A stretch of 32,803 bases of DNA from an uncultured Planctomycetales bacterium (GTDB lineage: Bacteria; Omnitrophota; Gorgyraeia; Aquiviventales; Aquiviventaceae), in the NCBI GenBank assembly GCA_964401235.1, contig CAYNXT010000002.1, positions 1-32,803 on the forward strand, given 5' to 3'. Below the pieces are notes generated by a model. The model was not told where the DNA came from. It saw only the letters and a program-made list of their open reading frames with translations, and searched no databases. Positions 1-32,803 of the stretch are shown here, in pieces. Numbering within the stretch: the stretch's first letter is position 1; every line of letters starts with the position of its first letter. Made by a program: the position numbers and the translations under genes.

Positions 1-214
1 TCATCTTCATATCGGTTCACCAGGATATTTTGGTGACGCACAGCCGGGAGAGGCCGGCGCGATTGAAATCGCAAATCATCTTCAGGCTCGTGTAGAAGCG
101 CTAAAGCCGTGAAAAAATCTGTCTGGATTGACAGCTTTGGATGGCCGTTGAGTGACGCTACCGTGCCAGGCACCGCGGTAGCTGGCACCGGAAGGAAAGG
201 CATCTCTATTTGGA

Positions 215-874
215 ATGAACAGTGACCGAGTGCTCATGATTGCGTTCGGGGCCTCGTTGGCTTTCCACTCGGTGTTTCTTATCGTCCAGGGTTTCTCGCT
301 GGATTGGCTGCGCGCTCCCCAGGTCAAACTCCCGCTGCAGGTGGTGTATGAGCACGAGATTGCTCAGCAGGAACTGAAGGCATTGCAGCAACAGCTGGCC
401 CGCGAGAAACGCAATACGCTCACGACCCCGACTTCTCCCACCGCAGGGGAGCGAACGCTCATTCGGGTGCCGGATCGTCCCTCCTTAAGCCTCCAGCAAA
501 ATCTCACCGCCCTGGTGTCTGGGCGATCTGCATTTGTCGATTTGACCAATCTGGTGGATGCGGCTCAAGGAGATCCGGTGCTGCTGAGTTACTTCAGCGC
601 GATTCGAGAGCAAATTCAACTCACCGCCAACCGGCAAGCCTGGATGAGCGGTGCGCCGCAACAGGGGGTGATCTACATCGCCTTCGTGTTGCACTCCGAC
701 GGGGCGGTGCAGAATGTGGAAATCGTGACAGATCGTTCCGCGCCGGCTGAGCTCTTGCGAGACATCGCCTTGCGGATCGTCAATGCGTCCGCCCCGTTTC
801 CGCCCTTTCCTCCCTCCATCCCTGAGCCGGAGAAAACCATCGTCGTTCCGCTCGAATTTCTCCTGAGCGGTTGA
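215..874 (+). CDS. TonB-family energy transducer (TM anchor, linker, TonB C-terminal domain)
   Basis: 219-aa ORF. Hydrophobic N-terminus (VLMIAFGASLAFHSVFLIV). C-terminal GVIYIAFVLHSDGAVQNVEIV...APFPPFPPSI...VVPLEF resembles the TonB_C fold signature. Confidence 0.7.
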   Translation: MNSDRVLMIAFGASLAFHSVFLIVQGFSLDWLRAPQVKLPLQVVYEHEIAQQELKALQQQLAREKRNTLTTPTSPTAGERTLIRVPDRPSLSLQQNLTALVSGRSAFVDLTNLVDAAQGDPVLLSYFSAIREQIQLTANRQAWMSGAPQQGVIYIAFVLHSDGAVQNVEIVTDRSAPAELLRDIALRIVNASAPFPPFPPSIPEPEKTIVVPLEFLLSG

Positions 875-891
875 TAAAAGAGGGGGTGGGG

Positions 892-920
892 TTGACACCC
901 CGAATCGCGTCATCTATAAT
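892..920 (+). promoter_or_regulatory. Sigma-70 type promoter for rpsU (TTGACA-17 nt-TATAAT)
   Basis: Exact TTGACA at 892-897, a 17-nt spacer, and exact TATAAT at 915-920, 22 nt upstream of the rpsU ATG. Confidence 0.6.
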
Positions 921-941
921 AACTCCTTAAGGTTACCCCAT

Positions 942-1127
942 ATGCCACGTGTCGAAGTTCGAGATGATGAATCGCTAGAAAAGGCGCTCAGACGCTTTAA
1001 GCGGATGCTGGAGCGAGAGGGTGTGCTCAAAGCCCTCAAGGCGAAGAAGCATTATGAGAAGCCCAGCGAACGCAAGCGCCGAGAGCTCCGTCAAGCCATT
1101 AGCCGCCGTGCCCGCACGCCGGTGTAG
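942..1127 (+). CDS. rpsU: 30S ribosomal protein S21
   Basis: 61 aa. MPRVEVRDDESLEKALRRFKR...EKPSERKRRE is the canonical S21 pattern. Confidence 0.95.
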   Translation: MPRVEVRDDESLEKALRRFKRMLEREGVLKALKAKKHYEKPSERKRRELRQAISRRARTPV

Positions 1128-1191
1128 TGCATCCGCTACGATTCGGGCGGCGGTCGTTGCAGTCGTCGTCCTAGGTAGCAGCCCATTCAGC

Positions 1192-3759
1192 ATGTCTGGA
1201 GCCCAACCCGCATCCCCGATCGACTCCCGTGCCGGCGTGCAACAACTCCCCTTCGAAAATGGCTTAACCGTGGTCTGGGAAGAAGATCATCGGCAGCCAT
1301 TGGTGGCCATTGAAGTTCGCATTCAGGGGGGCTTGCGCGGGGAAGGCCCCTACGTGGGAACCGGGATCACCCATTTCATTGAACATATGCTCTTTAAAGG
1401 CACGCCGACGCGTCCGCCTGGATCCATCGAACAAGAGGTACGGCGCTACGGAGGCACCATCAACGCCTTCACCTCGCTGGATACCACCGGGGTGTCGCTC
1501 TTTGTCGAATCCCGCTATCTCAAAGACAGCCTGGCGATGCTGGCCGACATTCTCCAGCATGCCGTGTTTGACGAGCAGGAGTTTCAGAAGGAGCGGGCCG
1601 TCATTATCTCCGAGATCCAGATGAATGAGGATGATCCGGATCGCCGGCTGCATCATCTTTTCTGGAACCGTCATTATCTTGAGCATCCCTATCGCCATCC
1701 CATCCTCGGCTATCAATCGCTGTTGGAGGAACTCACGGTCGAGGATCTGCGCAAACTCTATGCGGCCCAGTACCAGCCGCAGAACATCGCCATCGCGTGC
1801 GCCGGTGACCTTGAGGCATCGACCATCACCCCCTTGATGCAGGAGTTGTTCGGCGACTGGAAGCGCGGGGTCACCGATCCACTTCAGCAAATCGTCCCGC
1901 CTGAGCCTCCGCCGGCCAGCGCGAAAGAGGTGATCGTGGAGCGGCCGGTGCAGCATGCCTATAGCATGCTGGGGTTTCTTTCCACTCGCTTGTCCGACCC
2001 GGACCTGTATCCGCTTGACGTCCTGGCCAACATTCTCGGGCATGGCAAGAGCTCGCGACTCTATGACACCCTCGTGCGCAAACGCCAGCTTGCGCACATC
2101 GCTTCGGCGTGGAACTACACGCCTTCTGATCCGGGCGTCTTTGGCATGAGCTTGCGCACCGATCCTGAGAAGATGCGCGAGGCGATCGACGGTGTTACGG
2201 CGATTCTCCGCGAGATCCAAGAGCACGGGGTTTCTGCGGCGGAGCTAAGCAAGGCCAAGCGCTCGGTCAGCGCCGACTATGTCTTCAATTTGCAAACCGT
2301 TGAAGCGCGGGCAGGGGATTTGGCCAACTCGCTCATCGCCACCGGTGATCCGCTTTTTTCTCGACGCTACGTCACAGGTATTGAGCAGGTCACCACGCAG
2401 CAGGTGCAAGAGGCCGCCCGCCGCTATTGCGATCACGCGAAAATGACGACCGCCATCATTCGACCCCCTGTGGCTGCGCCTGCAGCTCCCCCTCGACCTG
2501 AACGGTCAAGCGACCCCATTCCGATGACCAAGACGATGCTCAAGAACGGTGTCACCGTCATCGTGGGGGAAGAGTCGTTTCTGCCGATGGCTGCAGTCGT
2601 CGTGGGATTCCGCGGAGGGGTGCGCGTCGAGTCGGAAGCCGAGCAGGGGCTCTCCAACTTGGTGGCCCAAATGCTCACCAAGGGGACCAAGCGCCGGACG
2701 GCGTTGGCGATTGCGCAGGAGGTCGAGTCGTTGGGAGGCGTGCTCGAGCCCTTTAGCGGGCGGGACGGGTTTGGACTTGTGCTGCAAGTGCTTTCTCAGG
2801 ATCTGACACAGGGCGTGAACTTGCTCCAAGAGCTCATCAGCGAGTCGACGTTTCCGGAGGAGGAGCTGGCGATCCAACGCCACCTCATTGCCAAACAACT
2901 GCAGGCGCAAGAAGATGAAATTTTTGACATGGGTGGGCGACTGATGCGCCAGACCCTGTTCCCGAGCCACCCGTACCGGTTCAACCCGTTAGGCAGCCGC
3001 GCGTCGCTTGAGCAGCTTTCTCGTGCGCACTGTATGGAATTTGCGCGCCAGCGGTTGGTAGGGTCGAATCTCGTGACCGCGATCGTGGGTCGCGTGGAGA
3101 CTGGGTCAATTCAGCGCCATCTTGAGCAGGTCTTCGGAACCCTACCCAAAGGCGAGCCCTCGTGGCCTGAGTTGTTGACCGAACAACCCCTGACCGGCGT
3201 GCGCGAGTCCTTGCTGAGGATGGACCGGGAGCAAGCCCTGATCATGCTGGGGTTTCGTGGCAGCACCTACCGCGCTCAGGAACGCTCTACTCTAGATGTC
3301 ATGACCGCGATGCTCTCCGGCATGGCCGGGCGGTTGTTTCAATCGGTCCGCGAGACACACGGGCTCTCTTACACTTTAGGAGCAGTGAATGTCCCAGCGT
3401 GGGATCCGGGTTATGTGCTGGTCTACGCGGCGACGCGGCCCCAAGAGCGCTCACGGGTTCTTGAGTTGCTGACCGAGCAGCTTCGAAAAGCCGCCGCGGA
3501 AGGATTTACCGAGAAGGAGTTGGACCAGGCCAAACGCCACTTGGTCGGTCATTATCGTCTGGAATTGCAGCAGCTGGCCGGGGTCGCGCGGCAATCCGTT
3601 CTGGATGAGCTCTATGGGCTCGGCTACGATGCCTGGAAACGGTATGAAGAACGGATCAATGCCGTAACACTGGACATAGTCAATGAAGCCGCCGCGCGCT
3701 ATTTGACAGTCGATCAGCGTGCACAAGTCATCATTTCACCCAATGGCCCTGCGCACTAG
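1192..3759 (+). CDS. Fused two-module M16 (pitrilysin/insulinase) family zinc peptidase, PqqL-like
   Basis: The N-module carries the inverted zinc motif HFIEH (HxxEH). A second M16-like module after ~residue 500 lacks HxxEH. The ORF is open from 1021 but that overlaps rpsU. The first ATG after the rpsU stop is 1192. An upstream hydrophobic stretch (IRAAVVAVVVLGSS) suggests a non-ATG start near 1141 is possible. Confidence 0.85.
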   Translation: MSGAQPASPIDSRAGVQQLPFENGLTVVWEEDHRQPLVAIEVRIQGGLRGEGPYVGTGITHFIEHMLFKGTPTRPPGSIEQEVRRYGGTINAFTSLDTTGVSLFVESRYLKDSLAMLADILQHAVFDEQEFQKERAVIISEIQMNEDDPDRRLHHLFWNRHYLEHPYRHPILGYQSLLEELTVEDLRKLYAAQYQPQNIAIACAGDLEASTITPLMQELFGDWKRGVTDPLQQIVPPEPPPASAKEVIVERPVQHAYSMLGFLSTRLSDPDLYPLDVLANILGHGKSSRLYDTLVRKRQLAHIASAWNYTPSDPGVFGMSLRTDPEKMREAIDGVTAILREIQEHGVSAAELSKAKRSVSADYVFNLQTVEARAGDLANSLIATGDPLFSRRYVTGIEQVTTQQVQEAARRYCDHAKMTTAIIRPPVAAPAAPPRPERSSDPIPMTKTMLKNGVTVIVGEESFLPMAAVVVGFRGGVRVESEAEQGLSNLVAQMLTKGTKRRTALAIAQEVESLGGVLEPFSGRDGFGLVLQVLSQDLTQGVNLLQELISESTFPEEELAIQRHLIAKQLQAQEDEIFDMGGRLMRQTLFPSHPYRFNPLGSRASLEQLSRAHCMEFARQRLVGSNLVTAIVGRVETGSIQRHLEQVFGTLPKGEPSWPELLTEQPLTGVRESLLRMDREQALIMLGFRGSTYRAQERSTLDVMTAMLSGMAGRLFQSVRETHGLSYTLGAVNVPAWDPGYVLVYAATRPQERSRVLELLTEQLRKAAAEGFTEKELDQAKRHLVGHYRLELQQLAGVARQSVLDELYGLGYDAWKRYEERINAVTLDIVNEAAARYLTVDQRAQVIISPNGPAH

Positions 3760-3789
3760 CTCAAAATAGAAGGGGTCGAATGTGAGACG

Positions 3790-4611
3790 ATGATAGTTTC
3801 TTGCGTGAGACGGCCAGGGGTGGCGGGATATTACTACCCGGCGCAGGCGGATCAGCTTGCACAAGCTATTCGCAGACTCACCAAGGGCGATCCGTCGCCG
3901 ATGGCCGCACAGGCCGTGGTGGTGCCCCATGGGAGCCTGGATCGCTGTGGTGCTGTCACTGGATCGACGCTCTCGCGAGTCCGCCTCCCTCGGCGCTGCA
4001 TTCTTCTGGGGCCTTCCCATACCGGGACCTGGCTGCCATGGGCGGTGATGGGGGCCGGAGCGTACCGCACCCCGCTTGGAGAGGTTCCGATCGATGAGCG
4101 CTGTGTCGAGGCGTTGCTGAAGCGATGCCCGTTTCTCACGGTTGATCCGTCGGCCCATCGCGGCGAGCATGCGCTGGAAGTGATCCTGCCGTTTCTGCAA
4201 GCGCTGGGGCCAAGCGATCTACAGATCGTTCCGGTGGTCATGGGCATTGACGATGTGGAGGAGTGCCATATGATGGCGCAAGCCCTCGCTCAGGTGGTGC
4301 GGCTCCAAGAAGAACCTGTGTTACTGGTGGCCAGCAGCGATTTGTCGCAGTATCAGCCGGTCGATCGGGTTCGCGCGAACGATCGCCATGTCGTCGATGC
4401 CCTCGTCACCTTGGATAGTGCTGCCCTACGACATCAAATGGCTCAGGAGCGTGGGGCGTTCTGCGGGTTTGGAGCGCTCCTGTGTGTGATGGAGGCGGCC
4501 CGTCGGCTTGGGGCAACGCACGGCACGCTTCACGCCTATGCGACGAGTGCCGATGCCGGAGGCGATCCCTATGCGGCGGTCGGCTACGCCGGAGTGATGC
4601 TTCATGACTGA
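3790..4611 (+). CDS. MEMO1-family protein (AmmeMemoRadiSam system protein B-like)
   Basis: 273 aa. VAGYYYPA...VVVPHGSLDRCG...GPSHTG...GEHALEVILPFLQ match the MEMO/extradiol-dioxygenase-B-like signature. Confidence 0.8.
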   Translation: MIVSCVRRPGVAGYYYPAQADQLAQAIRRLTKGDPSPMAAQAVVVPHGSLDRCGAVTGSTLSRVRLPRRCILLGPSHTGTWLPWAVMGAGAYRTPLGEVPIDERCVEALLKRCPFLTVDPSAHRGEHALEVILPFLQALGPSDLQIVPVVMGIDDVEECHMMAQALAQVVRLQEEPVLLVASSDLSQYQPVDRVRANDRHVVDALVTLDSAALRHQMAQERGAFCGFGALLCVMEAARRLGATHGTLHAYATSADAGGDPYAAVGYAGVMLHD

Positions 4612-4972
4612 ACCGGTCGAGAAGCGCGTCGATGAGTCGTGGAAAGAGCAGGCCGAGCGTGAAAAACAAGTTCCAGGCTCGCCGACGCCTGAACCCTCAC
4701 GCAGCCGGGAAGAGCCTGAAGGGCCTGTGCAAGCACGGTTTGAACTGTTTATTTCCGGCATTGCGATGGAGGCGCTGATTGCGCTGGGCGATGTGCCGCA
4801 CCCGGTCACACGCAAACAAGCGGCCAACCTGGGTCAGGCAAAATACGCGATCGATTTGCTGGGCATTATCGAAGAAAAAACAAAAGGCAATTTGACGGTT
4901 GATGAGCAGCGGTTGCTCACCGATACGCTGTATCAACTCCGTATGCGGTATTTGACGAAGGCAGGTGGCTAA
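4604..4972 (+). CDS. DUF1844 domain protein
   Basis: 122 aa. FELFISGIAMEALIALG...AKYAIDLLGIIEEKTKGNL is typical of DUF1844. It overlaps the upstream gene by 8 nt. Confidence 0.65.
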   Translation: MTEPVEKRVDESWKEQAEREKQVPGSPTPEPSRSREEPEGPVQARFELFISGIAMEALIALGDVPHPVTRKQAANLGQAKYAIDLLGIIEEKTKGNLTVDEQRLLTDTLYQLRMRYLTKAGG

Positions 4973-6018
4973 TGGACTTCATCGTCGGGTTTATTTTAGT
5001 CATGGTGCTCCTCTATGTTGTCCGGCAGGCCGCTGTCCTAAAGTCGACAGCCGTGGCGCTCAAGTCTGAACTAGATGAGTTCAAGACGAGAGGATTTGAT
5101 GAGCTTATTCGGCTTAAGGTTGAATCATTCGAAAACGCTGCGAGGAGACAGGTCGAGGAACGAGAACTGCTGATCAAGCAGAGGGATGAGGAACTTATCA
5201 AACGGCAGCAGTACAGCCTTGAACAGATTACTCAAATCCATCAGGGGTTTGGGGCGGTCCAGACGAAAATCGAAGGACTGCGCGATTTGCAAGGAAAGGT
5301 CGGCGAACTCAATGATTTGTTAAAACCACAGCAGCTCCGCGGAGAGCTCGGCGAAGTCATTGTCCGCAACCTCCTCGCCGACAAGTTACCCAAACAGTAC
5401 GAAGAGGATTATACGTTCTCGGACGGGAAGAAGGTCGAGTTTGTGGTGCGCCTCAGCGAGAAGTTGATTCCGATTGATTCAAAACTCCAGTTGGAAGATT
5501 ACAAGAGGATGCGGAGTGCTGATCAGCAGCAACGTCCGGCTCTTCGGACGGAGTTCAAACGAAAGGTCCGACAGAAGATTGATGAAGTAAAGGAATACAT
5601 CCGGCCGCAGGAGGGAACCTACAATTTTGCTCTGATGGTTATTCCGTCGGAGGCCGTGTTCTACGAGTTAGTGGCGAGCAAGGATTTCACGGAAGACGGC
5701 GGCCTGTATGAATACGCACAAGCAAAGAATGTATTTCTGACTTCACCGTTGACGTTCTGGGCATATCTCGTCACGATCGCTCAGGGGCTAAAAGGGCTTG
5801 AAATCGAACATCGCGCAGAAGAGGTGCTAGCTGCGCTCCAGCACTTGGCCTCGCAGGTCCGCAATTTTTCCCAAGAGGAATTTCGAAAGGTCGGAGTCCA
5901 CCTCCGAAACGCGAACAGCCAGTATGACCAGGCAGAGAAGGCCCTTAAGGATGTGGATCAAACCTTGACGAACGTTGAACGCATTAAAACACCCCACCAG
6001 GAGGAAGTCCTCCCATGA
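4972..6018 (+). CDS. rmuC: DNA recombination protein RmuC
   Basis: 348 aa. N-terminal TM segment plus coiled coil. RGELGEVIVRNLL...FVVRL...IPIDSK is the RmuC nuclease-like core. Its start shares the TAATG overlap with the upstream stop. Confidence 0.85.
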   Translation: MDFIVGFILVMVLLYVVRQAAVLKSTAVALKSELDEFKTRGFDELIRLKVESFENAARRQVEERELLIKQRDEELIKRQQYSLEQITQIHQGFGAVQTKIEGLRDLQGKVGELNDLLKPQQLRGELGEVIVRNLLADKLPKQYEEDYTFSDGKKVEFVVRLSEKLIPIDSKLQLEDYKRMRSADQQQRPALRTEFKRKVRQKIDEVKEYIRPQEGTYNFALMVIPSEAVFYELVASKDFTEDGGLYEYAQAKNVFLTSPLTFWAYLVTIAQGLKGLEIEHRAEEVLAALQHLASQVRNFSQEEFRKVGVHLRNANSQYDQAEKALKDVDQTLTNVERIKTPHQEEVLP

Positions 6019-6179
6019 TTGATCCAAAACTGTTGGAAATTCTTGCGTGCCCCGCTTGCAAAACCGAGATCCAGCTTGAAGGCGAGCGCTTGGTCTGTGT
6101 GCGGTGTCATCGGCGCTACCCGATTCGCGACGGCATCCCCGTGATGCTCATTGAGGAAGCCGAGCGACCTAGCGCATGA
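6015..6179 (+). CDS. Trm112/UPF0434 (YcaR-like) zinc-ribbon protein
   Basis: 54-aa ORF below the ORF-track cutoff: [16 protein letters not shown]...[24 protein letters not shown] (CPxC...CxxC and [11 protein letters not shown] motif). ATGA overlaps with rmuC (5') and aroQ (3'). Coordinates could be off by 1 nt. Confidence 0.7.
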
Positions 6180-6613
6180 AGATCCTGGTCATCCACGGTC
6201 CGAATCTGCAGTTGTTGGGTGGGCGCCGGCCGGCCATGTATGGCACGACCGATTTGGCGACGATCAACAAGGACCTTAAGCGCCTGGCCGTCTTGCGCGG
6301 CGTGAAGATGACGATCGTCCAGTCCAATCATGAGGGCGAGATTGTCGAGACGATCGGGCAGGCGAAGGGCCGTTTTGACGGGTTGCTGATCAATCCCGCC
6401 GCGTACACCCACACGAGCGTGGCGATCCGCGACGCGATCGAAGCCGCCGGGCTCCCCACCGTCGAGGTGCATCTGTCCAACATTTACGCGCGGGAAGAGT
6501 TCCGGCAGCACTCGCTTATCGCGCCGGTCGCACAGGGACAGGTCTGCGGCTTCGGGCCTGTAAGCTATCGGCTGGGGCTGGACGCGCTCATTACCTCACT
6601 GGAGAAGGGATGA
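6176..6613 (+). CDS. aroQ: Type II 3-dehydroquinate dehydratase
   Basis: [15 protein letters not shown]...SNHEGEIV...[16 protein letters not shown]...VEVHLSNI. Confidence 0.95.
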
Positions 6614-7167
6614 TTTCCACGAATGAGTTTAAGAATGGCGAGGCCATCGTCATGGATGGCCAGCTCTGGCTGATCGTCGAATATCAGCATGTCAAGCCAG
6701 GCAAAGGAGGCGCATTTGTCCGCACCAAGTTGCGCCGGATGCGCGATGATTCGGTGATCGAGCGGACGTTCCGAGCCGGCGAAAAGTTCCAGGAAGCCTA
6801 CATCGAGAAGCGCTCGCTGCAGTATCTGTATCGCTCGGCTGATACGTTCCATCTCATGGATACCAAGTCGTTTGAAGAGGTGACGGTGCCGGCTGAGATT
6901 CTCGGGAAGGGAGCCGGCTTTCTCAAAGAAAATATGGAGCTGGAAGGCCAGTTTCATGACGGGCAGCTTATTGGCATCGCACCCCCCATGTTTGTGGACG
7001 TGCACATTCAGAGCACCGAACCCGGCGTTCGGGGTGACACCTCCAAGGGGGGGATGAAGCCGGCAACTTTGGAGACCGGTGCCACGATTCAAGTGCCCCT
7101 GTTTGTGGATACCGGGGACCTGATCCGGGTCGATACGAGAACCGGATCGTACGTCTCTCGCGTGTAA
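6610..7167 (+). CDS. efp: Elongation factor P
   Basis: 185 aa. STNEFKNG...[17 protein letters not shown]... Confidence 0.95.
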
Positions 7168-7181
7168 CGAGGGAGGGTGCA

Positions 7182-7658
7182 GTGGAGAAACGTCTGAAGT
7201 CATCCGACCGAGAAGCGTTTCGCCTGATCGAAGAGATGCTCCAGCTCATGGAAAGCCGCGGGCTGGTGGAGTTGGAAATGGAGCATCAAGGACTGCGCAT
7301 CCGCCTGAAAAAAGCCACGACGAGCCCCTCCCCTCAGATCGTTGAATATGTCACTGGCCTGCCGCAGCCTCAAGCCGCAGGGGCTGCTACCATGAAGCCT
7401 ATTGAAGAAGGCCGCCGCATCATCATCAAGTCGCCGATGGTCGGCACCTTTTACCGAACGCCGGCGCCTGATGCGCCACCATTTGTGGAAGTCGGCCAGG
7501 ACCTTGAAGTCGGGCAGGTGGTCTGCATTATCGAGGCCATGAAGTTGATGAATGAAATCAAGTCCGAAGTCGCCGGGCGCATTACCGAAATTCATCTTCA
7601 AAATGGCGATCCGGTGGAGTTCGGCCAGCCGCTGTTCACCGTTGAACCCCCCGCATAG
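7182..7658 (+). CDS. accB: Acetyl-CoA carboxylase biotin carboxyl carrier protein
   Basis: GTG start after a GGGAGGG Shine-Dalgarno sequence. Biotinylation motif CIIEAMKLMNEI. Pro/Ala linker. Confidence 0.93.
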   Translation: MEKRLKSSDREAFRLIEEMLQLMESRGLVELEMEHQGLRIRLKKATTSPSPQIVEYVTGLPQPQAAGAATMKPIEEGRRIIIKSPMVGTFYRTPAPDAPPFVEVGQDLEVGQVVCIIEAMKLMNEIKSEVAGRITEIHLQNGDPVEFGQPLFTVEPPA

Positions 7659-7690
7659 CCCGGTCCTTGCGCTTCGGGCGTGAGGCACAC

Positions 7691-9040
7691 ATGTTTTCAA
7701 AAATTCTGATAGCCAATCGTGGCGAAATTGCGGTTCGGATCATCCGCACCTGTAAGGAGATGGGGATCCGAACGGTCGCCATTTATTCCGAGGCCGACCG
7801 CAACAGTCTGCATGTCCGGCTGGCGGATGAGGCCATTTGCGTCGGCGGCCCCAAAGCCGGGCAGAGCTACCTCAATATTCCCGCCATCGTCAGCGCGGCG
7901 GAGATCACCGATGTGGATGGCATCCATCCTGGCTACGGCTTTCTCTCCCAAAACGCCCACTTTGCGGAAATCTGCGAGTCCTGCAATATCAGCTTTATCG
8001 GGCCCTCGGCCCAGGCCATTCGGCTCATGGGCGATAAGATCGCGGCCAAGGATCTGATGCGCAAGGCCGGCATCCCGATCATTCCGGGCAGCATGACGGC
8101 GGTCAAGAGCAAGGAGGAAGCGCTCAAGACCGCTCGGCGCATTCAGTATCCGGTCATCGTTAAGGCAGCTGGCGGGGGCGGGGGGCGCGGCATGCGCGTG
8201 TGCCACAACGACGTGCGGCTCATCAGCGCGCTCATGACCTGCCAAGCCGAGGCCGAAGCGAGTTTCGGTAACAGTGACGTCTTTGTAGAAAAGTATCTCG
8301 AAGAGCCTCGCCACGTCGAGTTCCAGATTCTGGGAGATAAGTCCGGGCACATCATCCATCTGGGGGAGCGCGACTGCACCATTCAGCGGCGCCATCAAAA
8401 GCTCATCGAGGAAGCTCCATCGCCGGCAGTGGACGCCAAGCTGCGGCGCAAGATGGGCGAGCTGGCGGTGCGCGGGGCCAAGGCTGCCGGGTATTCTTCG
8501 GCCGGCACAGTGGAGTTTCTCTTGAACAAGGACGGCTCGTTTTACTTTATCGAAATGAATACGAGGATCCAGGTAGAGCATCCGGTGACGGAGATGGTGA
8601 CCGGATTGGATCTGATCAAAGAGCAGATTCGGATCGCGGCAGGTGAATCGCTGGGGATGAAGCAGGATGACGTGACCATCGAGGGATGGGCCATTGAGTG
8701 CCGCATCAATGCGGAAGATCCCTCCAATGGGTTTAGCCCAAGTCCGGGACGCATTGCGGTCTATCATGCACCAGGGGGCCGAGGGGTGCGGGTGGATACG
8801 CATGTCGGCACCGGCTATGACGTGTCGCCGTACTATGACTCGATGCTTGCGAAGCTGATTACGACCGGCTCGACGCGGGAGCAGGCCATTCGGGTGATGC
8901 AGCGCGCGCTGGAGGAGTTCCTGATCGAGCCGCTGCGCACGACCATTCCGCTGCACCGGCAAATCTTCAGCGATCCGGTGTTCTGGCGTGGGCAGATCAG
9001 CACGGACTACATTGATCAACTCATGGGAGAAAAGGAATAA
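7691..9040 (+). CDS. accC: Acetyl-CoA carboxylase biotin carboxylase subunit
   Basis: MFSKILIANRGEIAVRIIR..., ATP-grasp GGGGRGMR, EMNTRIQVEHPVTE. The ATG at 7691 is preferred over the ORF-track start at 7667. Confidence 0.95.
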   Translation: MFSKILIANRGEIAVRIIRTCKEMGIRTVAIYSEADRNSLHVRLADEAICVGGPKAGQSYLNIPAIVSAAEITDVDGIHPGYGFLSQNAHFAEICESCNISFIGPSAQAIRLMGDKIAAKDLMRKAGIPIIPGSMTAVKSKEEALKTARRIQYPVIVKAAGGGGGRGMRVCHNDVRLISALMTCQAEAEASFGNSDVFVEKYLEEPRHVEFQILGDKSGHIIHLGERDCTIQRRHQKLIEEAPSPAVDAKLRRKMGELAVRGAKAAGYSSAGTVEFLLNKDGSFYFIEMNTRIQVEHPVTEMVTGLDLIKEQIRIAAGESLGMKQDDVTIEGWAIECRINAEDPSNGFSPSPGRIAVYHAPGGRGVRVDTHVGTGYDVSPYYDSMLAKLITTGSTREQAIRVMQRALEEFLIEPLRTTIPLHRQIFSDPVFWRGQISTDYIDQLMGEKE

Positions 9041-10074
9041 TGGCGATCAAACAACTCGGCATGTTGACGGGAGGAGGCGACTGTCCTGGGCTGAATCCGG
9101 TGATCCGGGCGGTGACGCGGCGCGCGCTGCAAGCCGGCATCAAAGTCTTTGGCATCCGGAACGGCTGGAAAGGGCTCATCCAGGGCGACGTGCTGCCCCT
9201 CACGCTGGAATCGGTCTCGGGCATCCTACCCAAAGGGGGCACTATCCTGGGCACCTCGCGCACCAATCCGTATAAACGCCCGGAAGACCATGCCAAGCTA
9301 TTGGAGACGCTTAAGCGATTGCAGTTGGATGTCCTTATTGCTATCGGAGGCGAGGATACGCTGGGCGTGGCCACCAAATTGTCCAAGGAAGGGGTAAAGG
9401 TGGTTGGGGTGCCAAAAACGATCGATAATGATCTCTCTCAAACCGATTACACCTTCGGGTTTGATACGGCCGTCAATATCGCCATGGAGGCCATCGACCG
9501 GCTCCACACGACGGCGGAAAGCCACCACCGGATCATGGTCGCCGAGGTCATGGGACGCCATGCGGGTTGGATCGCCACCTGTGCGGGCATTGCCGGTGGA
9601 GCGGATGTTATTCTGATTCCTGAGGAGCCCGTTGACCTGGAGGCGGTCTGCGACATCATCAAAAGACGTCACGGTCGGGGCAAAGATTTCAGCATCATCG
9701 TGGTGGCGGAGGGGGCGCAATTCAAAGGGCAATCCAATGTCATCACCGAGGACAAGTTGGATGAATTCGGGCATGTCCGCTTAGGCGGCGTCGGCCATGC
9801 CTTGGGCAAACTCATTGAAGAGCGCACTGGGTATGAGACACGCGTGACAGTGCTCGGACATCTGCAACGGGGCGGGAGCCCCACGGCGTTTGACCGGATT
9901 CTCGGCACTCGCTTCGGGGTCAAGGCGGTGGAGCTGGCCCTTGAAGGCAAGTTCGGGTACATGGCCAGCTTGCAGGGCACTCAGGTGGTTGGCATCCCGA
10001 TTGAGCAGGCCACGGGACAGCTCAAGACCGTAGATAAGGAACTGTATAACATTGCCAAGATTTTTTTTGGCTGA
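9040..10074 (+). CDS. pfk: 6-phosphofructokinase, probably pyrophosphate-dependent
   Basis: GMLTGGGDCPGLN, IGGEDTLG, VPKTIDNDL, MGRHAGW, GHLQRGG. Asp occupies the position equivalent to E. coli PfkA Gly104. Confidence 0.9.
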   Translation: MAIKQLGMLTGGGDCPGLNPVIRAVTRRALQAGIKVFGIRNGWKGLIQGDVLPLTLESVSGILPKGGTILGTSRTNPYKRPEDHAKLLETLKRLQLDVLIAIGGEDTLGVATKLSKEGVKVVGVPKTIDNDLSQTDYTFGFDTAVNIAMEAIDRLHTTAESHHRIMVAEVMGRHAGWIATCAGIAGGADVILIPEEPVDLEAVCDIIKRRHGRGKDFSIIVVAEGAQFKGQSNVITEDKLDEFGHVRLGGVGHALGKLIEERTGYETRVTVLGHLQRGGSPTAFDRILGTRFGVKAVELALEGKFGYMASLQGTQVVGIPIEQATGQLKTVDKELYNIAKIFFG

Positions 10075-10078
10075 CCCC

Positions 10079-10657
10079 ATGGCATACGACGTGATCCGAG
10101 CGGCTCTGACCGACACCGGCCGGTTGCATAGCGAGCTGCCCGAAACACAGCTCGCACTCATTGCGCAAGCCGCAACCCGGATGACCGAGGCGCTTAAGGC
10201 GGGGCGCAAGATCATCTGGTTCGGCAATGGCGGCTCGGCGACGCAGAGCCAGCACATGGCCGGCGAGTTTGTTGGCCGTTTCTTGAAAGAGCGGGGCTCA
10301 CTCCCTTCGATTTCGCTGACTGAAAACATGGCCAGTGTCACCGCCATCGGGAATGATTATACGTTTGAGCAGATCTTCTCTCGCCAGCTTGAAGGGCTCT
10401 CCCAACCAGGCGATGTCGCGATCGGTCTTTCCACCTCCGGCAACTCACCCAATGTGGTGAAGGCGCTTCAGGCGGCAAAGCCGCTGAAACTCTTCGCGAT
10501 TGGGCTGACCGGCGGCACCGGTGGCCACATGGCGTCACTGTGCGATGTGTGTATCTGCGTGCCCTCCAAGGTGACGGCGCGGATTCAAGAAGTTCATCTG
10601 ACCATCGGGCATATTCTCTGTGGATTGGTGGAAGATGCCCTTATCACGTCGACCTAG
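10079..10657 (+). CDS. gmhA: D-sedoheptulose-7-phosphate isomerase (SIS domain)
   Basis: GNGGSATQSQHMAGEFVGRF...GLSTSGNSPNV. The ATG at 10079, just after the pfk stop, is preferred over 10052. Confidence 0.88.
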   Translation: MAYDVIRAALTDTGRLHSELPETQLALIAQAATRMTEALKAGRKIIWFGNGGSATQSQHMAGEFVGRFLKERGSLPSISLTENMASVTAIGNDYTFEQIFSRQLEGLSQPGDVAIGLSTSGNSPNVVKALQAAKPLKLFAIGLTGGTGGHMASLCDVCICVPSKVTARIQEVHLTIGHILCGLVEDALITST

Positions 10658-11138
10658 CGCCAGCCGCGCGAAGATCACTTCTCCAGCGGCGCTGCAGCGG
10701 ATCCTCCGTCGGCATCGCGCGCATGGGCGCACCGTCGTATTCACCAACGGCTGTTTCGATTTGTTGCATGCCGGCCATGTCACGCTCCTTGAGCGAGCGA
10801 AACATCTCGGTGATGTGCTCGTGGTGGCTCTCAATAGCGATCGCTCGACTCGTCGGCTCAAAGGCTCCTCTCGCCCCATCATGTCCCAGCGCGACCGGGC
10901 CAGGCTGCTCGCCGCCTTGGCCAGCGTGGACTACGTTACCGTGTTCAATGAATCAACCCCGCAGCGTCTGGTAGAGCTGTTGCGCCCCGATGTGCTGGTC
11001 AAGGGAGCGGATTGGGGACGAGGGCGGATTGTCGGAGCGGAGGAGGTCAACGCCTGGGGTGGTCGGGTGGTGCGGGTTCCTCTGGTGCGCGGTTATTCCA
11101 CAACCGGGTTGATTGAGCGAATTCAACGGGCCGCATGA
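10635..11138 (+). CDS. D-glycero-beta-D-manno-heptose-1-phosphate adenylyltransferase (HldE domain II only)
   Basis: Cytidylyltransferase fold motif VVFTNGCFDLLHAGHVTLL...VVALNSD. No sugar-kinase domain is present. The start is uncertain (10620 or 10635). Confidence 0.82.
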   Translation: MPLSRRPSASRAKITSPAALQRILRRHRAHGRTVVFTNGCFDLLHAGHVTLLERAKHLGDVLVVALNSDRSTRRLKGSSRPIMSQRDRARLLAALASVDYVTVFNESTPQRLVELLRPDVLVKGADWGRGRIVGAEEVNAWGGRVVRVPLVRGYSTTGLIERIQRAA

Positions 11139-11560
11139 ACCGGCAAGCCCTCTTGCGCATTCTGGATGCCAACGGCAACCGGGCGCTGGAAGGGCTGCGG
11201 GTGTGCGAAGATATCGTCCGCTTTGCCTTCGAGGCATCCGCGCCGTTTCGCCGCCTGCGCGCCTTACGCCACGCCGTAGCTGATGCGCTCGCCCGGCTGC
11301 CAGTGGATCAGCGAATGCTGTTGCGCGCGCGTCAGAGCGGCCGGGATGTCGGCCGTCGTGCTCCGGCGCGAGCTGAGCGCTCACTTGAGCGGTTACTCTT
11401 GATTAATTTCCAACGGGTCAAAGAGTCACTGCGCACCCTTGAAGAGTGCAGCCGGCTCATCGCGCCTGGGATGACCCCGGTCTTCCAGCGCTTGCGGTTT
11501 CGGACTTATGAAGTCGAACGGGACCTCCTACTCCATGTGGCAACTCTACGTCATCGTTGA
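11135..11560 (+). CDS. ThiE-associated N-terminal-domain protein (normally fused to thiamine-phosphate synthase in some lineages)
   Basis: 141 aa with the LDANGNRALEGLRVCEDIVRF motif, which I recall as an N-terminal extension of long ThiE proteins. ATGA overlap with the upstream gene. Confidence 0.5.
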   Translation: MNRQALLRILDANGNRALEGLRVCEDIVRFAFEASAPFRRLRALRHAVADALARLPVDQRMLLRARQSGRDVGRRAPARAERSLERLLLINFQRVKESLRTLEECSRLIAPGMTPVFQRLRFRTYEVERDLLLHVATLRHR

Positions 11561-12185
11561 TCGGCACGTGATCGGATCACGCGATCCGATCGAGGTGGCC
11601 TCAGCCGCCATTCAGGGAGGCGCCGATGTCCTCCAGCTCAGAGATAAGCTTTCCTCCGACTCGGATCTGCTCAAAGATGCCCGCCGCCTGCGCGCCCTCA
11701 CGCAAGCATCCAGCATCCCGTTCATCCTCAATGATCGCGTCGCGATTGCCGCCCAAGTCGGCGCTGACGGCGTGCACGTTGGGCAAGAGGACATGCCGAT
11801 TGCCGAAGCGCGCAAGCAGTTGGCGCCTGGAACGCTGATCGGCAAGTCGACCCACACTCTTGAGCAAGCCCTGGCGGCCGGACAGGAAGGGGCGGACTAT
11901 CTTGGCTGCGGACCGATCTTTTCTACTCCCACCAAACCGGCGTACGGCTGCGTGGGAACCGCGCTGATTACCCAGGTGATGGCGCGTGTGACCATTCCGG
12001 TCGTCTGTATCGGAGGCATTGAGCCGGCAACGCTCAACGAGGCCTTGCAGGCCGGAGCTCGCTGCGTGGCCGTGGTCAGGGCTGTGTGTGCTGCGCCTGA
12101 TCCTGAAGCCGCCACCCGCGGCTTGAAAACCATAATCCGCAATACTCCACAATTCATTCGCACAGGTGTGGTTCCCCCATTATAA
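11535..12185 (+). CDS. thiE: Thiamine-phosphate synthase
   Basis: LYVIVD..., GADVLQLRDK, GADGVHVGQED, GKSTH, GADYLGCGPIFSTPTK, VCIGGI. Confidence 0.9.
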   Translation: MWQLYVIVDRHVIGSRDPIEVASAAIQGGADVLQLRDKLSSDSDLLKDARRLRALTQASSIPFILNDRVAIAAQVGADGVHVGQEDMPIAEARKQLAPGTLIGKSTHTLEQALAAGQEGADYLGCGPIFSTPTKPAYGCVGTALITQVMARVTIPVVCIGGIEPATLNEALQAGARCVAVVRAVCAAPDPEAATRGLKTIIRNTPQFIRTGVVPPL

Positions 12186-12186
12186 T
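12157..12186 (+). promoter_or_regulatory. Putative promoter for tRNA-Gly inside the thiE 3' end
   Basis: TTCGCA (12157-12162), an 18-nt spacer, and exact TATAAT (12181-12186), 14 nt before the tRNA 5' end. Confidence 0.4.
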
Positions 12187-12199
12187 ATCGCCATGCAAT

Positions 12200-12271
12200 G
12201 CGGGCGTAGTTCAGCGGTAGAACGTCAGCTTCCCAAGCTGAATGTCGTGGGTTCGACTCCCATCGCCCGCT
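12200..12271 (+). tRNA. tRNA-Gly (anticodon CCC)
   Basis: Hand-folded cloverleaf: acceptor GCGGGCG/CGCCCGC, D arm GTTC/GAAC, anticodon stem TCAGC/GCTGA with loop TTCCCAA, T arm GTGGG-TTCGACT-CCCAT, discriminator T. No CCA is encoded. Followed by a T8 run. Confidence 0.9.
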
Positions 12272-12861
12272 GGTTTTTTTTCTCGTTGTGGGTTGCCGGC
12301 TGCGCCGCAACCGACACCACCACGCTTGCGCCACTACCACCTTCAACTTCACGGCCTACGCTCCAAGGCTCCTATCATGTGGTTCAACGGGGCGAAACGC
12401 TTTGGCGCATCGCGCGCTCATATGGGCTGGAGCCACGTGTGCTGGCTGCGGTCAACCGGATCCCGAGCGCGACCCAGCTCCAAGTCGGGCAACGGCTCTA
12501 TCTCCCGTTGCCCCCGGAGACGCGGCAGTTCTTATGGCCGCTGCGAGGTGCAGTCAAACCGGCAAGTCGCTCAACCGGCGTCGCGATCCTTGCACCGACC
12601 GGCAGCTTGGTGCGAGCCTCGCGCAGCGGACGCGTAGCGGTGGCGACCCATCAGCTTTCCGGTTGGGGGAAAACCGTCGTGCTGGATCATTTTGATGGAT
12701 ATCTCACCGTGTATGCAGGGCTGAACCGCATCCTGGTGAGTCCTGGTGGAGATCTTCGGCAGGGCATGCCTCTGGGAAGCGTCGGCGATCGCGCCCTGTT
12801 TTTTGAGATCCGTGATGGTGCCGTGGCAAAAAACACCCTAGCCTTATTGCCAAAGGATTGA
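12247..12861 (+). CDS. NlpD-like lipoprotein: LysM domain plus degenerate LytM (M23) domain
   Basis: LysM YHVVQRGETLWRIARSYG...LQVGQRLYLP. The M23-like C-terminus lacks the HxxxD and HxH metal ligands (STGVAI, LFFEIRDG). Lipobox WVAGC. The start is uncertain: GTG 12247 gives a full signal peptide but overlaps the tRNA, while TTG 12286 gives none. Confidence 0.78.
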   Translation: MGSTPIARWFFFSLWVAGCAATDTTTLAPLPPSTSRPTLQGSYHVVQRGETLWRIARSYGLEPRVLAAVNRIPSATQLQVGQRLYLPLPPETRQFLWPLRGAVKPASRSTGVAILAPTGSLVRASRSGRVAVATHQLSGWGKTVVLDHFDGYLTVYAGLNRILVSPGGDLRQGMPLGSVGDRALFFEIRDGAVAKNTLALLPKD

Positions 12862-12870
12862 TCCCCCACA

Positions 12871-14412
12871 ATGCCTGAGTTAAACCTTCGTCCTGCGTTG
12901 GCGTCTCACCTGGAGCAGCGCCTCCAAGCCTTCGCAGACGGGTTTCGTCACAACCTGGCACTCATCGGGCCGCCGGGAAGCGGCAAAACCTTTCAGCTCG
13001 AAGAGTTGCTGAGCCGCCAGCCCTCGTCGCTCTCGCTGATCTATTGTCCTGTGTACCGGGAGTCTTGCCGCAGCTTCATTCAGCGCCTGCTCAACGCGAT
13101 CCTGCAAGCCGGGGGCTGTGCCCCAGAACAGTTGCCCAAGACTGTCGCCGCCATGCGGCTCATCGAGCCGTTGCTTGCCAGGCGATTGTATGGCGAGGCG
13201 TTTACCCGTGCCCTGGACGCCATTCCGCATTTGATCGAGGATCGCGGCCGGTCGTGCGTCCTGATCCTCGATGAATTTTTGCATCTTGAAGAGATGGGAC
13301 TCGCCCATGCCTTTCATGAACTGGGCAAGCGGGTCATGACGTGGCCGGCAACGCTCTTTGTCCTTTCCAGCTCTTCACCCTATCGAGCCCGTCTGATCCT
13401 GCGCGAGCGGCTGCAGCTGCTCTTCGGACAGTTTGAGCTTCTGACGTCAGAGACGCTGGATCCGGCTCGGACCAGCGCGTGGATCATTCAGGAGCTGAAG
13501 AGAGTGCGGGGAGCTAAGCCGTTTGGCCGGTTTCTCATCCAGTGGTTTGACGGCTACCCGTGGTATCTGGCGTTATTCCTGCAGCGGCTGCGGGAGTTGG
13601 CAACGATGGCCGGCGCGACGGCACTCTCCCATGAGCTGTTTTTTCGTACGGCTCAAGATTTGATTGGCAGCGCGAACGGTCCGCTGCACCAGTGGTGCGT
13701 CTCGCGAACCGAGGGACTGCTGCAGCTTCGGGGAGGCGCGCGCGCGCTCGATGCCTTGCATCACGTGGCGGAGGGGGCGCGCACCATGACCGCAATCGGC
13801 AAACGCATGGGCCGAGGAGGACTCTCCGAATCACTCCAGATGTTGGTGGAGCGAGATTTGGCCAAGCGGAATGGCACCTGCTGGCTGGTGCCTGATCCGG
13901 TTCTGCGCTGCTGGCTCTCGACCGTCCTAGCCGCTCAACGGGCCGGCACACGGGTGTCGACGCAGGATGTCAGCGGCCGCTTTGAGCGGTACCTGCGCAC
14001 CATCTGGGAGCAGTGGGAGCAGGCGCGCGCGCGCTCCTTTCCTGACCAAGTGGCCGCGCTGTTTAGCAAATTTGACGACGAGACGATCTCGCTAGACTCC
14101 AAGACAGGGCGGCTGCCTCGGTTTCAGGCCATTCGAGCGCATGAGCCTGCAGCAGGCGGGGAGATCCGGTACCTCATCGCCGAGGGGGAAGGCAAACGGT
14201 GGTGCGCATCGGTTCAGGAAGGACAAGTCGACGAAGCCACGATCGCTCACTTTGAAGCGTTTTGTCGCGACCAAACGCCCAGGCCGGCGCGCAAAGTCGT
14301 GATCACCAACGCCCAGATGCAGCACGATGCGCGCGTGTTTGCCAAGACGGTGAATATGTGGGTCTGGGAACCCCAAGACCTGCATCTGTTAATGAACTTG
14401 TACGGAACCTAA
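12871..14412 (+). CDS. AAA-type ATP-binding protein (Arch_ATPase-like N-domain, DUF234-like C-terminal domain)
   Basis: Walker A GPPGSGKT and Walker B CVLILDEF. The C-terminal pattern EIRYLIAEGEGKRWCASVQEG...ARKVVITN...VWEPQDL resembles the DUF234 tail of archaeal-type ATPases. Confidence 0.65.
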   Translation: MPELNLRPALASHLEQRLQAFADGFRHNLALIGPPGSGKTFQLEELLSRQPSSLSLIYCPVYRESCRSFIQRLLNAILQAGGCAPEQLPKTVAAMRLIEPLLARRLYGEAFTRALDAIPHLIEDRGRSCVLILDEFLHLEEMGLAHAFHELGKRVMTWPATLFVLSSSSPYRARLILRERLQLLFGQFELLTSETLDPARTSAWIIQELKRVRGAKPFGRFLIQWFDGYPWYLALFLQRLRELATMAGATALSHELFFRTAQDLIGSANGPLHQWCVSRTEGLLQLRGGARALDALHHVAEGARTMTAIGKRMGRGGLSESLQMLVERDLAKRNGTCWLVPDPVLRCWLSTVLAAQRAGTRVSTQDVSGRFERYLRTIWEQWEQARARSFPDQVAALFSKFDDETISLDSKTGRLPRFQAIRAHEPAAGGEIRYLIAEGEGKRWCASVQEGQVDEATIAHFEAFCRDQTPRPARKVVITNAQMQHDARVFAKTVNMWVWEPQDLHLLMNLYGT

Positions 14413-14895
14413 ATGGCGGCAATCGACCGGCTCTGGGCACCATGGCGCACCGCCTTTCTCTACCGACGCACTAAGAGTCGGCGATGCATTTTTTGCACGG
14501 CGAAGCGCACCAAGAGCCAAGACCGCATCCACCATGTCGTGGCTCGCGGCACCTCTACGTTTACGCTCTTGAATCGGTATCCGTACAATAACGGCCATGT
14601 CATGATCGCTCCCTATCGCCATGTCGGCACCTTAGAACGCTTGACGTCGCAGGAATGGGGCGAAATGTTGCGCCTGAGCCAACAGGTGATGAAGAAACTG
14701 ACGCGTACGCTCGGCCCTCAGGGCTGGAACGTGGGTCTGAATCTGGGACGAACCGCCGGAGCCGGCATCCCCGGCCATTTGCATCTGCACATCGTGCCGC
14801 GATGGAACGGAGACACCAACTTTTTTCCCACAGTCTCCGAAACCAAAGTGATTTCTCAGTCGTTGGATGCACTCTACACCTTCCTCACTCGGTGA
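14413..14895 (+). CDS. HIT-family nucleotide hydrolase/transferase
   Basis: Histidine triad GHLHLHIVPRW. NRYPYNNGHVMI. Confidence 0.85.
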   Translation: MAAIDRLWAPWRTAFLYRRTKSRRCIFCTAKRTKSQDRIHHVVARGTSTFTLLNRYPYNNGHVMIAPYRHVGTLERLTSQEWGEMLRLSQQVMKKLTRTLGPQGWNVGLNLGRTAGAGIPGHLHLHIVPRWNGDTNFFPTVSETKVISQSLDALYTFLTR

Positions 14896-16066
14896 TACGG
14901 CCTCGCTCCTGACGTCGCGGGAAGAGCTCGAGGCCCGCGAGGAACAGTGGCTGGCCCCCTACGCCCTGAAAAGCCGCGCCACGCGCGGACGCCAGCATCA
15001 AGAGTCCGAGGATCCCTACCGCACCGTCTACCGGCGCGACCGTGACCGCATCATCCACACGACCGCATTCCGCCGTTTGGAATATAAAACGCAAGTCTTC
15101 GTGAATCATGAAGGCGATCACTACCGCACGCGCCTGACCCACACACTGGAAGTGGCTCAAATCGCCGTCTCCATCGCCCGCATTCTTCGGCTCAATGAAG
15201 ATTTGGTGGAGGTCGTCGCGCTGGCTCATGACATCGGCCATCCGCCCTTCGGCCATGCCGGCGAAGATGCCTTGCGCGGGCTCATGGAGGGCCACGGAGG
15301 GTTCGAACACAACATCCAGGGCTTGCGCGTCGTCGATGTGCTCGAGACACGCTATCCAGGATTTCCAGGGTTGAATCTGACCTGGGAAGTGCGGGAGAGT
15401 ATTAACAAGCACCGCGCGCCGTACGATCTGCCGGACATGCCGGTCGCGCTGGATCCGAGCTCTGCGCCGCTGTTAGAGAGCCAAGTTGCCGACATCGCCG
15501 ATGAAATCGCGTATGACAATCATGACCTTGACGATGGGCTAGCCTCAGGTATCCTTAAAGAAGAGGAGCTTGAGCGGTTGGAGCTCTGGCGCCAAGCACG
15601 TGATTTGGTCACGCAAACCTGGGGCGAGTTAGAGCCCGAGATGCGACAGCATCAAATTATCCGCACGTTGATCCACCGACAGGTGTTGGACCTGGTCCAG
15701 GCCAGCAGCGAACGGCTCAAAGCGCAGCACATCGATTCGGTGACCGCCGTGCGCGCCTGTTCCCAGCGGCTCATCGGATTCAGCGATCACATGCGCGCAC
15801 TGCGCGTGCCCCTGAAGCAGTTTCTCTGGAACCAGTTCTATCATCACTACCGGGTCATTCGCATGGCGGATAAGGCCAAGCGGTTCATTGGAGAGCTCTT
15901 CTCGCTCTACATCAGCAAGCCGGAACAGCTGCCAAATACCACGCGCCTGCGCCTTTCAAAAAAGGAAGATCCCTATCGCGTGATCTGCGACTACATTGCC
16001 GGCATGACCGATCGGTACTGTTTAGAGGAATACAAGAAACTGTTCGATCCATTCGAGCGAGTCTAA
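14867..16066 (+). CDS. dgt: dGTP triphosphohydrolase-like HD-domain protein
   Basis: RDRDRIIHTTAFRRLEYKTQVF, HYRTRLTHTLEV, HDIGHPPFGHAGE, MTDRY. Overlaps the HIT gene by 29 nt if the ATG at 14867 is used. Confidence 0.9.
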   Translation: MHSTPSSLGDTASLLTSREELEAREEQWLAPYALKSRATRGRQHQESEDPYRTVYRRDRDRIIHTTAFRRLEYKTQVFVNHEGDHYRTRLTHTLEVAQIAVSIARILRLNEDLVEVVALAHDIGHPPFGHAGEDALRGLMEGHGGFEHNIQGLRVVDVLETRYPGFPGLNLTWEVRESINKHRAPYDLPDMPVALDPSSAPLLESQVADIADEIAYDNHDLDDGLASGILKEEELERLELWRQARDLVTQTWGELEPEMRQHQIIRTLIHRQVLDLVQASSERLKAQHIDSVTAVRACSQRLIGFSDHMRALRVPLKQFLWNQFYHHYRVIRMADKAKRFIGELFSLYISKPEQLPNTTRLRLSKKEDPYRVICDYIAGMTDRYCLEEYKKLFDPFERV

Positions 16067-16081
16067 CGAGGAGGAATCGGA

Positions 16082-16816
16082 ATGCGATACCTGATCATCG
16101 GGCTGGCACTGGCGGTGGTGGCGTGCGGATGTGGACGGAAAAGTTCCTTGCTCTTAGAGCGCCCGTCGCGCGGTCCGATGGCCGAAGTGCCTGAGGTCGC
16201 CCAGCAGGTGCTCTGGAACTTAGAGCCGACGACACAGACCGAGACCAAAGGCAATGTCGAGTTCCAGCTGATGCACGCCACCCCCGCCTATCTCCTCACG
16301 CTCTTTAACGACAAGGCCATCTTCGGTACATTCGCCGGCATGAACCCCTACTACCCGGAGCATCTGGTGTTTTACGTCAAGATCGCCAACAAGGGCGAAC
16401 AAAAAATCCGTATTCACCAGTCGGAATTTGTCTTGGTGGATGATCAAGGGGGGCAATACAGCGCGATCAGCACCGATTATGTGACCGCGTTCGCGGAATT
16501 CCGGCAGGGGGTCGCAGGAACAACGAGGGGCATGCTGGAGAGTGCGAGTCCAGGTTACTTCGGGTTTAGCATTCCGGTGGGGAAAATGTTCGCCCAGAAA
16601 CCGCAAAATCGCTTCGCGCTCTTGCAGCAGTCGGCGCTGCAAAACGGGTATCTCTATCCCGGGGTGGTGCACGACGGACTCGTGGCATTTTGGAATCCCT
16701 CAAGGAAGGCTAAAAAGATGCGGCTCATGACTGGCATTAAAACCGAGTTTGATGCCAACGACTGGCCGCAAAAGGTCCTTGAGTACGCCTTTGACTTGAC
16801 CGTCGTCAAACCCTAA
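16082..16816 (+). CDS. Putative lipoprotein of unknown function (DUF4352-like beta-sandwich?)
   Basis: GAGGAGG Shine-Dalgarno sequence. Signal peptide with lipobox MRYLIIGLALAVVAC. VKIANKGEQKIRIHQSEFVLVDDQGGQY resembles DUF4352. Confidence 0.6.
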   Translation: MRYLIIGLALAVVACGCGRKSSLLLERPSRGPMAEVPEVAQQVLWNLEPTTQTETKGNVEFQLMHATPAYLLTLFNDKAIFGTFAGMNPYYPEHLVFYVKIANKGEQKIRIHQSEFVLVDDQGGQYSAISTDYVTAFAEFRQGVAGTTRGMLESASPGYFGFSIPVGKMFAQKPQNRFALLQQSALQNGYLYPGVVHDGLVAFWNPSRKAKKMRLMTGIKTEFDANDWPQKVLEYAFDLTVVKP

Positions 16817-19710
16817 TGCTCGTAGGGACCGATGAGCCGCTGCTTGAGGATTTGACCGCGGCTCAGCGGCAAGCGGTCACCCATGAGGGTGGCCCGCTGT
16901 TGATTATTGCCGGGGCTGGCACCGGCAAGACCACGGTCATTACCCGCCGCATCGCCTGGCTCATCGCCACCAAACGGGCCCGTCCAGACGAAATCCTCGC
17001 GCTGACCTTTACCGAGAAGGCGGCCGCTGAGATGGAGGAGCGGGTCGACTTGCTCGTGCCGTACGGCTATCTGGACATTGCCATCCGGACCTTTCACGCC
17101 TTCGGCGACCAGCTCGTGCGAGAGCACGCAACGCAACTAGGACTTTCTCCGCACGTGCGCGTGCTCTCCAGCCCTGAGCAGGGTGTCTTCTTGCGCCGGC
17201 GCGCCTTCGAACTCCCGTTGCAATCGCTGCGGCCGCTCAACGATCCCACCCGATTTCTGGATGCGCTCTTGACCGTTTTTGCTCGCGCCAAAGATGAAGC
17301 CGTCAGTCCAGAAGACTACCTCGCCTACGCGCGCTCCATCCAACCCTCAGAGAGTCCGGAGGCACAACGCATCCTCGAAGTCGCCGAAGCCTACGCCGCC
17401 TATGAGCCGTTGCTCCGAAACGCCGACGCCATCGATTTCGGCGATCAGGTTCTGCTGGCCATCCGCTTACTGGAGCAGCATCCTGAGATCCAGGCCGCCC
17501 TGAAGTCGCGCTTCCGGTACATCCTGGTCGATGAGTTTCAAGACACCAACTACGCGCAGTATCGGTTGCTGCGGCTGCTGGCTGATCCAGGGGCCCCGAT
17601 CTCGGTCGTGGGGGATGATGACCAGAGCATCTATAAGTGGCGCGGGGCGGCGATCAGCAACATGCTGAAGTTTTTGGAGCACTATGCGGCCGTGCGCACG
17701 GTGGTGCTCACGGACAATTTTCGCTCGGGCCAACCGATTTTAGATTGCGCCTACCGATTGATTCGATTGAACAATCCGGATCGTTTGGAAACCAAGCAAG
17801 GCATCGAGAAGCGACTGGTGGCGAAGACGACGCACGCCGGCGATCCGCCGCACCTGAGAATTTTTGATACCGTCTCAAGCGAAGCGGATTGGGTGGCCGC
17901 CACGATTCGGCCAGAGATCGAATCCGGCGTCCGCCGGCCTGGCGAGTTTGCCATCCTCGTGCGCTCTAATCGGGAAGCGGATGGCTTTCTGCGAGCGCTC
18001 AATGTCGCTGGTGTGCCCTGGCGCTTTAGCGGTACGAGCGGCCTGTTTGCGCGTGAAGAAACCAAGATTCTGCTCTCCTGTCTTAAGACCTTGGCTGATC
18101 CGGATGATAGCCTCAGCTGGTTTCACGTGGCCAGCTCGCCCCTCTATGGCTGTGCGATGCAGGATCTGAGCCTGGTACTCGCCCATGGCCGCAAGACAAA
18201 CCACAGCTTTCGCCGCGTGCTGGAGCAGCTGAACCAAGAGCCCACGCTGGCCGAGGCCATCAGCGAAGCGGGCAAGCGGCAGCTGACACAGCTGCAAGAG
18301 GATGTGGCCCGGTTGCTTGAGCAGACGCGCACCCGTTCCAGCGGCCAGGTGCTCTACCAATGGCTCTCGGATCGAGGCTGGCTTGCGCGCTTAAGCCAAG
18401 AGGAGCGGTTGGAGGATCTGTTGCGACTCCAGACGATCGCAGCATTTTTTTCACAACTGCGCCGGATCGAAGAGCTCGTCGCAGGCCGGCTGCCTGAGCT
18501 CATGCAACACCTGGAGCTGTTTGAGGCGATGGGCCACGAAGCGCCGAATGAAGATGATGCCTGGGCGGATTGCGTCCATGTGCTGACGATTCACAAAGCC
18601 AAAGGGCTGGAATTTCCCGTCGTGTTCATGGTCGGCTTGGTGCAGGGGAGGTTTCCGACGCTACGGCGGCGTGACACCATCGAGCTGCCCGATGCATTGA
18701 TTCAGGATATCTTGCCTTCGGGGGACTACCATTTGCAGGAAGAACGGCGACTGTTTTACGTCGGCATGACCAGGGCCAAGCATGCTCTCTATCTTTCCTG
18801 CGCGTATGATTATGGGGGCAAGACCGTTCGAAAGGTGAGCCAGTTTGTCTTGGAAGCGTTGGACCTTGCCAGTCCTAGTCCTCCGGCGAGGATTGCGAAC
18901 GCCAAGGAGTTGATTGCGCGTTCCAGGGCACAGGAGCCGCTGCCGCTGAGCGCTTCCGACCCTGCGAGAAGAATCCTCAGGCTTGATCCGCATGGAGTGG
19001 ACGATTATCTGACCTGTCCGCTCAAGTACCGCTACAGCCATGTGCTGAAGGTGCCTGTCATGCGCCACCACCTGGTCGCGTATGGCTCGGCGCTCCACAA
19101 GGCGGTCGAAGCCTTCTTCAGGCAGCGCCTGGCTGGGCAGGAGATGGCCGAGACGGAGTTGCTCGCCACCTTTGAGCAAGCCTGGAGCGCTGAAGGGTTT
19201 CTGACGCAAGAACATGAGCAGCTGCGGTTTGCCCAAGGCCGAGAAACGCTGCGGCGTTTCTACCAACGCCAACAGCAAGCACCCGAACGGCCGCTGCTCA
19301 TTGAAGAAAAGTTCAAATTTCCTCTCGATGGTCTGCTGGTGGTCGGCCGGTGGGATCGAGTGGACCGCCAGGGAGAGAACATCGTGATCATCGACTATAA
19401 ATCTTCCGAGGTGCATGAGCAGGCCGAAGCCGATCGCCGCACTCGAGAATCGTTGCAGCTCCTGATCTATGCGCTGGCCTGGCGCACGCTCCATGGCGTG
19501 CCGCCCGCTGGGATGGAGCTGCGGTTTTTAGAGACCGATCTCATCGGCCGTGCCGAAGTCACGGAGGAAGGGATGGCTCGTGCCGCCACCTTCTTGCGTG
19601 AAGCAGCCGCAGGGATCAGAGCGGGGAAGTTTGGTGCTAAGCCGCAAGAGCATGCCTGTCGCTGGTGCGCGTTCCAAGCGATTTGCCCCTTCGCGTTTCA
19701 CATCCGTTAA
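16816..19710 (+). CDS. UvrD/PcrA-family SF1 helicase fused to a C-terminal Cas4/AddB-type PD-(D/E)XK nuclease with a 4-Cys cluster
   Basis: AGAGTGKT (motif I), VDEFQDTN (II), TIHKAKGLEFPVVF, VGMTRAKHALYLS (VI). C-terminus: YLTCPLKY...DRVDR...IIDYKS...CRWCAFQAICP (C...CxxCx5C). Confidence 0.88.
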   Translation: MLVGTDEPLLEDLTAAQRQAVTHEGGPLLIIAGAGTGKTTVITRRIAWLIATKRARPDEILALTFTEKAAAEMEERVDLLVPYGYLDIAIRTFHAFGDQLVREHATQLGLSPHVRVLSSPEQGVFLRRRAFELPLQSLRPLNDPTRFLDALLTVFARAKDEAVSPEDYLAYARSIQPSESPEAQRILEVAEAYAAYEPLLRNADAIDFGDQVLLAIRLLEQHPEIQAALKSRFRYILVDEFQDTNYAQYRLLRLLADPGAPISVVGDDDQSIYKWRGAAISNMLKFLEHYAAVRTVVLTDNFRSGQPILDCAYRLIRLNNPDRLETKQGIEKRLVAKTTHAGDPPHLRIFDTVSSEADWVAATIRPEIESGVRRPGEFAILVRSNREADGFLRALNVAGVPWRFSGTSGLFAREETKILLSCLKTLADPDDSLSWFHVASSPLYGCAMQDLSLVLAHGRKTNHSFRRVLEQLNQEPTLAEAISEAGKRQLTQLQEDVARLLEQTRTRSSGQVLYQWLSDRGWLARLSQEERLEDLLRLQTIAAFFSQLRRIEELVAGRLPELMQHLELFEAMGHEAPNEDDAWADCVHVLTIHKAKGLEFPVVFMVGLVQGRFPTLRRRDTIELPDALIQDILPSGDYHLQEERRLFYVGMTRAKHALYLSCAYDYGGKTVRKVSQFVLEALDLASPSPPARIANAKELIARSRAQEPLPLSASDPARRILRLDPHGVDDYLTCPLKYRYSHVLKVPVMRHHLVAYGSALHKAVEAFFRQRLAGQEMAETELLATFEQAWSAEGFLTQEHEQLRFAQGRETLRRFYQRQQQAPERPLLIEEKFKFPLDGLLVVGRWDRVDRQGENIVIIDYKSSEVHEQAEADRRTRESLQLLIYALAWRTLHGVPPAGMELRFLETDLIGRAEVTEEGMARAATFLREAAAGIRAGKFGAKPQEHACRWCAFQAICPFAFHIR

Positions 19711-19831
19711 GTCCTTTTAAGTCTCCCTCCAAAATAGTTCCTCCAGCCCTTGACGCTTATCCAGAAATAATGTTTATTTTAAATAGACTTATAAATAGTA
19801 AATTAAGCTACTGGTCCCTCAGGAGGTAGCA

Positions 19832-20101
19832 ATGTTCCAACGACCGGCACCACAGACGAAACTGGTTCCAACCGCGCCCGAAGTCTTCGAAGCGCGATTT
19901 AAGCGGTTCTTGAAGGAGTTTGAGGGCTATGAGCGCAAGGCGATCTTTGAGCGTACGCTGGATGCGTTCCTCGATCTGTATTCAGCCTGGAAGCGGACGC
20001 ATGCGCCGGCGCTGAAAATTCGGGTGGTCATGCTGGTGTTTGAACTCAACCGACTGGACCCCCAATTTTCCTGCGATCTCTCCTTCCGAGACTCTGCATG
20101 A
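19832..20101 (+). CDS. Hypothetical protein (89 aa)
   Basis: AGGAGG at 19821-19826, 5 nt before the ATG. ATGA overlap with the next ORF. No motif recognised. Confidence 0.5.
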   Translation: MFQRPAPQTKLVPTAPEVFEARFKRFLKEFEGYERKAIFERTLDAFLDLYSAWKRTHAPALKIRVVMLVFELNRLDPQFSCDLSFRDSA

Positions 20102-20466
20102 GACAAATCCTGGTCAGAAACCTGACGTCGAACGATTGGCTCAAGCGCGACTGCATCGTCAGCGAGCTCATGGAGCAGGGCGATTGTGCCACCCGGGTCA
20201 TGCGCCGCTGCACCTATCATGTGGAATCTCGGATCACGGTGCCTTCAACAGCCGATTCCATTCACTGGGCCAAAACGCTCGATCCAGTTCCTCCGCGGCA
20301 GGTGTATGTGACGAAAGATTTGGATCCTGAAACCGGAGGAGAGCAGGTCAGCTACAAAGTTCTTGGTCACTTCTACGTGGTCCTCGATCGTGAGATCTTC
20401 TGCGTGGGCTACCGCCACATCCTCTCGATGATGGTCCAAGCCTCTGACATCTTCTCCGAAGAGTAA
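20098..20466 (+). CDS. Hypothetical protein (122 aa)
   Basis: Translationally coupled (ATGA) to the upstream ORF. No motif recognised. Confidence 0.5.
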   Translation: MRQILVRNLTSNDWLKRDCIVSELMEQGDCATRVMRRCTYHVESRITVPSTADSIHWAKTLDPVPPRQVYVTKDLDPETGGEQVSYKVLGHFYVVLDREIFCVGYRHILSMMVQASDIFSEE

Positions 20467-20525
20467 ATCCCCTCGCCATTGCTGCGGGTCCTGGCTCAAG
20501 CCTAATCAAGGTGCCTCCGACCAAA

Positions 20526-20685
20526 CCTGCTCGCTTAGATGCGGGCTCTCGTCGCCCTCGGTGTGCGGACCGTCCGCCAAACTCCTCGCCCCGAGCACGC
20601 ACTACTTCGGGATCGGGGCTCGTCAGACATGGCGGCCGAGAGCGTCCGCACTCCTCGGGCTGAGCCCGCATAATCCGCTCGCAGG
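20526..20685. repeat. Long imperfect palindrome, unit 1
   Basis: Outer arms are cctgctcgcttagatgcgggctc (from 20526) and gagcccgcataatccgctcgcagg (to 20685). Central hairpin is gccccga...tcggggc. Confidence 0.6.
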
Positions 20686-20713
20686 TTGGTCAGAGGCAGG
20701 AGTCGCCAATAAT

Positions 20714-20909
20714 GTGCTCTCGCCCACTCGTGAGCGACCTATGCGGACTCAGCCCGCAGGGTGCGGCCAGGTCGTTAATCCACGGCCACCGCTGTCTGAG
20801 CCCCGCCGCTTCGCGCAGCGAAGCACTCCGGCGGGGCGAGTTCGGTGGCCGGGCTGCGCCCAAGGGCGCCCGGAGGCCGCATCGGAGCGAACGAGTTGGG
20901 CGAGAGCAC
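20714..20909. repeat. Long imperfect palindrome, unit 2
   Basis: Outer arms are gtgctctcgcccactcgt...atgcgg (from 20714) and ccgcat...acgagttgggcgagagcac (to 20909). Inner matches are cggccaccg and ccccgccg/cggcgggg. Central hairpin is gcttcgc-gca-gcgaagc (20808-20824). Confidence 0.75.
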
Positions 20910-20940
20910 AAGAAACCTCACGCAATTGTGTCAGCTCATG

Positions 20941-20969
20941 TTGACGCCTCTACGAGGCCATGCTAGAGT
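20941..20969 (+). promoter_or_regulatory. Putative sigma-70 promoter for gpsA (TTGACG-17 nt-TAGAGT)
   Basis: TTGACG 20941-20946, a 17-nt spacer, and TAGAGT 20964-20969. The ATG lies at 20977, only 7 nt past the -10 box. Confidence 0.45.
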
Positions 20970-20976
20970 GACGGCG

Positions 20977-21978
20977 ATGAATCCACACAAGACGACCGTT
21001 GCAGTCCTCGGAGACGGTGGGTGGGGAACGACGCTAGCCATTCACCTCCACAAGCGCGGCCACCAGGTCCGCTGGTGGGGAGCGTTTCCCGAGTATGTCG
21101 CCCTCCTCAAGCGCCGGCATGAGAACGTCAAATTCCTACCGGGTATTCGTCTTCCAAAAGAGTTACCCATCACTGCACATCTGGATGAAGCGCTCACCAA
21201 TGCCCAACTCATCGTCTTAGCGGTTCCATCCCAATATTTACGCAAGGTGGCGGTGAAGCTGCGACGCGCAAGGCTTGACCGTCAAATTATTTTGAGCGTT
21301 GCCAAGGGGCTCGAGCAAGGGAGTTTCAAGCGAATGTCGCAAGTCGTCACCGAGGAGCTCGGGCGTGTACCGCTTGCGGTGCTCTCAGGGCCGAATATCG
21401 CCAAGGAAATTGCCGGCGGTTATCCCGCCAGTTCGGTGGTAGCTTCACCGGACGCGCGGCTTGCCAAGTTTGTGCAACAGACCTTCATGAATGAGCAGTT
21501 TCGTGTCTATACCTCTCCTGATGTGATCGGAGTGGAACTAGGGGGTGCGCTTAAGAATCCACTGGCCATTGCCGCAGGCTTAAGCGATGGTTTGGGCTTC
21601 GGCGCCAATGCTAAAGCCGCGCTCGTCACACGCGGCGTCGTCGAAATGGCGCGATTGGGCGTGGGCATGGGGGCGAAGGCGGAAACCTTTTGGGGTCTGA
21701 GCGGTCTTGGCGATCTCGTGACGACCTGTCTTGCTGGTCGGAATCACTGGCTCGGTGAGCAGCTTGGTCGAGGCCGATCGTTAAAAGCGGTGCTGGCCTC
21801 AACACCCATGGTGATCGAGGGCGTCGAAACTTCCAAAGCCGCCGTCGCACTCGCCCGTCGCCACCGTGTGGAACTACCGATCATCGAACAGGTCGCAGCC
21901 GTCCTCTTCCGACATCGTCCGCCCCGCAAGGCGCTCCACGCCCTCATGCGCCGCTCCGGCAAATCCGAATCCGCCTGA
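20977..21978 (+). CDS. gpsA: NAD(P)H-dependent glycerol-3-phosphate dehydrogenase
   Basis: VAVLGDGGWGTTLA, GPNIAKE, GALKN, GLGDLVTTC. The ATG at 20977 is preferred; the ORF-track start at 20845 runs through the palindrome. Confidence 0.92.
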   Translation: MNPHKTTVAVLGDGGWGTTLAIHLHKRGHQVRWWGAFPEYVALLKRRHENVKFLPGIRLPKELPITAHLDEALTNAQLIVLAVPSQYLRKVAVKLRRARLDRQIILSVAKGLEQGSFKRMSQVVTEELGRVPLAVLSGPNIAKEIAGGYPASSVVASPDARLAKFVQQTFMNEQFRVYTSPDVIGVELGGALKNPLAIAAGLSDGLGFGANAKAALVTRGVVEMARLGVGMGAKAETFWGLSGLGDLVTTCLAGRNHWLGEQLGRGRSLKAVLASTPMVIEGVETSKAAVALARRHRVELPIIEQVAAVLFRHRPPRKALHALMRRSGKSESA

Positions 21979-22046
21979 GCCTGAGCCTAGTCGTTGACAG
22001 TATTCGACGAGCCTGCTACGCTGTAACTCCTTCATGCAATAGGGAC

Positions 22047-22076
22047 TTGACAAGATATATATCTTTGATATATACT
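22047..22076 (+). promoter_or_regulatory. Putative vapBC promoter with an embedded 14-bp perfect palindrome (candidate operator)
   Basis: TTGACA 22047-22052, an 18-nt spacer, and TATACT 22071-22076. The palindrome AAGATATATATCTT lies at 22052-22065. Confidence 0.5.
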
Positions 22077-22083
22077 AGTGGTT

Positions 22084-22314
22084 ATGAAAGAGGCGAAACT
22101 ATTCCAGAACGGTCGCAGCCAGGCGGTCCGATTGCCCAAAGAGTATCGCTTGACGGGCAAATCCGTCTATATTCATAAGCTGGGGAATCTTGTCGTGCTC
22201 ATTCCAAAAAAGAAATCCTGGAGCTCCCTGGTAGACGCGTGCGCCAAATTCACCGAAGATTTCATGACGAGCCGGGATCAAGGAGTGCATGAGCGCGAGC
22301 GCCCGTTTGCATGA
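22084..22314 (+). CDS. vapB: AbrB/SpoVT-family antitoxin VapB
   Basis: MKEAKLFQNGRSQAVRLPKEYRL is the swapped-hairpin antitoxin motif. ATGA overlap with the PIN gene. Confidence 0.85.
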   Translation: MKEAKLFQNGRSQAVRLPKEYRLTGKSVYIHKLGNLVVLIPKKKSWSSLVDACAKFTEDFMTSRDQGVHERERPFA

Positions 22315-22709
22315 AGTACCTCTTGGATACAAACATTTGTATCTACCTCATTAAGAAGAAGCCTCAAAAGACGTTCGCCAAGTTTCAAGATTTGAATGTC
22401 GGAGAAGTCGGCATTTCGGCTATTACCTACGCAGAGTTAGAGTATGGGGTGGCGCACAGCAGTGACCCCCAACAAAACAGGATGGCGTTGAGCGAGTTTT
22501 TGGCTCCGTTAGAGCTTCTTGATTTCCAAGCCCCCATCGCTCCCCTCTATGGAGTTCTTCGCACCTCGCTGGTGCGCGCCGGAAAAATGATCGGTCCGCT
22601 TGATCTGTTGATCGCCGCGCATGCATTATTTCTTGGTGCGGTTCTTGTCACGAACAACGTCAAAGAGTTCTCAAGAGTCGCTGATCTCAGAATTGAGAAT
22701 TGGGTATGA
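22311..22709 (+). CDS. vapC: PIN-domain ribonuclease toxin VapC
   Basis: MKYLLDTNICIY..., AITYAELEYG, DLLIAAHAL, LVTNNVKEF. Confidence 0.92.
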   Translation: MKYLLDTNICIYLIKKKPQKTFAKFQDLNVGEVGISAITYAELEYGVAHSSDPQQNRMALSEFLAPLELLDFQAPIAPLYGVLRTSLVRAGKMIGPLDLLIAAHALFLGAVLVTNNVKEFSRVADLRIENWV

Positions 22710-22740
22710 AGGAGCGAGGGGTTTCCCGCGATTGCCATTT

Positions 22741-22817
22741 CGGGGCGTGGCGTAGCTTGGTAGCGCGCGTGAATGGGGTTCACGAGGTCCTGGGTTCAAA
22801 TCCCAGCGCCCCGACCA
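22741..22817 (+). tRNA. tRNA-Pro (anticodon GGG)
   Basis: Hand-folded: acceptor CGGGGCG/CGCCCCG (C1:G72), A73, encoded CCA, anticodon stem CGTGA/TCACG with loop ATGGGGT, T arm CTGGG-TTCAAAT-CCCAG. Confidence 0.9.
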
Positions 22818-22827
22818 TCGAAATACA

Positions 22828-22855
22828 GTGAAAAGTGTAAAGTTGAAAGTGGAAA
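22828..22855. repeat. Heptanucleotide tandem array (GTGAAAA GTGTAAA GTTGAAA GTGGAAA)
   Basis: Four contiguous 7-nt units starting 11 nt after the tRNA-Pro 3' end. Confidence 0.8.
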
Positions 22856-22884
22856 AGGAACCAGGAATTCAATTAGAGTTCTGA

Positions 22885-24195
22885 ATGAGTCGGAAAATTA
22901 ACGTTGGTCTTATTGGATTGGGGACGGTGGGCACCGGTGTCGCTCGGGCCCTTCTGGAGAAGGCGCATCTTCTTGAGGAGCGCATCGGCGCACGGGTCGT
23001 GCTGCGCCGGGTGTGCGATCGTGACTTGCGGCGCCGGCGGGGGTTTCGCCTCCCACCAGGCTTAGGGACTTCTGACCCTGCGGTCATCCTGCGCGATCCG
23101 GACATTCACATCGTCGTCGAGCTGATTGGCGGGCTGGAGCCGGCCAGAACGCTTGTGCTCGAAGCGTTGCGGCGCGGCAAGCATGTGGTGACTGCGAACA
23201 AGGCGCTGCTGGCCGAGGCAGGGCATGAGCTCTTTCGAGCGGCCGCCAAGGCGAACGCCGATCTCTATTTCGAAGCGTCGGTCGGAGGCGGCATTCCAAT
23301 TATTAAGGCGCTGCGCGAAGGGTTAGTGGCGAACGACGTGGATGCGATCCTCGGCATCGTCAATGGCACATCCAACTACATCCTCACCCAGATGCGCGAG
23401 AAAGGCCTCAGCTTTCATGAGGCGCTCTTAGAAGCCAAGCACCATGGCTATGCCGAGCGCAATCCTTCACTGGATATCGAGGGGCATGACGCGGCGCACA
23501 AACTTGCCATCTTAACGCTGCTAGGATTTGGACAGCAGGTCCGCCTGTCCGATATTCACGTGGAAGGTATTAGCAAAATTTCCCAAGCCGACATTCAATA
23601 TGCCGAGGAGCTCGGGTATTGCATCAAGCCGCTGGCGATTGCCAAGCAGGTCGATCATGAACTCGACATACGGGTGCACCCGACACTCCTGGCTAAGACG
23701 CACCTTCTGGCCAATGTGAATGGCGTCTACAACGCCATCTATGTGCATGGCGACATGGTAGGTTCCACCTTGTTCTACGGCAGAGGGGCAGGCCAAAATC
23801 CAGCGGCCAGCTCGGTGGTGTCCGACATCGCGGATGTGGCGCGAAACCTGGTCACCGGGACCAACCATCGCATCCCACTCACCGCCTATCACGCTCGGCG
23901 CGTGCATCGCTTGCGCCGGATGGGCAATATCGAGACGCGTTACTACATGCGCTTTATGGCGGTGGATAAGCCCGGGGTGCTTGCCCGTATCGCGAATATC
24001 TTGGGGCACCACCACATTTCCATTGCGAGCGTCCATCAGAAGGAGCGCAAGGCCGCGCGCTTTGTGCCTGTCGTCATGATGACGCACGAAGCCAAAGAGT
24101 CTCACGTCCGCCGCGCCCTTGAGACGATCGACCGTCTTGGGTTCGTCAGGCAGCCGACTGTCGCGCTGCGAACGGAAGCTCCACGTCCGCAGTAG
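22885..24195 (+). CDS. hom: Homoserine dehydrogenase
   Basis: INVGLIGLGTVGTGV, VVTANKAL, GGGIPII, NGTSNYILT, C-terminal ACT-like domain. Confidence 0.93.
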   Translation: MSRKINVGLIGLGTVGTGVARALLEKAHLLEERIGARVVLRRVCDRDLRRRRGFRLPPGLGTSDPAVILRDPDIHIVVELIGGLEPARTLVLEALRRGKHVVTANKALLAEAGHELFRAAAKANADLYFEASVGGGIPIIKALREGLVANDVDAILGIVNGTSNYILTQMREKGLSFHEALLEAKHHGYAERNPSLDIEGHDAAHKLAILTLLGFGQQVRLSDIHVEGISKISQADIQYAEELGYCIKPLAIAKQVDHELDIRVHPTLLAKTHLLANVNGVYNAIYVHGDMVGSTLFYGRGAGQNPAASSVVSDIADVARNLVTGTNHRIPLTAYHARRVHRLRRMGNIETRYYMRFMAVDKPGVLARIANILGHHHISIASVHQKERKAARFVPVVMMTHEAKESHVRRALETIDRLGFVRQPTVALRTEAPRPQ

Positions 24196-24309
24196 CCATC
24201 CCATGATCCCACCCCCTGCGTGTTGGCCAAAGGCCGTCCGCTGGCCCCTGGGATTGACCATTGGTCCAGCGGCCCGCGTCGCCTGCGGCGACGCCACACA
24301 GGGGGTGGG

Positions 24310-25425
24310 ATGAGTACGAAGCCGTCCTCATCGACTCGGCCCCATCCCTATCCCTGGCCTGGAGTCATCGAGGCCTATCGCTCCTACTTGCCGGTCTCAC
24401 GCACCACGCCGATCGTCACGCTCTTGGAAGGCAATACCCCGCTGATTCACAGCCGCACCCTCAGCGAGCGCATCGGCAAGAAGGTGGAAGTCTATCTGAA
24501 GTACGAAGCGATGAATCCGACCGGCTCGTTTAAGGACCGTGGCATGACCCTCGCGATTTCAAAAGCCTGTGAAGCGAAATCCGTGGCCGTCTTGTGCGCC
24601 TCAACCGGTAATACATCGGCCTCAGCTAGTGCGTATGCCGCGCGCGCCGGCTTACGATCCATCGTGCTGATTCCGAGCGGGGCGATTGCATTGGGCAAGC
24701 TCTCGCAAGCGCTGATTCATGGAGCCAGCATCGCCGCGGTCGAGGCAAACTTCGATGCGTGTCTCGCCATCGTCAAGTCGCTGGCCCAGCAGTATCCCAT
24801 GACGATCGTCAATTCGATCAATCCGTATCGCATTGAGGGACAAAAAACCTGCGCGTTTGAAATCTGCGATGCCCTTGGTGGCGCGCCGGATATTCATGTA
24901 ACTCCTGTGGGGAATGCAGGCAATATCACGGCGCAATGGAAGGGCTATCAAGAATATCGCGCCCGTGGTCGCATCCAGCGCCTGCCGGTGATGCTGGGAT
25001 TTCAAGCCCAAGGAGCGGCTCCCATCGTGAAAGGGAAGATCATCCCCAAGCCCCGGACGGTGGCGACTGCCATTCGCATCGGCAACCCGGCGAGTTGGCA
25101 AGGCGCGCTTGCCGCTGCAGGGCAATCGCACGGTGCGATTCAAGCCGTCACGGACCGAGAAATTCTCTCTGCCTACCGACTCTTGGCACAAGAGGATGGC
25201 GTGTTTGCCGAACCGGCCTCAGCCGCCTCCATTGCCGGACTGCTCAAGCTGGCTCGAGCCGGGTATTTTACATCACGAGTGTCACGTGGCGCGCGCCTGA
25301 AGATCGTGTGCGTCCTCACCGGCCACGGGCTCAAAGATCCTGAGCGAGCCATCAAGAGCATCCGTGTGCCCAAACCGCTCCCCCCTTCGATCTCGACGAT
25401 CGCCAAAGCCGTCGGTCTGAAATAA
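24310..25425 (+). CDS. thrC: Threonine synthase
   Basis: EGNTPLI, NPTGSFKDRGM (PLP lysine), ASTGNTSAS. The ATG at 24310 follows a GGGGTGG Shine-Dalgarno sequence. Confidence 0.92.
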   Translation: MSTKPSSSTRPHPYPWPGVIEAYRSYLPVSRTTPIVTLLEGNTPLIHSRTLSERIGKKVEVYLKYEAMNPTGSFKDRGMTLAISKACEAKSVAVLCASTGNTSASASAYAARAGLRSIVLIPSGAIALGKLSQALIHGASIAAVEANFDACLAIVKSLAQQYPMTIVNSINPYRIEGQKTCAFEICDALGGAPDIHVTPVGNAGNITAQWKGYQEYRARGRIQRLPVMLGFQAQGAAPIVKGKIIPKPRTVATAIRIGNPASWQGALAAAGQSHGAIQAVTDREILSAYRLLAQEDGVFAEPASAASIAGLLKLARAGYFTSRVSRGARLKIVCVLTGHGLKDPERAIKSIRVPKPLPPSISTIAKAVGLK

Positions 25426-25445
25426 GCGTATAATAATTTCATTCC

Positions 25446-26594
25446 ATGAAATATCTGATCATCCGCTGTGAAGACCATGCCTGCCAGGGAACCCATGTCG
25501 CTTCGCTGCTTGAAGGAGCGAAAGCCGTCCATTTGCAGCATCTTGCCCAGGCCGGAGCGGCCGGCCTCATTCGGCAAAAGAGTTCCGAGCAATGGTGCGA
25601 CCGATTCGCCTTGCACCGTGCATTGTTCGGCCTGGGTCCAGAGGATCTAGAGGCCTCGGCCGGTTGGTGTTACGCTGCCGGCACCAATCTTCGGCCCTCG
25701 GCTCAGGAAACCGTGTGGTGTTGCGATTTTGTGACTCAGCGGGATGGCGCTGTTGCCGACGCGACAGCAGGCAATATCCAAACAAAAGAGAGCAACCTCC
25801 TGCTGCAGGCGCTCAATGCGGAGCTTGGATCAGACACGAGGCGCTGGGAGGTAGGGCATGGTTCGCGCCATGTGTTTCTCACCAGCGATCCAGCGCTCAG
25901 CGTGCAGCATGCCGCGGTGCGGAGCGGCCCGGACGTCTTGATCGGCCAATCATGGAAGAAGCATTTGCCTGATGATCCATTGCGGGAACCATTGCAACGG
26001 CTCATGGAGCAAGCAGCCTTGGTACTTGAGCGGCATGATATTAACCGCGTGCGATTAGATCTTGGTGAGAATCCGGCCAATCTGGCATGGTTCTGGGGGG
26101 CCGCGCCACGGCAAGAGCCGCGTAAATTTTCAGATCGCACCGGGCTCTCGGGAGCGGTGATATCGAGCAGCTTTCCCATGCGGGGGTTTGCCACGTGCCT
26201 TGGATTGGAGTGGCGACCGGGTTTGACATCCTTTGACGAGACGGCATTCGAGAAACTATTGCAAGAACTCACCACGCTGTTGCAGCGTCACGACTGGGTC
26301 TATGTGCATGTGCGAGTGGACAGTGCGGATCCGGTCGATCGCTTATGTGCCGTCGAACGGGTCGACCAGCTGCTGCTCAAGCCGCTGACCGGCTGGTTGC
26401 CCGAGCAAGGGCCCTGGCGCATGGCCGCGGTGATTGATGAACGATCCGTCTGTTCGCCCCTGTGGGTCGCCATTGGCAGCGGGCTTCCGCAACAAGGGGT
26501 CGAGCACTTAAGCCCTGAGCGGCTGGCCCAGAGCTCATTGAACATGAACAACGGCTTAGAGCTCTTTGCGTGGCTCACACAGAAGGGCGAATGA
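25446..26594 (+). CDS. Cofactor-independent phosphoglycerate mutase (ApgM)-like metalloenzyme-superfamily protein; candidate non-canonical homoserine kinase
   Basis: 382 aa with an MKYLII... N-terminus and overall ApgM-like layout. Lies between thrC and lysC. ATGA-coupled to lysC. Confidence 0.65.
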
Positions 26595-27820
26595 AACGAC
26601 GGCTCATTGTGCAAAAATTCGGCGGCAGCTCCGTCGCGAATCCTGAACGGATCAAACGGGTGGCCCAGCGGGTTGTGGACACCAAGCGCAAAGGCGCCAA
26701 CGTGGTGGTGGTCGTCTCGGCGCTGGGCGATACCACGGATGAGCTGCTGCAGCTCGCCTCGCAAATTACCCAGCAACCAGCCGAGCGCGAGCTCGACATG
26801 CTCATGGCGACCGGAGAGCAGGTGTCCGTAGCACTGCTGGCGATGGCTATTCATGAGCTCGGGGAGGACGCCGTGTCGTTTACCGGCGCACAGGTCGGCA
26901 TCTTGACCGATGGCATCCATACCAAGGCCAAAATTGTGGATATTCAGACCCAGCGGATTGTGCAGGAGCTGCCGAAGGGTCGCATTGTTATCGTGGCCGG
27001 TTTCCAAGGGGTGAACCTCAATCAAGATATCACCACGCTCGGCCGCGGCGGCTCTGACCTGACGGCCGTCGCACTGGCCAAGGCTCTTGGCGCGGATCTG
27101 TGCGAGATTTATACCGATGTGGATGGCGTCTACACCGCCGATCCGCGCATCGTCCCCGATGCTAAGAAGCTTGCGGCCATCAGCTACGATGAAATGCTCG
27201 AGATGGCATCGCTGGGGGCGCAAGTCATGCAGGCGCGATCCATCTTTGTCGCCAAGCGGTTTGAGATTCCCATTCATGTGCGATCCAGCTTTTCACTTCG
27301 GGAGGGCACGATGATCACCAAGTCGGTCAAGGCGATGGAGGACATCGTCGTCAGCGGCGTGACGCTGCAGAAGGACGAAGCCAAGGTCACGATTCGCGAT
27401 GTGCCGGACAAGCCTGGGATGGCTGCGGAGATCTTCCGGGAATTAGCTAGCAAAGACATCAACGTGGACATGATCGTCCAAAACGTCAGCCGCGAGGGCT
27501 CAACCGACTTGTCCTTTACCGTCATCAAGAGCGACTTGCCATCGACGCTACGCGTGACACGAAGCGTGTCGCACCGCATCGGGGCAGGCGAAGTGACGAC
27601 GGATGAGGGGGTGGCCAAGCTTTCGATTGTGGGAATCGGCATGCGCAGCCACTCGGGCATCGCGGCGAAGATGTTCGAAGCCATGGCGCGAGAGCGCATC
27701 AATATCGAAATGATCTCAACCTCGGAAATTAAGATCTCCTGCATCATCCGCCGCCAGCACGCCGAGCGGGCGATGCGCGTGATCCATAAAGCGTTTGAGC
27801 TTCGCAAACAGAGAACGTGA
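26591..27820 (+). CDS. lysC: Aspartate kinase (with two C-terminal ACT domains)
   Basis: [17 protein letters not shown](L)[29 protein letters not shown]. Confidence 0.93.
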
Positions 27821-27827
27821 AATGGTT

Positions 27828-27919
27828 TCACCGCAAAAACGCAAAATTTCGCAAAGACGCAAAAAGGTGCACTAATGTTCTTTTTTGCGTTTTCGCGGTC
27901 TTTTGCGTTTTGGCGGTGA
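27828..27919. repeat. Long imperfect inverted repeat (40-nt arms, 12-nt loop) built from CGCAAAA-like units; possible terminator or attenuator
   Basis: The left arm (27828-27867) matches the reverse complement of the right arm (27880-27919) at 33 of 40 positions by hand alignment. Confidence 0.8.
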
Positions 27920-27928
27920 TATCGTGCG

Positions 27929-29539
27929 ATGTCATCGATTCAACTCTATGACACGACGCTCCGCGATGGAGCACAGACCGAAGGCATCTCGTATTCCGTC
28001 ACTGACAAGTTGCGGATTACGGAGAAGCTCGATGCCCTCGGCTTGCACTATATTGAAGGGGGCTGGCCGGGCTCCAATCCCAAGGATGCGGAATTTTTTC
28101 GCCTGGCTAAACGCCTTCGATTCACCACTGCCCGCTTAGCCGCGTTCGGCAGCACCCGGCGAGCCGACACCGCAACTGCCGATGCGAATCTCAACGCGTT
28201 GCTCAAGGCCGAAACCAAGACCCTCACCATCTTTGGCAAGAGCTGGGATCTGCACGTCCGGGATGTTTTAAAGGTGAGTCTGTCGGATAACTTGAAAATG
28301 ATCGAAGACTCGGTCGCGTACCTGAGACGGCACGACCGCGAGGTGGTCTACGACGCCGAGCATTTCTTCGATGGATACAAGGACGATGCTGACTATGCGG
28401 TGAAGACTCTGAAGGCCGCCTTAGCCGGCGGAGCCAGCGCGATCGTCTTGTGTGATACCAATGGTGGCAGCCTGCCCAGCGAGATCACGAAGATGATTGC
28501 CGAGGTGAAACGCCACGTTCCGGTGGCCATGGGCATCCACACGCATAACGATAGCGACCTTGCGGTGGCCAATGCACTGGCGGCCGTTGAGGCGGGTTGC
28601 GTCCAGGTGCAGGGGACGATCAATGGGTATGGAGAGCGCTGTGGCAATGCCAACCTCGTCTCGCTTATCGCCATCTTGAAACTGAAAAAAGGGATCAACT
28701 GCTTGCCGGACGCGAAGTTGAAACAGTTGACCGACACCTCGCGCTATGTCGCGGAAGTCAGCAACATGGCCCAGCATGCCAATCAACCGTTTGTCGGCTC
28801 GGCGGCATTCGCCCACAAGGGCGGGGTGCATGTCAACGCGGTTATGAAGAATCCCCGCACCTATGAGCATCTGGAGCCGAGCACCGTTGGCAATGAACGC
28901 AAAATCTTGGTCTCCGAGCTCTCAGGCCGCTCTTCGCTTGTGTTTAAAGCCAAGGATTTAGCGCTGGATCTTTCCAAAGAGACGCCTCAGGCCAAGCGGC
29001 TCCTCAAACTCTTACAGCGGTTGGAGCATGAAGGCTACCACTTCGAAGCCGCAGAGGGATCGCTGGAGCTTCTCCTCAAACGAGAGCTCAAAGAGGTTCG
29101 ACCCTTCTTTACGCTAGAGGGCTTCCGCATCATCATGGAGAAACGCGATCACCGTCTCACTTCAGAAGCCACCATCAAAGTGCGGGTCAACAAGGTGGTG
29201 GAGCATACCTCAGCCGAAGGTGATGGCCCGGTGAACGCGCTCGACAATGCCATTCGCAAGGCGCTCAAGCGCTTTTATCCCACGCTCTCTGAGATGCACC
29301 TGACCGATTTTAAGGTGCGCGTGCTCGATGAAAAAGCCGGCACCGCAGCGAAGGTACGCGTCCTGATCCAGTCCCAGGATGCGCATGATTCCTGGGGCAC
29401 GGTGGGTGTCTCGGAAAACATCATCGAAGCCAGCTGGCAAGCCCTCGTCGATTCGATTGAATATAAGCTGCTTAAGGACCAACGCTCAGCGTCTAGCGTA
29501 CAGCGTATAGCGTATAGAAAGAAATCGGCTACGAAATAG
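27929..29539 (+). CDS. cimA: (R)-citramalate synthase (LeuA/CimA family, long form)
   Basis: [39 protein letters not shown]-terminal LeuA-dimer regulatory domain. Confidence 0.85.
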
Positions 29540-29584
29540 TACGATGTCCCTATACGCTATTCGCTAAACGCTATACGCTAGTCC
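29481..29584. repeat. Inverted pair of heptanucleotide arrays (AGCGTAT)n ... (CTATACG)n
   Basis: Left units are aacgctc agcgtct agcgtac agcgtat agcgtat (29481-29515). Right units are ctatacg ctattcg ctaaacg ctatacg ctagtcc (29550-29584). CTAG occurs at 29493 and 29578. Confidence 0.9.
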
Positions 29585-29593
29585 TATGTTGTT

Positions 29594-32416
29594 ATGAATC
29601 AATTGCCTCCCCAATACAATCCTAAGGAAGTCGAGGAAGCCCGCTATCAGTGGTGGGAGTCCCAAGGTTTCTTTGCGGCCGATGTGGACCCGAAGCGCAA
29701 GCCGTACACCATCGTGATTCCTCCGCCCAATGTCACCGGCATTCTCCACATGGGCCATGCGCTCAACAATACGATCCAAGACATCCTGATCCGCCATAAA
29801 CGCATGCAAGGGTTCAACGCGCTCTGGGTCCCCGGCACTGATCATGCAGGGATCGCCACGCAAAACGTCGTCGAGAAATCACTCGCCAAGGAAGGCAAGC
29901 GCCGGCAAGACCTTGGCCGCGAAGAGTTCATCAAGCGCGTGTGGCAGTGGAAAGAGCAGTACGGCAATACGATCATCTATCAGCTAAAGCGGCTTGGCTC
30001 CTCCTGTGACTGGCGCCGCGCCCGCTTTACGATGGATGAGGGGTTATCTGAGGCCGTGCTAGAGGTGTTCGTCCAGCTCTACAACAAAGGGTTGATCTAC
30101 CGAGGCAACTATATCATCAACTGGTGCCCGCGCTGCCAAACCGCTCTGGCTGATGAAGAAGCGCCTCGCCGGCAAACCCAAGGCAAGCTCTACCACATTC
30201 GATATTCGCTGGAATTGGGTGAAGGGTTATCAGTTTTTCTTGAGGTGGCGACGACGCGACCAGAAACGATGCTTGGTGATACCGCCATTGCCGTCCATCC
30301 GAAGGACAAGCGATACAAATCGCTCATTGGCAAGCACGCGATCTTGCCATTAGTGAATCGAAAGCTCCCCGTCATTGCCGATGAGCTGGTGGACCGCGAA
30401 TTCGGCACCGGCGCGGTCAAAGTCACACCGGCCCATGATCCTGCAGACTTCCACATGGGCAAGAAGCACAAGCTCGAGTTCATCAACGTGATGACCGATG
30501 ACGCGCACATGACGAACGTCCCCAAAGCCTACGAAGGGTTAGACCGGTTTGAGTGCCGCAGCAAGCTCATTGTCGATCTTGAACAAGCTGGGTTCCTCGG
30601 AGCGATCGAGGAGCACCAACACAACGTGGGCCATTGCTACCGGTGTAACACGGTCGTGGAACCTCGGCTCAGCCCTCAATGGTTTGTAAAAATGAAGCCG
30701 CTCGCCAAACCGGCTCTTGAGGCGGTGAAGAAGAAAAAGATCACCTTTGCGCCGGCGCGCTGGACCAAAGTCTACCTCAACTGGATGGAGAACATCGAGG
30801 ACTGGTGCATCAGCCGTCAGATCTGGTGGGGCCATCGTATTCCGGTCTGGTATTGCGATACATGTCTTGGCCAGACCGGAGTGGAAAGTGGACAGTGGAA
30901 AGTGGAAAGCAAAACCGGTCGTCAAGCAGGAATTATCGTGTCGAAAAATCAACCTGCTGGATGTCCGGCTTGCGGCTCCACGAAGCTGCGTCAAGATGAA
31001 GATGTGCTCGACACTTGGTTCTCCTCATGGTTGTGGCCCTTTTCCACGCTAGGCTGGCCCAAAAAGACCAAGGACCTAGCCTACTTTTATCCCACCCATA
31101 CGCTGGTGACTGCGCAGGAGATCATCTTCTTCTGGGTCGCCCGCATGATCATGGCCGGTTATTTCTGCATGAAAGAACCCCCATTTACCAAGGTCTACAT
31201 TCACGGCACCGTGCGCGACATCACCGGCAAGAAGATGTCCAAATCATTGGGCAACATTATCGATCCGTTGCAGATCATCGACCAGTACGGCACCGATGCG
31301 CTGCGTTATACCTTGGTGACCTCAACCGCAATCGGCCAGGACGTGTTCCTCTCCGAGGAGCGGTTTACCGCCGGCCGCAATTTTGCCAACAAGCTCTGGA
31401 ACGCCACGCGGTTCATTCTGAGCGTTGCCGAAGGCTCTAGGCCGAAGGCCGAAGGCAAGCCTCCAGCCTCCAGCCTCCAGCCTCGAGCCCTCATGATTCC
31501 TGACCGTTGGATATTGTCTAAGCTGCAGCACACCATCACGCGAGTGACGAAATCGCTCGACCAGTTCCTGTTCAATGACGCGGCCACCGCTCTCTACGAT
31601 TTCTTATGGCACGACGTGTGCGACTGGTATCTCGAGATCGCGAAAGTTCAACTAGCTCCAAGCTCCAAGCTCCAAGCTTCAGCAGACACGTCCAGCCTGC
31701 AGCTTGAAGCCTGCAGCAACACCATCGGCATTTTGACTCACGTTCTTGACACGAGCCTGCGGCTGCTTCATCCCGTTATGCCGTTTGTGACTGAAGAACT
31801 CTGGCAGCAACTAGCAACAAGCAACAAGCAACAAGCAACACGGAAACCCGCAACTGTTGCTGGTCGCGTGTCGCATGTTGCTTCAATTATGGTGGCTGAG
31901 TGGCCCAAGGCCTCCAAGAAACTGATTGATGAGAAAGCCGAAGAGCAGTTCGAGCAGTTCAAGGCGGTCGTGGTCACGATCCGGAACACGAAGGCTGAAT
32001 TAAACGTCCCGCTCGATGCCAGGCCACCGGTACGACTCTCCAGCGCGCAGGCGCCTGTCAGGGCCTTCTTCGAAGCGCACCGGCCGCTTCTGCAGGTTTT
32101 AGCTGGGACCGGTGAGATTTCCGTGGAAGCCGCGCGCCAGCGCATCAAGCACGCCGCAGCGTCCGTCGTGGACGGCATTGAGGTGGTGATCCCGCTTGAG
32201 GGGATGATCGACCCGGCTAAGGAGCGCGGCCGGCTTGAACAGCGCATCACTGAGTTGACGAACCACGTCAAGCGACTCGAAGCACAGCTGGCGAACACAC
32301 AGTTTACCAAACGAGCCCCGAGGGACGTTGTGGAACAGACAAAGACCGCGTTGACCCAGGCCCGCGAGAACTTGAAAAAATCCTCGGAGCACCTGGCCGT
32401 CCTGCAGTCCATGTAG
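29594..32416 (+). CDS. valS: Valine--tRNA ligase
   Basis: PPPNVTGILHMGHA (HIGH), KMSKSLGN (KMSKS), QDEDVLDTWFSS, C-terminal coiled coil. Confidence 0.96.
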   Translation: MNQLPPQYNPKEVEEARYQWWESQGFFAADVDPKRKPYTIVIPPPNVTGILHMGHALNNTIQDILIRHKRMQGFNALWVPGTDHAGIATQNVVEKSLAKEGKRRQDLGREEFIKRVWQWKEQYGNTIIYQLKRLGSSCDWRRARFTMDEGLSEAVLEVFVQLYNKGLIYRGNYIINWCPRCQTALADEEAPRRQTQGKLYHIRYSLELGEGLSVFLEVATTRPETMLGDTAIAVHPKDKRYKSLIGKHAILPLVNRKLPVIADELVDREFGTGAVKVTPAHDPADFHMGKKHKLEFINVMTDDAHMTNVPKAYEGLDRFECRSKLIVDLEQAGFLGAIEEHQHNVGHCYRCNTVVEPRLSPQWFVKMKPLAKPALEAVKKKKITFAPARWTKVYLNWMENIEDWCISRQIWWGHRIPVWYCDTCLGQTGVESGQWKVESKTGRQAGIIVSKNQPAGCPACGSTKLRQDEDVLDTWFSSWLWPFSTLGWPKKTKDLAYFYPTHTLVTAQEIIFFWVARMIMAGYFCMKEPPFTKVYIHGTVRDITGKKMSKSLGNIIDPLQIIDQYGTDALRYTLVTSTAIGQDVFLSEERFTAGRNFANKLWNATRFILSVAEGSRPKAEGKPPASSLQPRALMIPDRWILSKLQHTITRVTKSLDQFLFNDAATALYDFLWHDVCDWYLEIAKVQLAPSSKLQASADTSSLQLEACSNTIGILTHVLDTSLRLLHPVMPFVTEELWQQLATSNKQQATRKPATVAGRVSHVASIMVAEWPKASKKLIDEKAEEQFEQFKAVVVTIRNTKAELNVPLDARPPVRLSSAQAPVRAFFEAHRPLLQVLAGTGEISVEAARQRIKHAAASVVDGIEVVIPLEGMIDPAKERGRLEQRITELTNHVKRLEAQLANTQFTKRAPRDVVEQTKTALTQARENLKKSSEHLAVLQSM
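30881..30908. repeat. Heptanucleotide array inside valS (GTGGAAA GTGGACA GTGGAAA GTGGAAA)
   Basis: Four contiguous 7-nt units, translated as VESGQWKVES. Flanked by accgg (30875) and accgg (30914). Confidence 0.85.
31427..31493. repeat. Two abutting heptanucleotide arrays inside valS (GCCGAAG-type x4, GCCTCCA-type x5)
   Basis: gccgaag gctctag gccgaag gccgaag / gcaa / gcctcca x3 gcctcga gccctca. Translated as AEGSRPKAEGKPPASSLQPRAL. Confidence 0.85.
31654..31716. repeat. Nine-unit heptad block inside valS (AGCTCCA x3, AGCTTCA ... CCTGCAG CTTGAAG CCTGCAG)
   Basis: 63 nt, equal to 9 x 7 nt and to 21 codons. Preceded by CTAG at 31652. Translated as LAPSSKLQASADTSSLQLEAC. Confidence 0.85.
31807..31883. 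repeat. Inverted heptad arrays inside valS (GCAACAA x5 ... TGTTGCT-type x4)
   Basis: Left units at 31807-31841, spacer, right units gttgctg gtcgcgt gtcgcat gttgctt at 31856-31883. CTAG at 31811. Translated as LATSNKQQATRKPATVAGRVSHVAS. Confidence 0.85.
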
Positions 32417-32420
32417 CCTG

Positions 32421-32803
32421 ATGGGAAGGGACTTGCTCGAGTTGACCCCCCAGACCGTCCGCCCGCTGATTCGCCGTGCCCTGATAGAGGACGCGGCGTT
32501 CCGAGACGCCACGTCCAGGACCGTCATCCCTAAGGAGCTGCGCATCCGCGCCCGCATCGTGGCGAAATCCCGTGGTGTGTTGGCTGGCGTCAAGGTGGCA
32601 GCACTCACGTTCACCACGGTGGATTCATCGCTACACTGCCGCCTCCATCTGCACTCTGGGGCGAAGCTCGCTCCAGGCAGTTCAATTCTGACGATCGAAG
32701 GCTCAGCGCGCTCCATCTTCGCGGCCGAGCGCGTGGCGCTGAATCTGCTCGGGCACCTGTCCGGGATCGCGACCCTGACCGCAGAGTTTGCGCGGCGGGT
32801 CAG
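32421..32803 (+). CDS. nadC: Nicotinate-nucleotide (quinolinate) pyrophosphorylase, 5' partial
   Basis: Open to the window end. ALIEDAAFRDATS...AKSRGVLAG...ILTIEGSARSIFAAERVALNLL is the NadC N-terminal pattern. Confidence 0.85.
   Translation, partial: MGRDLLELTPQTVRPLIRRALIEDAAFRDATSRTVIPKELRIRARIVAKSRGVLAGVKVAALTFTTVDSSLHCRLHLHSGAKLAPGSSILTIEGSARSIFAAERVALNLLGHLSGIATLTAEFARRV

Follow-up and report, generated by a model that had tools for sequence, protein, structure and literature searches.

Results

The window analysed here is the whole stretch of 32,803 nucleotides (32.8 kb) of Omnitrophota DNA, and the feature under study lies between two genes on its + strand. Upstream stands a conserved gene pair, the members of which overlap the feature at no point: p89 (19832–20101, +), an 89-aa gene recognised from its ORF and translation, with syntenic homologues in 10 related loci (58–71% identity), and p122 (20098–20466, +), a conserved 122-aa gene with 383 homologues (68–93% identity) that is syntenic in relatives and whose stop codon precedes the elements. 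p89 matched no Pfam, NCBIfam or PADLOC family; AF2 confidently predicts an all-beta fold for p122 (pLDDT 85.7), which matched nothing in the PDB and shows no transposase-like features. Positions 19710–19830, near p89, are AT-rich and promoter-like. Downstream is gpsA (20977–21978, +), encoding NAD(P)H-dependent glycerol-3-phosphate dehydrogenase (Pfam PF01210 and PF07479). Its start is likely ATG 20977, 7 nt after the -10 box of a promoter-like site (20941–20969, +; TTGACG-17-TAGAGT with a TG extension) that is located outside and downstream of the elements, and GTTGAC...TGCTA(G/C)AGT is also found upstream of gpsA in relatives.

The gap between p122 and gpsA, given as 470 nt in the original prediction, measures 501 nt if gpsA starts at GTG 20968 and 510 nt if it starts, as is likelier, at ATG 20977. 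It is GC-rich as predicted (65.7%, compared with 58.4% for the whole window). A tRNA/tmRNA scan of the window returned two ordinary tRNAs only, both away from the elements, a repeat scan detected no tandem repeats, and the window encodes no transposase or RAYT. A link of the elements to the function of the upstream operon was considered and rejected, p89 and p122 matching no defence or phage family.

Two long imperfect palindromes are indeed present in this spacer, and they reach slightly further than originally proposed. Unit 1 (approximately 20507–20699, sense strand −) is a diverged element copy forming an imperfect hairpin of about 193 nt, with a predicted folding energy of −114.6 kcal/mol on the − strand (z −7.7) and −103.8 kcal/mol on the + strand; its apical GC hairpin, GCCCCGA...TCGGGGC, maps to 20588–20619 on the basis of an inverted repeat (I10) and predicted folds. 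Unit 2 (20712–20911, +), the copy in sense orientation, is a rod-like hairpin of about 200 nt that pairs from 20712/13 to 20910/11 and is closed by a perfect 14-bp stem (20713–20726 with 20897–20910, inverted repeat I3). It folds at −134.8 kcal/mol on the + strand (z −8.6) and −123.7 kcal/mol on the − strand. The apex of unit 2 reads CCCCGCCG-CTTCGC-GCA-GCGAAG-CACTC-CGGCGGGG: the central GC hairpin that had been described is there, but with a 5-nt CACTC bulge that the description omitted. Folded as RNA, the + strand of the 501-nt gap reaches −270.1 kcal/mol (z −8.4) and its − strand −268 kcal/mol (z −6.7), and none of 100 shuffles did as well; folded as DNA, the gap gives z −9.5, and the single-unit folds range from z −4.8 to −8.6. 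The whole 400 nt also form a higher-order palindrome (inverted repeats I1 and I2). There are no other copies of the units within the 32.8-kb window.

Within this architecture several parts can be told apart. The junction between the two 5' (sense) ends occupies 20700–20711, and an AT-rich box, AATAAT/ATTATT (20708–20713), extends from it into the first bases of unit 2. Comparable -10-like boxes (AATAAT, ATTATT, TATACT, GATATT, GATACT, TTATCT), about 3–11 and mostly 6 nt before the 5' base of the hairpin, were seen in the window, in the related locus L083 and in the flank consensus of metagenome copies. Unit 2 carries a one-sided bulge of about 14 nt (20767–20781, +, placed by the fold) that varies among copies and is missing from unit 1, where it appears as a gap of 9–10 columns in the alignment of the copies (A2); among metagenome copies it is a hot spot for substitutions and 1-nt indels. 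The conserved core of unit 2 (20792–20846, +) consists of an internal loop, TGTCTGA / GAGTT, around an apical GC stem-loop, GCCCCGCCG-CTTCGC-GCA-GCGAAG-...-CGGCGGGGC. Its blocks are conserved in unit 2, in L083 and, as reverse complement, in unit 1 and in a second related locus, L010, with compensatory changes in the apical stem.

The units share a motif that had been predicted to occur four times in alternating orientation. Four copies exist, but their order is a mirror, long-short followed by short-long, and not one motif alternating. Copy 1 is the long form (ATGCGGGCTCTCGTCGCCCTCGGTGTGCGGAC, 20539–20570, +; the 5' arm of unit 1 on the + strand, inverted repeats I4 and I9); copies 2 (ATGCGGGCTCAGCCCGAGGAGTGCGGAC on the − strand, 20641–20671) and 3 (ATGCGGACTCAGCCCGCAGGGTGCGGCC, 20741–20768, +) are the short form; and copy 4 is again long (ATGCGGCCTCCGGGCGCCCTTGGGCGCAGCCCGG on the − strand, 20849–20882; I2 and I11). 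The hexamer ATGCGG is found at 20539 and 20741 and its reverse complement CCGCAT at 20666 and 20877, while the full 16-mer is exact only in the short copies, at 20656–20671 (−) and 20741–20756 (+), the long ones carrying about 5 extra bases. Few blocks of the family are as well conserved as copy 3, which coincides with invariant columns 36–51 of the alignment and with a peak of metagenome depth. Each of the two hairpins accounts for two of the motif copies, one in either arm.

Alignment of unit 1 to the reverse complement of unit 2 shows that the units, taken at first for a tandem, are two copies of a single oriented element, inverted and placed head to head: unit 1 (−) aligned with unit 2 (+) scores 130.5 (z 11.8), compared with z 3.0 in the same orientation. 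The element in L083 is about 85% identical to unit 2 (score 196, z 22.6). A search of 80 gpsA loci with both units by blastn and nhmmer gave no match, and the L010 copy was found only by a covariance model (R1; 27.2 bits, E about 1e-4 to 3e-5). The same model gives 198 bits on the − strand of unit 1, a score that is not independent, unit 1 being one of its three training sequences. The L010 copy has a definite orientation too, with z 7.3 for unit 1 (+) against L010 (+) and z 0.1 for the opposite orientation, and z 5.5 versus 0.8 for unit 2 (−) against L010 (+). Outer-stem sequences differ among unit 1, unit 2, L083, L010 and the metagenome variants, making the termini the least conserved part. 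L010 additionally has an inner hairpin module (62–104 nt) where other copies carry 32 other bases; ERIC-type elements vary by nested or variable modules in a like manner.

A covariation analysis shows a hairpin kept by compensatory change. The consensus hairpin has 61 pairs with 94.6% of cells paired, compared with 85.0 ± 1.9% for shuffles and 33–44% for slid controls, and 18 of the 61 pairs have changed on both sides (shuffles 8.1 ± 2.0; 0 of 500 reach 18). The hairpin is thus preserved by compensatory substitutions while the outer stem drifts and the inner core stays conserved. The sense-strand consensus holds 6 G-U pairs and 1 A-C mismatch, a small count that is biased by structure prediction on that strand.

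The mirror ORFs noticed at the outset exist, beginning MCSRP (20712, +) and LCSRP (20911, −, TTG start). Nevertheless, copies differ by 1-nt indels, both among metagenome variants and in the alignment, and the elements are therefore non-coding; a six-frame protein search against 5.8 billion clusters found no resemblance and no further copies. As for known RNAs, none had been recognised by eye, and an Rfam scan likewise returned nothing in the region at gathering threshold. Permissive filters yielded unrelated hairpin models only (the best, MIR1151, reached 36.8 bits where its gathering score is 90), and the elements of L010 and L083 gave no recurring family and nothing meaningful at either threshold. 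6S RNA, suggested by the rod shape, was rejected on four counts: there is no central two-sided bubble, the large bulge is variable, no weak 6S match was seen and the family is multi-copy. Integron attC sites, CRISPR, retrons and IS110/IS200 guide RNAs were set aside as well, with neither partner genes nor a defining repeat architecture present.

We compared the spacer with that of ten related Omnitrophota loci and of one contig, P0002, known from gene coordinates alone. Gene order (p244, UvrD/PD-(D/E)XK, p89, p122, gpsA, hom) is kept in L001–L015, and the p122–gpsA spacer is about 45–180 nt in 8 of the 11 syntenic loci, as opposed to 501 nt in the window. Seven loci (L001, L002, L003, L005, L008, L011 and L015; 44–177 nt) have a simple hairpin with a T-run as their short spacer, and P0002, with a p122 80% identical, has a spacer of 80 nt. 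Neither these seven nor L006, L009, L013 or L010 carry an element in the same spacer; L084–L087 have no copy after p122, and the contigs of p122 homologues P0003, P0007, P0020 and P0024 contain no element. Relative to the orthologous spacer of its relatives, the unit pair is extra DNA, an insertion.

Closer relatives locate its left edge. The native 3' spacer after p122 (20467–20494, +), which ends at the left insertion boundary, is common to L088 (P0122, in the same 90% identity cluster as the p122 of the window): the two agree for 28 nt, up to ...TGGCTC, and then diverge into different sequence. L083, with a p122 93% identical, also has the first part of this spacer, lacks about 18 nt of the pre-element spacer that the window and L088 have in common, and carries one unit-2-like copy about 30 nt past the stop codon, inside which the contig ends. 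Its left junction, TTATCTAGCGTA|CCTCCGACC, is similar to that of the window, TAATCAAGGTG|CCTCCGACC. In L010, whose GpsA is 68% identical, a diverged 250-nt copy lies downstream of gpsA in the opposite orientation, 30 nt before the contig end, and an 11-nt direct repeat, TGGCGGCGGGT, is located 8–9 nt outside each end of the element. Neither unit 1 nor unit 2 is flanked by a clear direct repeat of the kind that a target-site duplication (2–10 bp in MITEs) would leave, and none of the relatives offers an empty site close enough to fix the junctions.

The related loci searched add up to about 170 kb, and L010 is the only one in which a further copy turned up. All of these are gpsA neighbourhoods, and the apparent association with gpsA is an effect of ascertainment because every locus compared was chosen through gpsA or p122. 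A degenerate exact 21-mer scan of metagenome contigs gave two matches, both by chance in unrelated contexts, and pattern scans of viral contigs gave 0 and 3 matches, the latter failing the covariance model. Family members occupy junctions other than this one as well as a second locus, and both orientations are represented; depth and flanks in metagenomes suggest dispersal beyond the gpsA region.

Multiplicity in metagenomes is given here as depth summed over strains and species, not as a per-genome count. On this measure the L010-type core stands at 15–49 times flank depth and 3.4–10 times the summed depth of gpsA orthologues in the source metagenomes. In runs X1, X5, X3 and X2 the L010 element core reaches depths of up to about 1300, 262, 315 and 109, compared with 26.7, 6.8, 7.9 and 7.1 for its flank in the same genome and at most 141, 26, 38 and 32 for the best-conserved gpsA coding blocks. 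X1 yielded 61 contigs on the L010-type element, 29 of which are at least 95% alike. These depths indicate a multi-copy dispersed family in the same communities. The unit 2 core (20726–20887) has a depth of 105–163 in X1 and several different left flanks, compared with 10–14 in its flanks (about 10-fold), an excess no greater than that of the conserved coding blocks of p122 (234–330) or gpsA (126); in this subfamily a single copy in each related genome could account for it. No metagenome copy of unit 1 reaches 80% likeness, its depth is flat at 14.2, and no close relative of it was seen anywhere. The original prediction held that many dispersed identical copies with target duplications would make the feature an ordinary MITE: at the metagenome level dispersed copies are largely borne out, but identical copies and target duplications are not.

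Discussion

Our preferred reading, to which we assign a probability of roughly 60%, is that a palindromic repeat of about 200–250 bp, non-autonomous, oriented and rich in GC, is present in the spacer as two diverged copies inserted head to head, and that it is similar in kind to ERIC, REPIN and MITE elements. Among the options raised at the outset a MITE- or REP/BIME-like element fits best, given the insertion relative to relatives, the copies at other junctions, loci and orientations, and the over-representation of a related subfamily. The family appears to belong to a clade of Omnitrophota from groundwater, and to be an ordinary kind of intergenic repeat and not a new RNA gene.

How would such copies arise and act? 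The folded single strand, either ssDNA during replication or transposition or RNA, may be the form that is copied or selected, and an enzyme whose gene lies elsewhere in the genome would spread copies in trans. The most natural candidate mobiliser is a transposase of the HUH/Y1 type (RAYT or IS200-like) that recognises hairpins, because the termini are not the conserved part. The elements are probably co-transcribed as 3' hairpins. They appear to occupy the place of the plain intrinsic terminator of relatives, so that p89-p122 transcripts should end in or traverse two stable hairpins (−104 and −135 kcal/mol). These hairpins would form a barrier to 3' exonucleases, a pause site or an RNase target. 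They would also keep p89-p122 insulated from gpsA, whose own promoter is retained just downstream.

Each unit could instead be a small structured RNA gene, an approximately 200-nt rod with its own promoter. Transcription would run from the AT-rich junction (20700–20713) to the right for unit 2 and to the left for unit 1, and the units would belong to a multi-copy Omnitrophota sRNA family; we consider this unlikely. Compensatory changes, a variable outer closing stem and conserved inner loops and blocks are the pattern of a functional RNA, the sense strand of both units folds 11 kcal/mol better than the antisense, the consensus favours G-U over A-C, and the sense 5' ends of both units, preceded by the -10-like box, face one junction. 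However, no sigma-70-like promoter passes the scan at that junction, that of gpsA being the only one found, neither unit is followed by a U-tract terminator, and the L010 copy lacks the AT-rich box and folds no better on its sense strand. The G-U count is small and strand-biased, the junction-less simple rod is typical of palindromic repeats, and Rfam offers not even a weak match to 6S or SRP. Tolerance of 1-nt indels, a variable bulge and nested insertions, together with the very high multiplicity of the related L010-type subfamily, also speaks against an sRNA. The structured ncRNA pair of the original prediction thus retains its hairpin covariation and conserved core, but copy number, mixed orientation, nested insertions and the missing terminator count against it. 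A broader version, that the conserved core (ATGCGG.CTCAGCCCG stem, TGTCTGA/GAGTT loop, GC apex) and the covarying closing stem mark a functional single-stranded nucleic acid, either a multi-copy structured Omnitrophota RNA divergently transcribed from the AT-rich junction or the hairpin substrate or guide of an unrecognised hairpin-dependent mobile system, strikes us as decidedly unlikely.

The same spacer without an element in 10 syntenic relatives and L010 weighs on a vertically inherited, locus-specific cis-RNA, be it a 3'-UTR stabiliser, terminator or insulator of p89-p122 or an upstream regulator of gpsA that was locally duplicated in inverted form. This reading draws on the position of the elements, which fall precisely where relatives have their terminator, after the p122 stop and before the gpsA promoter, on L083, the closest relative, whose copy occupies that site too and has a similar left junction, on the 400-nt higher-order palindrome that an inverted duplication would yield, and on L010, the sole other copy found, also adjoining gpsA. 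Yet P0002 has only 80 nt in its spacer, L084–L087 have nothing after p122, and L088, from the same p122 cluster, has a different sequence at the site; the L010 copy is inverted and on the other side of gpsA, an association that reflects ascertainment in any case. Metagenome copies have different flanks, and an L010-type core depth exceeding that of all gpsA orthologues summed is impossible for a single locus. We regard a cis-RNA as highly improbable, and the earlier suggestion of a cis-element belonging to an upstream 'orphan operon' is not supported either: p89-p122 is a conserved syntenic pair that lacks the element in most relatives. That the mirror ORFs (20561–20944, +; 20712–20966, +; 20690–20911, −) encode small proteins has a negligible chance of being right. 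Unit 2 can be read through in four of its six frames, but open frames on both strands are expected of a palindrome with 70% GC, 1-nt indels separate the copies, the six frames resemble no protein, and no gene is called on the L083 element.

Returning to the palindromic repeat, we find parallels in several known systems. BIMEs, an E. coli system, are clusters in which REP/PU units alternate in orientation; neighbouring units in opposite orientation between two genes are a shared trait, although each unit here is about five times the length of a REP and there are two units only. ERIC (IRU) sequences of Enterobacteriaceae are imperfect palindromes of about 127 bp, listed as MITEs, with a predicted long RNA stem-loop able to affect upstream mRNA stability (PMC3184786, citing De Gregorio et al. 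2005). Our elements resemble them as long imperfect intergenic palindromes in either orientation, probably co-transcribed at the 3' ends of genes, with a centre better conserved than the ends, variants with internal insertions and no transposase of their own. They differ in length (about 200–250 bp), in GC content (67–70%) and in a host from another phylum, Omnitrophota in place of Enterobacteriaceae or Vibrionaceae, which makes ERIC a functional analogue only, with no sequence similarity expected; ERIC-type TA flanks and target duplications are not seen either.

REPINs are REP doublets that form hairpins, have a less conserved spacer and are mobilised by RAYT transposases (PMC3116915). Similarly, the units contain an inverted pair of a short conserved motif (ATGCGGRCTCAGCCCG, itself a small palindrome) whose spacer allows a hairpin in ssDNA or mRNA, with selection on the hairpin, clustered intergenic copies and, plausibly, a single trans-acting enzyme as mobiliser. 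The motif spacing is about 125–140 bp here and 71–110 bp in REPINs, and, in contrast to the REPIN spacer, the centre is conserved at least as well as the motif pair. Classical bacterial MITEs such as Correia/NEMIS, Chunjie (178–235 bp) and Nezha (PMC3184786, PMC11602168) are likewise small, non-coding and intergenic, and are multi-copy as our family is at the metagenome level, with inverted termini and an RNA-level stem-loop. At 193 and 200 bp and with no transposase gene, the units fall within the MITE size range (50–800 bp), and the terminal inverted repeat of unit 2 is perfect over 14 bp (at least 10–15 bp is usual), but the whole element is palindromic. Unlike in MITEs, the termini vary between copies, and neither a target-site duplication nor a parent IS was identified.

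A full-text literature search found no earlier description of such a family, and if the preferred reading is true, this would be the first long palindromic intergenic repeat family described for Candidatus Omnitrophota. It would explain breaks in groundwater assemblies, with L083, L010 and Logan contigs ending in or beside the element, and would warn annotators that the mirror ORFs are spurious. Were the sRNA or ssDNA-substrate reading true, the elements would represent a new RNA class or a cis-element of an unknown mobile system. As a repeat, the family would offer a possible marker for strain typing and for following repeat spread in uncultured, partly ultra-small bacteria. Finally, the locus illustrates one way in which very stable hairpins can take the place of a terminator region while the promoter of the downstream gene stays intact.

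Results

The gap between p122, a 122-aa ORF (20098-20466, + strand), and gpsA (Pfam PF01210/PF07479; + strand, open from GTG 20968, with ATG 20977 the likelier start) measures 501 nt rather than the predicted 470 nt, and has 65.7% GC versus 58.4% for the whole window. The two long imperfect palindromes with central GC hairpins described there are present. By folding and inverted-repeat search, the paired region runs from ~20507 to 20699 in unit 1, which has an apical hairpin GCCCCGA...TCGGGGC (20588-20619), and from 20712 to 20911 in unit 2, which has a perfect 14-bp closing stem (20713-20726 with 20897-20910). Folded as RNA, the gap reaches -270.1 kcal/mol on the + strand (z -8.4) and -268 kcal/mol on the - strand (z -6.7); folded as DNA it gives z -9.5. 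These energies lie far beyond chance.

The original prediction had the units in tandem; alignment shows them instead to be inverted copies of one oriented element. Against dinucleotide shuffles, unit 1 aligns locally to the reverse complement of unit 2 with a score of 130.5 (z 11.8), versus 75 (z 3.0) in the same orientation. No tandem repeats were found in the window, nor any further element copy elsewhere in its 32.8 kb. With the sense strand defined as + of unit 2 and - of unit 1, the copies lie head-to-head, with the AT-rich junction GCCAATAATG (20705-20714) between them, and sense outfolds antisense by 11 kcal/mol in both units; ~5 extra bases are carried by the 5' arm in unit 1 and the 3' arm in unit 2. 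The motif said to recur at four sites does so as a core (ATGCGG at 20539 and 20741, CCGCAT at 20666 and 20877), but the full 16-mer matches exactly only at 20656-20671(-) and 20741-20756(+), the remaining two copies being a longer form.

The closest relatives of GpsA are groundwater Candidatus Omnitrophota MAGs (64-73% identity), and the runs containing the stretch are groundwater-type metagenomes. Since the order p244, UvrD/PD-(D/E)XK helicase-nuclease, p89, p122, gpsA, hom is kept in 10 of the 15 closest loci, p89-p122 is a conserved syntenic pair and not the 'orphan' operon it had been called. The p122-gpsA spacer differs among relatives in length and content. It spans 44-177 nt in seven loci (L001, L002, L003, L005, L008, L011 and L015), usually with one GC hairpin and a T-run before a conserved gpsA promoter (GTTGAC...TGCTAGAGT), and 80 nt in contig P0002 (p122 80% identical). 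Four loci (L006, L010, L013 and L085) carry 1-3.5 kb of extra genes, and L009 has an unrelated, very long AT-rich hairpin (~130 nt, L009:5830-5960), which suggests that other palindromic element families also use this site. Directly 3' of the p122 homologue in L084 lies a c-di-GMP-I riboswitch (RF01051, 46.7 bits; 995-1147, +), a type absent from the window; L085:3379-3640 resembles it, and four small genes then precede gpsA. The window's own gpsA promoter-like site, TTGACG-17-TAGAGT (20941-20969), falls outside the elements. The ~400-nt pair is therefore an insertion in a variable spacer, and it occupies the position of the relatives' terminator. The TG-extended -10 box of gpsA, TAGAGT (20964-20969), conserved 5' of gpsA in relatives, ends 7 nt before ATG 20977, a distance suggesting that gpsA mRNA is leaderless or near-leaderless.

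Several neighbouring genes were noted in passing. In this Omnitrophota clade the p89-p122 pair (19832-20466) always follows the helicase-nuclease; in the window, AT-rich DNA of promoter-like character (19710-19830) precedes p89. More than 380 p122 homologues (68-93% identity) share 40 invariant residues; the AF2 model is confident and all-beta (pLDDT 85.7), with no match in the PDB (best E 0.015, TM 0.37), and no family match was found in Pfam, NCBIfam, PHROG or PADLOC. Between gpsA and tRNA-Pro/hom, within a block of low GC (50.5% over 22001-23000), sits a VapBC-type pair (MazE/AbrB-like antitoxin and PIN toxin, 22078-22709) that is missing from that place in L001, and a similar toxin-antitoxin pair stands on the opposite side of gpsA at L010:5400-5998; the region around gpsA is a hot spot of small insertions. 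The HD-domain protein (14867-16066) matches the PADLOC dGTPase model (338 bits) and the UvrD/PD-(D/E)XK protein (16816-19710) GajB-type helicase models; both genes are syntenic in relatives, and they are probably housekeeping genes rather than a defence island.

Related elements occur at other loci. L083, a 694-nt groundwater contig (p122 93% identical), holds one sense copy, ~85% identical to unit 2, which begins ~30 nt past the p122 stop codon and runs off the contig; its outer stem (CCTCCGACCGAT...) is closer to the end of unit 1 than to that of unit 2. L088, from the same 90% cluster as the window's p122, has the same 28 nt past the stop codon as the window, beyond which the two sequences differ. 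A covariance model trained on unit 2, L083 and the reverse complement of unit 1, and run over about 280 kb of p122 or gpsA neighbourhoods, gave one further significant match, L010:7138-7243(-) (27.2 bits, E 1e-4 to 3e-5). This belongs to a ~250-nt hairpin (L010:7031-7281) 3' of and antisense to gpsA, which shares the collinear identical blocks AACTCCTCGCCCCG, GGGGCTCGTCAGAC and CGGGCTGAGCC, contains a nested 62-nt hairpin, and resembles the units in one orientation only (z 7.3 and 5.5 vs 0.1 and 0.8). At L010:7054-7157 lies a nested GC-rich hairpin segment, in place of which other metagenome copies have a different 32-nt sequence (joint 7053->7158); this segment is possibly either a variable module or another palindromic element of smaller size. 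The 11-nt direct repeat TGGCGGCGGGT (L010:7010-7020 and 7290-7300), 8-9 nt outside each hairpin end, may reflect target duplication or may have arisen by chance, the DNA there being 76% GC.

In the three-sequence alignment, 94.6% of positions across 61 pairs are paired (shuffles 85.0 ± 1.9, slid controls 33-44%), and 18 pairs are changed on both sides, versus 8.1 ± 2.0 in shuffles (0/500 reach 18). The outer stem varies most, its pairing nonetheless kept; the inner stem AUGCGG.CUC/GAG.CCGCAU, the loop UGUCUGA/GAGUU and the GC apex are conserved. The mirror ORFs reported on both strands exist, but copies differ by 1-nt indels and a six-frame protein search of the elements found no match, so these ORFs are artefacts of a GC-rich palindrome. 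As anticipated, no known RNA was recognised: for the elements, the Rfam scan returned no family at any threshold worth considering.

Copy number was assessed from Logan contigs at >=80% likeness placed on L010:6600-7314. Depth of the element core (7128-7199, peak) was about 1250-1300 in metagenome run X1, 262 in X5, 315 in X3 and 109 in X2, compared with maxima of 141, 26, 38 and 32 for the best-conserved gpsA coding blocks, summed over all orthologues at >=80%, and 26.7, 6.8, 7.9 and 7.1 for flanking contigs of the same genome. Since 3.4-10 times the summed housekeeping-gene depth is impossible for a single-copy locus, the L010-type subfamily is multi-copy. Depth returns to background <=10 nt beyond the hairpin 3' end, 29 of the 61 X1 contigs on the element have >=95% likeness, and variants differ in their outer flanks. 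Depth evidence for the window's own units is weaker: the unit 2 core reaches 105-163 in X1 (flanks 10-14), no higher than the depth at conserved p122 (234-330) or gpsA (126) blocks, and its left flanks fall into at least two classes. Exact-match contigs of unit 2 stay at flank-level depth, so it has no identical second copy, and no metagenome contig carried a unit 1 relative at >=80% likeness. We infer dispersal across the genome from metagenome depth and flank diversity rather than a per-genome count.

Discussion

The elements fit the description of non-autonomous palindromic repeats like ERIC, REPIN and MITE elements (as defined in PMC3184786, PMC11602168 and PMC3116915), among which they would form a new family, and the repeat-element option of the original prediction (MITE, REP/BIME-like) holds, shorn of its tandem layout. 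Like those repeats, they are small, non-coding, multi-copy long stem-loops, intergenic at gene 3' ends in either orientation, with internal insertion variants and a hairpin under selection. The conserved TIRs, target duplication and parent IS of strict MITEs are lacking or in doubt, and of the REPIN features, lower conservation of the spacer and the presence of a RAYT gene are in doubt; we therefore file the elements as working like these repeats and as members of neither class.

The main rival reads the units as a divergently transcribed sRNA pair. Covariation and the sense-strand energy bias speak for such RNAs, as does the AT-rich -10-like box ahead of the hairpin base in most copies; yet neither promoter nor terminator is detectable, and the L010 copy, together with the multiplicity and sloppiness of copies, argues against them. 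There is a small chance that the conserved core represents a functional RNA, or an ssDNA substrate, of wider interest. As palindromic repeats, the elements would be spread by a trans-acting, hairpin-recognising enzyme, and locally they may serve as 3' hairpins of the p89-p122 transcript, replacing its terminator and insulating gpsA.

Follow-up and report, generated by a model that had tools for sequence, protein, structure and literature searches.

The STRRs of heterocystous cyanobacteria, tandem heptanucleotides dispersed in the genome, are classically intergenic. From Calothrix PCC 7601, three heptanucleotides of this sort are cited in PMC4692102. Heptameric arrays with a preference for four units are known from Xanthomonas (GGGAATC) and Nostoc PCC 7120 (GGGGA(C/T)T); many of them occur as two nearby convergent arrays capable of forming a stem-loop, they vary in length and sequence between close relatives, and they show no IS linkage (Rehm et al. 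2015, PMC4692102). The Xanthomonas repeats are mostly intergenic, with 7-11% intragenic, and their four-unit preference has been put down to the G-quadruplex (PMC4692102). Elements of four tandem heptanucleotides (GGACCGG) in Geobacter metallireducens have been read as regulatory RNA (Aklujkar et al. 2009, PMC2700814). In marine Beggiatoaceae and some cyanobacteria, sets of 2-6 copies of TAACTGA are found at many loci, nearly all of them intergenic, just upstream of starts, and direct, with one inverted case; read forward, the unit contains stop codons (MacGregor 2015, PMC4679880).

Two classes of palindromic repeats resemble these elements in other respects. Rickettsia palindromic elements (RPEs; Ogata et al. 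2000/2002, as presented in PMC10969869) are selfish repeats inserted in frame in many unrelated housekeeping genes, and the peptide that they add has been regarded as one that the fold and function of the protein can accommodate. REPINs are inverted REP doublets with a less conserved spacer that form a hairpin and are mobilized by RAYT (Bertels & Rainey 2011, PMC3116915). They are extragenic, their families adjoin their own RAYT gene, compensatory changes are common, and each REP is palindromic (PMC3116915).

Here we analyze heptanucleotide arrays in a 32,803-nt stretch of DNA from an uncultured Planctomycetales bacterium (GCA_964401235.1 CAYNXT010000002.1:1-32803; hereafter, the window) and in seven syntenic relatives, all Omnitrophota MAGs; together, these eight Omnitrophota loci, the window included, amount to 144 kb. 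We assign the elements to the poorly understood class of four-unit heptamer repeats known from Xanthomonas, Nostoc and Geobacter; they go beyond the described members in being a multi-family, gene-invading form, most copies being in-frame insertions in essential genes (valS, for example). The author of an earlier note on the window knew of no description of the inverted, CDS-invading form, but the inverted four-unit form is known from Xanthomonas GGGAATC (PMC4692102) and four heptads occur within genes in Geobacter (PMC2700814).

As in Xanthomonas and Nostoc, the units are 7 nt long, tandem and dispersed, four units are preferred, and convergent pairs are frequent. [quoted passage not shown] With the Geobacter elements they share the four heptads and the occurrence both within genes (sometimes several per gene) and between genes; however, the single Geobacter consensus GGACCGG is the unit in 0 of the 69 arrays, and the pairs here are inverted, an architecture that the accessible part of the Geobacter account does not describe for its class. 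Similarly to the cyanobacterial STRRs, they are tandem heptanucleotides dispersed in the genome, but in another phylum and with other units, and similarly to the TAACTGA repeats, they are genome-specific heptamers in short tandem sets, but mostly as inverted pairs in CDS. The palindromic form and the in-frame insertion into unrelated housekeeping genes recall RPEs, whereas the RPEs are ~100-150 bp long, have a family consensus and peptide, and lack heptads; the elements here are ~30 nt (solo) or ~60-100 nt (paired), built of heptads, with variable spacers. Like REPINs, they are inverted doublets with a spacer hairpin, with doublets prevailing over singlets, represented by several families and non-autonomous. 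A REP, however, is imperfectly palindromic in itself and starts, at its 5' end, with a conserved tetranucleotide of the GTAG type, whereas the arms here are non-palindromic tandem arrays, mostly intragenic, with no RAYT seen in the 144 kb and no compensation found.

Arrays and hairpins in the window

The dispersed period-7 arrays that the earlier note placed in the window's final 10 kb are real and were confirmed both by TRF and by a run scan. TRF detected 8 period-7 arrays in the window, all in its last 10 kb and none in the first 22.8 kb. The run scan yielded 6 strong period-7 runs vs 0.19 in Markov shuffles, and zero runs at the strict threshold for all other periods from 4 to 12. All features described below are on the plus strand.

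The first of these (22827-22855; AGTGAAA AGTGTAA AGTTGAA AGTGGAA A; TRF period 7, 4.1 copies) is a degenerate solo array, located in an intergenic region 10 nt past tRNA-Pro(GGG) (22741-22817) and upstream of homoserine dehydrogenase; it has no inverted arm and forms no hairpin (DNA z = -1.4). It shares a unit family with (AGTGGAA)4AG (30880-30909, 30 nt; TRF), a solo array at valS site 2 that also has no inverted arm and is in frame, corresponding to ValRS residues ~430-439 (...GVESGQWKVESK...) in the zinc-knuckle loop. The latter array, bracketed by GACCGG...CCGGTC, was not on the list of loci in the earlier note.

The gap between the aspartate kinase gene and cimA contains a long, near-perfect intergenic hairpin of CGCAAAA(N1-3) sub-repeats (27826-27921; TRF periods 8 and 18), with a very stable fold (z = -6.9 for DNA and -8.3 for RNA). 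Because its sub-repeat period is 8-10 rather than 7, it does not count as a heptad element but as a looser relative, just as 27828-27919 had been classified before. At the 3' end of cimA, the left, G-richer arm (29488-29517; AGCGTCT AGCGTAC AGCGTAT AGCGTAT AG; TRF) codes for the final CimA residues, the cimA stop codon (29537-29539) falls in the 32-nt spacer, and the right arm (29550-29580; CTATACG CTATTCG CTAAACG CTATACG CTA; TRF) follows. The consensus units of the two arms are 7/7 complementary, and 29486-29583 folds with z = -6.3 (DNA) and -7.0 (RNA). Like the window, all five relatives that include this region have a heptad hairpin at the 3' end of cimA; the relative L082 has the same 21 nt of the left arm (TCAGCGTCTAGCGTACAGCGT) at the orthologous position, and its mirrored arm is conserved as well.

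The stability of these two intergenic hairpins (z = -6 to -8), the presence of the cimA hairpin in 5/5 relatives and the retention of both arm sequences in L082 would be expected of functional cis-elements, that is, hairpins selected as terminators, attenuators, mRNA stabilizers, protein-binding sites or G-quadruplexes, the last of these being the action proposed for the Xanthomonas repeats (PMC4692102), and not of selfish DNA or by-products of mutation. We nevertheless consider this explanation distinctly improbable, given that no T-tract terminator was called over the stems at 27826-27921 or 29486-29583, and that Rfam covariance models applied to 22000-32803 (E <= 1) matched only tRNA-Pro and none of the elements. 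Furthermore, most copies lie inside essential CDS and have decayed complementarity, with arm mismatches on the sense strand that are mainly A:C (12, vs 3 G:U); one orthologous trio shows no compensatory change; most units are not G4-capable, yet the four-unit size is kept; and close relatives differ through gain, loss and replacement of elements.

The remaining arrays are in valS (29594-32416), which hosts four elements (five arrays) and encodes 940 aa vs ~880-885 aa in insert-free relatives. At site 3, the left arm (31427-31456; GCCGAAG / AGGCCGA units, in frame; TRF) and the right arm (31458-31489; AGCCTCC x4.6; TRF) are separated by 1 nt and are 5/7 complementary, both unit mismatches being A:C on the sense strand; 31427-31489 folds with z = -2.8 for RNA and -1.1 for DNA, and the element has orthologues in L084 and L085. 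At site 4, the left arm (31654-31678; AGCTCCA x3.6; TRF) begins within the Leu codon of the conserved ...KVQL (CAACTAGC), and the right arm, read by eye from the sequence (31693-31717; CAGCCTGCAGCTTGAAGCCTGCAGC), approximates the reverse complement of the AGCTCCA units but is too degenerate for an array call; at this site, L083 carries AGCACCA x3. The RNA fold of 31654-31717 pairs the left arm with the degenerate right arm at z = -2.1 (DNA z = -0.7), so that the hairpin previously regarded as clear at 31654-31716 is one of the weaker ones. At site 5, the first unit of the left arm (31806-31840; AGCAACT AGCAACA x4; TRF) corresponds to the native ...WQQL codons (CAGCAACTA), and the degenerate right arm (31855-31882; TGTTGCT GGTCGCG TGTCGCA TGTTGCT) was again read by eye; the fold of 31806-31882 pairs both arms (z = -3.0 for DNA and -2.9 for RNA). 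The common inverted-hairpin architecture put forward in the earlier note therefore holds for 29488-29580 and 31806-31882, holds more weakly for 31427-31489 and 31654-31717, and does not extend to the solo arrays at 22827-22855 and 30880-30909.

Size, inversion and polarity across eight loci

The family is defined, as the earlier note anticipated, by its architecture and not by any one sequence. It reaches far beyond the window, with 69 arrays in the 144 kb of the eight loci, 59 of which were counted in an initial set of six loci (131 kb). In other phyla, 28 arrays were detected in 1.375 Mb (0.02/kb). Whatever the unit, array lengths cluster at 29-34 nt, that is, ~four units, and among (AGTGGAA)n arrays from an independent metagenome set, 9 have three units, 31 have four, 19 have five and 3 have six. 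Adjacent arrays are inverted in 18/18 pairs and direct in none, with complementarity of 5-7/7 compared to 3.3 on average in the null. In all but one of these pairs, the G-rich arm precedes the other (17:1, the single C-rich-first pair being in L083), and the same polarity prevails in two further sets (23:1 and 6:0), for an overall ratio of 46:2. Intergenic pairs are 7/7 complementary, and the pairs within CDS, having lost complementarity, 5-6/7. Each genome carries several units (AGCGTAT, AGCAACA, AGCTCCA, AGCACAC and others), most without G-tracts. In three unrelated contigs (L122, L138 and L164), similar arms flank a conserved inner palindrome, and these are true multi-copy elements.

In the explanation that we favor, and to which we give about an even chance, small non-autonomous repeat modules have spread by copying and have been filtered by selection, leaving the elements as their copies. 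Such a module would be an array ~30 nt long with a little more than four heptanucleotide copies, two arrays usually being arranged convergently around a short variable spacer; because the G-rich arm is 5' on both strands and the arms are inverted, either strand can fold back.

Polarity and size could also arise by de novo templated synthesis, whereby a repeat-adding polymerase (telomerase-like or reiterative) would add ~four copies of a G-rich heptamer specified by the genome to each 3' end at a break before the ends are joined, producing a G-rich array, a variable junction and a C-rich array, or a solo array if only one end is extended. Such synthesis would explain why the G-rich arm leads on either strand (46:2) and why arrays come in lots of four units whatever the unit is, as well as the homogeneity of arms that are not perfectly complementary to each other, the non-conserved spacers and lack of target-site duplications, the genome-specific units, and the orthologous arrays that differ in all units at once. 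We regard it as quite unlikely all the same: to our knowledge, no such repeat-adding enzyme or template exists in bacteria, and none was seen in the 144 kb; several units per genome would require as many templates; certain organisms have arms on either side of a conserved inner palindrome, an arrangement typical of ordinary multi-copy elements; and one pair in L083 is C-rich first.

Unit families, copying and CTAG

Pairs of arrays share at least 6/7 of the unit in 18.9% of cases within a locus vs 2.4% between loci, and the AGCACAC unit occurs at five sites in L083. Turnover is recent, as seen in L086 and L087, which are 93.5% identical in DNA: at ValRS site 1, one of the two carries a GGGACAG-family element and the other an AGTGGTC-family element, site 3 is filled in L087 and empty in L086, and the GGGACAG family is present in nadC in L087 only. 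The recurrence of units across loci, together with the presence of the same family at different sites in genomes this similar, implies that copying is involved. The elements thus probably spread by copying or transposition, which would have multiplied more than one unit family in each genome, and array uniformity is maintained, presumably, by concerted evolution or replacement. The earlier view that simple copying was not at work is contradicted by the unit families recurring at several loci, but agrees with the internal homogeneity of the arrays and the lack of spacer conservation between copies.

Several observations count against spread by copying. In the Omnitrophota loci, copies of one family do not have the same spacer, which is unusual for MITE-like copying, and in CDS the arms of a pair are internally uniform but do not match each other's complement perfectly, so that whole arrays differ rather than single units. 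No transposase, RT or other candidate enzyme was seen beside the elements in the 8 loci. Genes for RT, primase-polymerase, IS200/IS605 TnpA and RAYT were not found among those annotated in the 144 kb, which is far too little sequence for exclusion, and the only transposase seen was an unrelated one of IS1595 in L082. That such arrays are found across many phyla hints that their cause is a general one in replication or repair and not the enzyme of a particular mobile element, and the same-loop replacement between close relatives could be due to allelic exchange by homologous recombination instead of new insertion. Compensatory change between arms, the lack of which the earlier note named as grounds for giving up its reading, is absent in the single orthologous trio at hand (site 3), where unit differences are unilateral. 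The orthologous site-3 arrays have the same substitution in all units, although one-unit slippage would frameshift valS, and this fits regeneration as well as copying.

An origin in situ, by polymerase slippage on a chance proto-repeat, with the inverted arm generated by quasi-palindrome template switching and no copying between loci, appears unlikely. Heptanucleotide SSRs have been reported as the most frequent type of long SSR in the majority of prokaryotes and attributed to slippage (cited in PMC4679880 and PMC4692102), the array at 31806 starts on the native WQQL codons (AGCAACT, then AGCAACA x4), and near-identical ValRS alleles in this clade differ by small tandem duplications of 9 and 30 nt. 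Slippage, however, predicts neither the strict inversion (18/18) nor the polarity (46:2), nor is it easily reconciled with a length mode that is sharp at four units, without monotonic decay, with genome-specific unit families at several loci (18.9% vs 2.4%), or with the same family at different sites in 93.5%-identical genomes; moreover, a one-unit slip inside valS would be lethal.

The CTAG positions reported previously (29493, 29578, 31437, 31652 and 31811) are correct, and 5 of the 32 CTAGs in the window lie within array DNA vs 0.27 expected. The proposed association of CTAG with array starts thus stands as an enrichment in the window but not as a general boundary or target, because the relatives are not enriched (3 CTAGs in array DNA vs 0.97 expected). 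A CT/TA flank is lacking in the relatives and in the metagenome arrays, CT preceding 0 of ~22 arrays in AGTGGAA phase, and neither target-site duplications, nor a conserved target, nor a conserved flanking tetranucleotide was found among the arrays compared, CTAG being a feature of the window only. The enrichment in the window brings to mind IS630/Tc1-mariner-type MITEs inserting at the TA within CTAG, inasmuch as the preferred target of IS630 is the TA of 5'-CTAG-3' (Tenzen & Ohtsubo 1991, listed in PMC2170065) and 29488-29580 reads C-TA-[GCGTACAGCG...CGCTATACGC]-TA-G. This reading is highly improbable and largely refuted, because CTAG/TA is found at both ends in 29488-29580 only; even there, the array runs on outside the left CTAG, and the two CTAGs are mirror images conserved in L082 and hence not independent. 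No IS630 transposase was seen in the loci examined, and the internal sequence is not conserved among the Omnitrophota copies, in contrast to L122, L138 and L164, where it is.

Arrays within coding sequence

The in-frame invasion of coding sequence noted earlier is borne out in the window and in the relatives. The five window arrays in valS are in frame and without stop codons; 51 of the 69 arrays lie deep in CDS, and in an ORF-based test, 75% of the arrays were deep in long ORFs vs ~32% elsewhere. Units containing stop codons account for 3 of 51 arrays in CDS and 4 of 18 outside, compared to 21% of random heptamers. The host genes include valS, nadC, birA, coaX and the C-terminus of cimA, and up to nine arrays occur in a single valS gene (L082).

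Under the copying scenario, palindromes between genes and at gene ends would be kept near perfect, as strong hairpins, whereas inside genes the survivors would be those that keep the frame, lack stops in all three frames and sit in permissive loops (five in ValRS). Such copies would be translated as extra loop peptides, as are the Rickettsia palindromic elements. The insertion 'hot spots' in loops probably reflect selection rather than targeting, and the inserted peptides are likely to be tolerated passengers.

In the predicted ValRS structure, a poor model (mean pLDDT 66.8), coil segments between helices with pLDDT <50 (429-443, 616-627, 691-696 and 747-760) match the window insertions. Among the relatives, site 2 is hypervariable in both length and sequence, and at site 1 the insertion points are shifted by a few codons between genomes.

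Heptad arrays and hairpins in the window

The window carries housekeeping genes, every one on the + strand (Pfam scans). Its 3' third encodes, in this order, a PIN toxin, tRNA-Pro(GGG) (22741-22817), homoserine dehydrogenase, a PALP enzyme, a phosphoglycerate-mutase-like protein, aspartate kinase, a cimA-like citramalate/isopropylmalate synthase (27929-29539), valS (29594-32416) and nadC, all on the + strand. One NCBI MAG protein matches the window ValRS at 100% identity, and the closest named relatives of this ValRS (70-71% identity) are all labeled 'Candidatus Omnitrophica/Omnitrophota bacterium'. Pfam scans of the window detected no transposase, reverse transcriptase or primase-polymerase genes. 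The PIN-domain (VapC-like) toxin gene lies immediately 5' of tRNA-Pro(GGG), and a degenerate AGTGGAA-type array is located 10 nt past the tRNA (22311-22855).

In agreement with the earlier note, which described heptad repeats dispersed over the last 10 kb, TRF gives eight period-7 arrays, all within this region. The periodicity is non-random, with six strong runs compared to 0.19 expected in Markov shuffles, and the same run scan of the window yielded no runs for the other periods from 4 to 12 at the strict threshold. The proposal that these loci fold into hairpins holds for some of them: the fold is very stable at 29488-29580 and 27826-27921 (z = -6.3 to -8.3), moderate at 31806-31882 (z about -3), and weak at 31427-31489 (RNA -2.8, DNA -1.1) and 31654-31717 (RNA -2.1, DNA -0.7); 22827-22855 and 30880-30909 are solo arrays without an inverted arm. 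The locus at 27828-27919, previously considered a looser relative, indeed consists of sub-repeats with a period of 8-10 (27826-27921), and is therefore a cousin of the heptad elements, not one of them. This 96-nt near-perfect hairpin between aspartate kinase and cimA contains CGCAAAA(N1-3) sub-repeats (z = -6.9 DNA, -8.3 RNA); the terminator scan and Rfam search found neither a T-tract nor an Rfam match for it, and no matches for the window elements. Only the two strong intergenic hairpins could plausibly have a structural or regulatory role. An assembly artefact is rejected as an explanation, given that the same in-frame architecture recurs across independent NCBI, ENA and JGI assemblies. The solo valS array is bracketed by a 6-bp inverted repeat, GACCGG...CCGGTC, which also includes a direct ACCGG repeat (30874-30920) and could reflect chance or a junction signature.

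The CTAG positions at which several arrays had been said to begin are correct, and the array DNA of the window contains five CTAGs against 0.27 expected. Two of these are conserved mirror images within one palindrome, and two have the common junction CAACTAGC, whose CTA encodes a conserved Leu. The arrays of relatives contain 3 CTAGs compared with 0.97 expected, and none of the AGTGGAA-phase arrays among the metagenome matches listed is preceded by CT, so that CTAG is a local feature and can be rejected as a general target or boundary; an interpretation of the CTAGs in terms of an IS630-type MITE is largely refuted. Similarly, all eight window arrays start with AG, in the pattern (AGN5)4AG, but this is no general rule, with 6 AG starts across the clade against 6.4 expected.

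Insertions in ValRS and other coding sequences

Alignment of 27 ValRS of this clade reveals five loops (sites 1-5) that differ wildly in length and sequence, whereas the remaining protein is 70-80% identical. The window ValRS consists of 940 aa, compared with about 880-885 aa in relatives without inserts, a length gain of about 6% from the elements. The loop peptides are three-frame translations of the heptads and their reverse complements (for example, SSEFGVRS with ELRTPNS, SGEWRVAS with HSSLITHHS, and GSRLKVQG with SNLEPRT). The insertions were confirmed site by site in the DNA of seven syntenic Omnitrophota relatives (L081-L087), and in-gene elements would be expected to produce junction peptides such as ...TGVESGQWKVESK... 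and ...GSRPKAEGKPPASSLQPR.... In a poor AlphaFold model (mean pLDDT 66.8), low-confidence coil segments between helices coincide with the four valS elements of the window. In one of the relatives, synteny 3' of valS is broken by an IS1595-family transposase gene along with HicAB and ParE/Phd toxin-antitoxin pairs (L082:20703-21590).

Among the 69 arrays in the window and these relatives (8 loci, 144 kb), 51 are located inside coding sequences. Array density is 1.80/kb in valS against 0.23/kb elsewhere in the 8 loci; further genes carrying arrays are nadC, birA, coaX and cimA, the latter at the region encoding the C-terminus. An annotation-free test places 75% of the arrays deep in long ORFs, compared with about 32% in comparison sets. 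Units that can form a stop codon in some frame account for 3 of 51 arrays within coding sequences and 4 of 18 outside, compared with 21% of random heptamers. Perfect complementarity is confined to two gene-end or intergenic pairs at the cimA 3' end, whereas pairs within coding sequences are imperfect, and several of their mismatches are precisely those that abolish TGA or TAG and are present in all units of an arm rather than in single units. The arm mismatches are mainly A:C, not G:U, which disfavours an RNA-level role on the sense strand. Within a given ValRS loop, the insertion points shift by a few codons between genomes, which fits repeated independent insertion and selection better than a fixed target. 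In-frame palindromic insertions in housekeeping genes are the hallmark of Rickettsia RPEs (PMC10969869); the elements described here would be a second clear case of palindromic repeats routinely translated as extra loops of housekeeping proteins. Such elements inflate apparent protein divergence and appear as low-complexity 'insertions' in MAG proteomes.

Architecture and turnover of the arrays

The rules of array architecture derived here rest on the same 8 loci, 144 kb and 69 arrays. Array abundance in the clade is 0.37-0.48/kb, depending on the score threshold, compared with 0.02/kb in ValRS loci of other phyla (1.375 Mb); the repeats are about 20 times denser than in unrelated genomes. Of two more distant Omnitrophota loci, one contains a single array (L004) and the other none (L022). 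The control set, 80 ValRS loci from unrelated phyla retrieved via universal ValRS motifs, served only for negative or unbiased controls. Almost every array runs to four full units and part of a fifth (29-34 nt), independently of the unit sequence. Adjacent pairs, defined by a gap of 60 nt or less, are all inverted (18 of 18, none direct), with 5-7 of the 7 unit positions complementary compared to a null mean of 3.3, and in 17 of the 18 the 5' arm is the G-richer one. Neither these 18 pairs nor 24 metagenome pairs among the matches listed show consistent target-site duplications. The listed candidates for autonomous elements, in which a gene would lie between inverted arrays at a distance of 0.1-5 kb, were mainly unrelated neighbouring arrays.

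Array pairs sharing at least 6 of 7 positions make up 18.9% of comparisons within a locus and 2.4% between loci, which reveals genome-specific unit families, such as AGCACAC in L083 and the AGTTCGG family in L082, each present at five sites. Some elements are old: the window and L082 have 21 identical nucleotides and the mirrored arm of the cimA 3'-end element in common, and the window, L084 and L085 carry orthologous valS site-3 elements. In this trio, the substitution by which arrays differ recurs in every unit, a concerted change at constant length, and the differences are unilateral; the compensatory change between arms anticipated in the earlier note was not seen in this single orthologous trio. 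Other elements are young, as L086 and L087 (93.5% DNA identity) show: at ValRS site 1, with the same flanks, one genome has a GGGACAG-family element and the other an AGTGGTC-family element; site 3 is occupied in L087 only; and, of these two genomes, only L087 has the GGGACAG family in nadC. A patch of about 300 nt in nadC (L087:3921-4227, L086:5008-5296) is only about 50% identical between the two and is bracketed in L087 by inverted GGAGACA / TGTCCCA heptad arrays about 190 nt apart, which may delimit a segment that has recombined or been replaced.

Beyond the clade, a metagenome scan with the query (AGTGGAA)3, for which three units suffice for a match, identified (AGTGGAA)n arrays on at least 120 contigs, whose source organisms range from 29 to 66% GC. 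Among the matches listed, four units are once more the commonest length (3 units, 9; 4 units, 31; 5 units, 19; 6 units, 3), an inverted partner lies 3' of the G-rich array in 21 cases and upstream in none, and G-rich-first polarity over all units amounts to 23:1. A few arrays are very long, up to 264 nt, and some contigs (L171, L180, L137) have between four and six arrays in the space of a few kb. In L122, L138 and L164 (QMCE01*/QMCD01*), four-unit AGTGGAA/AGTTGAA arms surround a conserved inner palindrome, GGCTA(A)CGCG...CGCGT(T)AGCC, with a variable loop; the conserved palindrome and the presence of several copies indicate true multi-copy foldback elements in an unrelated organism. The unbiased distant ValRS loci show the same polarity (6:0), for a sum of 46:2 over the three data sets, the metagenome part being counted among the matches listed. 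Hairpins composed of heptads, a spacer and inverse heptads also occur near valS in unrelated genomes, including those of Gemmatimonadales, Chloroflexota and Oscillospiraceae, with the G-rich arm first in all (L076:271-340 and 21992-22054, L019:9855-9960, L034:4442-4548, L033:7298-7449).

Possible origin of the arrays

The inverted heptad form, of which the earlier note knew no description, has precedents. Rehm et al. (2015) reported heptamer loci in Xanthomonas (GGGAATC, about 180) and in Nostoc (GGGGAYT), mostly intergenic, and ascribed the four-unit size to G-quadruplex formation (PMC4692102); the occurrence of about four units whatever the unit sequence argues against this as a general explanation. 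Aklujkar et al. described four-heptad elements, some of them inside genes, in Geobacter metallireducens (PMC2700814), TAACTGA repeats were described by MacGregor (2015) (PMC4679880), and REPINs are inverted REP doublets moved by RAYTs (PMC3116915). Given the Xanthomonas, Nostoc, Geobacter, RPE and REPIN precedents, the window elements belong to a known kind. In the literature consulted, we found no description of in-frame copies being so dense and so dominant in essential genes, of several coexisting non-G-rich families keeping the four-unit size, of strict polarity, or of visible turnover at orthologous loops.

Three rules constrain any mechanism: about four units, strict polarity of inverted pairs (the G-rich arm is 5' on both strands), and arms that are homogeneous yet mutually independent. 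PMC4679880 cites the 2007 finding that, in most prokaryotes, no class of long SSR is more abundant than heptanucleotide repeats, explained there by polymerase slippage; for the present arrays, in-situ slippage alone is disfavoured, with the unit families, the four-unit mode and the polarity speaking against it. We favour, at about even confidence, copying of small non-autonomous modules, on which a strong selective filter would then act. Arguments for copying are the genome-specific families, the occurrence of one family at different loci of near-identical genomes, and the defined size and orientation. The earlier note, whose observation is confirmed and whose interpretation is supported in part, suggested a source other than simple copying of one mobile element: the recurrence of unit families within one genome speaks against this view, and the lack of a conserved spacer and the whole-array homogeneity speak for it. 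This homogeneity, and the fact that no enzyme, target duplication or conserved spacer was found, are weak points for copying and fit de novo repeat synthesis equally well. An improbable reading of this type takes the arrays as footprints of a putative, widespread bacterial repair or synthesis pathway that would add about four genome-specified heptamers to 3' DNA ends, with the joining of two extended ends giving rise to inverted pairs. Such addition would explain the strict G-rich-arm-first polarity, the four-copy quantum regardless of the unit, the independence of the two arms, and the variable spacers and missing target duplications. It has been known since 2007 that no long simple repeats are more over-represented in prokaryotes than heptanucleotide ones, and 3'-end addition, if true, would also explain this long-noted excess.

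The main value of this clade is that of a clean natural system, with three explicit rules, for the origin of bacterial heptanucleotide repeats: the repeats occupy orthologous, alignable positions of essential genes, and therefore gain, loss, replacement and concerted change can be read between relatives.

Near-identical ValRS alleles (99.9-100% identity; P0006 and P0123, P0036 and P0129) differ by small tandem duplications, namely, a 10-aa (30-nt) NFANKLWNA(S/A) and a 3-aa KRY, and one allele also has a 35-aa deletion. Comparison of these alleles suggests that the clade has a high rate of short tandem duplication.

Follow-up and report, generated by a model that had tools for sequence, protein, structure and literature searches.

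A heptad-repeat hairpin at the cimA-valS junction of an uncultured bacterium is probably a gene-less copy of a dispersed foldback family and supplies the CimA C-terminal tail

The window analysed here, a stretch of 32,803 nt from an uncultured Omnitrophota-related bacterium, contains an inverted repeat of heptads at the boundary of cimA and valS, which raises the question of what this element is, how it became part of the CimA protein, and whether it acts on the mRNA of the two genes. According to the list of open reading frames, cimA (27929-29539, + strand) encodes a protein of 536 aa, which belongs to the citramalate/2-isopropylmalate synthase family and carries the Pfam domains HMGL-like, HCS_D2 and LeuA_dimer. 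The valS coding sequence (29594-32416, + strand) starts in agreement with its orthologues (M-x-x-LPPQYNP), and no evident Shine-Dalgarno-like sequence was found at this start.

The original prediction described five heptads inside cimA (29481-29515) and five complementary heptads from 29550 onwards that end 10 nt before valS. The location, the inverted arrangement and the start of the right array were borne out, but each arm consists of four AGCGNNN heptads bounded by CT and AG. The left arm (29488-29517, + strand) reads AGCGTCT, AGCGTAC, AGCGTAT and AGCGTAT, closes with AG, and is translated as S520 to Y529 plus part of R530; the supposed fifth unit (29481-29487, + strand) is a degenerate outer heptad, AACGCTC, within codons Q518 to S520. 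The right arm (29550-29581, + strand) is untranslated and reads ATACGCT, ATTCGCT, AAACGCT and ATACGCT between CT and AG, its reverse complement being AGCGTAT, AGCGTTT, AGCGAAT and AGCGTAT between the same ends. The base of the stem is lengthened by TCC at 29582-29584 (+ strand), which is complementary to GGA at 29475-29477; the distance to the valS ATG at 29594 is 12 nt from the right arm itself and 9 nt from the extended stem. Between the arms lies a loop of 32 nt (29518-29549, + strand) which contains a small internal stem, encodes (R)KKSATK and, as predicted, holds the cimA stop codon TAG (29537-29539). Over 30 nt, complementarity between the arms amounts to 87%. With at most one mismatch, AGCGNNNAGCGNNNAGCGT gave 4 matches compared with 0.02 expected, a number reached in 0 of 100 shuffles. 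In silico folding, which had been proposed as a check, revealed a strong hairpin: RNA of positions 29465-29600 folds with -49.8 kcal/mol compared with -31.4 +/- 3.6 kcal/mol for shuffled sequences (z -5.1; 0 of 200 as good).

We next consider the origin of the CimA C-terminus. Alignment of CimA from 24 genomes of the same order and of 80 distant orthologues located the end of homology at ...EYKLLKD517(Q), the final conserved residues K513-L-L-K-D517 being encoded at 29465-29479 (+ strand); the LeuA_dimer domain ends at residue 513, and Q518 is often common to CimA orthologues. Beyond this boundary the 80 distant orthologues have tails of 6 aa (median) that show no conservation. Conservation of the tail in repeat-free relatives, which would have spoken against an element-derived end, was not observed: their CimA proteins end 3-12 residues past the boundary in unrelated sequence. 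The tail QRSASSVQR is common only to genome G039, which bears the same AGCG-arm element. The cimA frame stays open through the left arm because the sole unit junction that is in frame (29501-29503, + strand) is CAG (Gln), compared with the TAG that is usual in the family, and G039 has the same base at this position; the TAGs at the left-arm unit junctions 29494, 29508 and 29515 are out of the cimA frame. The frame is thus translated through the left arm to the stop in the loop, and these data therefore show that approximately residues 520-536 of CimA (the last ~17) are encoded by the element and lack a conserved role. As originally proposed, the element supplies the CimA tail, which is a by-product of reading into the repeat and should be annotated as repeat-derived, not as a functional extension. 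An exact-protein look-up of CimA returned no record.

The element had been treated as singular, yet it belongs to a large family with copies dispersed over the genome. Perfect period-7 arrays of at least three copies number 51 in the genome, compared with one of period 6 and none of period 8, and approximate arrays number 193, compared with 41 and 16, respectively. More than 20 canonical unit types occur, most of them not G-rich; the unit in the window is AGCGTAT. About 30 AGCG-type arms are present as hairpins and as solo arms (11 inverted pairs versus 13 solo arms), and close inverted pairing is far above chance. Elements of this type have arms of 32 nt and a variable loop, amounting to ~95 nt in total (about 70-120 nt), and the loops of the other copies are mutually unrelated in sequence; the other heptad families of the genome have the same build. 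Approximately 45% of the arrays lie inside ORFs, where, across the family, units are translated in each of the three frames, and 18% span a stop codon or fall within the 3'-terminal 45 nt of an ORF, compared with 6% for random placement. Four further elements are translated in frame in valS (all + strand), namely an AGTGGAA array (site B, 30880-30909), a GAAGGCN/AGCCTCC hairpin of the 13-array AGCCTCC family (site C, 31427-31489), AGCTCCA arrays (site D, 31654-31716) and an AGCAACA array (site E, 31806-31840). In nadC, two arms translated in frame are separated by 180 nt of native coding sequence.

Together, these data suggest, with a probability of about 0.7, that the junction hairpin is a gene-less copy of a foldback family, tolerated at an unconstrained gene end, where it supplies the CimA tail. 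The cimA copy would be a non-autonomous derivative of a unit composed of a PF05635 gene plus arms (see below), and would be tolerated since the C-terminal end of CimA and the short spacer before valS are probably free of constraint. In the RNA it is predicted to form a long imperfect stem, the 3' side of which ends 9-12 nt before a valS start without Shine-Dalgarno sequence. The most likely consequence would be that translation of valS needs ribosomes to melt the stem while finishing cimA, i.e. translational coupling and not termination or cleavage.

Comparison of related genomes bears on the alternative that the hairpin is a functional RNA of the cimA-valS operon, be it a stabiliser, a partial terminator or a coupling structure setting the CimA:ValS ratio. 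Of 24 related genomes, 14 carry a heptad hairpin between cimA and valS; the arms are of six or more types, which are swapped even inside one genus. Between G039 and G040 (same genus) the whole hairpin has been exchanged between the same boundaries, with flanks 85-93% identical. Under this alternative, selection would keep a hairpin of any sequence. Folding gave z values from -4 to -10 for 12 of the 13 hairpins at this junction; most hold the stop codon in the loop, and the 3' base of the stem lies ~1-30 nt, usually ≤16 nt, before the valS ATG. The occupancy exceeds the prediction for random insertion, so selection for a hairpin at the junction may operate, and REP and BIME elements are known stabilisers of mRNA. 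However, the junction is not special, because five in-frame sites within valS behave alike, with positions common among genomes and differing units, and a regulatory hairpin would make no sense there. The 10 genomes without junction hairpin have cimA-valS spacers of 7-21 nt, compared with 54 nt here, and the stop codon lies outside the loop in G031 and G039. Partner arms showed no compensatory covariation in 37 hairpins (4.68 versus 4.28 mismatches, p = 0.99), and like-built hairpins lie inside the essential ORFs of valS and nadC. At the junction there is no U-tract, the loop measures 32 nt, the tail reads UCCUAUGUUGUU and a terminator scan calls none; the hairpin should thus not be annotated as a terminator. 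Processing by RNase III, suggested by analogy with the 23S rRNA intervening sequences (IVSs) discussed below, is not supported: no RNase III domain was found in 35 of the order's 37 genomes (PF00636 in the other two), and PF14622 is likewise absent from this genome (G000). A search of positions 29000-30000 against Rfam 15 gave no match at E ≤ 1. The proposed roles as a dedicated terminator, processing site or stabiliser, and a regulatory role of the junction hairpin in general, are thus unsupported; an effect on valS expression may exist, but we consider the functional-RNA explanation unlikely. The host lineage seems to be free of RNase III, the absence of which may be what lets long stems exist inside its mRNAs.

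Two further explanations dispense with a functional RNA. Arrays could have arisen in place by polymerase slippage, their inversion being coincidental or due to template switching, with neither a mobile element nor a partner protein; an excess of heptamers is known from many bacteria, and slippage was put forward to explain it (PMC4692102); arrays do homogenise internally, as in G018, where each unit of the right arm differs by one base from the complement of the left arm. The ~30 arms that share core, four-unit length and CT...AG ends at unrelated loci largely refute this origin, and further arguments against it are the reuse of one restricted set of variable triplets in 7 genomes, the excess of inverted pairs and the bracketing of PF05635 genes by arms that co-vary with them; we regard it as very unlikely. 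Alternatively, the extended basic tail of CimA might itself be the selected product, serving regulation, localisation or oligomerisation, with the DNA repeat incidental. A short K/R-rich end is indeed found in the majority of family members, whether or not heptads are present, but sequence and length of the tail vary even between sister genomes, the K/R bias arises because the inner boundary of the elements is A-rich, and an early stop in G031 removes the whole tail, so that selection on the tail is scarcely credible. The resolution of the CimA tree is too poor for counting gains and losses. An equation of hairpin-free junctions with heptad-free genomes was dropped, as the valS alignment shows other units in G002, G012 and G041.

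As to how a foldback copy would reach the junction, the nadC arrangement, with arms around native coding sequence, agrees poorly with the insertion of a preformed hairpin. The loop may be native cimA sequence between two separately inserted arms, as suggested by nadC and by the K/R-rich loops; against this, the loop was replaced along with the arms between G039 and G040. No direct repeats indicative of target-site duplication were found in the flanks of the listed AGCG copies, and occupied and empty sites of sister genomes, at 78-82% identity, are too diverged to resolve such a duplication. Terminal inverted repeats, small size and high copy number are features of MITEs, whereas no target-site duplications and no known transposase between arms were found. 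The same arms do bracket a gene (see below), the product of which is a PF05635 four-helix-bundle protein and not a known transposase. Foldback (FB) transposons likewise have terminal inverted repeats composed of short tandem subrepeats around variable or absent centres; they are eukaryotic, of kilobase scale, and tied to a transposase-bearing partner.

All eight genes for PF05635 proteins ('23S rRNA intervening-sequence protein') in the genome lie 18-76 nt from a heptad array, although only 3% of the genome is within 150 nt of one. The PF05635 product is a small, Avd-like protein that forms a pentameric four-helix bundle. At contig C68, positions 578-1005, a PF05635 gene (protein encoded at 638-946) is bracketed by AGCG arms as found at cimA, and the remaining PF05635 genes of the genome are each bracketed by arms of their own heptad family. 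Across the order, 39 of 52 PF05635 genes have arrays within 200 nt, 27 of them on both sides. AGCG arms also accompany the two proteins most similar to the C68 copy (77% and 72% identity), and protein identity predicts arm similarity across the order (Mantel p = 0.0026). Density of period-7 arrays and number of PF05635 genes showed no correlation (Spearman 0.15, p = 0.42) in genome samples of 15-60 kb, which are too small for this comparison. In the array-rich genomes G017, G044 and G009, which are MAGs of 66-90% completeness, no PF05635 gene was detected.

We compared this arrangement with known bacterial repeats. Like REP, BIME and REPIN-RAYT systems, the heptad elements are palindromes at gene ends, occur as inverted doublets and singletons, and have a single-copy partner gene with its own repeats, REP-type elements also stabilising upstream mRNA; in contrast to REPs, their arms are not self-palindromic and carry no GTAG tag. 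A link to RAYTs was rejected: there are four Y1_Tnp matches, and the three RAYT-like genes are flanked by GGGGAC-type repeats, not heptads. Rickettsia palindromic elements, of ~150 bp, have a conserved consensus encoding a conserved peptide (reviewed in PMC10969869). Like the heptad elements, they are small palindromes that share their sites among relatives and are often translated in frame as part of unrelated housekeeping proteins, as seen here for the left arm in cimA, the four further valS elements and the two nadC arms. In contrast, the elements described here consist of tandem heptads read in all frames, with unrelated loops and many interchangeable arm families, and encode no conserved peptide.

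Parallels also exist with ORF-bearing IVSs of 23S rRNA in Coxiella burnetii and Leptospira, in which the terminal inverted repeats pair into a stem of 28 bp and enclose a PF05635 (S23p) ORF; these IVSs occupy helices 9, 25 or 45, are cut out of the RNA by RNase III, and are regarded as selfish and of unknown mobility (PMC4990558). Their stem equals 4 x 7 bp, and the gene-bearing copies found here, at C68 and in 27 of 52 cases in the order, have the same layout. Copies here differ in residing in junctions of protein genes and in ORFs of a lineage without RNase III, and the ORF-less copy in the window would be a derivative. Xanthomonas campestris and X. axonopodis carry inverted arrays of the heptamer GGGAATC, and Nostoc arrays of GGGGAYT (Rehm et al. 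2015, PMC4692102). These arrays typically comprise ~4 units (28 nt), with 70-75 convergent pairs able to form stem-loops; they lie near gene ends, and related species have arrays at the same junctions, though of varying length and sequence (PMC4692102). Unit length, units per array, convergent stem-loop pairs, gene-end positions and shared junctions are all as observed here. Xanthomonas differs by one dominant G-rich unit, read as G-quadruplex-forming, compared with the many types found here, most of which are not G-rich, and by fewer arrays inside ORFs (7-11% in the Xanthomonas paper, PMC4692102).

The heptad hairpins and the PF05635 genes might form a single undescribed repeat-plus-protein system that also covers the GGGAATC arrays of Xanthomonas and the 23S IVSs with an ORF, a proposal we hold tentatively and at somewhat below even odds. 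In such a system the pentameric PF05635 protein would recognise a cognate array of 4-5 heptads and drive the spread, replacement or maintenance of arms at hairpin-prone sites, and the cimA/valS hairpin would be a non-autonomous copy relying on the C68 protein in trans. If true, this would explain why fixed junctions and protein loops are occupied across genera despite arm swapping. Comparison across the family shows that elements of this kind can keep fixed positions in essential genes even as their sequence turns over. The locus ties together the over-representation of heptamers in bacteria, noted since 2007, the Xanthomonas arrays and the function of the PF05635 family. No link between arrays and a protein gene was drawn in the Xanthomonas paper, yet a 4-unit GGGAATC array lies over the start of XCC0516, which encodes the PF05635 protein of PDB 2GSC (Rehm et al., PMC4692102). 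As X. campestris is culturable and XCC0516 combines a crystal structure with an adjoining array, the link is directly testable in this species.

The inverted heptad arrays predicted at 29481-29584 were confirmed with the sequence originally described. The left arm (29488-29517) consists of the units AGCGTCT, AGCGTAC, AGCGTAT and AGCGTAT followed by AG, while the right arm (29550-29581), which in complement reads CT, AGCGTAT, AGCGTTT, AGCGAAT, AGCGTAT and AG, is its imperfect reverse complement (87% complementarity over 30 nt). The stem is extended by an additional degenerate unit (29481-29487) and lengthened by a GGA/TCC triplet pair. The number of heptad motif matches (4 observed; 0.02 expected) is far beyond chance, and RNA spanning 29465-29600 folds with -49.8 kcal/mol (z = -5.1). 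The cimA reading frame (27929-29539; domains HMGL-like, HCS_D2 and LeuA_dimer, the last ending at residue 513) crosses the left arm and stops at a TAG (29537-29539) within the 32-nt loop, and valS starts at 29594, 12 nt 3' of the right arm. All three TAGs at left-arm unit junctions are out of the cimA frame; the frame remains open because the sole in-frame junction (29501) reads CAG in place of the family-typical TAG.

The original prediction that the repeat supplies the CimA C-terminal tail held up in orthologue alignments. In tblastn comparisons with 80 distant CimA orthologues, matches ended at query residues 512-528, and the tail past the D517 equivalent was unconserved (median 6 residues, IQR 2-13, maximum 29). 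Among 24 genomes of the same order, conservation of CimA extended to SIEYKLLKD(Q), and the residues after this point were unrelated; in repeat-free genomes the protein terminated soon after, with RARR, RTKTR or RKSGNGPKKKR before the stop, so that the tail was not conserved in relatives lacking the repeat. The tail beginning QRSASSVQR was common only to the window's genome (G000) and G039, in which AGCG arms likewise occupy this position. As homology ends before this tail, the element therefore supplies it, contributing approximately 17 unconserved residues to CimA and a longer cimA-valS spacer. At the corresponding locus of G046, where the gene downstream of cimA is not valS, the left array has grown to approximately 13 CAGAAGN units and adds at least 40 residues to CimA.

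A heptad hairpin directly followed KLLKD(Q) in 14 of the 24 same-order genomes, ending approximately 1-30 nt (usually no more than 16 nt) 5' of the valS ATG, and the distance from cimA stop to valS ATG was 29-82 nt with a hairpin versus 7-21 nt without. Of 13 hairpins, 12 had folding z-scores from -4 to -10. Six or more arm types were represented: AGCGNNN (G000, G039), GCACACA (G018, G016, G038, G040, G031), CAGAAGN (G008, G017, G009, G046), CGGAAGT (G001), TGGAAGC (G042) and AGCAACA (G044), each in agreement with the heptad families abundant in the respective genome. Between the congeneric G039 and G040, flanks were 85-93% identical while arms and loop were unalignable, indicating that one hairpin had taken the place of another within unchanged boundaries. 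Conversely, left arms were nearly identical in G000/G039 (30/31) and G018/G016 (38/39), with flanks 74-82% identical, and yet the loops could not be aligned. The junction is not special in this respect, since an alignment of 19 ValS sequences revealed in-frame heptad hairpins at the same five positions, with differing units and clean absence in close relatives; valS of G000 itself contains four. Three contigs of relatives (G032:C58, G036:C28 and G033:C2) stop within the final cimA codons, as expected if the junction repeat breaks assembly. At the heptad-free junctions of G002 and G037, a 6-bp stem (CCCGTC/GACGGG) encloses the cimA stop, with a fold not significant against shuffled sequences.

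G000 is a 2.12-Mb MAG (58% GC); the nearest named relatives of its CimA come from Omnitrophota MAGs. Perfect arrays of at least three copies numbered 51 for period 7, one for period 6 and none for period 8, and approximate arrays 193 versus 41 and 16, respectively. More than 20 unit families can be distinguished among these arrays, all with one build: two inverted arms of approximately four heptads each, in which every unit comprises a conserved core (about 5 nt) and two variable positions. The AGCG family has approximately 30 arms with conserved CT and AG ends, forming 11 close hairpin pairs besides solo arms; its loops (10-61 nt) do not resemble one another, and one surrounds an apparent native terminator. 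On a crude ORF map, 45% of arrays lay within ORFs, and 18% crossed a stop codon or lay in the final 45 nt of an ORF versus 6% for random placement; repeat-derived C-termini are therefore common in G000. Just past the window end on the same contig, nadC (C2:32878-33112) carries two inverted in-frame 30-nt AGCG arms, translated as LAYSVERIAD and LYAKRYPLSA, around approximately 180 nt of native coding sequence, a layout not easily accounted for if the hairpin had been inserted as a finished unit. The lysC/cimA spacer holds a hairpin (27832-27917) with arms of approximately 8-nt periodicity, (CGCAAAAN)x4 and (NTTTTGCG)x4 around a short loop, ending about 12 nt 5' of the cimA ATG. A degenerate AGTGNAA array (22827-22855) begins 10 nt past the 3' end of tRNA-Pro(GGG) (22741-22817).

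Partner arms were tested for covariation in 37 in-register AGCG hairpins from seven genomes, using nine variable positions and shuffled partners as control. No compensatory change was detected: 4.68 of the 9 positions differed versus 4.28 after shuffling (p = 0.99 for fewer mismatches). Arm pairing derives from the constant cores of the family. The mismatch was slightly above that of shuffled partners (approximately 1% of permutations were as high), which may indicate that perfect palindromes are avoided. Triplets at the variable positions are drawn from a small vocabulary common across genera (TAT, GAT, TTT, TAG, TTC, TAC, TGG).

The stem had also been proposed to act as a terminator, a processing site or a stabiliser controlling valS read-through, and a regulatory role of this kind is unsupported. 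The hairpin has no U-run, a terminator scan made no call and no known RNA family matched. Neither RNase III domain searched for (PF14622, PF00636) was found in G000, and, of the order's 37 genomes, 35 lack PF00636 (present in G045 and G020 only), leaving RNase III processing without support; this absence might let long stems persist inside mRNAs. Moreover, essential ORFs contain hairpins built in the same way, which means that such a structure cannot in itself strongly terminate transcription or direct cleavage. The valS gene lacks a Shine-Dalgarno sequence and originally had a very short spacer before it, which makes its translational coupling to cimA probable; ribosomes arriving at the loop stop codon would have opened the stem, which would keep such coupling possible.

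The heptad arms were associated with genes of the PF05635 family ('23S rRNA intervening-sequence protein'). A 117-aa ORF on contig C68, between AGCG arms at 578-607 and 979-1006, matched this family (E = 4e-36), and its nearest proteins, from G039 (77%) and G046 (72%), are likewise AGCG-armed. All eight PF05635 genes of G000 had a heptad array 18-76 nt away, of a different unit family at each, whereas stretches no more than 150 nt from an array make up only 3% of the genome. Of 52 such genes in the order, 39 had an array within 200 nt, and 27 of the 52 were flanked on both sides by mutually complementary arrays. Protein identity correlated with arm similarity (Mantel p = 0.0026): pairs with at least 70% identity differed on average at 1.0 of 7 unit positions, those below 50% at approximately 2.9. 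Across genomes, sampled period-7 density did not correlate with the number of PF05635 genes (Spearman 0.15, p = 0.42), a comparison of small samples and incomplete MAGs. The only solved PF05635 homologue, XCC0516 of Xanthomonas campestris (PDB 2GSC), forms a homopentamer of four-helix bundles and is related to DGR Avd (PMC4990558, PMC10053308). A GGGAATC array of four units (28 nt) extends over the XCC0516 start (repeat #15 in the supplementary table of Rehm et al., PMC4692102), and, as at C68, the PF05635 ORF of the Coxiella intervening sequence (IVS) lies between inverted repeats, which form a 28-bp stem (PMC4990558). Our literature search found no paper connecting heptad arrays with PF05635 genes. 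The element belongs with known kinds of repeat, namely inverted heptamer arrays, in-frame palindromic repeats and IVS-type elements, and its chief worth is as a clear example tying these three to PF05635 genes. Three RAYT-like (Y1_Tnp) genes of G000 (C9:9849-10565; C159:3001-3612 in reverse-strand coordinates, forward 311-922; C244:1489-2346), each between its own GGGGAC-containing REP-like repeats, constitute a second repeat system, separate from the heptad arms.

Follow-up and report, generated by a model that had tools for sequence, protein, structure and literature searches.

The Rickettsia palindromic elements (RPEs) are, like the elements described below, small palindromes located in frame in unrelated housekeeping genes, where they are translated as added peptide segments at fold-compatible positions and belong to several families per genome (PMC10969869). 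Heptanucleotide SSRs are also known, e.g., the cyanobacterial STRR, GGGAATC/GGGGAYT of Xanthomonas and Nostoc and TAACTGA of Beggiatoaceae; they share with the present elements the over-representation of tandem 7-nt units, typically in about four copies, the occasional inverted pairs and the variation between related genomes (PMC4692102, PMC4679880). MITEs and REP/REPIN sequences are likewise short palindromic or inverted repeats with multiple near-identical copies per genome and presence/absence polymorphism (PMC3116915, PMC10969869). A full-text literature search, which covered few subscription journals, turned up no account of palindromes with heptad arms inside coding genes and no report on repeats in Omnitrophota or Fervidibacter.

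The window, i.e., the whole analysed stretch of 32,803 nt, contains a valine–tRNA ligase gene, valS. Its product exceeds the NCBIfam PRK05729 cut-off of 704 with a score of 1223 bits, aligns with the T. thermophilus ValRS 1gax over residues 3–930 (E 1.4e-231) and carries the class I synthetase signatures PPPNVTGILHMGHALN and KKMSKSLGN. An earlier note, made from the letters alone, had described four blocks of heptanucleotide arrays in frame within valS, and TRF indeed found period-7 arrays in all four, five arrays in total, with the frame intact; the units run head to tail in 3.6–5.0 copies, as in long SSRs (at least three copies, above chance). The peptides quoted in the note agree with the translation, and the blocks lie between the conserved ValRS motifs that it named. 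Period-7 arrays are far above the chance level in the window: an autocorrelation scan gave 8 runs vs. a mean of 0.08 in first-order Markov random sequences, and 0–1 runs for each of the other periods from 4 to 15, except for a harmonic at 14. The period-7 arrays found in the window also include a palindrome and a degenerate AGTGGAA-type array outside valS, and the features are as follows.

29594..32416, plus strand: valS (valine–tRNA ligase), 940 aa, reading frame intact, host of four elements (E1–E4).
30880..30909, plus strand: E1 at site S1, residues ~430–439, a lone (AGTGGAA)x4.3 array without an inverted partner, peptide GVESGQWKVES; TRF array 30880–30909, AGTGGAA, 4.3 copies, 91% matches, score 53.
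31427..31493, plus strand: E2 at site S2, residues ~612–634, an imperfect palindrome with arm 1 (GCCGAAG)n at 31427–31456 and arm 2 (AGCCTCC)n at 31458–31493; TRF arrays 31427–31456, GCCGAAG, 4.3 copies, and 31458–31489, AGCCTCC, 4.6 copies, 96%.
31654..31717, plus strand: E3 at site S3, residues ~688–708, with arm 1 (AGCTCCA)x3.6 at 31654–31681, then a loop, then a degenerate inverted arm at 31690–31717 (TCCAGCC TGCAGCT TGAAGCC TGCAGC); TRF array 31654–31678, AGCTCCA, 3.6 copies, 100%.
31806..31883, plus strand: E4 at site S4, residues ~738–763, with arm 1 (AGCAACA)x5 at 31806–31840, loop at 31841–31854 and inverted arm at 31855–31883 (TGTTGCT GGTCGCG TGTCGCA TGTTGCT); TRF array 31806–31840, AGCAACA, 5.0 copies, 96%, score 63.
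29475..29585, no strand assigned: E0, a heptad palindrome between a leuA/cimA-like gene and valS, found by TRF, with inverted repeats I1/I2 (87% complementary).
22827..22855, plus strand: a degenerate array of the E1 unit family, AGTGAAA AGTGTAA AGTTGAA AGTGGAA; TRF period 7, 4.1 copies, 81%.

E2, E3, E4 and E0 are palindromes, in which about four heptads are followed by a short loop and about four roughly complementary heptads. Block 1 is a lone array. The strict 7-nt periodicity claimed in the earlier note does not extend over the whole of blocks 2–4, each of which consists of two arms of different, roughly complementary heptads and a loop. Folding of the minus and plus strands gave −51.3 kcal/mol (z −5.4) and −30.8 (z −1.75) for E2, −38.3 (z −4.2) and −21.4 (z −2.7) for E3, −40.7 (z −4.65) and −30.4 (z −2.9) for E4 and −58.0 (z −7.9) and −48.0 (z −5.9) for E0, respectively; on the better-folding minus strand, the shuffle z-scores of these palindromic elements range from −4.2 to −7.9. 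The arms of E4 form the inverted repeat I3 (28 nt, 82% complementary), and E3 shows a period-14 run at 31694–31717 in the autocorrelation scan. Folding of both strands of E1 revealed no hairpin (z −0.5 and −0.7), and its closest inverted partner has 6 mismatches in 14 positions. In the fetched loci as a whole, 58 array clusters reach a length of 45 nt or more, and 50 of them resemble hairpins.

Arm 1 of E0, (AGCGTAT)n at 29488–29517, supplies the final ~17 codons of the preceding ORF (stop codon 29537–29539), which encodes an HMGL-like + LeuA_dimer protein whose domain stops at residue 513 of 536; arm 2, (CTATACG)n at 29550–29580, ends 13 nt short of the valS ATG. Heptad hairpins also lie immediately upstream of the valS match in L001, L082, L086, L088 and L099, where the L labels designate loci of relatives, all of them from MAG or metagenome contigs. 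The array at 22827–22855 lies 10 nt past tRNA-Pro(GGG) (22741–22817), upstream of a homoserine dehydrogenase gene. AGTGGAA is the only unit found twice in the window; the other units all differ.

The earlier note had described neither the hairpin build nor the copy families within genomes, nor how widely such elements occur in Omnitrophota and Fervidibacter. Searches of genome, metagenome and protein collections found no same-species sequence of the window, the best relatives being 75–80% identical or less, and a look-up of the exact protein retrieved no contig. Within a high-GC Omnitrophota clade, most genomes have arrays in ValRS loops at five sites, and all 56 valS array clusters (20 genomes) fall within these. 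ValRS genes of Fervidibacter/Armatimonadota carry (GGGACGA)n arrays at the corresponding positions, which is a recurrence independent of Omnitrophota. The density of period-7 arrays in the clade is 0.436/kb, vs. at most 0.018/kb for periods 5, 6 and 8–11 and 0.035/kb for period 7 in unrelated genomes. The array density is 0.98/kb in valS, 0.99/kb in intergenic DNA and 0.14/kb in other coding DNA, i.e., a 7-fold excess of valS over other coding sequences. A frameshift considered in the valS of L007 was rejected; the long tblastn span comprises an intact gene and a separate downstream fragment duplicating residues 843–894.

The units vary from genome to genome, and within one genome the same unit families recur in valS, in nadC and between genes. 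The mean array similarity is 0.45 for different sites of the same genome, 0.27 for the same site in different genomes and 0.21 otherwise. The S1 and S4 copies of L088 are identical over 74 of 74 nt, including the loop, and near-identical pairs of copies are also present in L005, L009 and L092. Arrays were found in the flanks of 17 of the 23 loci with valS arrays, and 8 of the 10 loci without valS arrays have no flank arrays either. Seven distinct clade orthologues (L003, L008, L010, L081, L089, L093 and L094) encode an array-free but intact ValRS. The elements are probably dispensable for the enzyme and best seen as selfish or neutral loop-remodelling DNA, not as its functional part.

The reading preferred here, with a probability of about 0.68, is that each block represents a copy, or what remains of one, of a small palindromic repeat element with arms built of heptanucleotide repeats; these elements, which form genome-specific families, would be tolerated and translated in permissive loops and would be selfish or neutral. 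Such an element measures ~65–80 nt, with arms of ~4–5 units each, roughly reverse-complementary around a loop of 5–15 nt; each genome of the high-GC Omnitrophota clade has its own few unit families, residing in intergenic DNA and in a few permissive protein loops, and copies in genes would survive only where the frame is kept, no sense stop codon arises and the sense strand is T-poor. A copy mechanism, with transposition and ectopic gene conversion as candidates, might generate new copies, and replication slippage together with arm-to-arm correction may later homogenise the arrays. Mobility is suggested by copy identity and presence/absence. Since the units of the window all differ save AGTGGAA, the case for recent copying is weak in this genome and rests on its relatives. 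Neither the sequence flanking the identical L088 copies nor the filled and empty sites of L083 and L096 showed a target-site duplication, no conserved terminal motif was found at the identical copies or at filled vs. empty sites, and the window contains no transposase.

The host loops comprise five sites in ValRS and two in NadC; the LeuA-like protein contributes its C-terminus. In the NadC proteins of relatives, both array-bearing loop sites are in frame, and the nadC genes of L002, L091, L095 and L097 contain two complementary arrays 170–200 nt apart, with conserved coding sequence between them; the insertion of a single preformed palindrome is thereby excluded as the origin of these pairs. 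The paired nadC arrays co-vary. Perhaps a dedicated, hitherto undescribed process writes or maintains paired complementary heptanucleotide arrays, instead of ordinary transposon-like copying, a possibility that we regard as doubtful. Hairpin-templated synthesis or correction, or an enzyme recognising 7-nt units, would be the candidates; in at least two phyla, such a process would target intergenic DNA as well as permissive loops in essential genes, would hold the arms complementary even over ~170 nt of conserved nadC coding sequence and would provide a steady supply of new disordered protein loops.

A comparison of L083 and L096, whose genomes are 87.6% identical, revealed one site occupied in one genome and vacant in the other, one nested 33-nt insertion and one array altered in essentially every unit (CATTCGA vs. 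CACTCGA) with a similar unit count, and the arrays of L092 and L098 (98.1% identical, the closest pair available among the relatives) are identical. The concerted change is what slippage would be expected to produce, and in many bacteria no long simple repeats are more over-represented than the heptanucleotide ones, for which polymerase slippage has been proposed as the cause (PMC4679880, PMC4692102); the blocks might then be microsatellites expanded in situ from native loop codons, with the inverted arm made by local template switching and no movement between sites. The mutually different units of the window fit this as well, as does the net length gain at S2 and S3 over array-free orthologues, which, at 11–16 aa, is below the ~22 aa of the element. 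Expansion in situ is nevertheless unlikely in view of the identical 74-nt L088 copies with their loop at two valS sites, the near-identical copies in three other loci, the unit families that a single genome shares among valS, nadC and its intergenic regions, the filled and empty sites of L083 and L096 and the presence or absence of arrays at the whole-genome level. This is evidence, not given in the earlier note, that propagation involves copying and not local expansion alone.

Of 39 elements, 29 have the more stable fold on the antisense strand, and G.U pairs number 80 on the antisense strand vs. 29 on the sense strand. C-to-T deamination of an exposed sense/leading strand would put G.U pairs on the sense strand. 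Mutational bias was rejected as the cause of the asymmetry because the G.U pairs predominate on the antisense strand, opposite to that prediction. In the arrays, the sense strand contains 0.229 A vs. 0.136 T, and hydrophobic residues make up 16% of the encoded peptides vs. 34.5% of the remaining ValRS; a hypothetical antisense reading would give 30.6% hydrophobic residues and 4.4% stops. The consensus unit has a sense-strand stop in 35 of 203 coding arrays, and a stop on at least one strand in 27 of 34 intergenic arrays. As the sense strand is T-poor, heptads read in three phases yield hydrophilic peptides rich in P/S/G/R/A/Q/T, and this composition bias most probably reflects selection at the peptide level. 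The better antisense folding follows from the T depletion of the sense strand and the avoidance of hydrophobic residues, which suffice to account for it; an antisense functional RNA has, accordingly, been downgraded to a less probable alternative.

The same asymmetry could be read as a sign that the hairpins are functional nucleic-acid structures (cis-regulatory mRNA, antisense RNA, cruciform or G-quadruplex DNA) that control valS expression or replication and are held by selection. Hairpins of entirely different sequence occur at the same five positions and just before the start codon in many genomes, a pattern of kept structure and changing sequence, the nadC arrays pair across 170 nt, and ~4-copy G3-tract units of some relatives (GGGTCAA, GGGGCAG and GGGACGA, in relatives and Fervidibacter) resemble the G4-forming heptamers of Xanthomonas and Nostoc (PMC4692102). 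A functional role of this kind is, however, rather improbable: peptide-level selection explains the strand asymmetry, the elements are wholly missing from many orthologues and are also present in unrelated genes and intergenic DNA, and none of the window units (AGTGGAA, GCCGAAG, AGCCTCC, AGCTCCA, AGCAACA, AGCGTAT) contains a G3 tract. Rfam searches at gathering and permissive thresholds gave no match at the elements, only the two tRNAs of the window reaching the gathering score, and the top match in the valS region was a chance miRNA (E 0.95); promoter and terminator scans did no better than chance, and E0 lacks the form of a canonical terminator.

At the protein level, the blocks correspond to gaps of 14, 11, 16 and 19 residues in the 1gax sequence, and array-free orthologues (L008, L081, L089 and others), as well as the T. 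thermophilus ValRS, are shorter exactly at the blocks. The AlphaFold model shows coil or helix extensions with low pLDDT at all four blocks (51 for residues 431–440; 65 and 66 for 611–630; 64 for 691–700; 72 and 46 for 741–760, with 46 for 751–760), the whole-model mean being 88.6. The alignment and the model bear out the view of the blocks as lineage-specific loop insertions. Of the two findings that the earlier note had named as grounds against it, homologous peptides in orthologues and a chance-level frequency of period-7 arrays, neither was made. Frame, stop and composition data suggest that the array peptides are translated as disordered surface loops. Selection of the inserts as protein, i.e., as functional lineage-specific ValRS extensions (binding surface or linker) with an incidental 7-nt period, would agree with their being in frame and hydrophilic and with the flanking helices that run on into the insert at S3 and S4 in the model. 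It is, however, very improbable: orthologues have wholly different encoded peptides at the same loop, with no homologous ones shared, many lack the inserts, and the model is of low confidence in each of the four blocks. The repeat is exact in the DNA and read in three phases, and its units recur in non-coding DNA (at 22827 and 29488/29550), so that the periodicity is one of the DNA, as the earlier note had stated. An assembly or binning artefact can be practically dismissed, since, although every sequence comes from MAG or metagenome contigs and short repeats may mislead assemblers, dozens of independent assemblies, made in different projects and with different assembler naming styles (k141_, NODE_, scaffold_), share the architecture, the arrays are invariably in frame at the same five loops, and ~30-nt arrays are shorter than sequencing reads.

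If the palindromic-element reading is correct, selfish palindromic DNA would have colonised essential genes in frame not only in Rickettsia but also in uncultured Omnitrophota and in Armatimonadota, there as a structurally different element. A 7-nt unit is not a multiple of three, and slippage by one unit in an essential gene would mean a frameshift, a hazard that the cell evidently tolerates. The elements would constitute a natural experiment mapping the ValRS and NadC loops tolerant of 10–27 extra residues and would illustrate the birth of disordered segments from non-coding repeats. In annotation, array-bearing genes may be flagged as low-complexity or suspect, and array-driven length variation (880–996 aa) can confuse orthologue alignment. 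The complementarity of the arms and the spread of copies despite genome-specific units would pose a mechanistic puzzle.

Compared with MITEs and REP/REPIN sequences, dispersed near-identical copies are present in the relatives (L088, L005, L009, L092), and the window has only AGTGGAA twice; unlike in those systems, the elements showed neither a target-site duplication nor a terminal motif, the window has no partner transposase (RAYT or IS), and the arms are internally periodic. REPs are extragenic by definition, whereas the present elements are largely intragenic and their units share no terminal (5′ GTAG-type) motif. G-quadruplex heptamer arrays of the Xanthomonas/Nostoc type require G3 tracts, which the window units lack. 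PARCELs (palindromic amphipathic repeat coding elements) are, similarly to the elements here, palindromic DNA repeats translated within proteins, but they are described in Mollicutes and some eukaryotic microbes and as repeats of surface proteins (PMC2996958). To our knowledge, heptanucleotide periodicity has not been reported for them, nor insertion into conserved enzymes. A lineage with known heptanucleotide SSRs has a single fixed unit or a few, and such repeats are mostly intergenic and under-represented in coding DNA; the elements here have many units per genome and systematic palindromic pairing, and their density in valS equals the intergenic one. As with RPEs, palindromes lie in frame in conserved genes (the intact valS, and nadC of relatives), at loop positions compatible with the fold (1gax gaps and low pLDDT). 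Given the different length and the periodic build, homology to RPE families is not expected: RPEs are ~150 bp long, non-periodic and conserved in sequence, and their peptides are conserved across species, whereas the elements here measure ~65–80 nt, have tandem-heptanucleotide arms and units that turn over between genomes, and reside in free-living or episymbiotic Omnitrophota and in Armatimonadota. They resemble RPEs to which the properties of heptamer repeat arrays have been added.

The window contains a complete valS gene, whose product, a valine--tRNA ligase (ValRS), matches NCBIfam PRK05729 with 1223 bits (cut-off 704) and the T. thermophilus reference ValRS (1gax) with E 1.4e-231 (residues 3-930). 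Tandem Repeats Finder located five period-7 arrays inside the gene and three outside it:

29594..32416, plus strand, valS, complete valine--tRNA ligase, 940 aa (NCBIfam PRK05729 and 1gax matches)
30880-30909, in valS, period-7 array AGTGGAA
31427-31456, in valS, period-7 array GCCGAAG
31458-31489, in valS, period-7 array AGCCTCC
31654-31678, in valS, period-7 array AGCTCCA
31806-31840, in valS, period-7 array AGCAACA
22827-22855, 29488-29517 and 29550-29580, outside valS, three further period-7 arrays

An autocorrelation scan gave eight period-7 runs in the window versus a mean of 0.08 in first-order Markov sequences, while other periods from 4 to 15 yielded none or one each, except for the harmonic 14; the in-frame heptanucleotide arrays that an earlier note had read from valS are therefore real and well above chance. 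Five of the eight arrays lie in valS, though the gene makes up 8.6% of the window, and two more form an element abutting its start; the other genes of the window, ordinary housekeeping ones, have no arrays. The peptides quoted in that note are present in the translation (array-encoded peptides include VESGQWKVESK and AEGKPPASSLQPR), and its placing of four blocks in loops variable among ValRS is borne out by gaps of 14, 11, 16 and 19 residues in 1gax exactly at these blocks. The observation was thus confirmed, and its interpretation, DNA-level elements tolerated in surface loops, is supported and can be widened. The array at 22827-22855, a degenerate one of the AGTGGAA type, lies 10 nt past tRNA-Pro(GGG) (22741-22817) and shares unit family and orientation with the valS array at 30880; a similar AAAGTGT-type array occurs at the corresponding loop in a distant Omnitrophota relative (L011, 4342-4366). 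The tRNA-Gly(CCC) at 12200-12271 lies inside a mechanically listed ORF, 12166..12861 (LysM/M23 peptidase), so that gene must in fact begin downstream of the tRNA.

The description of the blocks as single arrays holds for block 1, a lone array forming no hairpin (z -0.5); blocks 2, 3 and 4 are paired arms, in which about four heptads are followed by a short loop and about four heptads roughly reverse-complementary to the first set, a palindromic architecture that the earlier note overlooked. The inverted-repeat search resolved block 4 as (AGCAACA)5, a 14-nt loop and TGTTGCT GGTCGCG TGTCGCA TGTTGCT. An even clearer palindrome is intergenic (29475-29585) and adjoins valS upstream, with (AGCGTAT)n, 32 nt and then (CTATACG)n; its first arm encodes the last ~17 codons of the upstream LeuA/CimA-type synthase, the Pfam domains of which end at residue 513 of 536. 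Against dinucleotide shuffles, single-strand folding of the palindromic elements gives z -4.2 to -7.9 for the minus strand and -1.75 to -5.9 for the plus strand. Another intergenic palindrome (27828-27919), between an aspartokinase-like gene (26570-27820) and the leuA/cimA-like gene (27929-29539), has 38-nt arms, 84% complementary, around a 16-nt loop; its architecture is like that of the heptad elements and its period is different, the arms being internally periodic at ~8-10 nt spacing (CGCAAAA-type units). At the loop of block 2, the valS genes of two relatives (L001 and L003) have inserts of 126 and 138 nt that lack heptad periodicity, yet fold into long hairpins (plus strand, z -2.6 and -4.6); these inserts may represent another kind of palindrome, or heptad elements that are decayed or nested.

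Mapped on the protein alignment, all 56 valS array clusters from 20 distinct genomes are confined to five loop sites, which are places of length variation in other ValRS:

S0, window residue ~210, 16 clusters
S1, window residue ~435, 15 clusters
S2, window residue ~620, 13 clusters
S3, window residue ~695, 6 clusters
S4, window residue ~750, 6 clusters

The window gene is occupied at S1 to S4 (blocks 1 to 4) and empty at S0. An AlphaFold2 model of its ValRS, built from 96 homologues (mean pLDDT 88.6, pTM 0.86), places all four blocks at drops of confidence: 51 at block 1 (431-440), 65 and 66 at block 2 (611-630), 64 at block 3 (691-700), 72 and 46 at block 4 (741-760). The pLDDT falls below 50 only at 430-432 and 755-760, and the remaining low-confidence stretches are 41-50, 81-90 and 541-560; the blocks themselves are modelled as coil or as continuations of the flanking helices. 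The orthologue alignment likewise puts the blocks at length-variable loops, and seven distinct array-free orthologues of the clade (L003, L008, L010, L081, L089, L093 and L094) have an intact, shorter ValRS, which indicates that the elements are dispensable.

The closest ValRS genes are those of Candidatus Omnitrophota MAGs whose G+C content is 55-67%; identity to the window protein is 65-70% in species-representative genomes and 75-77% in metagenome contigs (tblastn best segment), the closest by pairwise alignment being L100 (80%). In protein collections the exact sequence is present once, with the next best at 75%. Arrays of period 7 occur in valS of most members of this high-GC clade, as well as in lower-GC Omnitrophota and in Fervidibacter/Armatimonadota, and were absent from this gene in nearly all the other lineages fetched, Firmicutes among them. 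Their density is 0.436/kb in the clade, versus 0.018/kb or less for periods 5, 6 and 8-11, and 0.035/kb in unrelated genomes. The presence of arrays is a genome-level property: eight of ten loci without valS arrays have none in the flanks either, and 17 of 23 loci with them carry flanking arrays too. The Fervidibacter/Armatimonadota genes (L056, L057, L063, L157-L159) contain (GGGACGA)n of ~4 units, predicted to encode GTRDE-type peptides, at positions corresponding to S0-S4, some with inverted CCC-rich partners (L158:7637-7708); having G3 tracts, these units are formally G-quadruplex motifs. This is an independent recurrence in a second phylum, and Fervidibacter has been cultivated. One further relative has, ~350 nt downstream of its intact valS, a fragment (L007:6223-6378) duplicating ValRS residues 843-894, with 48% identity to the window protein.

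A given protein loop carries different units in different genomes, and a single genome repeats one element, hairpin loop included, at more than one protein loop. The S1 and S4 elements of L088 are identical at 74 of 74 positions, L005 has two near-identical pairs, and a comparable pattern is seen in L009, L092 and L096. Normalised local-alignment scores average 0.45 for the same genome and different sites, 0.27 for different genomes and the same site, and 0.21 otherwise. Unit families of valS also recur in intergenic DNA and in neighbouring nadC of the same genome. The valS genes of L083 and L096, 87.6% identical in DNA, share one inherited element, differ at a site empty in L083 and filled in L096, and contain one array differing in essentially every unit, (CATTCGA)n versus (CACTCGA)n, which is concerted evolution. 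The L083 gene has a 33-nt GC-rich in-frame insertion, CCCCGGCCCGCCGACAAAAATCGCCGGGGCGGG, nested in a heptad array and absent from L096 (alignment columns 2108-2219); it recalls the small dispersed repeats nested inside heptamer arrays of Nostoc.

In 285 kb from 29 non-redundant loci, the density of arrays is 0.98 per kb in valS, 0.99 in intergenic DNA and 0.14 in other coding DNA, so that valS is as permissive as non-coding DNA and sevenfold above its neighbours. The gene might be favoured because its product is large and has several loops of known length variability, and possibly also by preferential re-insertion or conversion at already occupied sites. In plus-strand genes the antisense strand folds better in 29 of 39 hairpin-like elements and the sense strand in six, with 80 versus 29 G.U pairs in the minimum-energy folds (binomial p 1e-6, the elements not being independent). 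This asymmetry first suggested an antisense function; composition accounts for it instead. Sense-strand arrays contain 0.229 A and 0.136 T, where a true palindrome would give A = T; as heptads are read in three phases, each T becomes a second codon base once in every three units, and a T to C change in one arm produces A.C mismatches when the mRNA folds and G.U pairs when the antisense strand does. Hydrophobic residues make up 16% of array-encoded segments versus 34.5% of the remaining ValRS, and an antisense reading would give 30.6%, plus 4.4% stops. The consensus unit gives a sense-strand stop in 35 of 203 coding arrays, and the unit gives one on at least one strand in 27 of 34 intergenic arrays. 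The asymmetry most plausibly reflects selection acting on the translated peptide, and thereby supports, indirectly, translation of the elements; selection against highly stable hairpins in the mRNA, inseparable from this effect, may contribute.

Heptad-armed palindromes in genome-specific families, with identical copies at distinct sites, presence/absence differences, concerted unit change, restriction to permissive loops and a hydrophilic, stop-free sense reading, point to in-frame palindromic elements of a selfish type, copied, tolerated and translated in loops (probability about 0.7). Copies would spread by transposition or ectopic conversion, slippage and arm-to-arm correction would homogenise the arrays, and elements would be retained inside genes only if the reading frame, stop codons and peptide chemistry permit; once translated, they would form disordered loops that hardly affect the enzyme. 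Neither target-site duplications nor terminal motifs were found at the identical L088 copies or the filled and empty L083/L096 sites, and no transposase within the window; at S2 and S3 the net length gain is smaller than the element, which does not fit simple insertion. The nadC gene downstream of valS, represented in the window by its first 127 codons (32421-32803), has in relatives a heptad array in each of two loops; the arrays are separated by 170-200 nt and flank the conserved catalytic VEVEV..ILLDN segment. In four of six genomes, each with its own unit, the two are mutually reverse-complementary and pair in the predicted fold over 16-32 bp across two strands:

L002:6453-6673, complementary nadC array pair
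L091:9440-9672, complementary nadC array pair
L095:4059-4280, complementary nadC array pair
L097:9284-9511, complementary nadC array pair

Such pairs are inexplicable by insertion of a single palindrome, and their co-variation is puzzling. A dedicated, hitherto undescribed process that writes or maintains arrays is an improbable source of the elements.

The palindromic elements had no match to any Rfam family in a search of the window, and a full-text search of incomplete coverage turned up neither a description of such elements nor any account of Omnitrophota or Fervidibacter repeats; the type is widespread across one little-known phylum and is seen again in a second. They differ from MITEs, whose target-site duplication and partner IS were not found here, from REP/REPINs in being intragenic and without a shared motif, and from G4-type heptamers in that the window units have no G3 tract. 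The building blocks resemble the heptanucleotide repeats of Nostoc, Xanthomonas and Beggiatoaceae, which are over-represented, with ~4 units, occasional inverted pairs and between-strain variation, but lie for the most part between genes, each lineage having a single fixed unit (PMC4692102, PMC4679880). The nearest analogue, taken as a working analogy, is the Rickettsia palindromic element, palindromic selfish DNA inserted into housekeeping genes in frame and at positions that the protein fold accommodates (PMC10969869). The present elements combine known kinds in a new form, in-frame palindromic selfish DNA together with heptanucleotide repeats.
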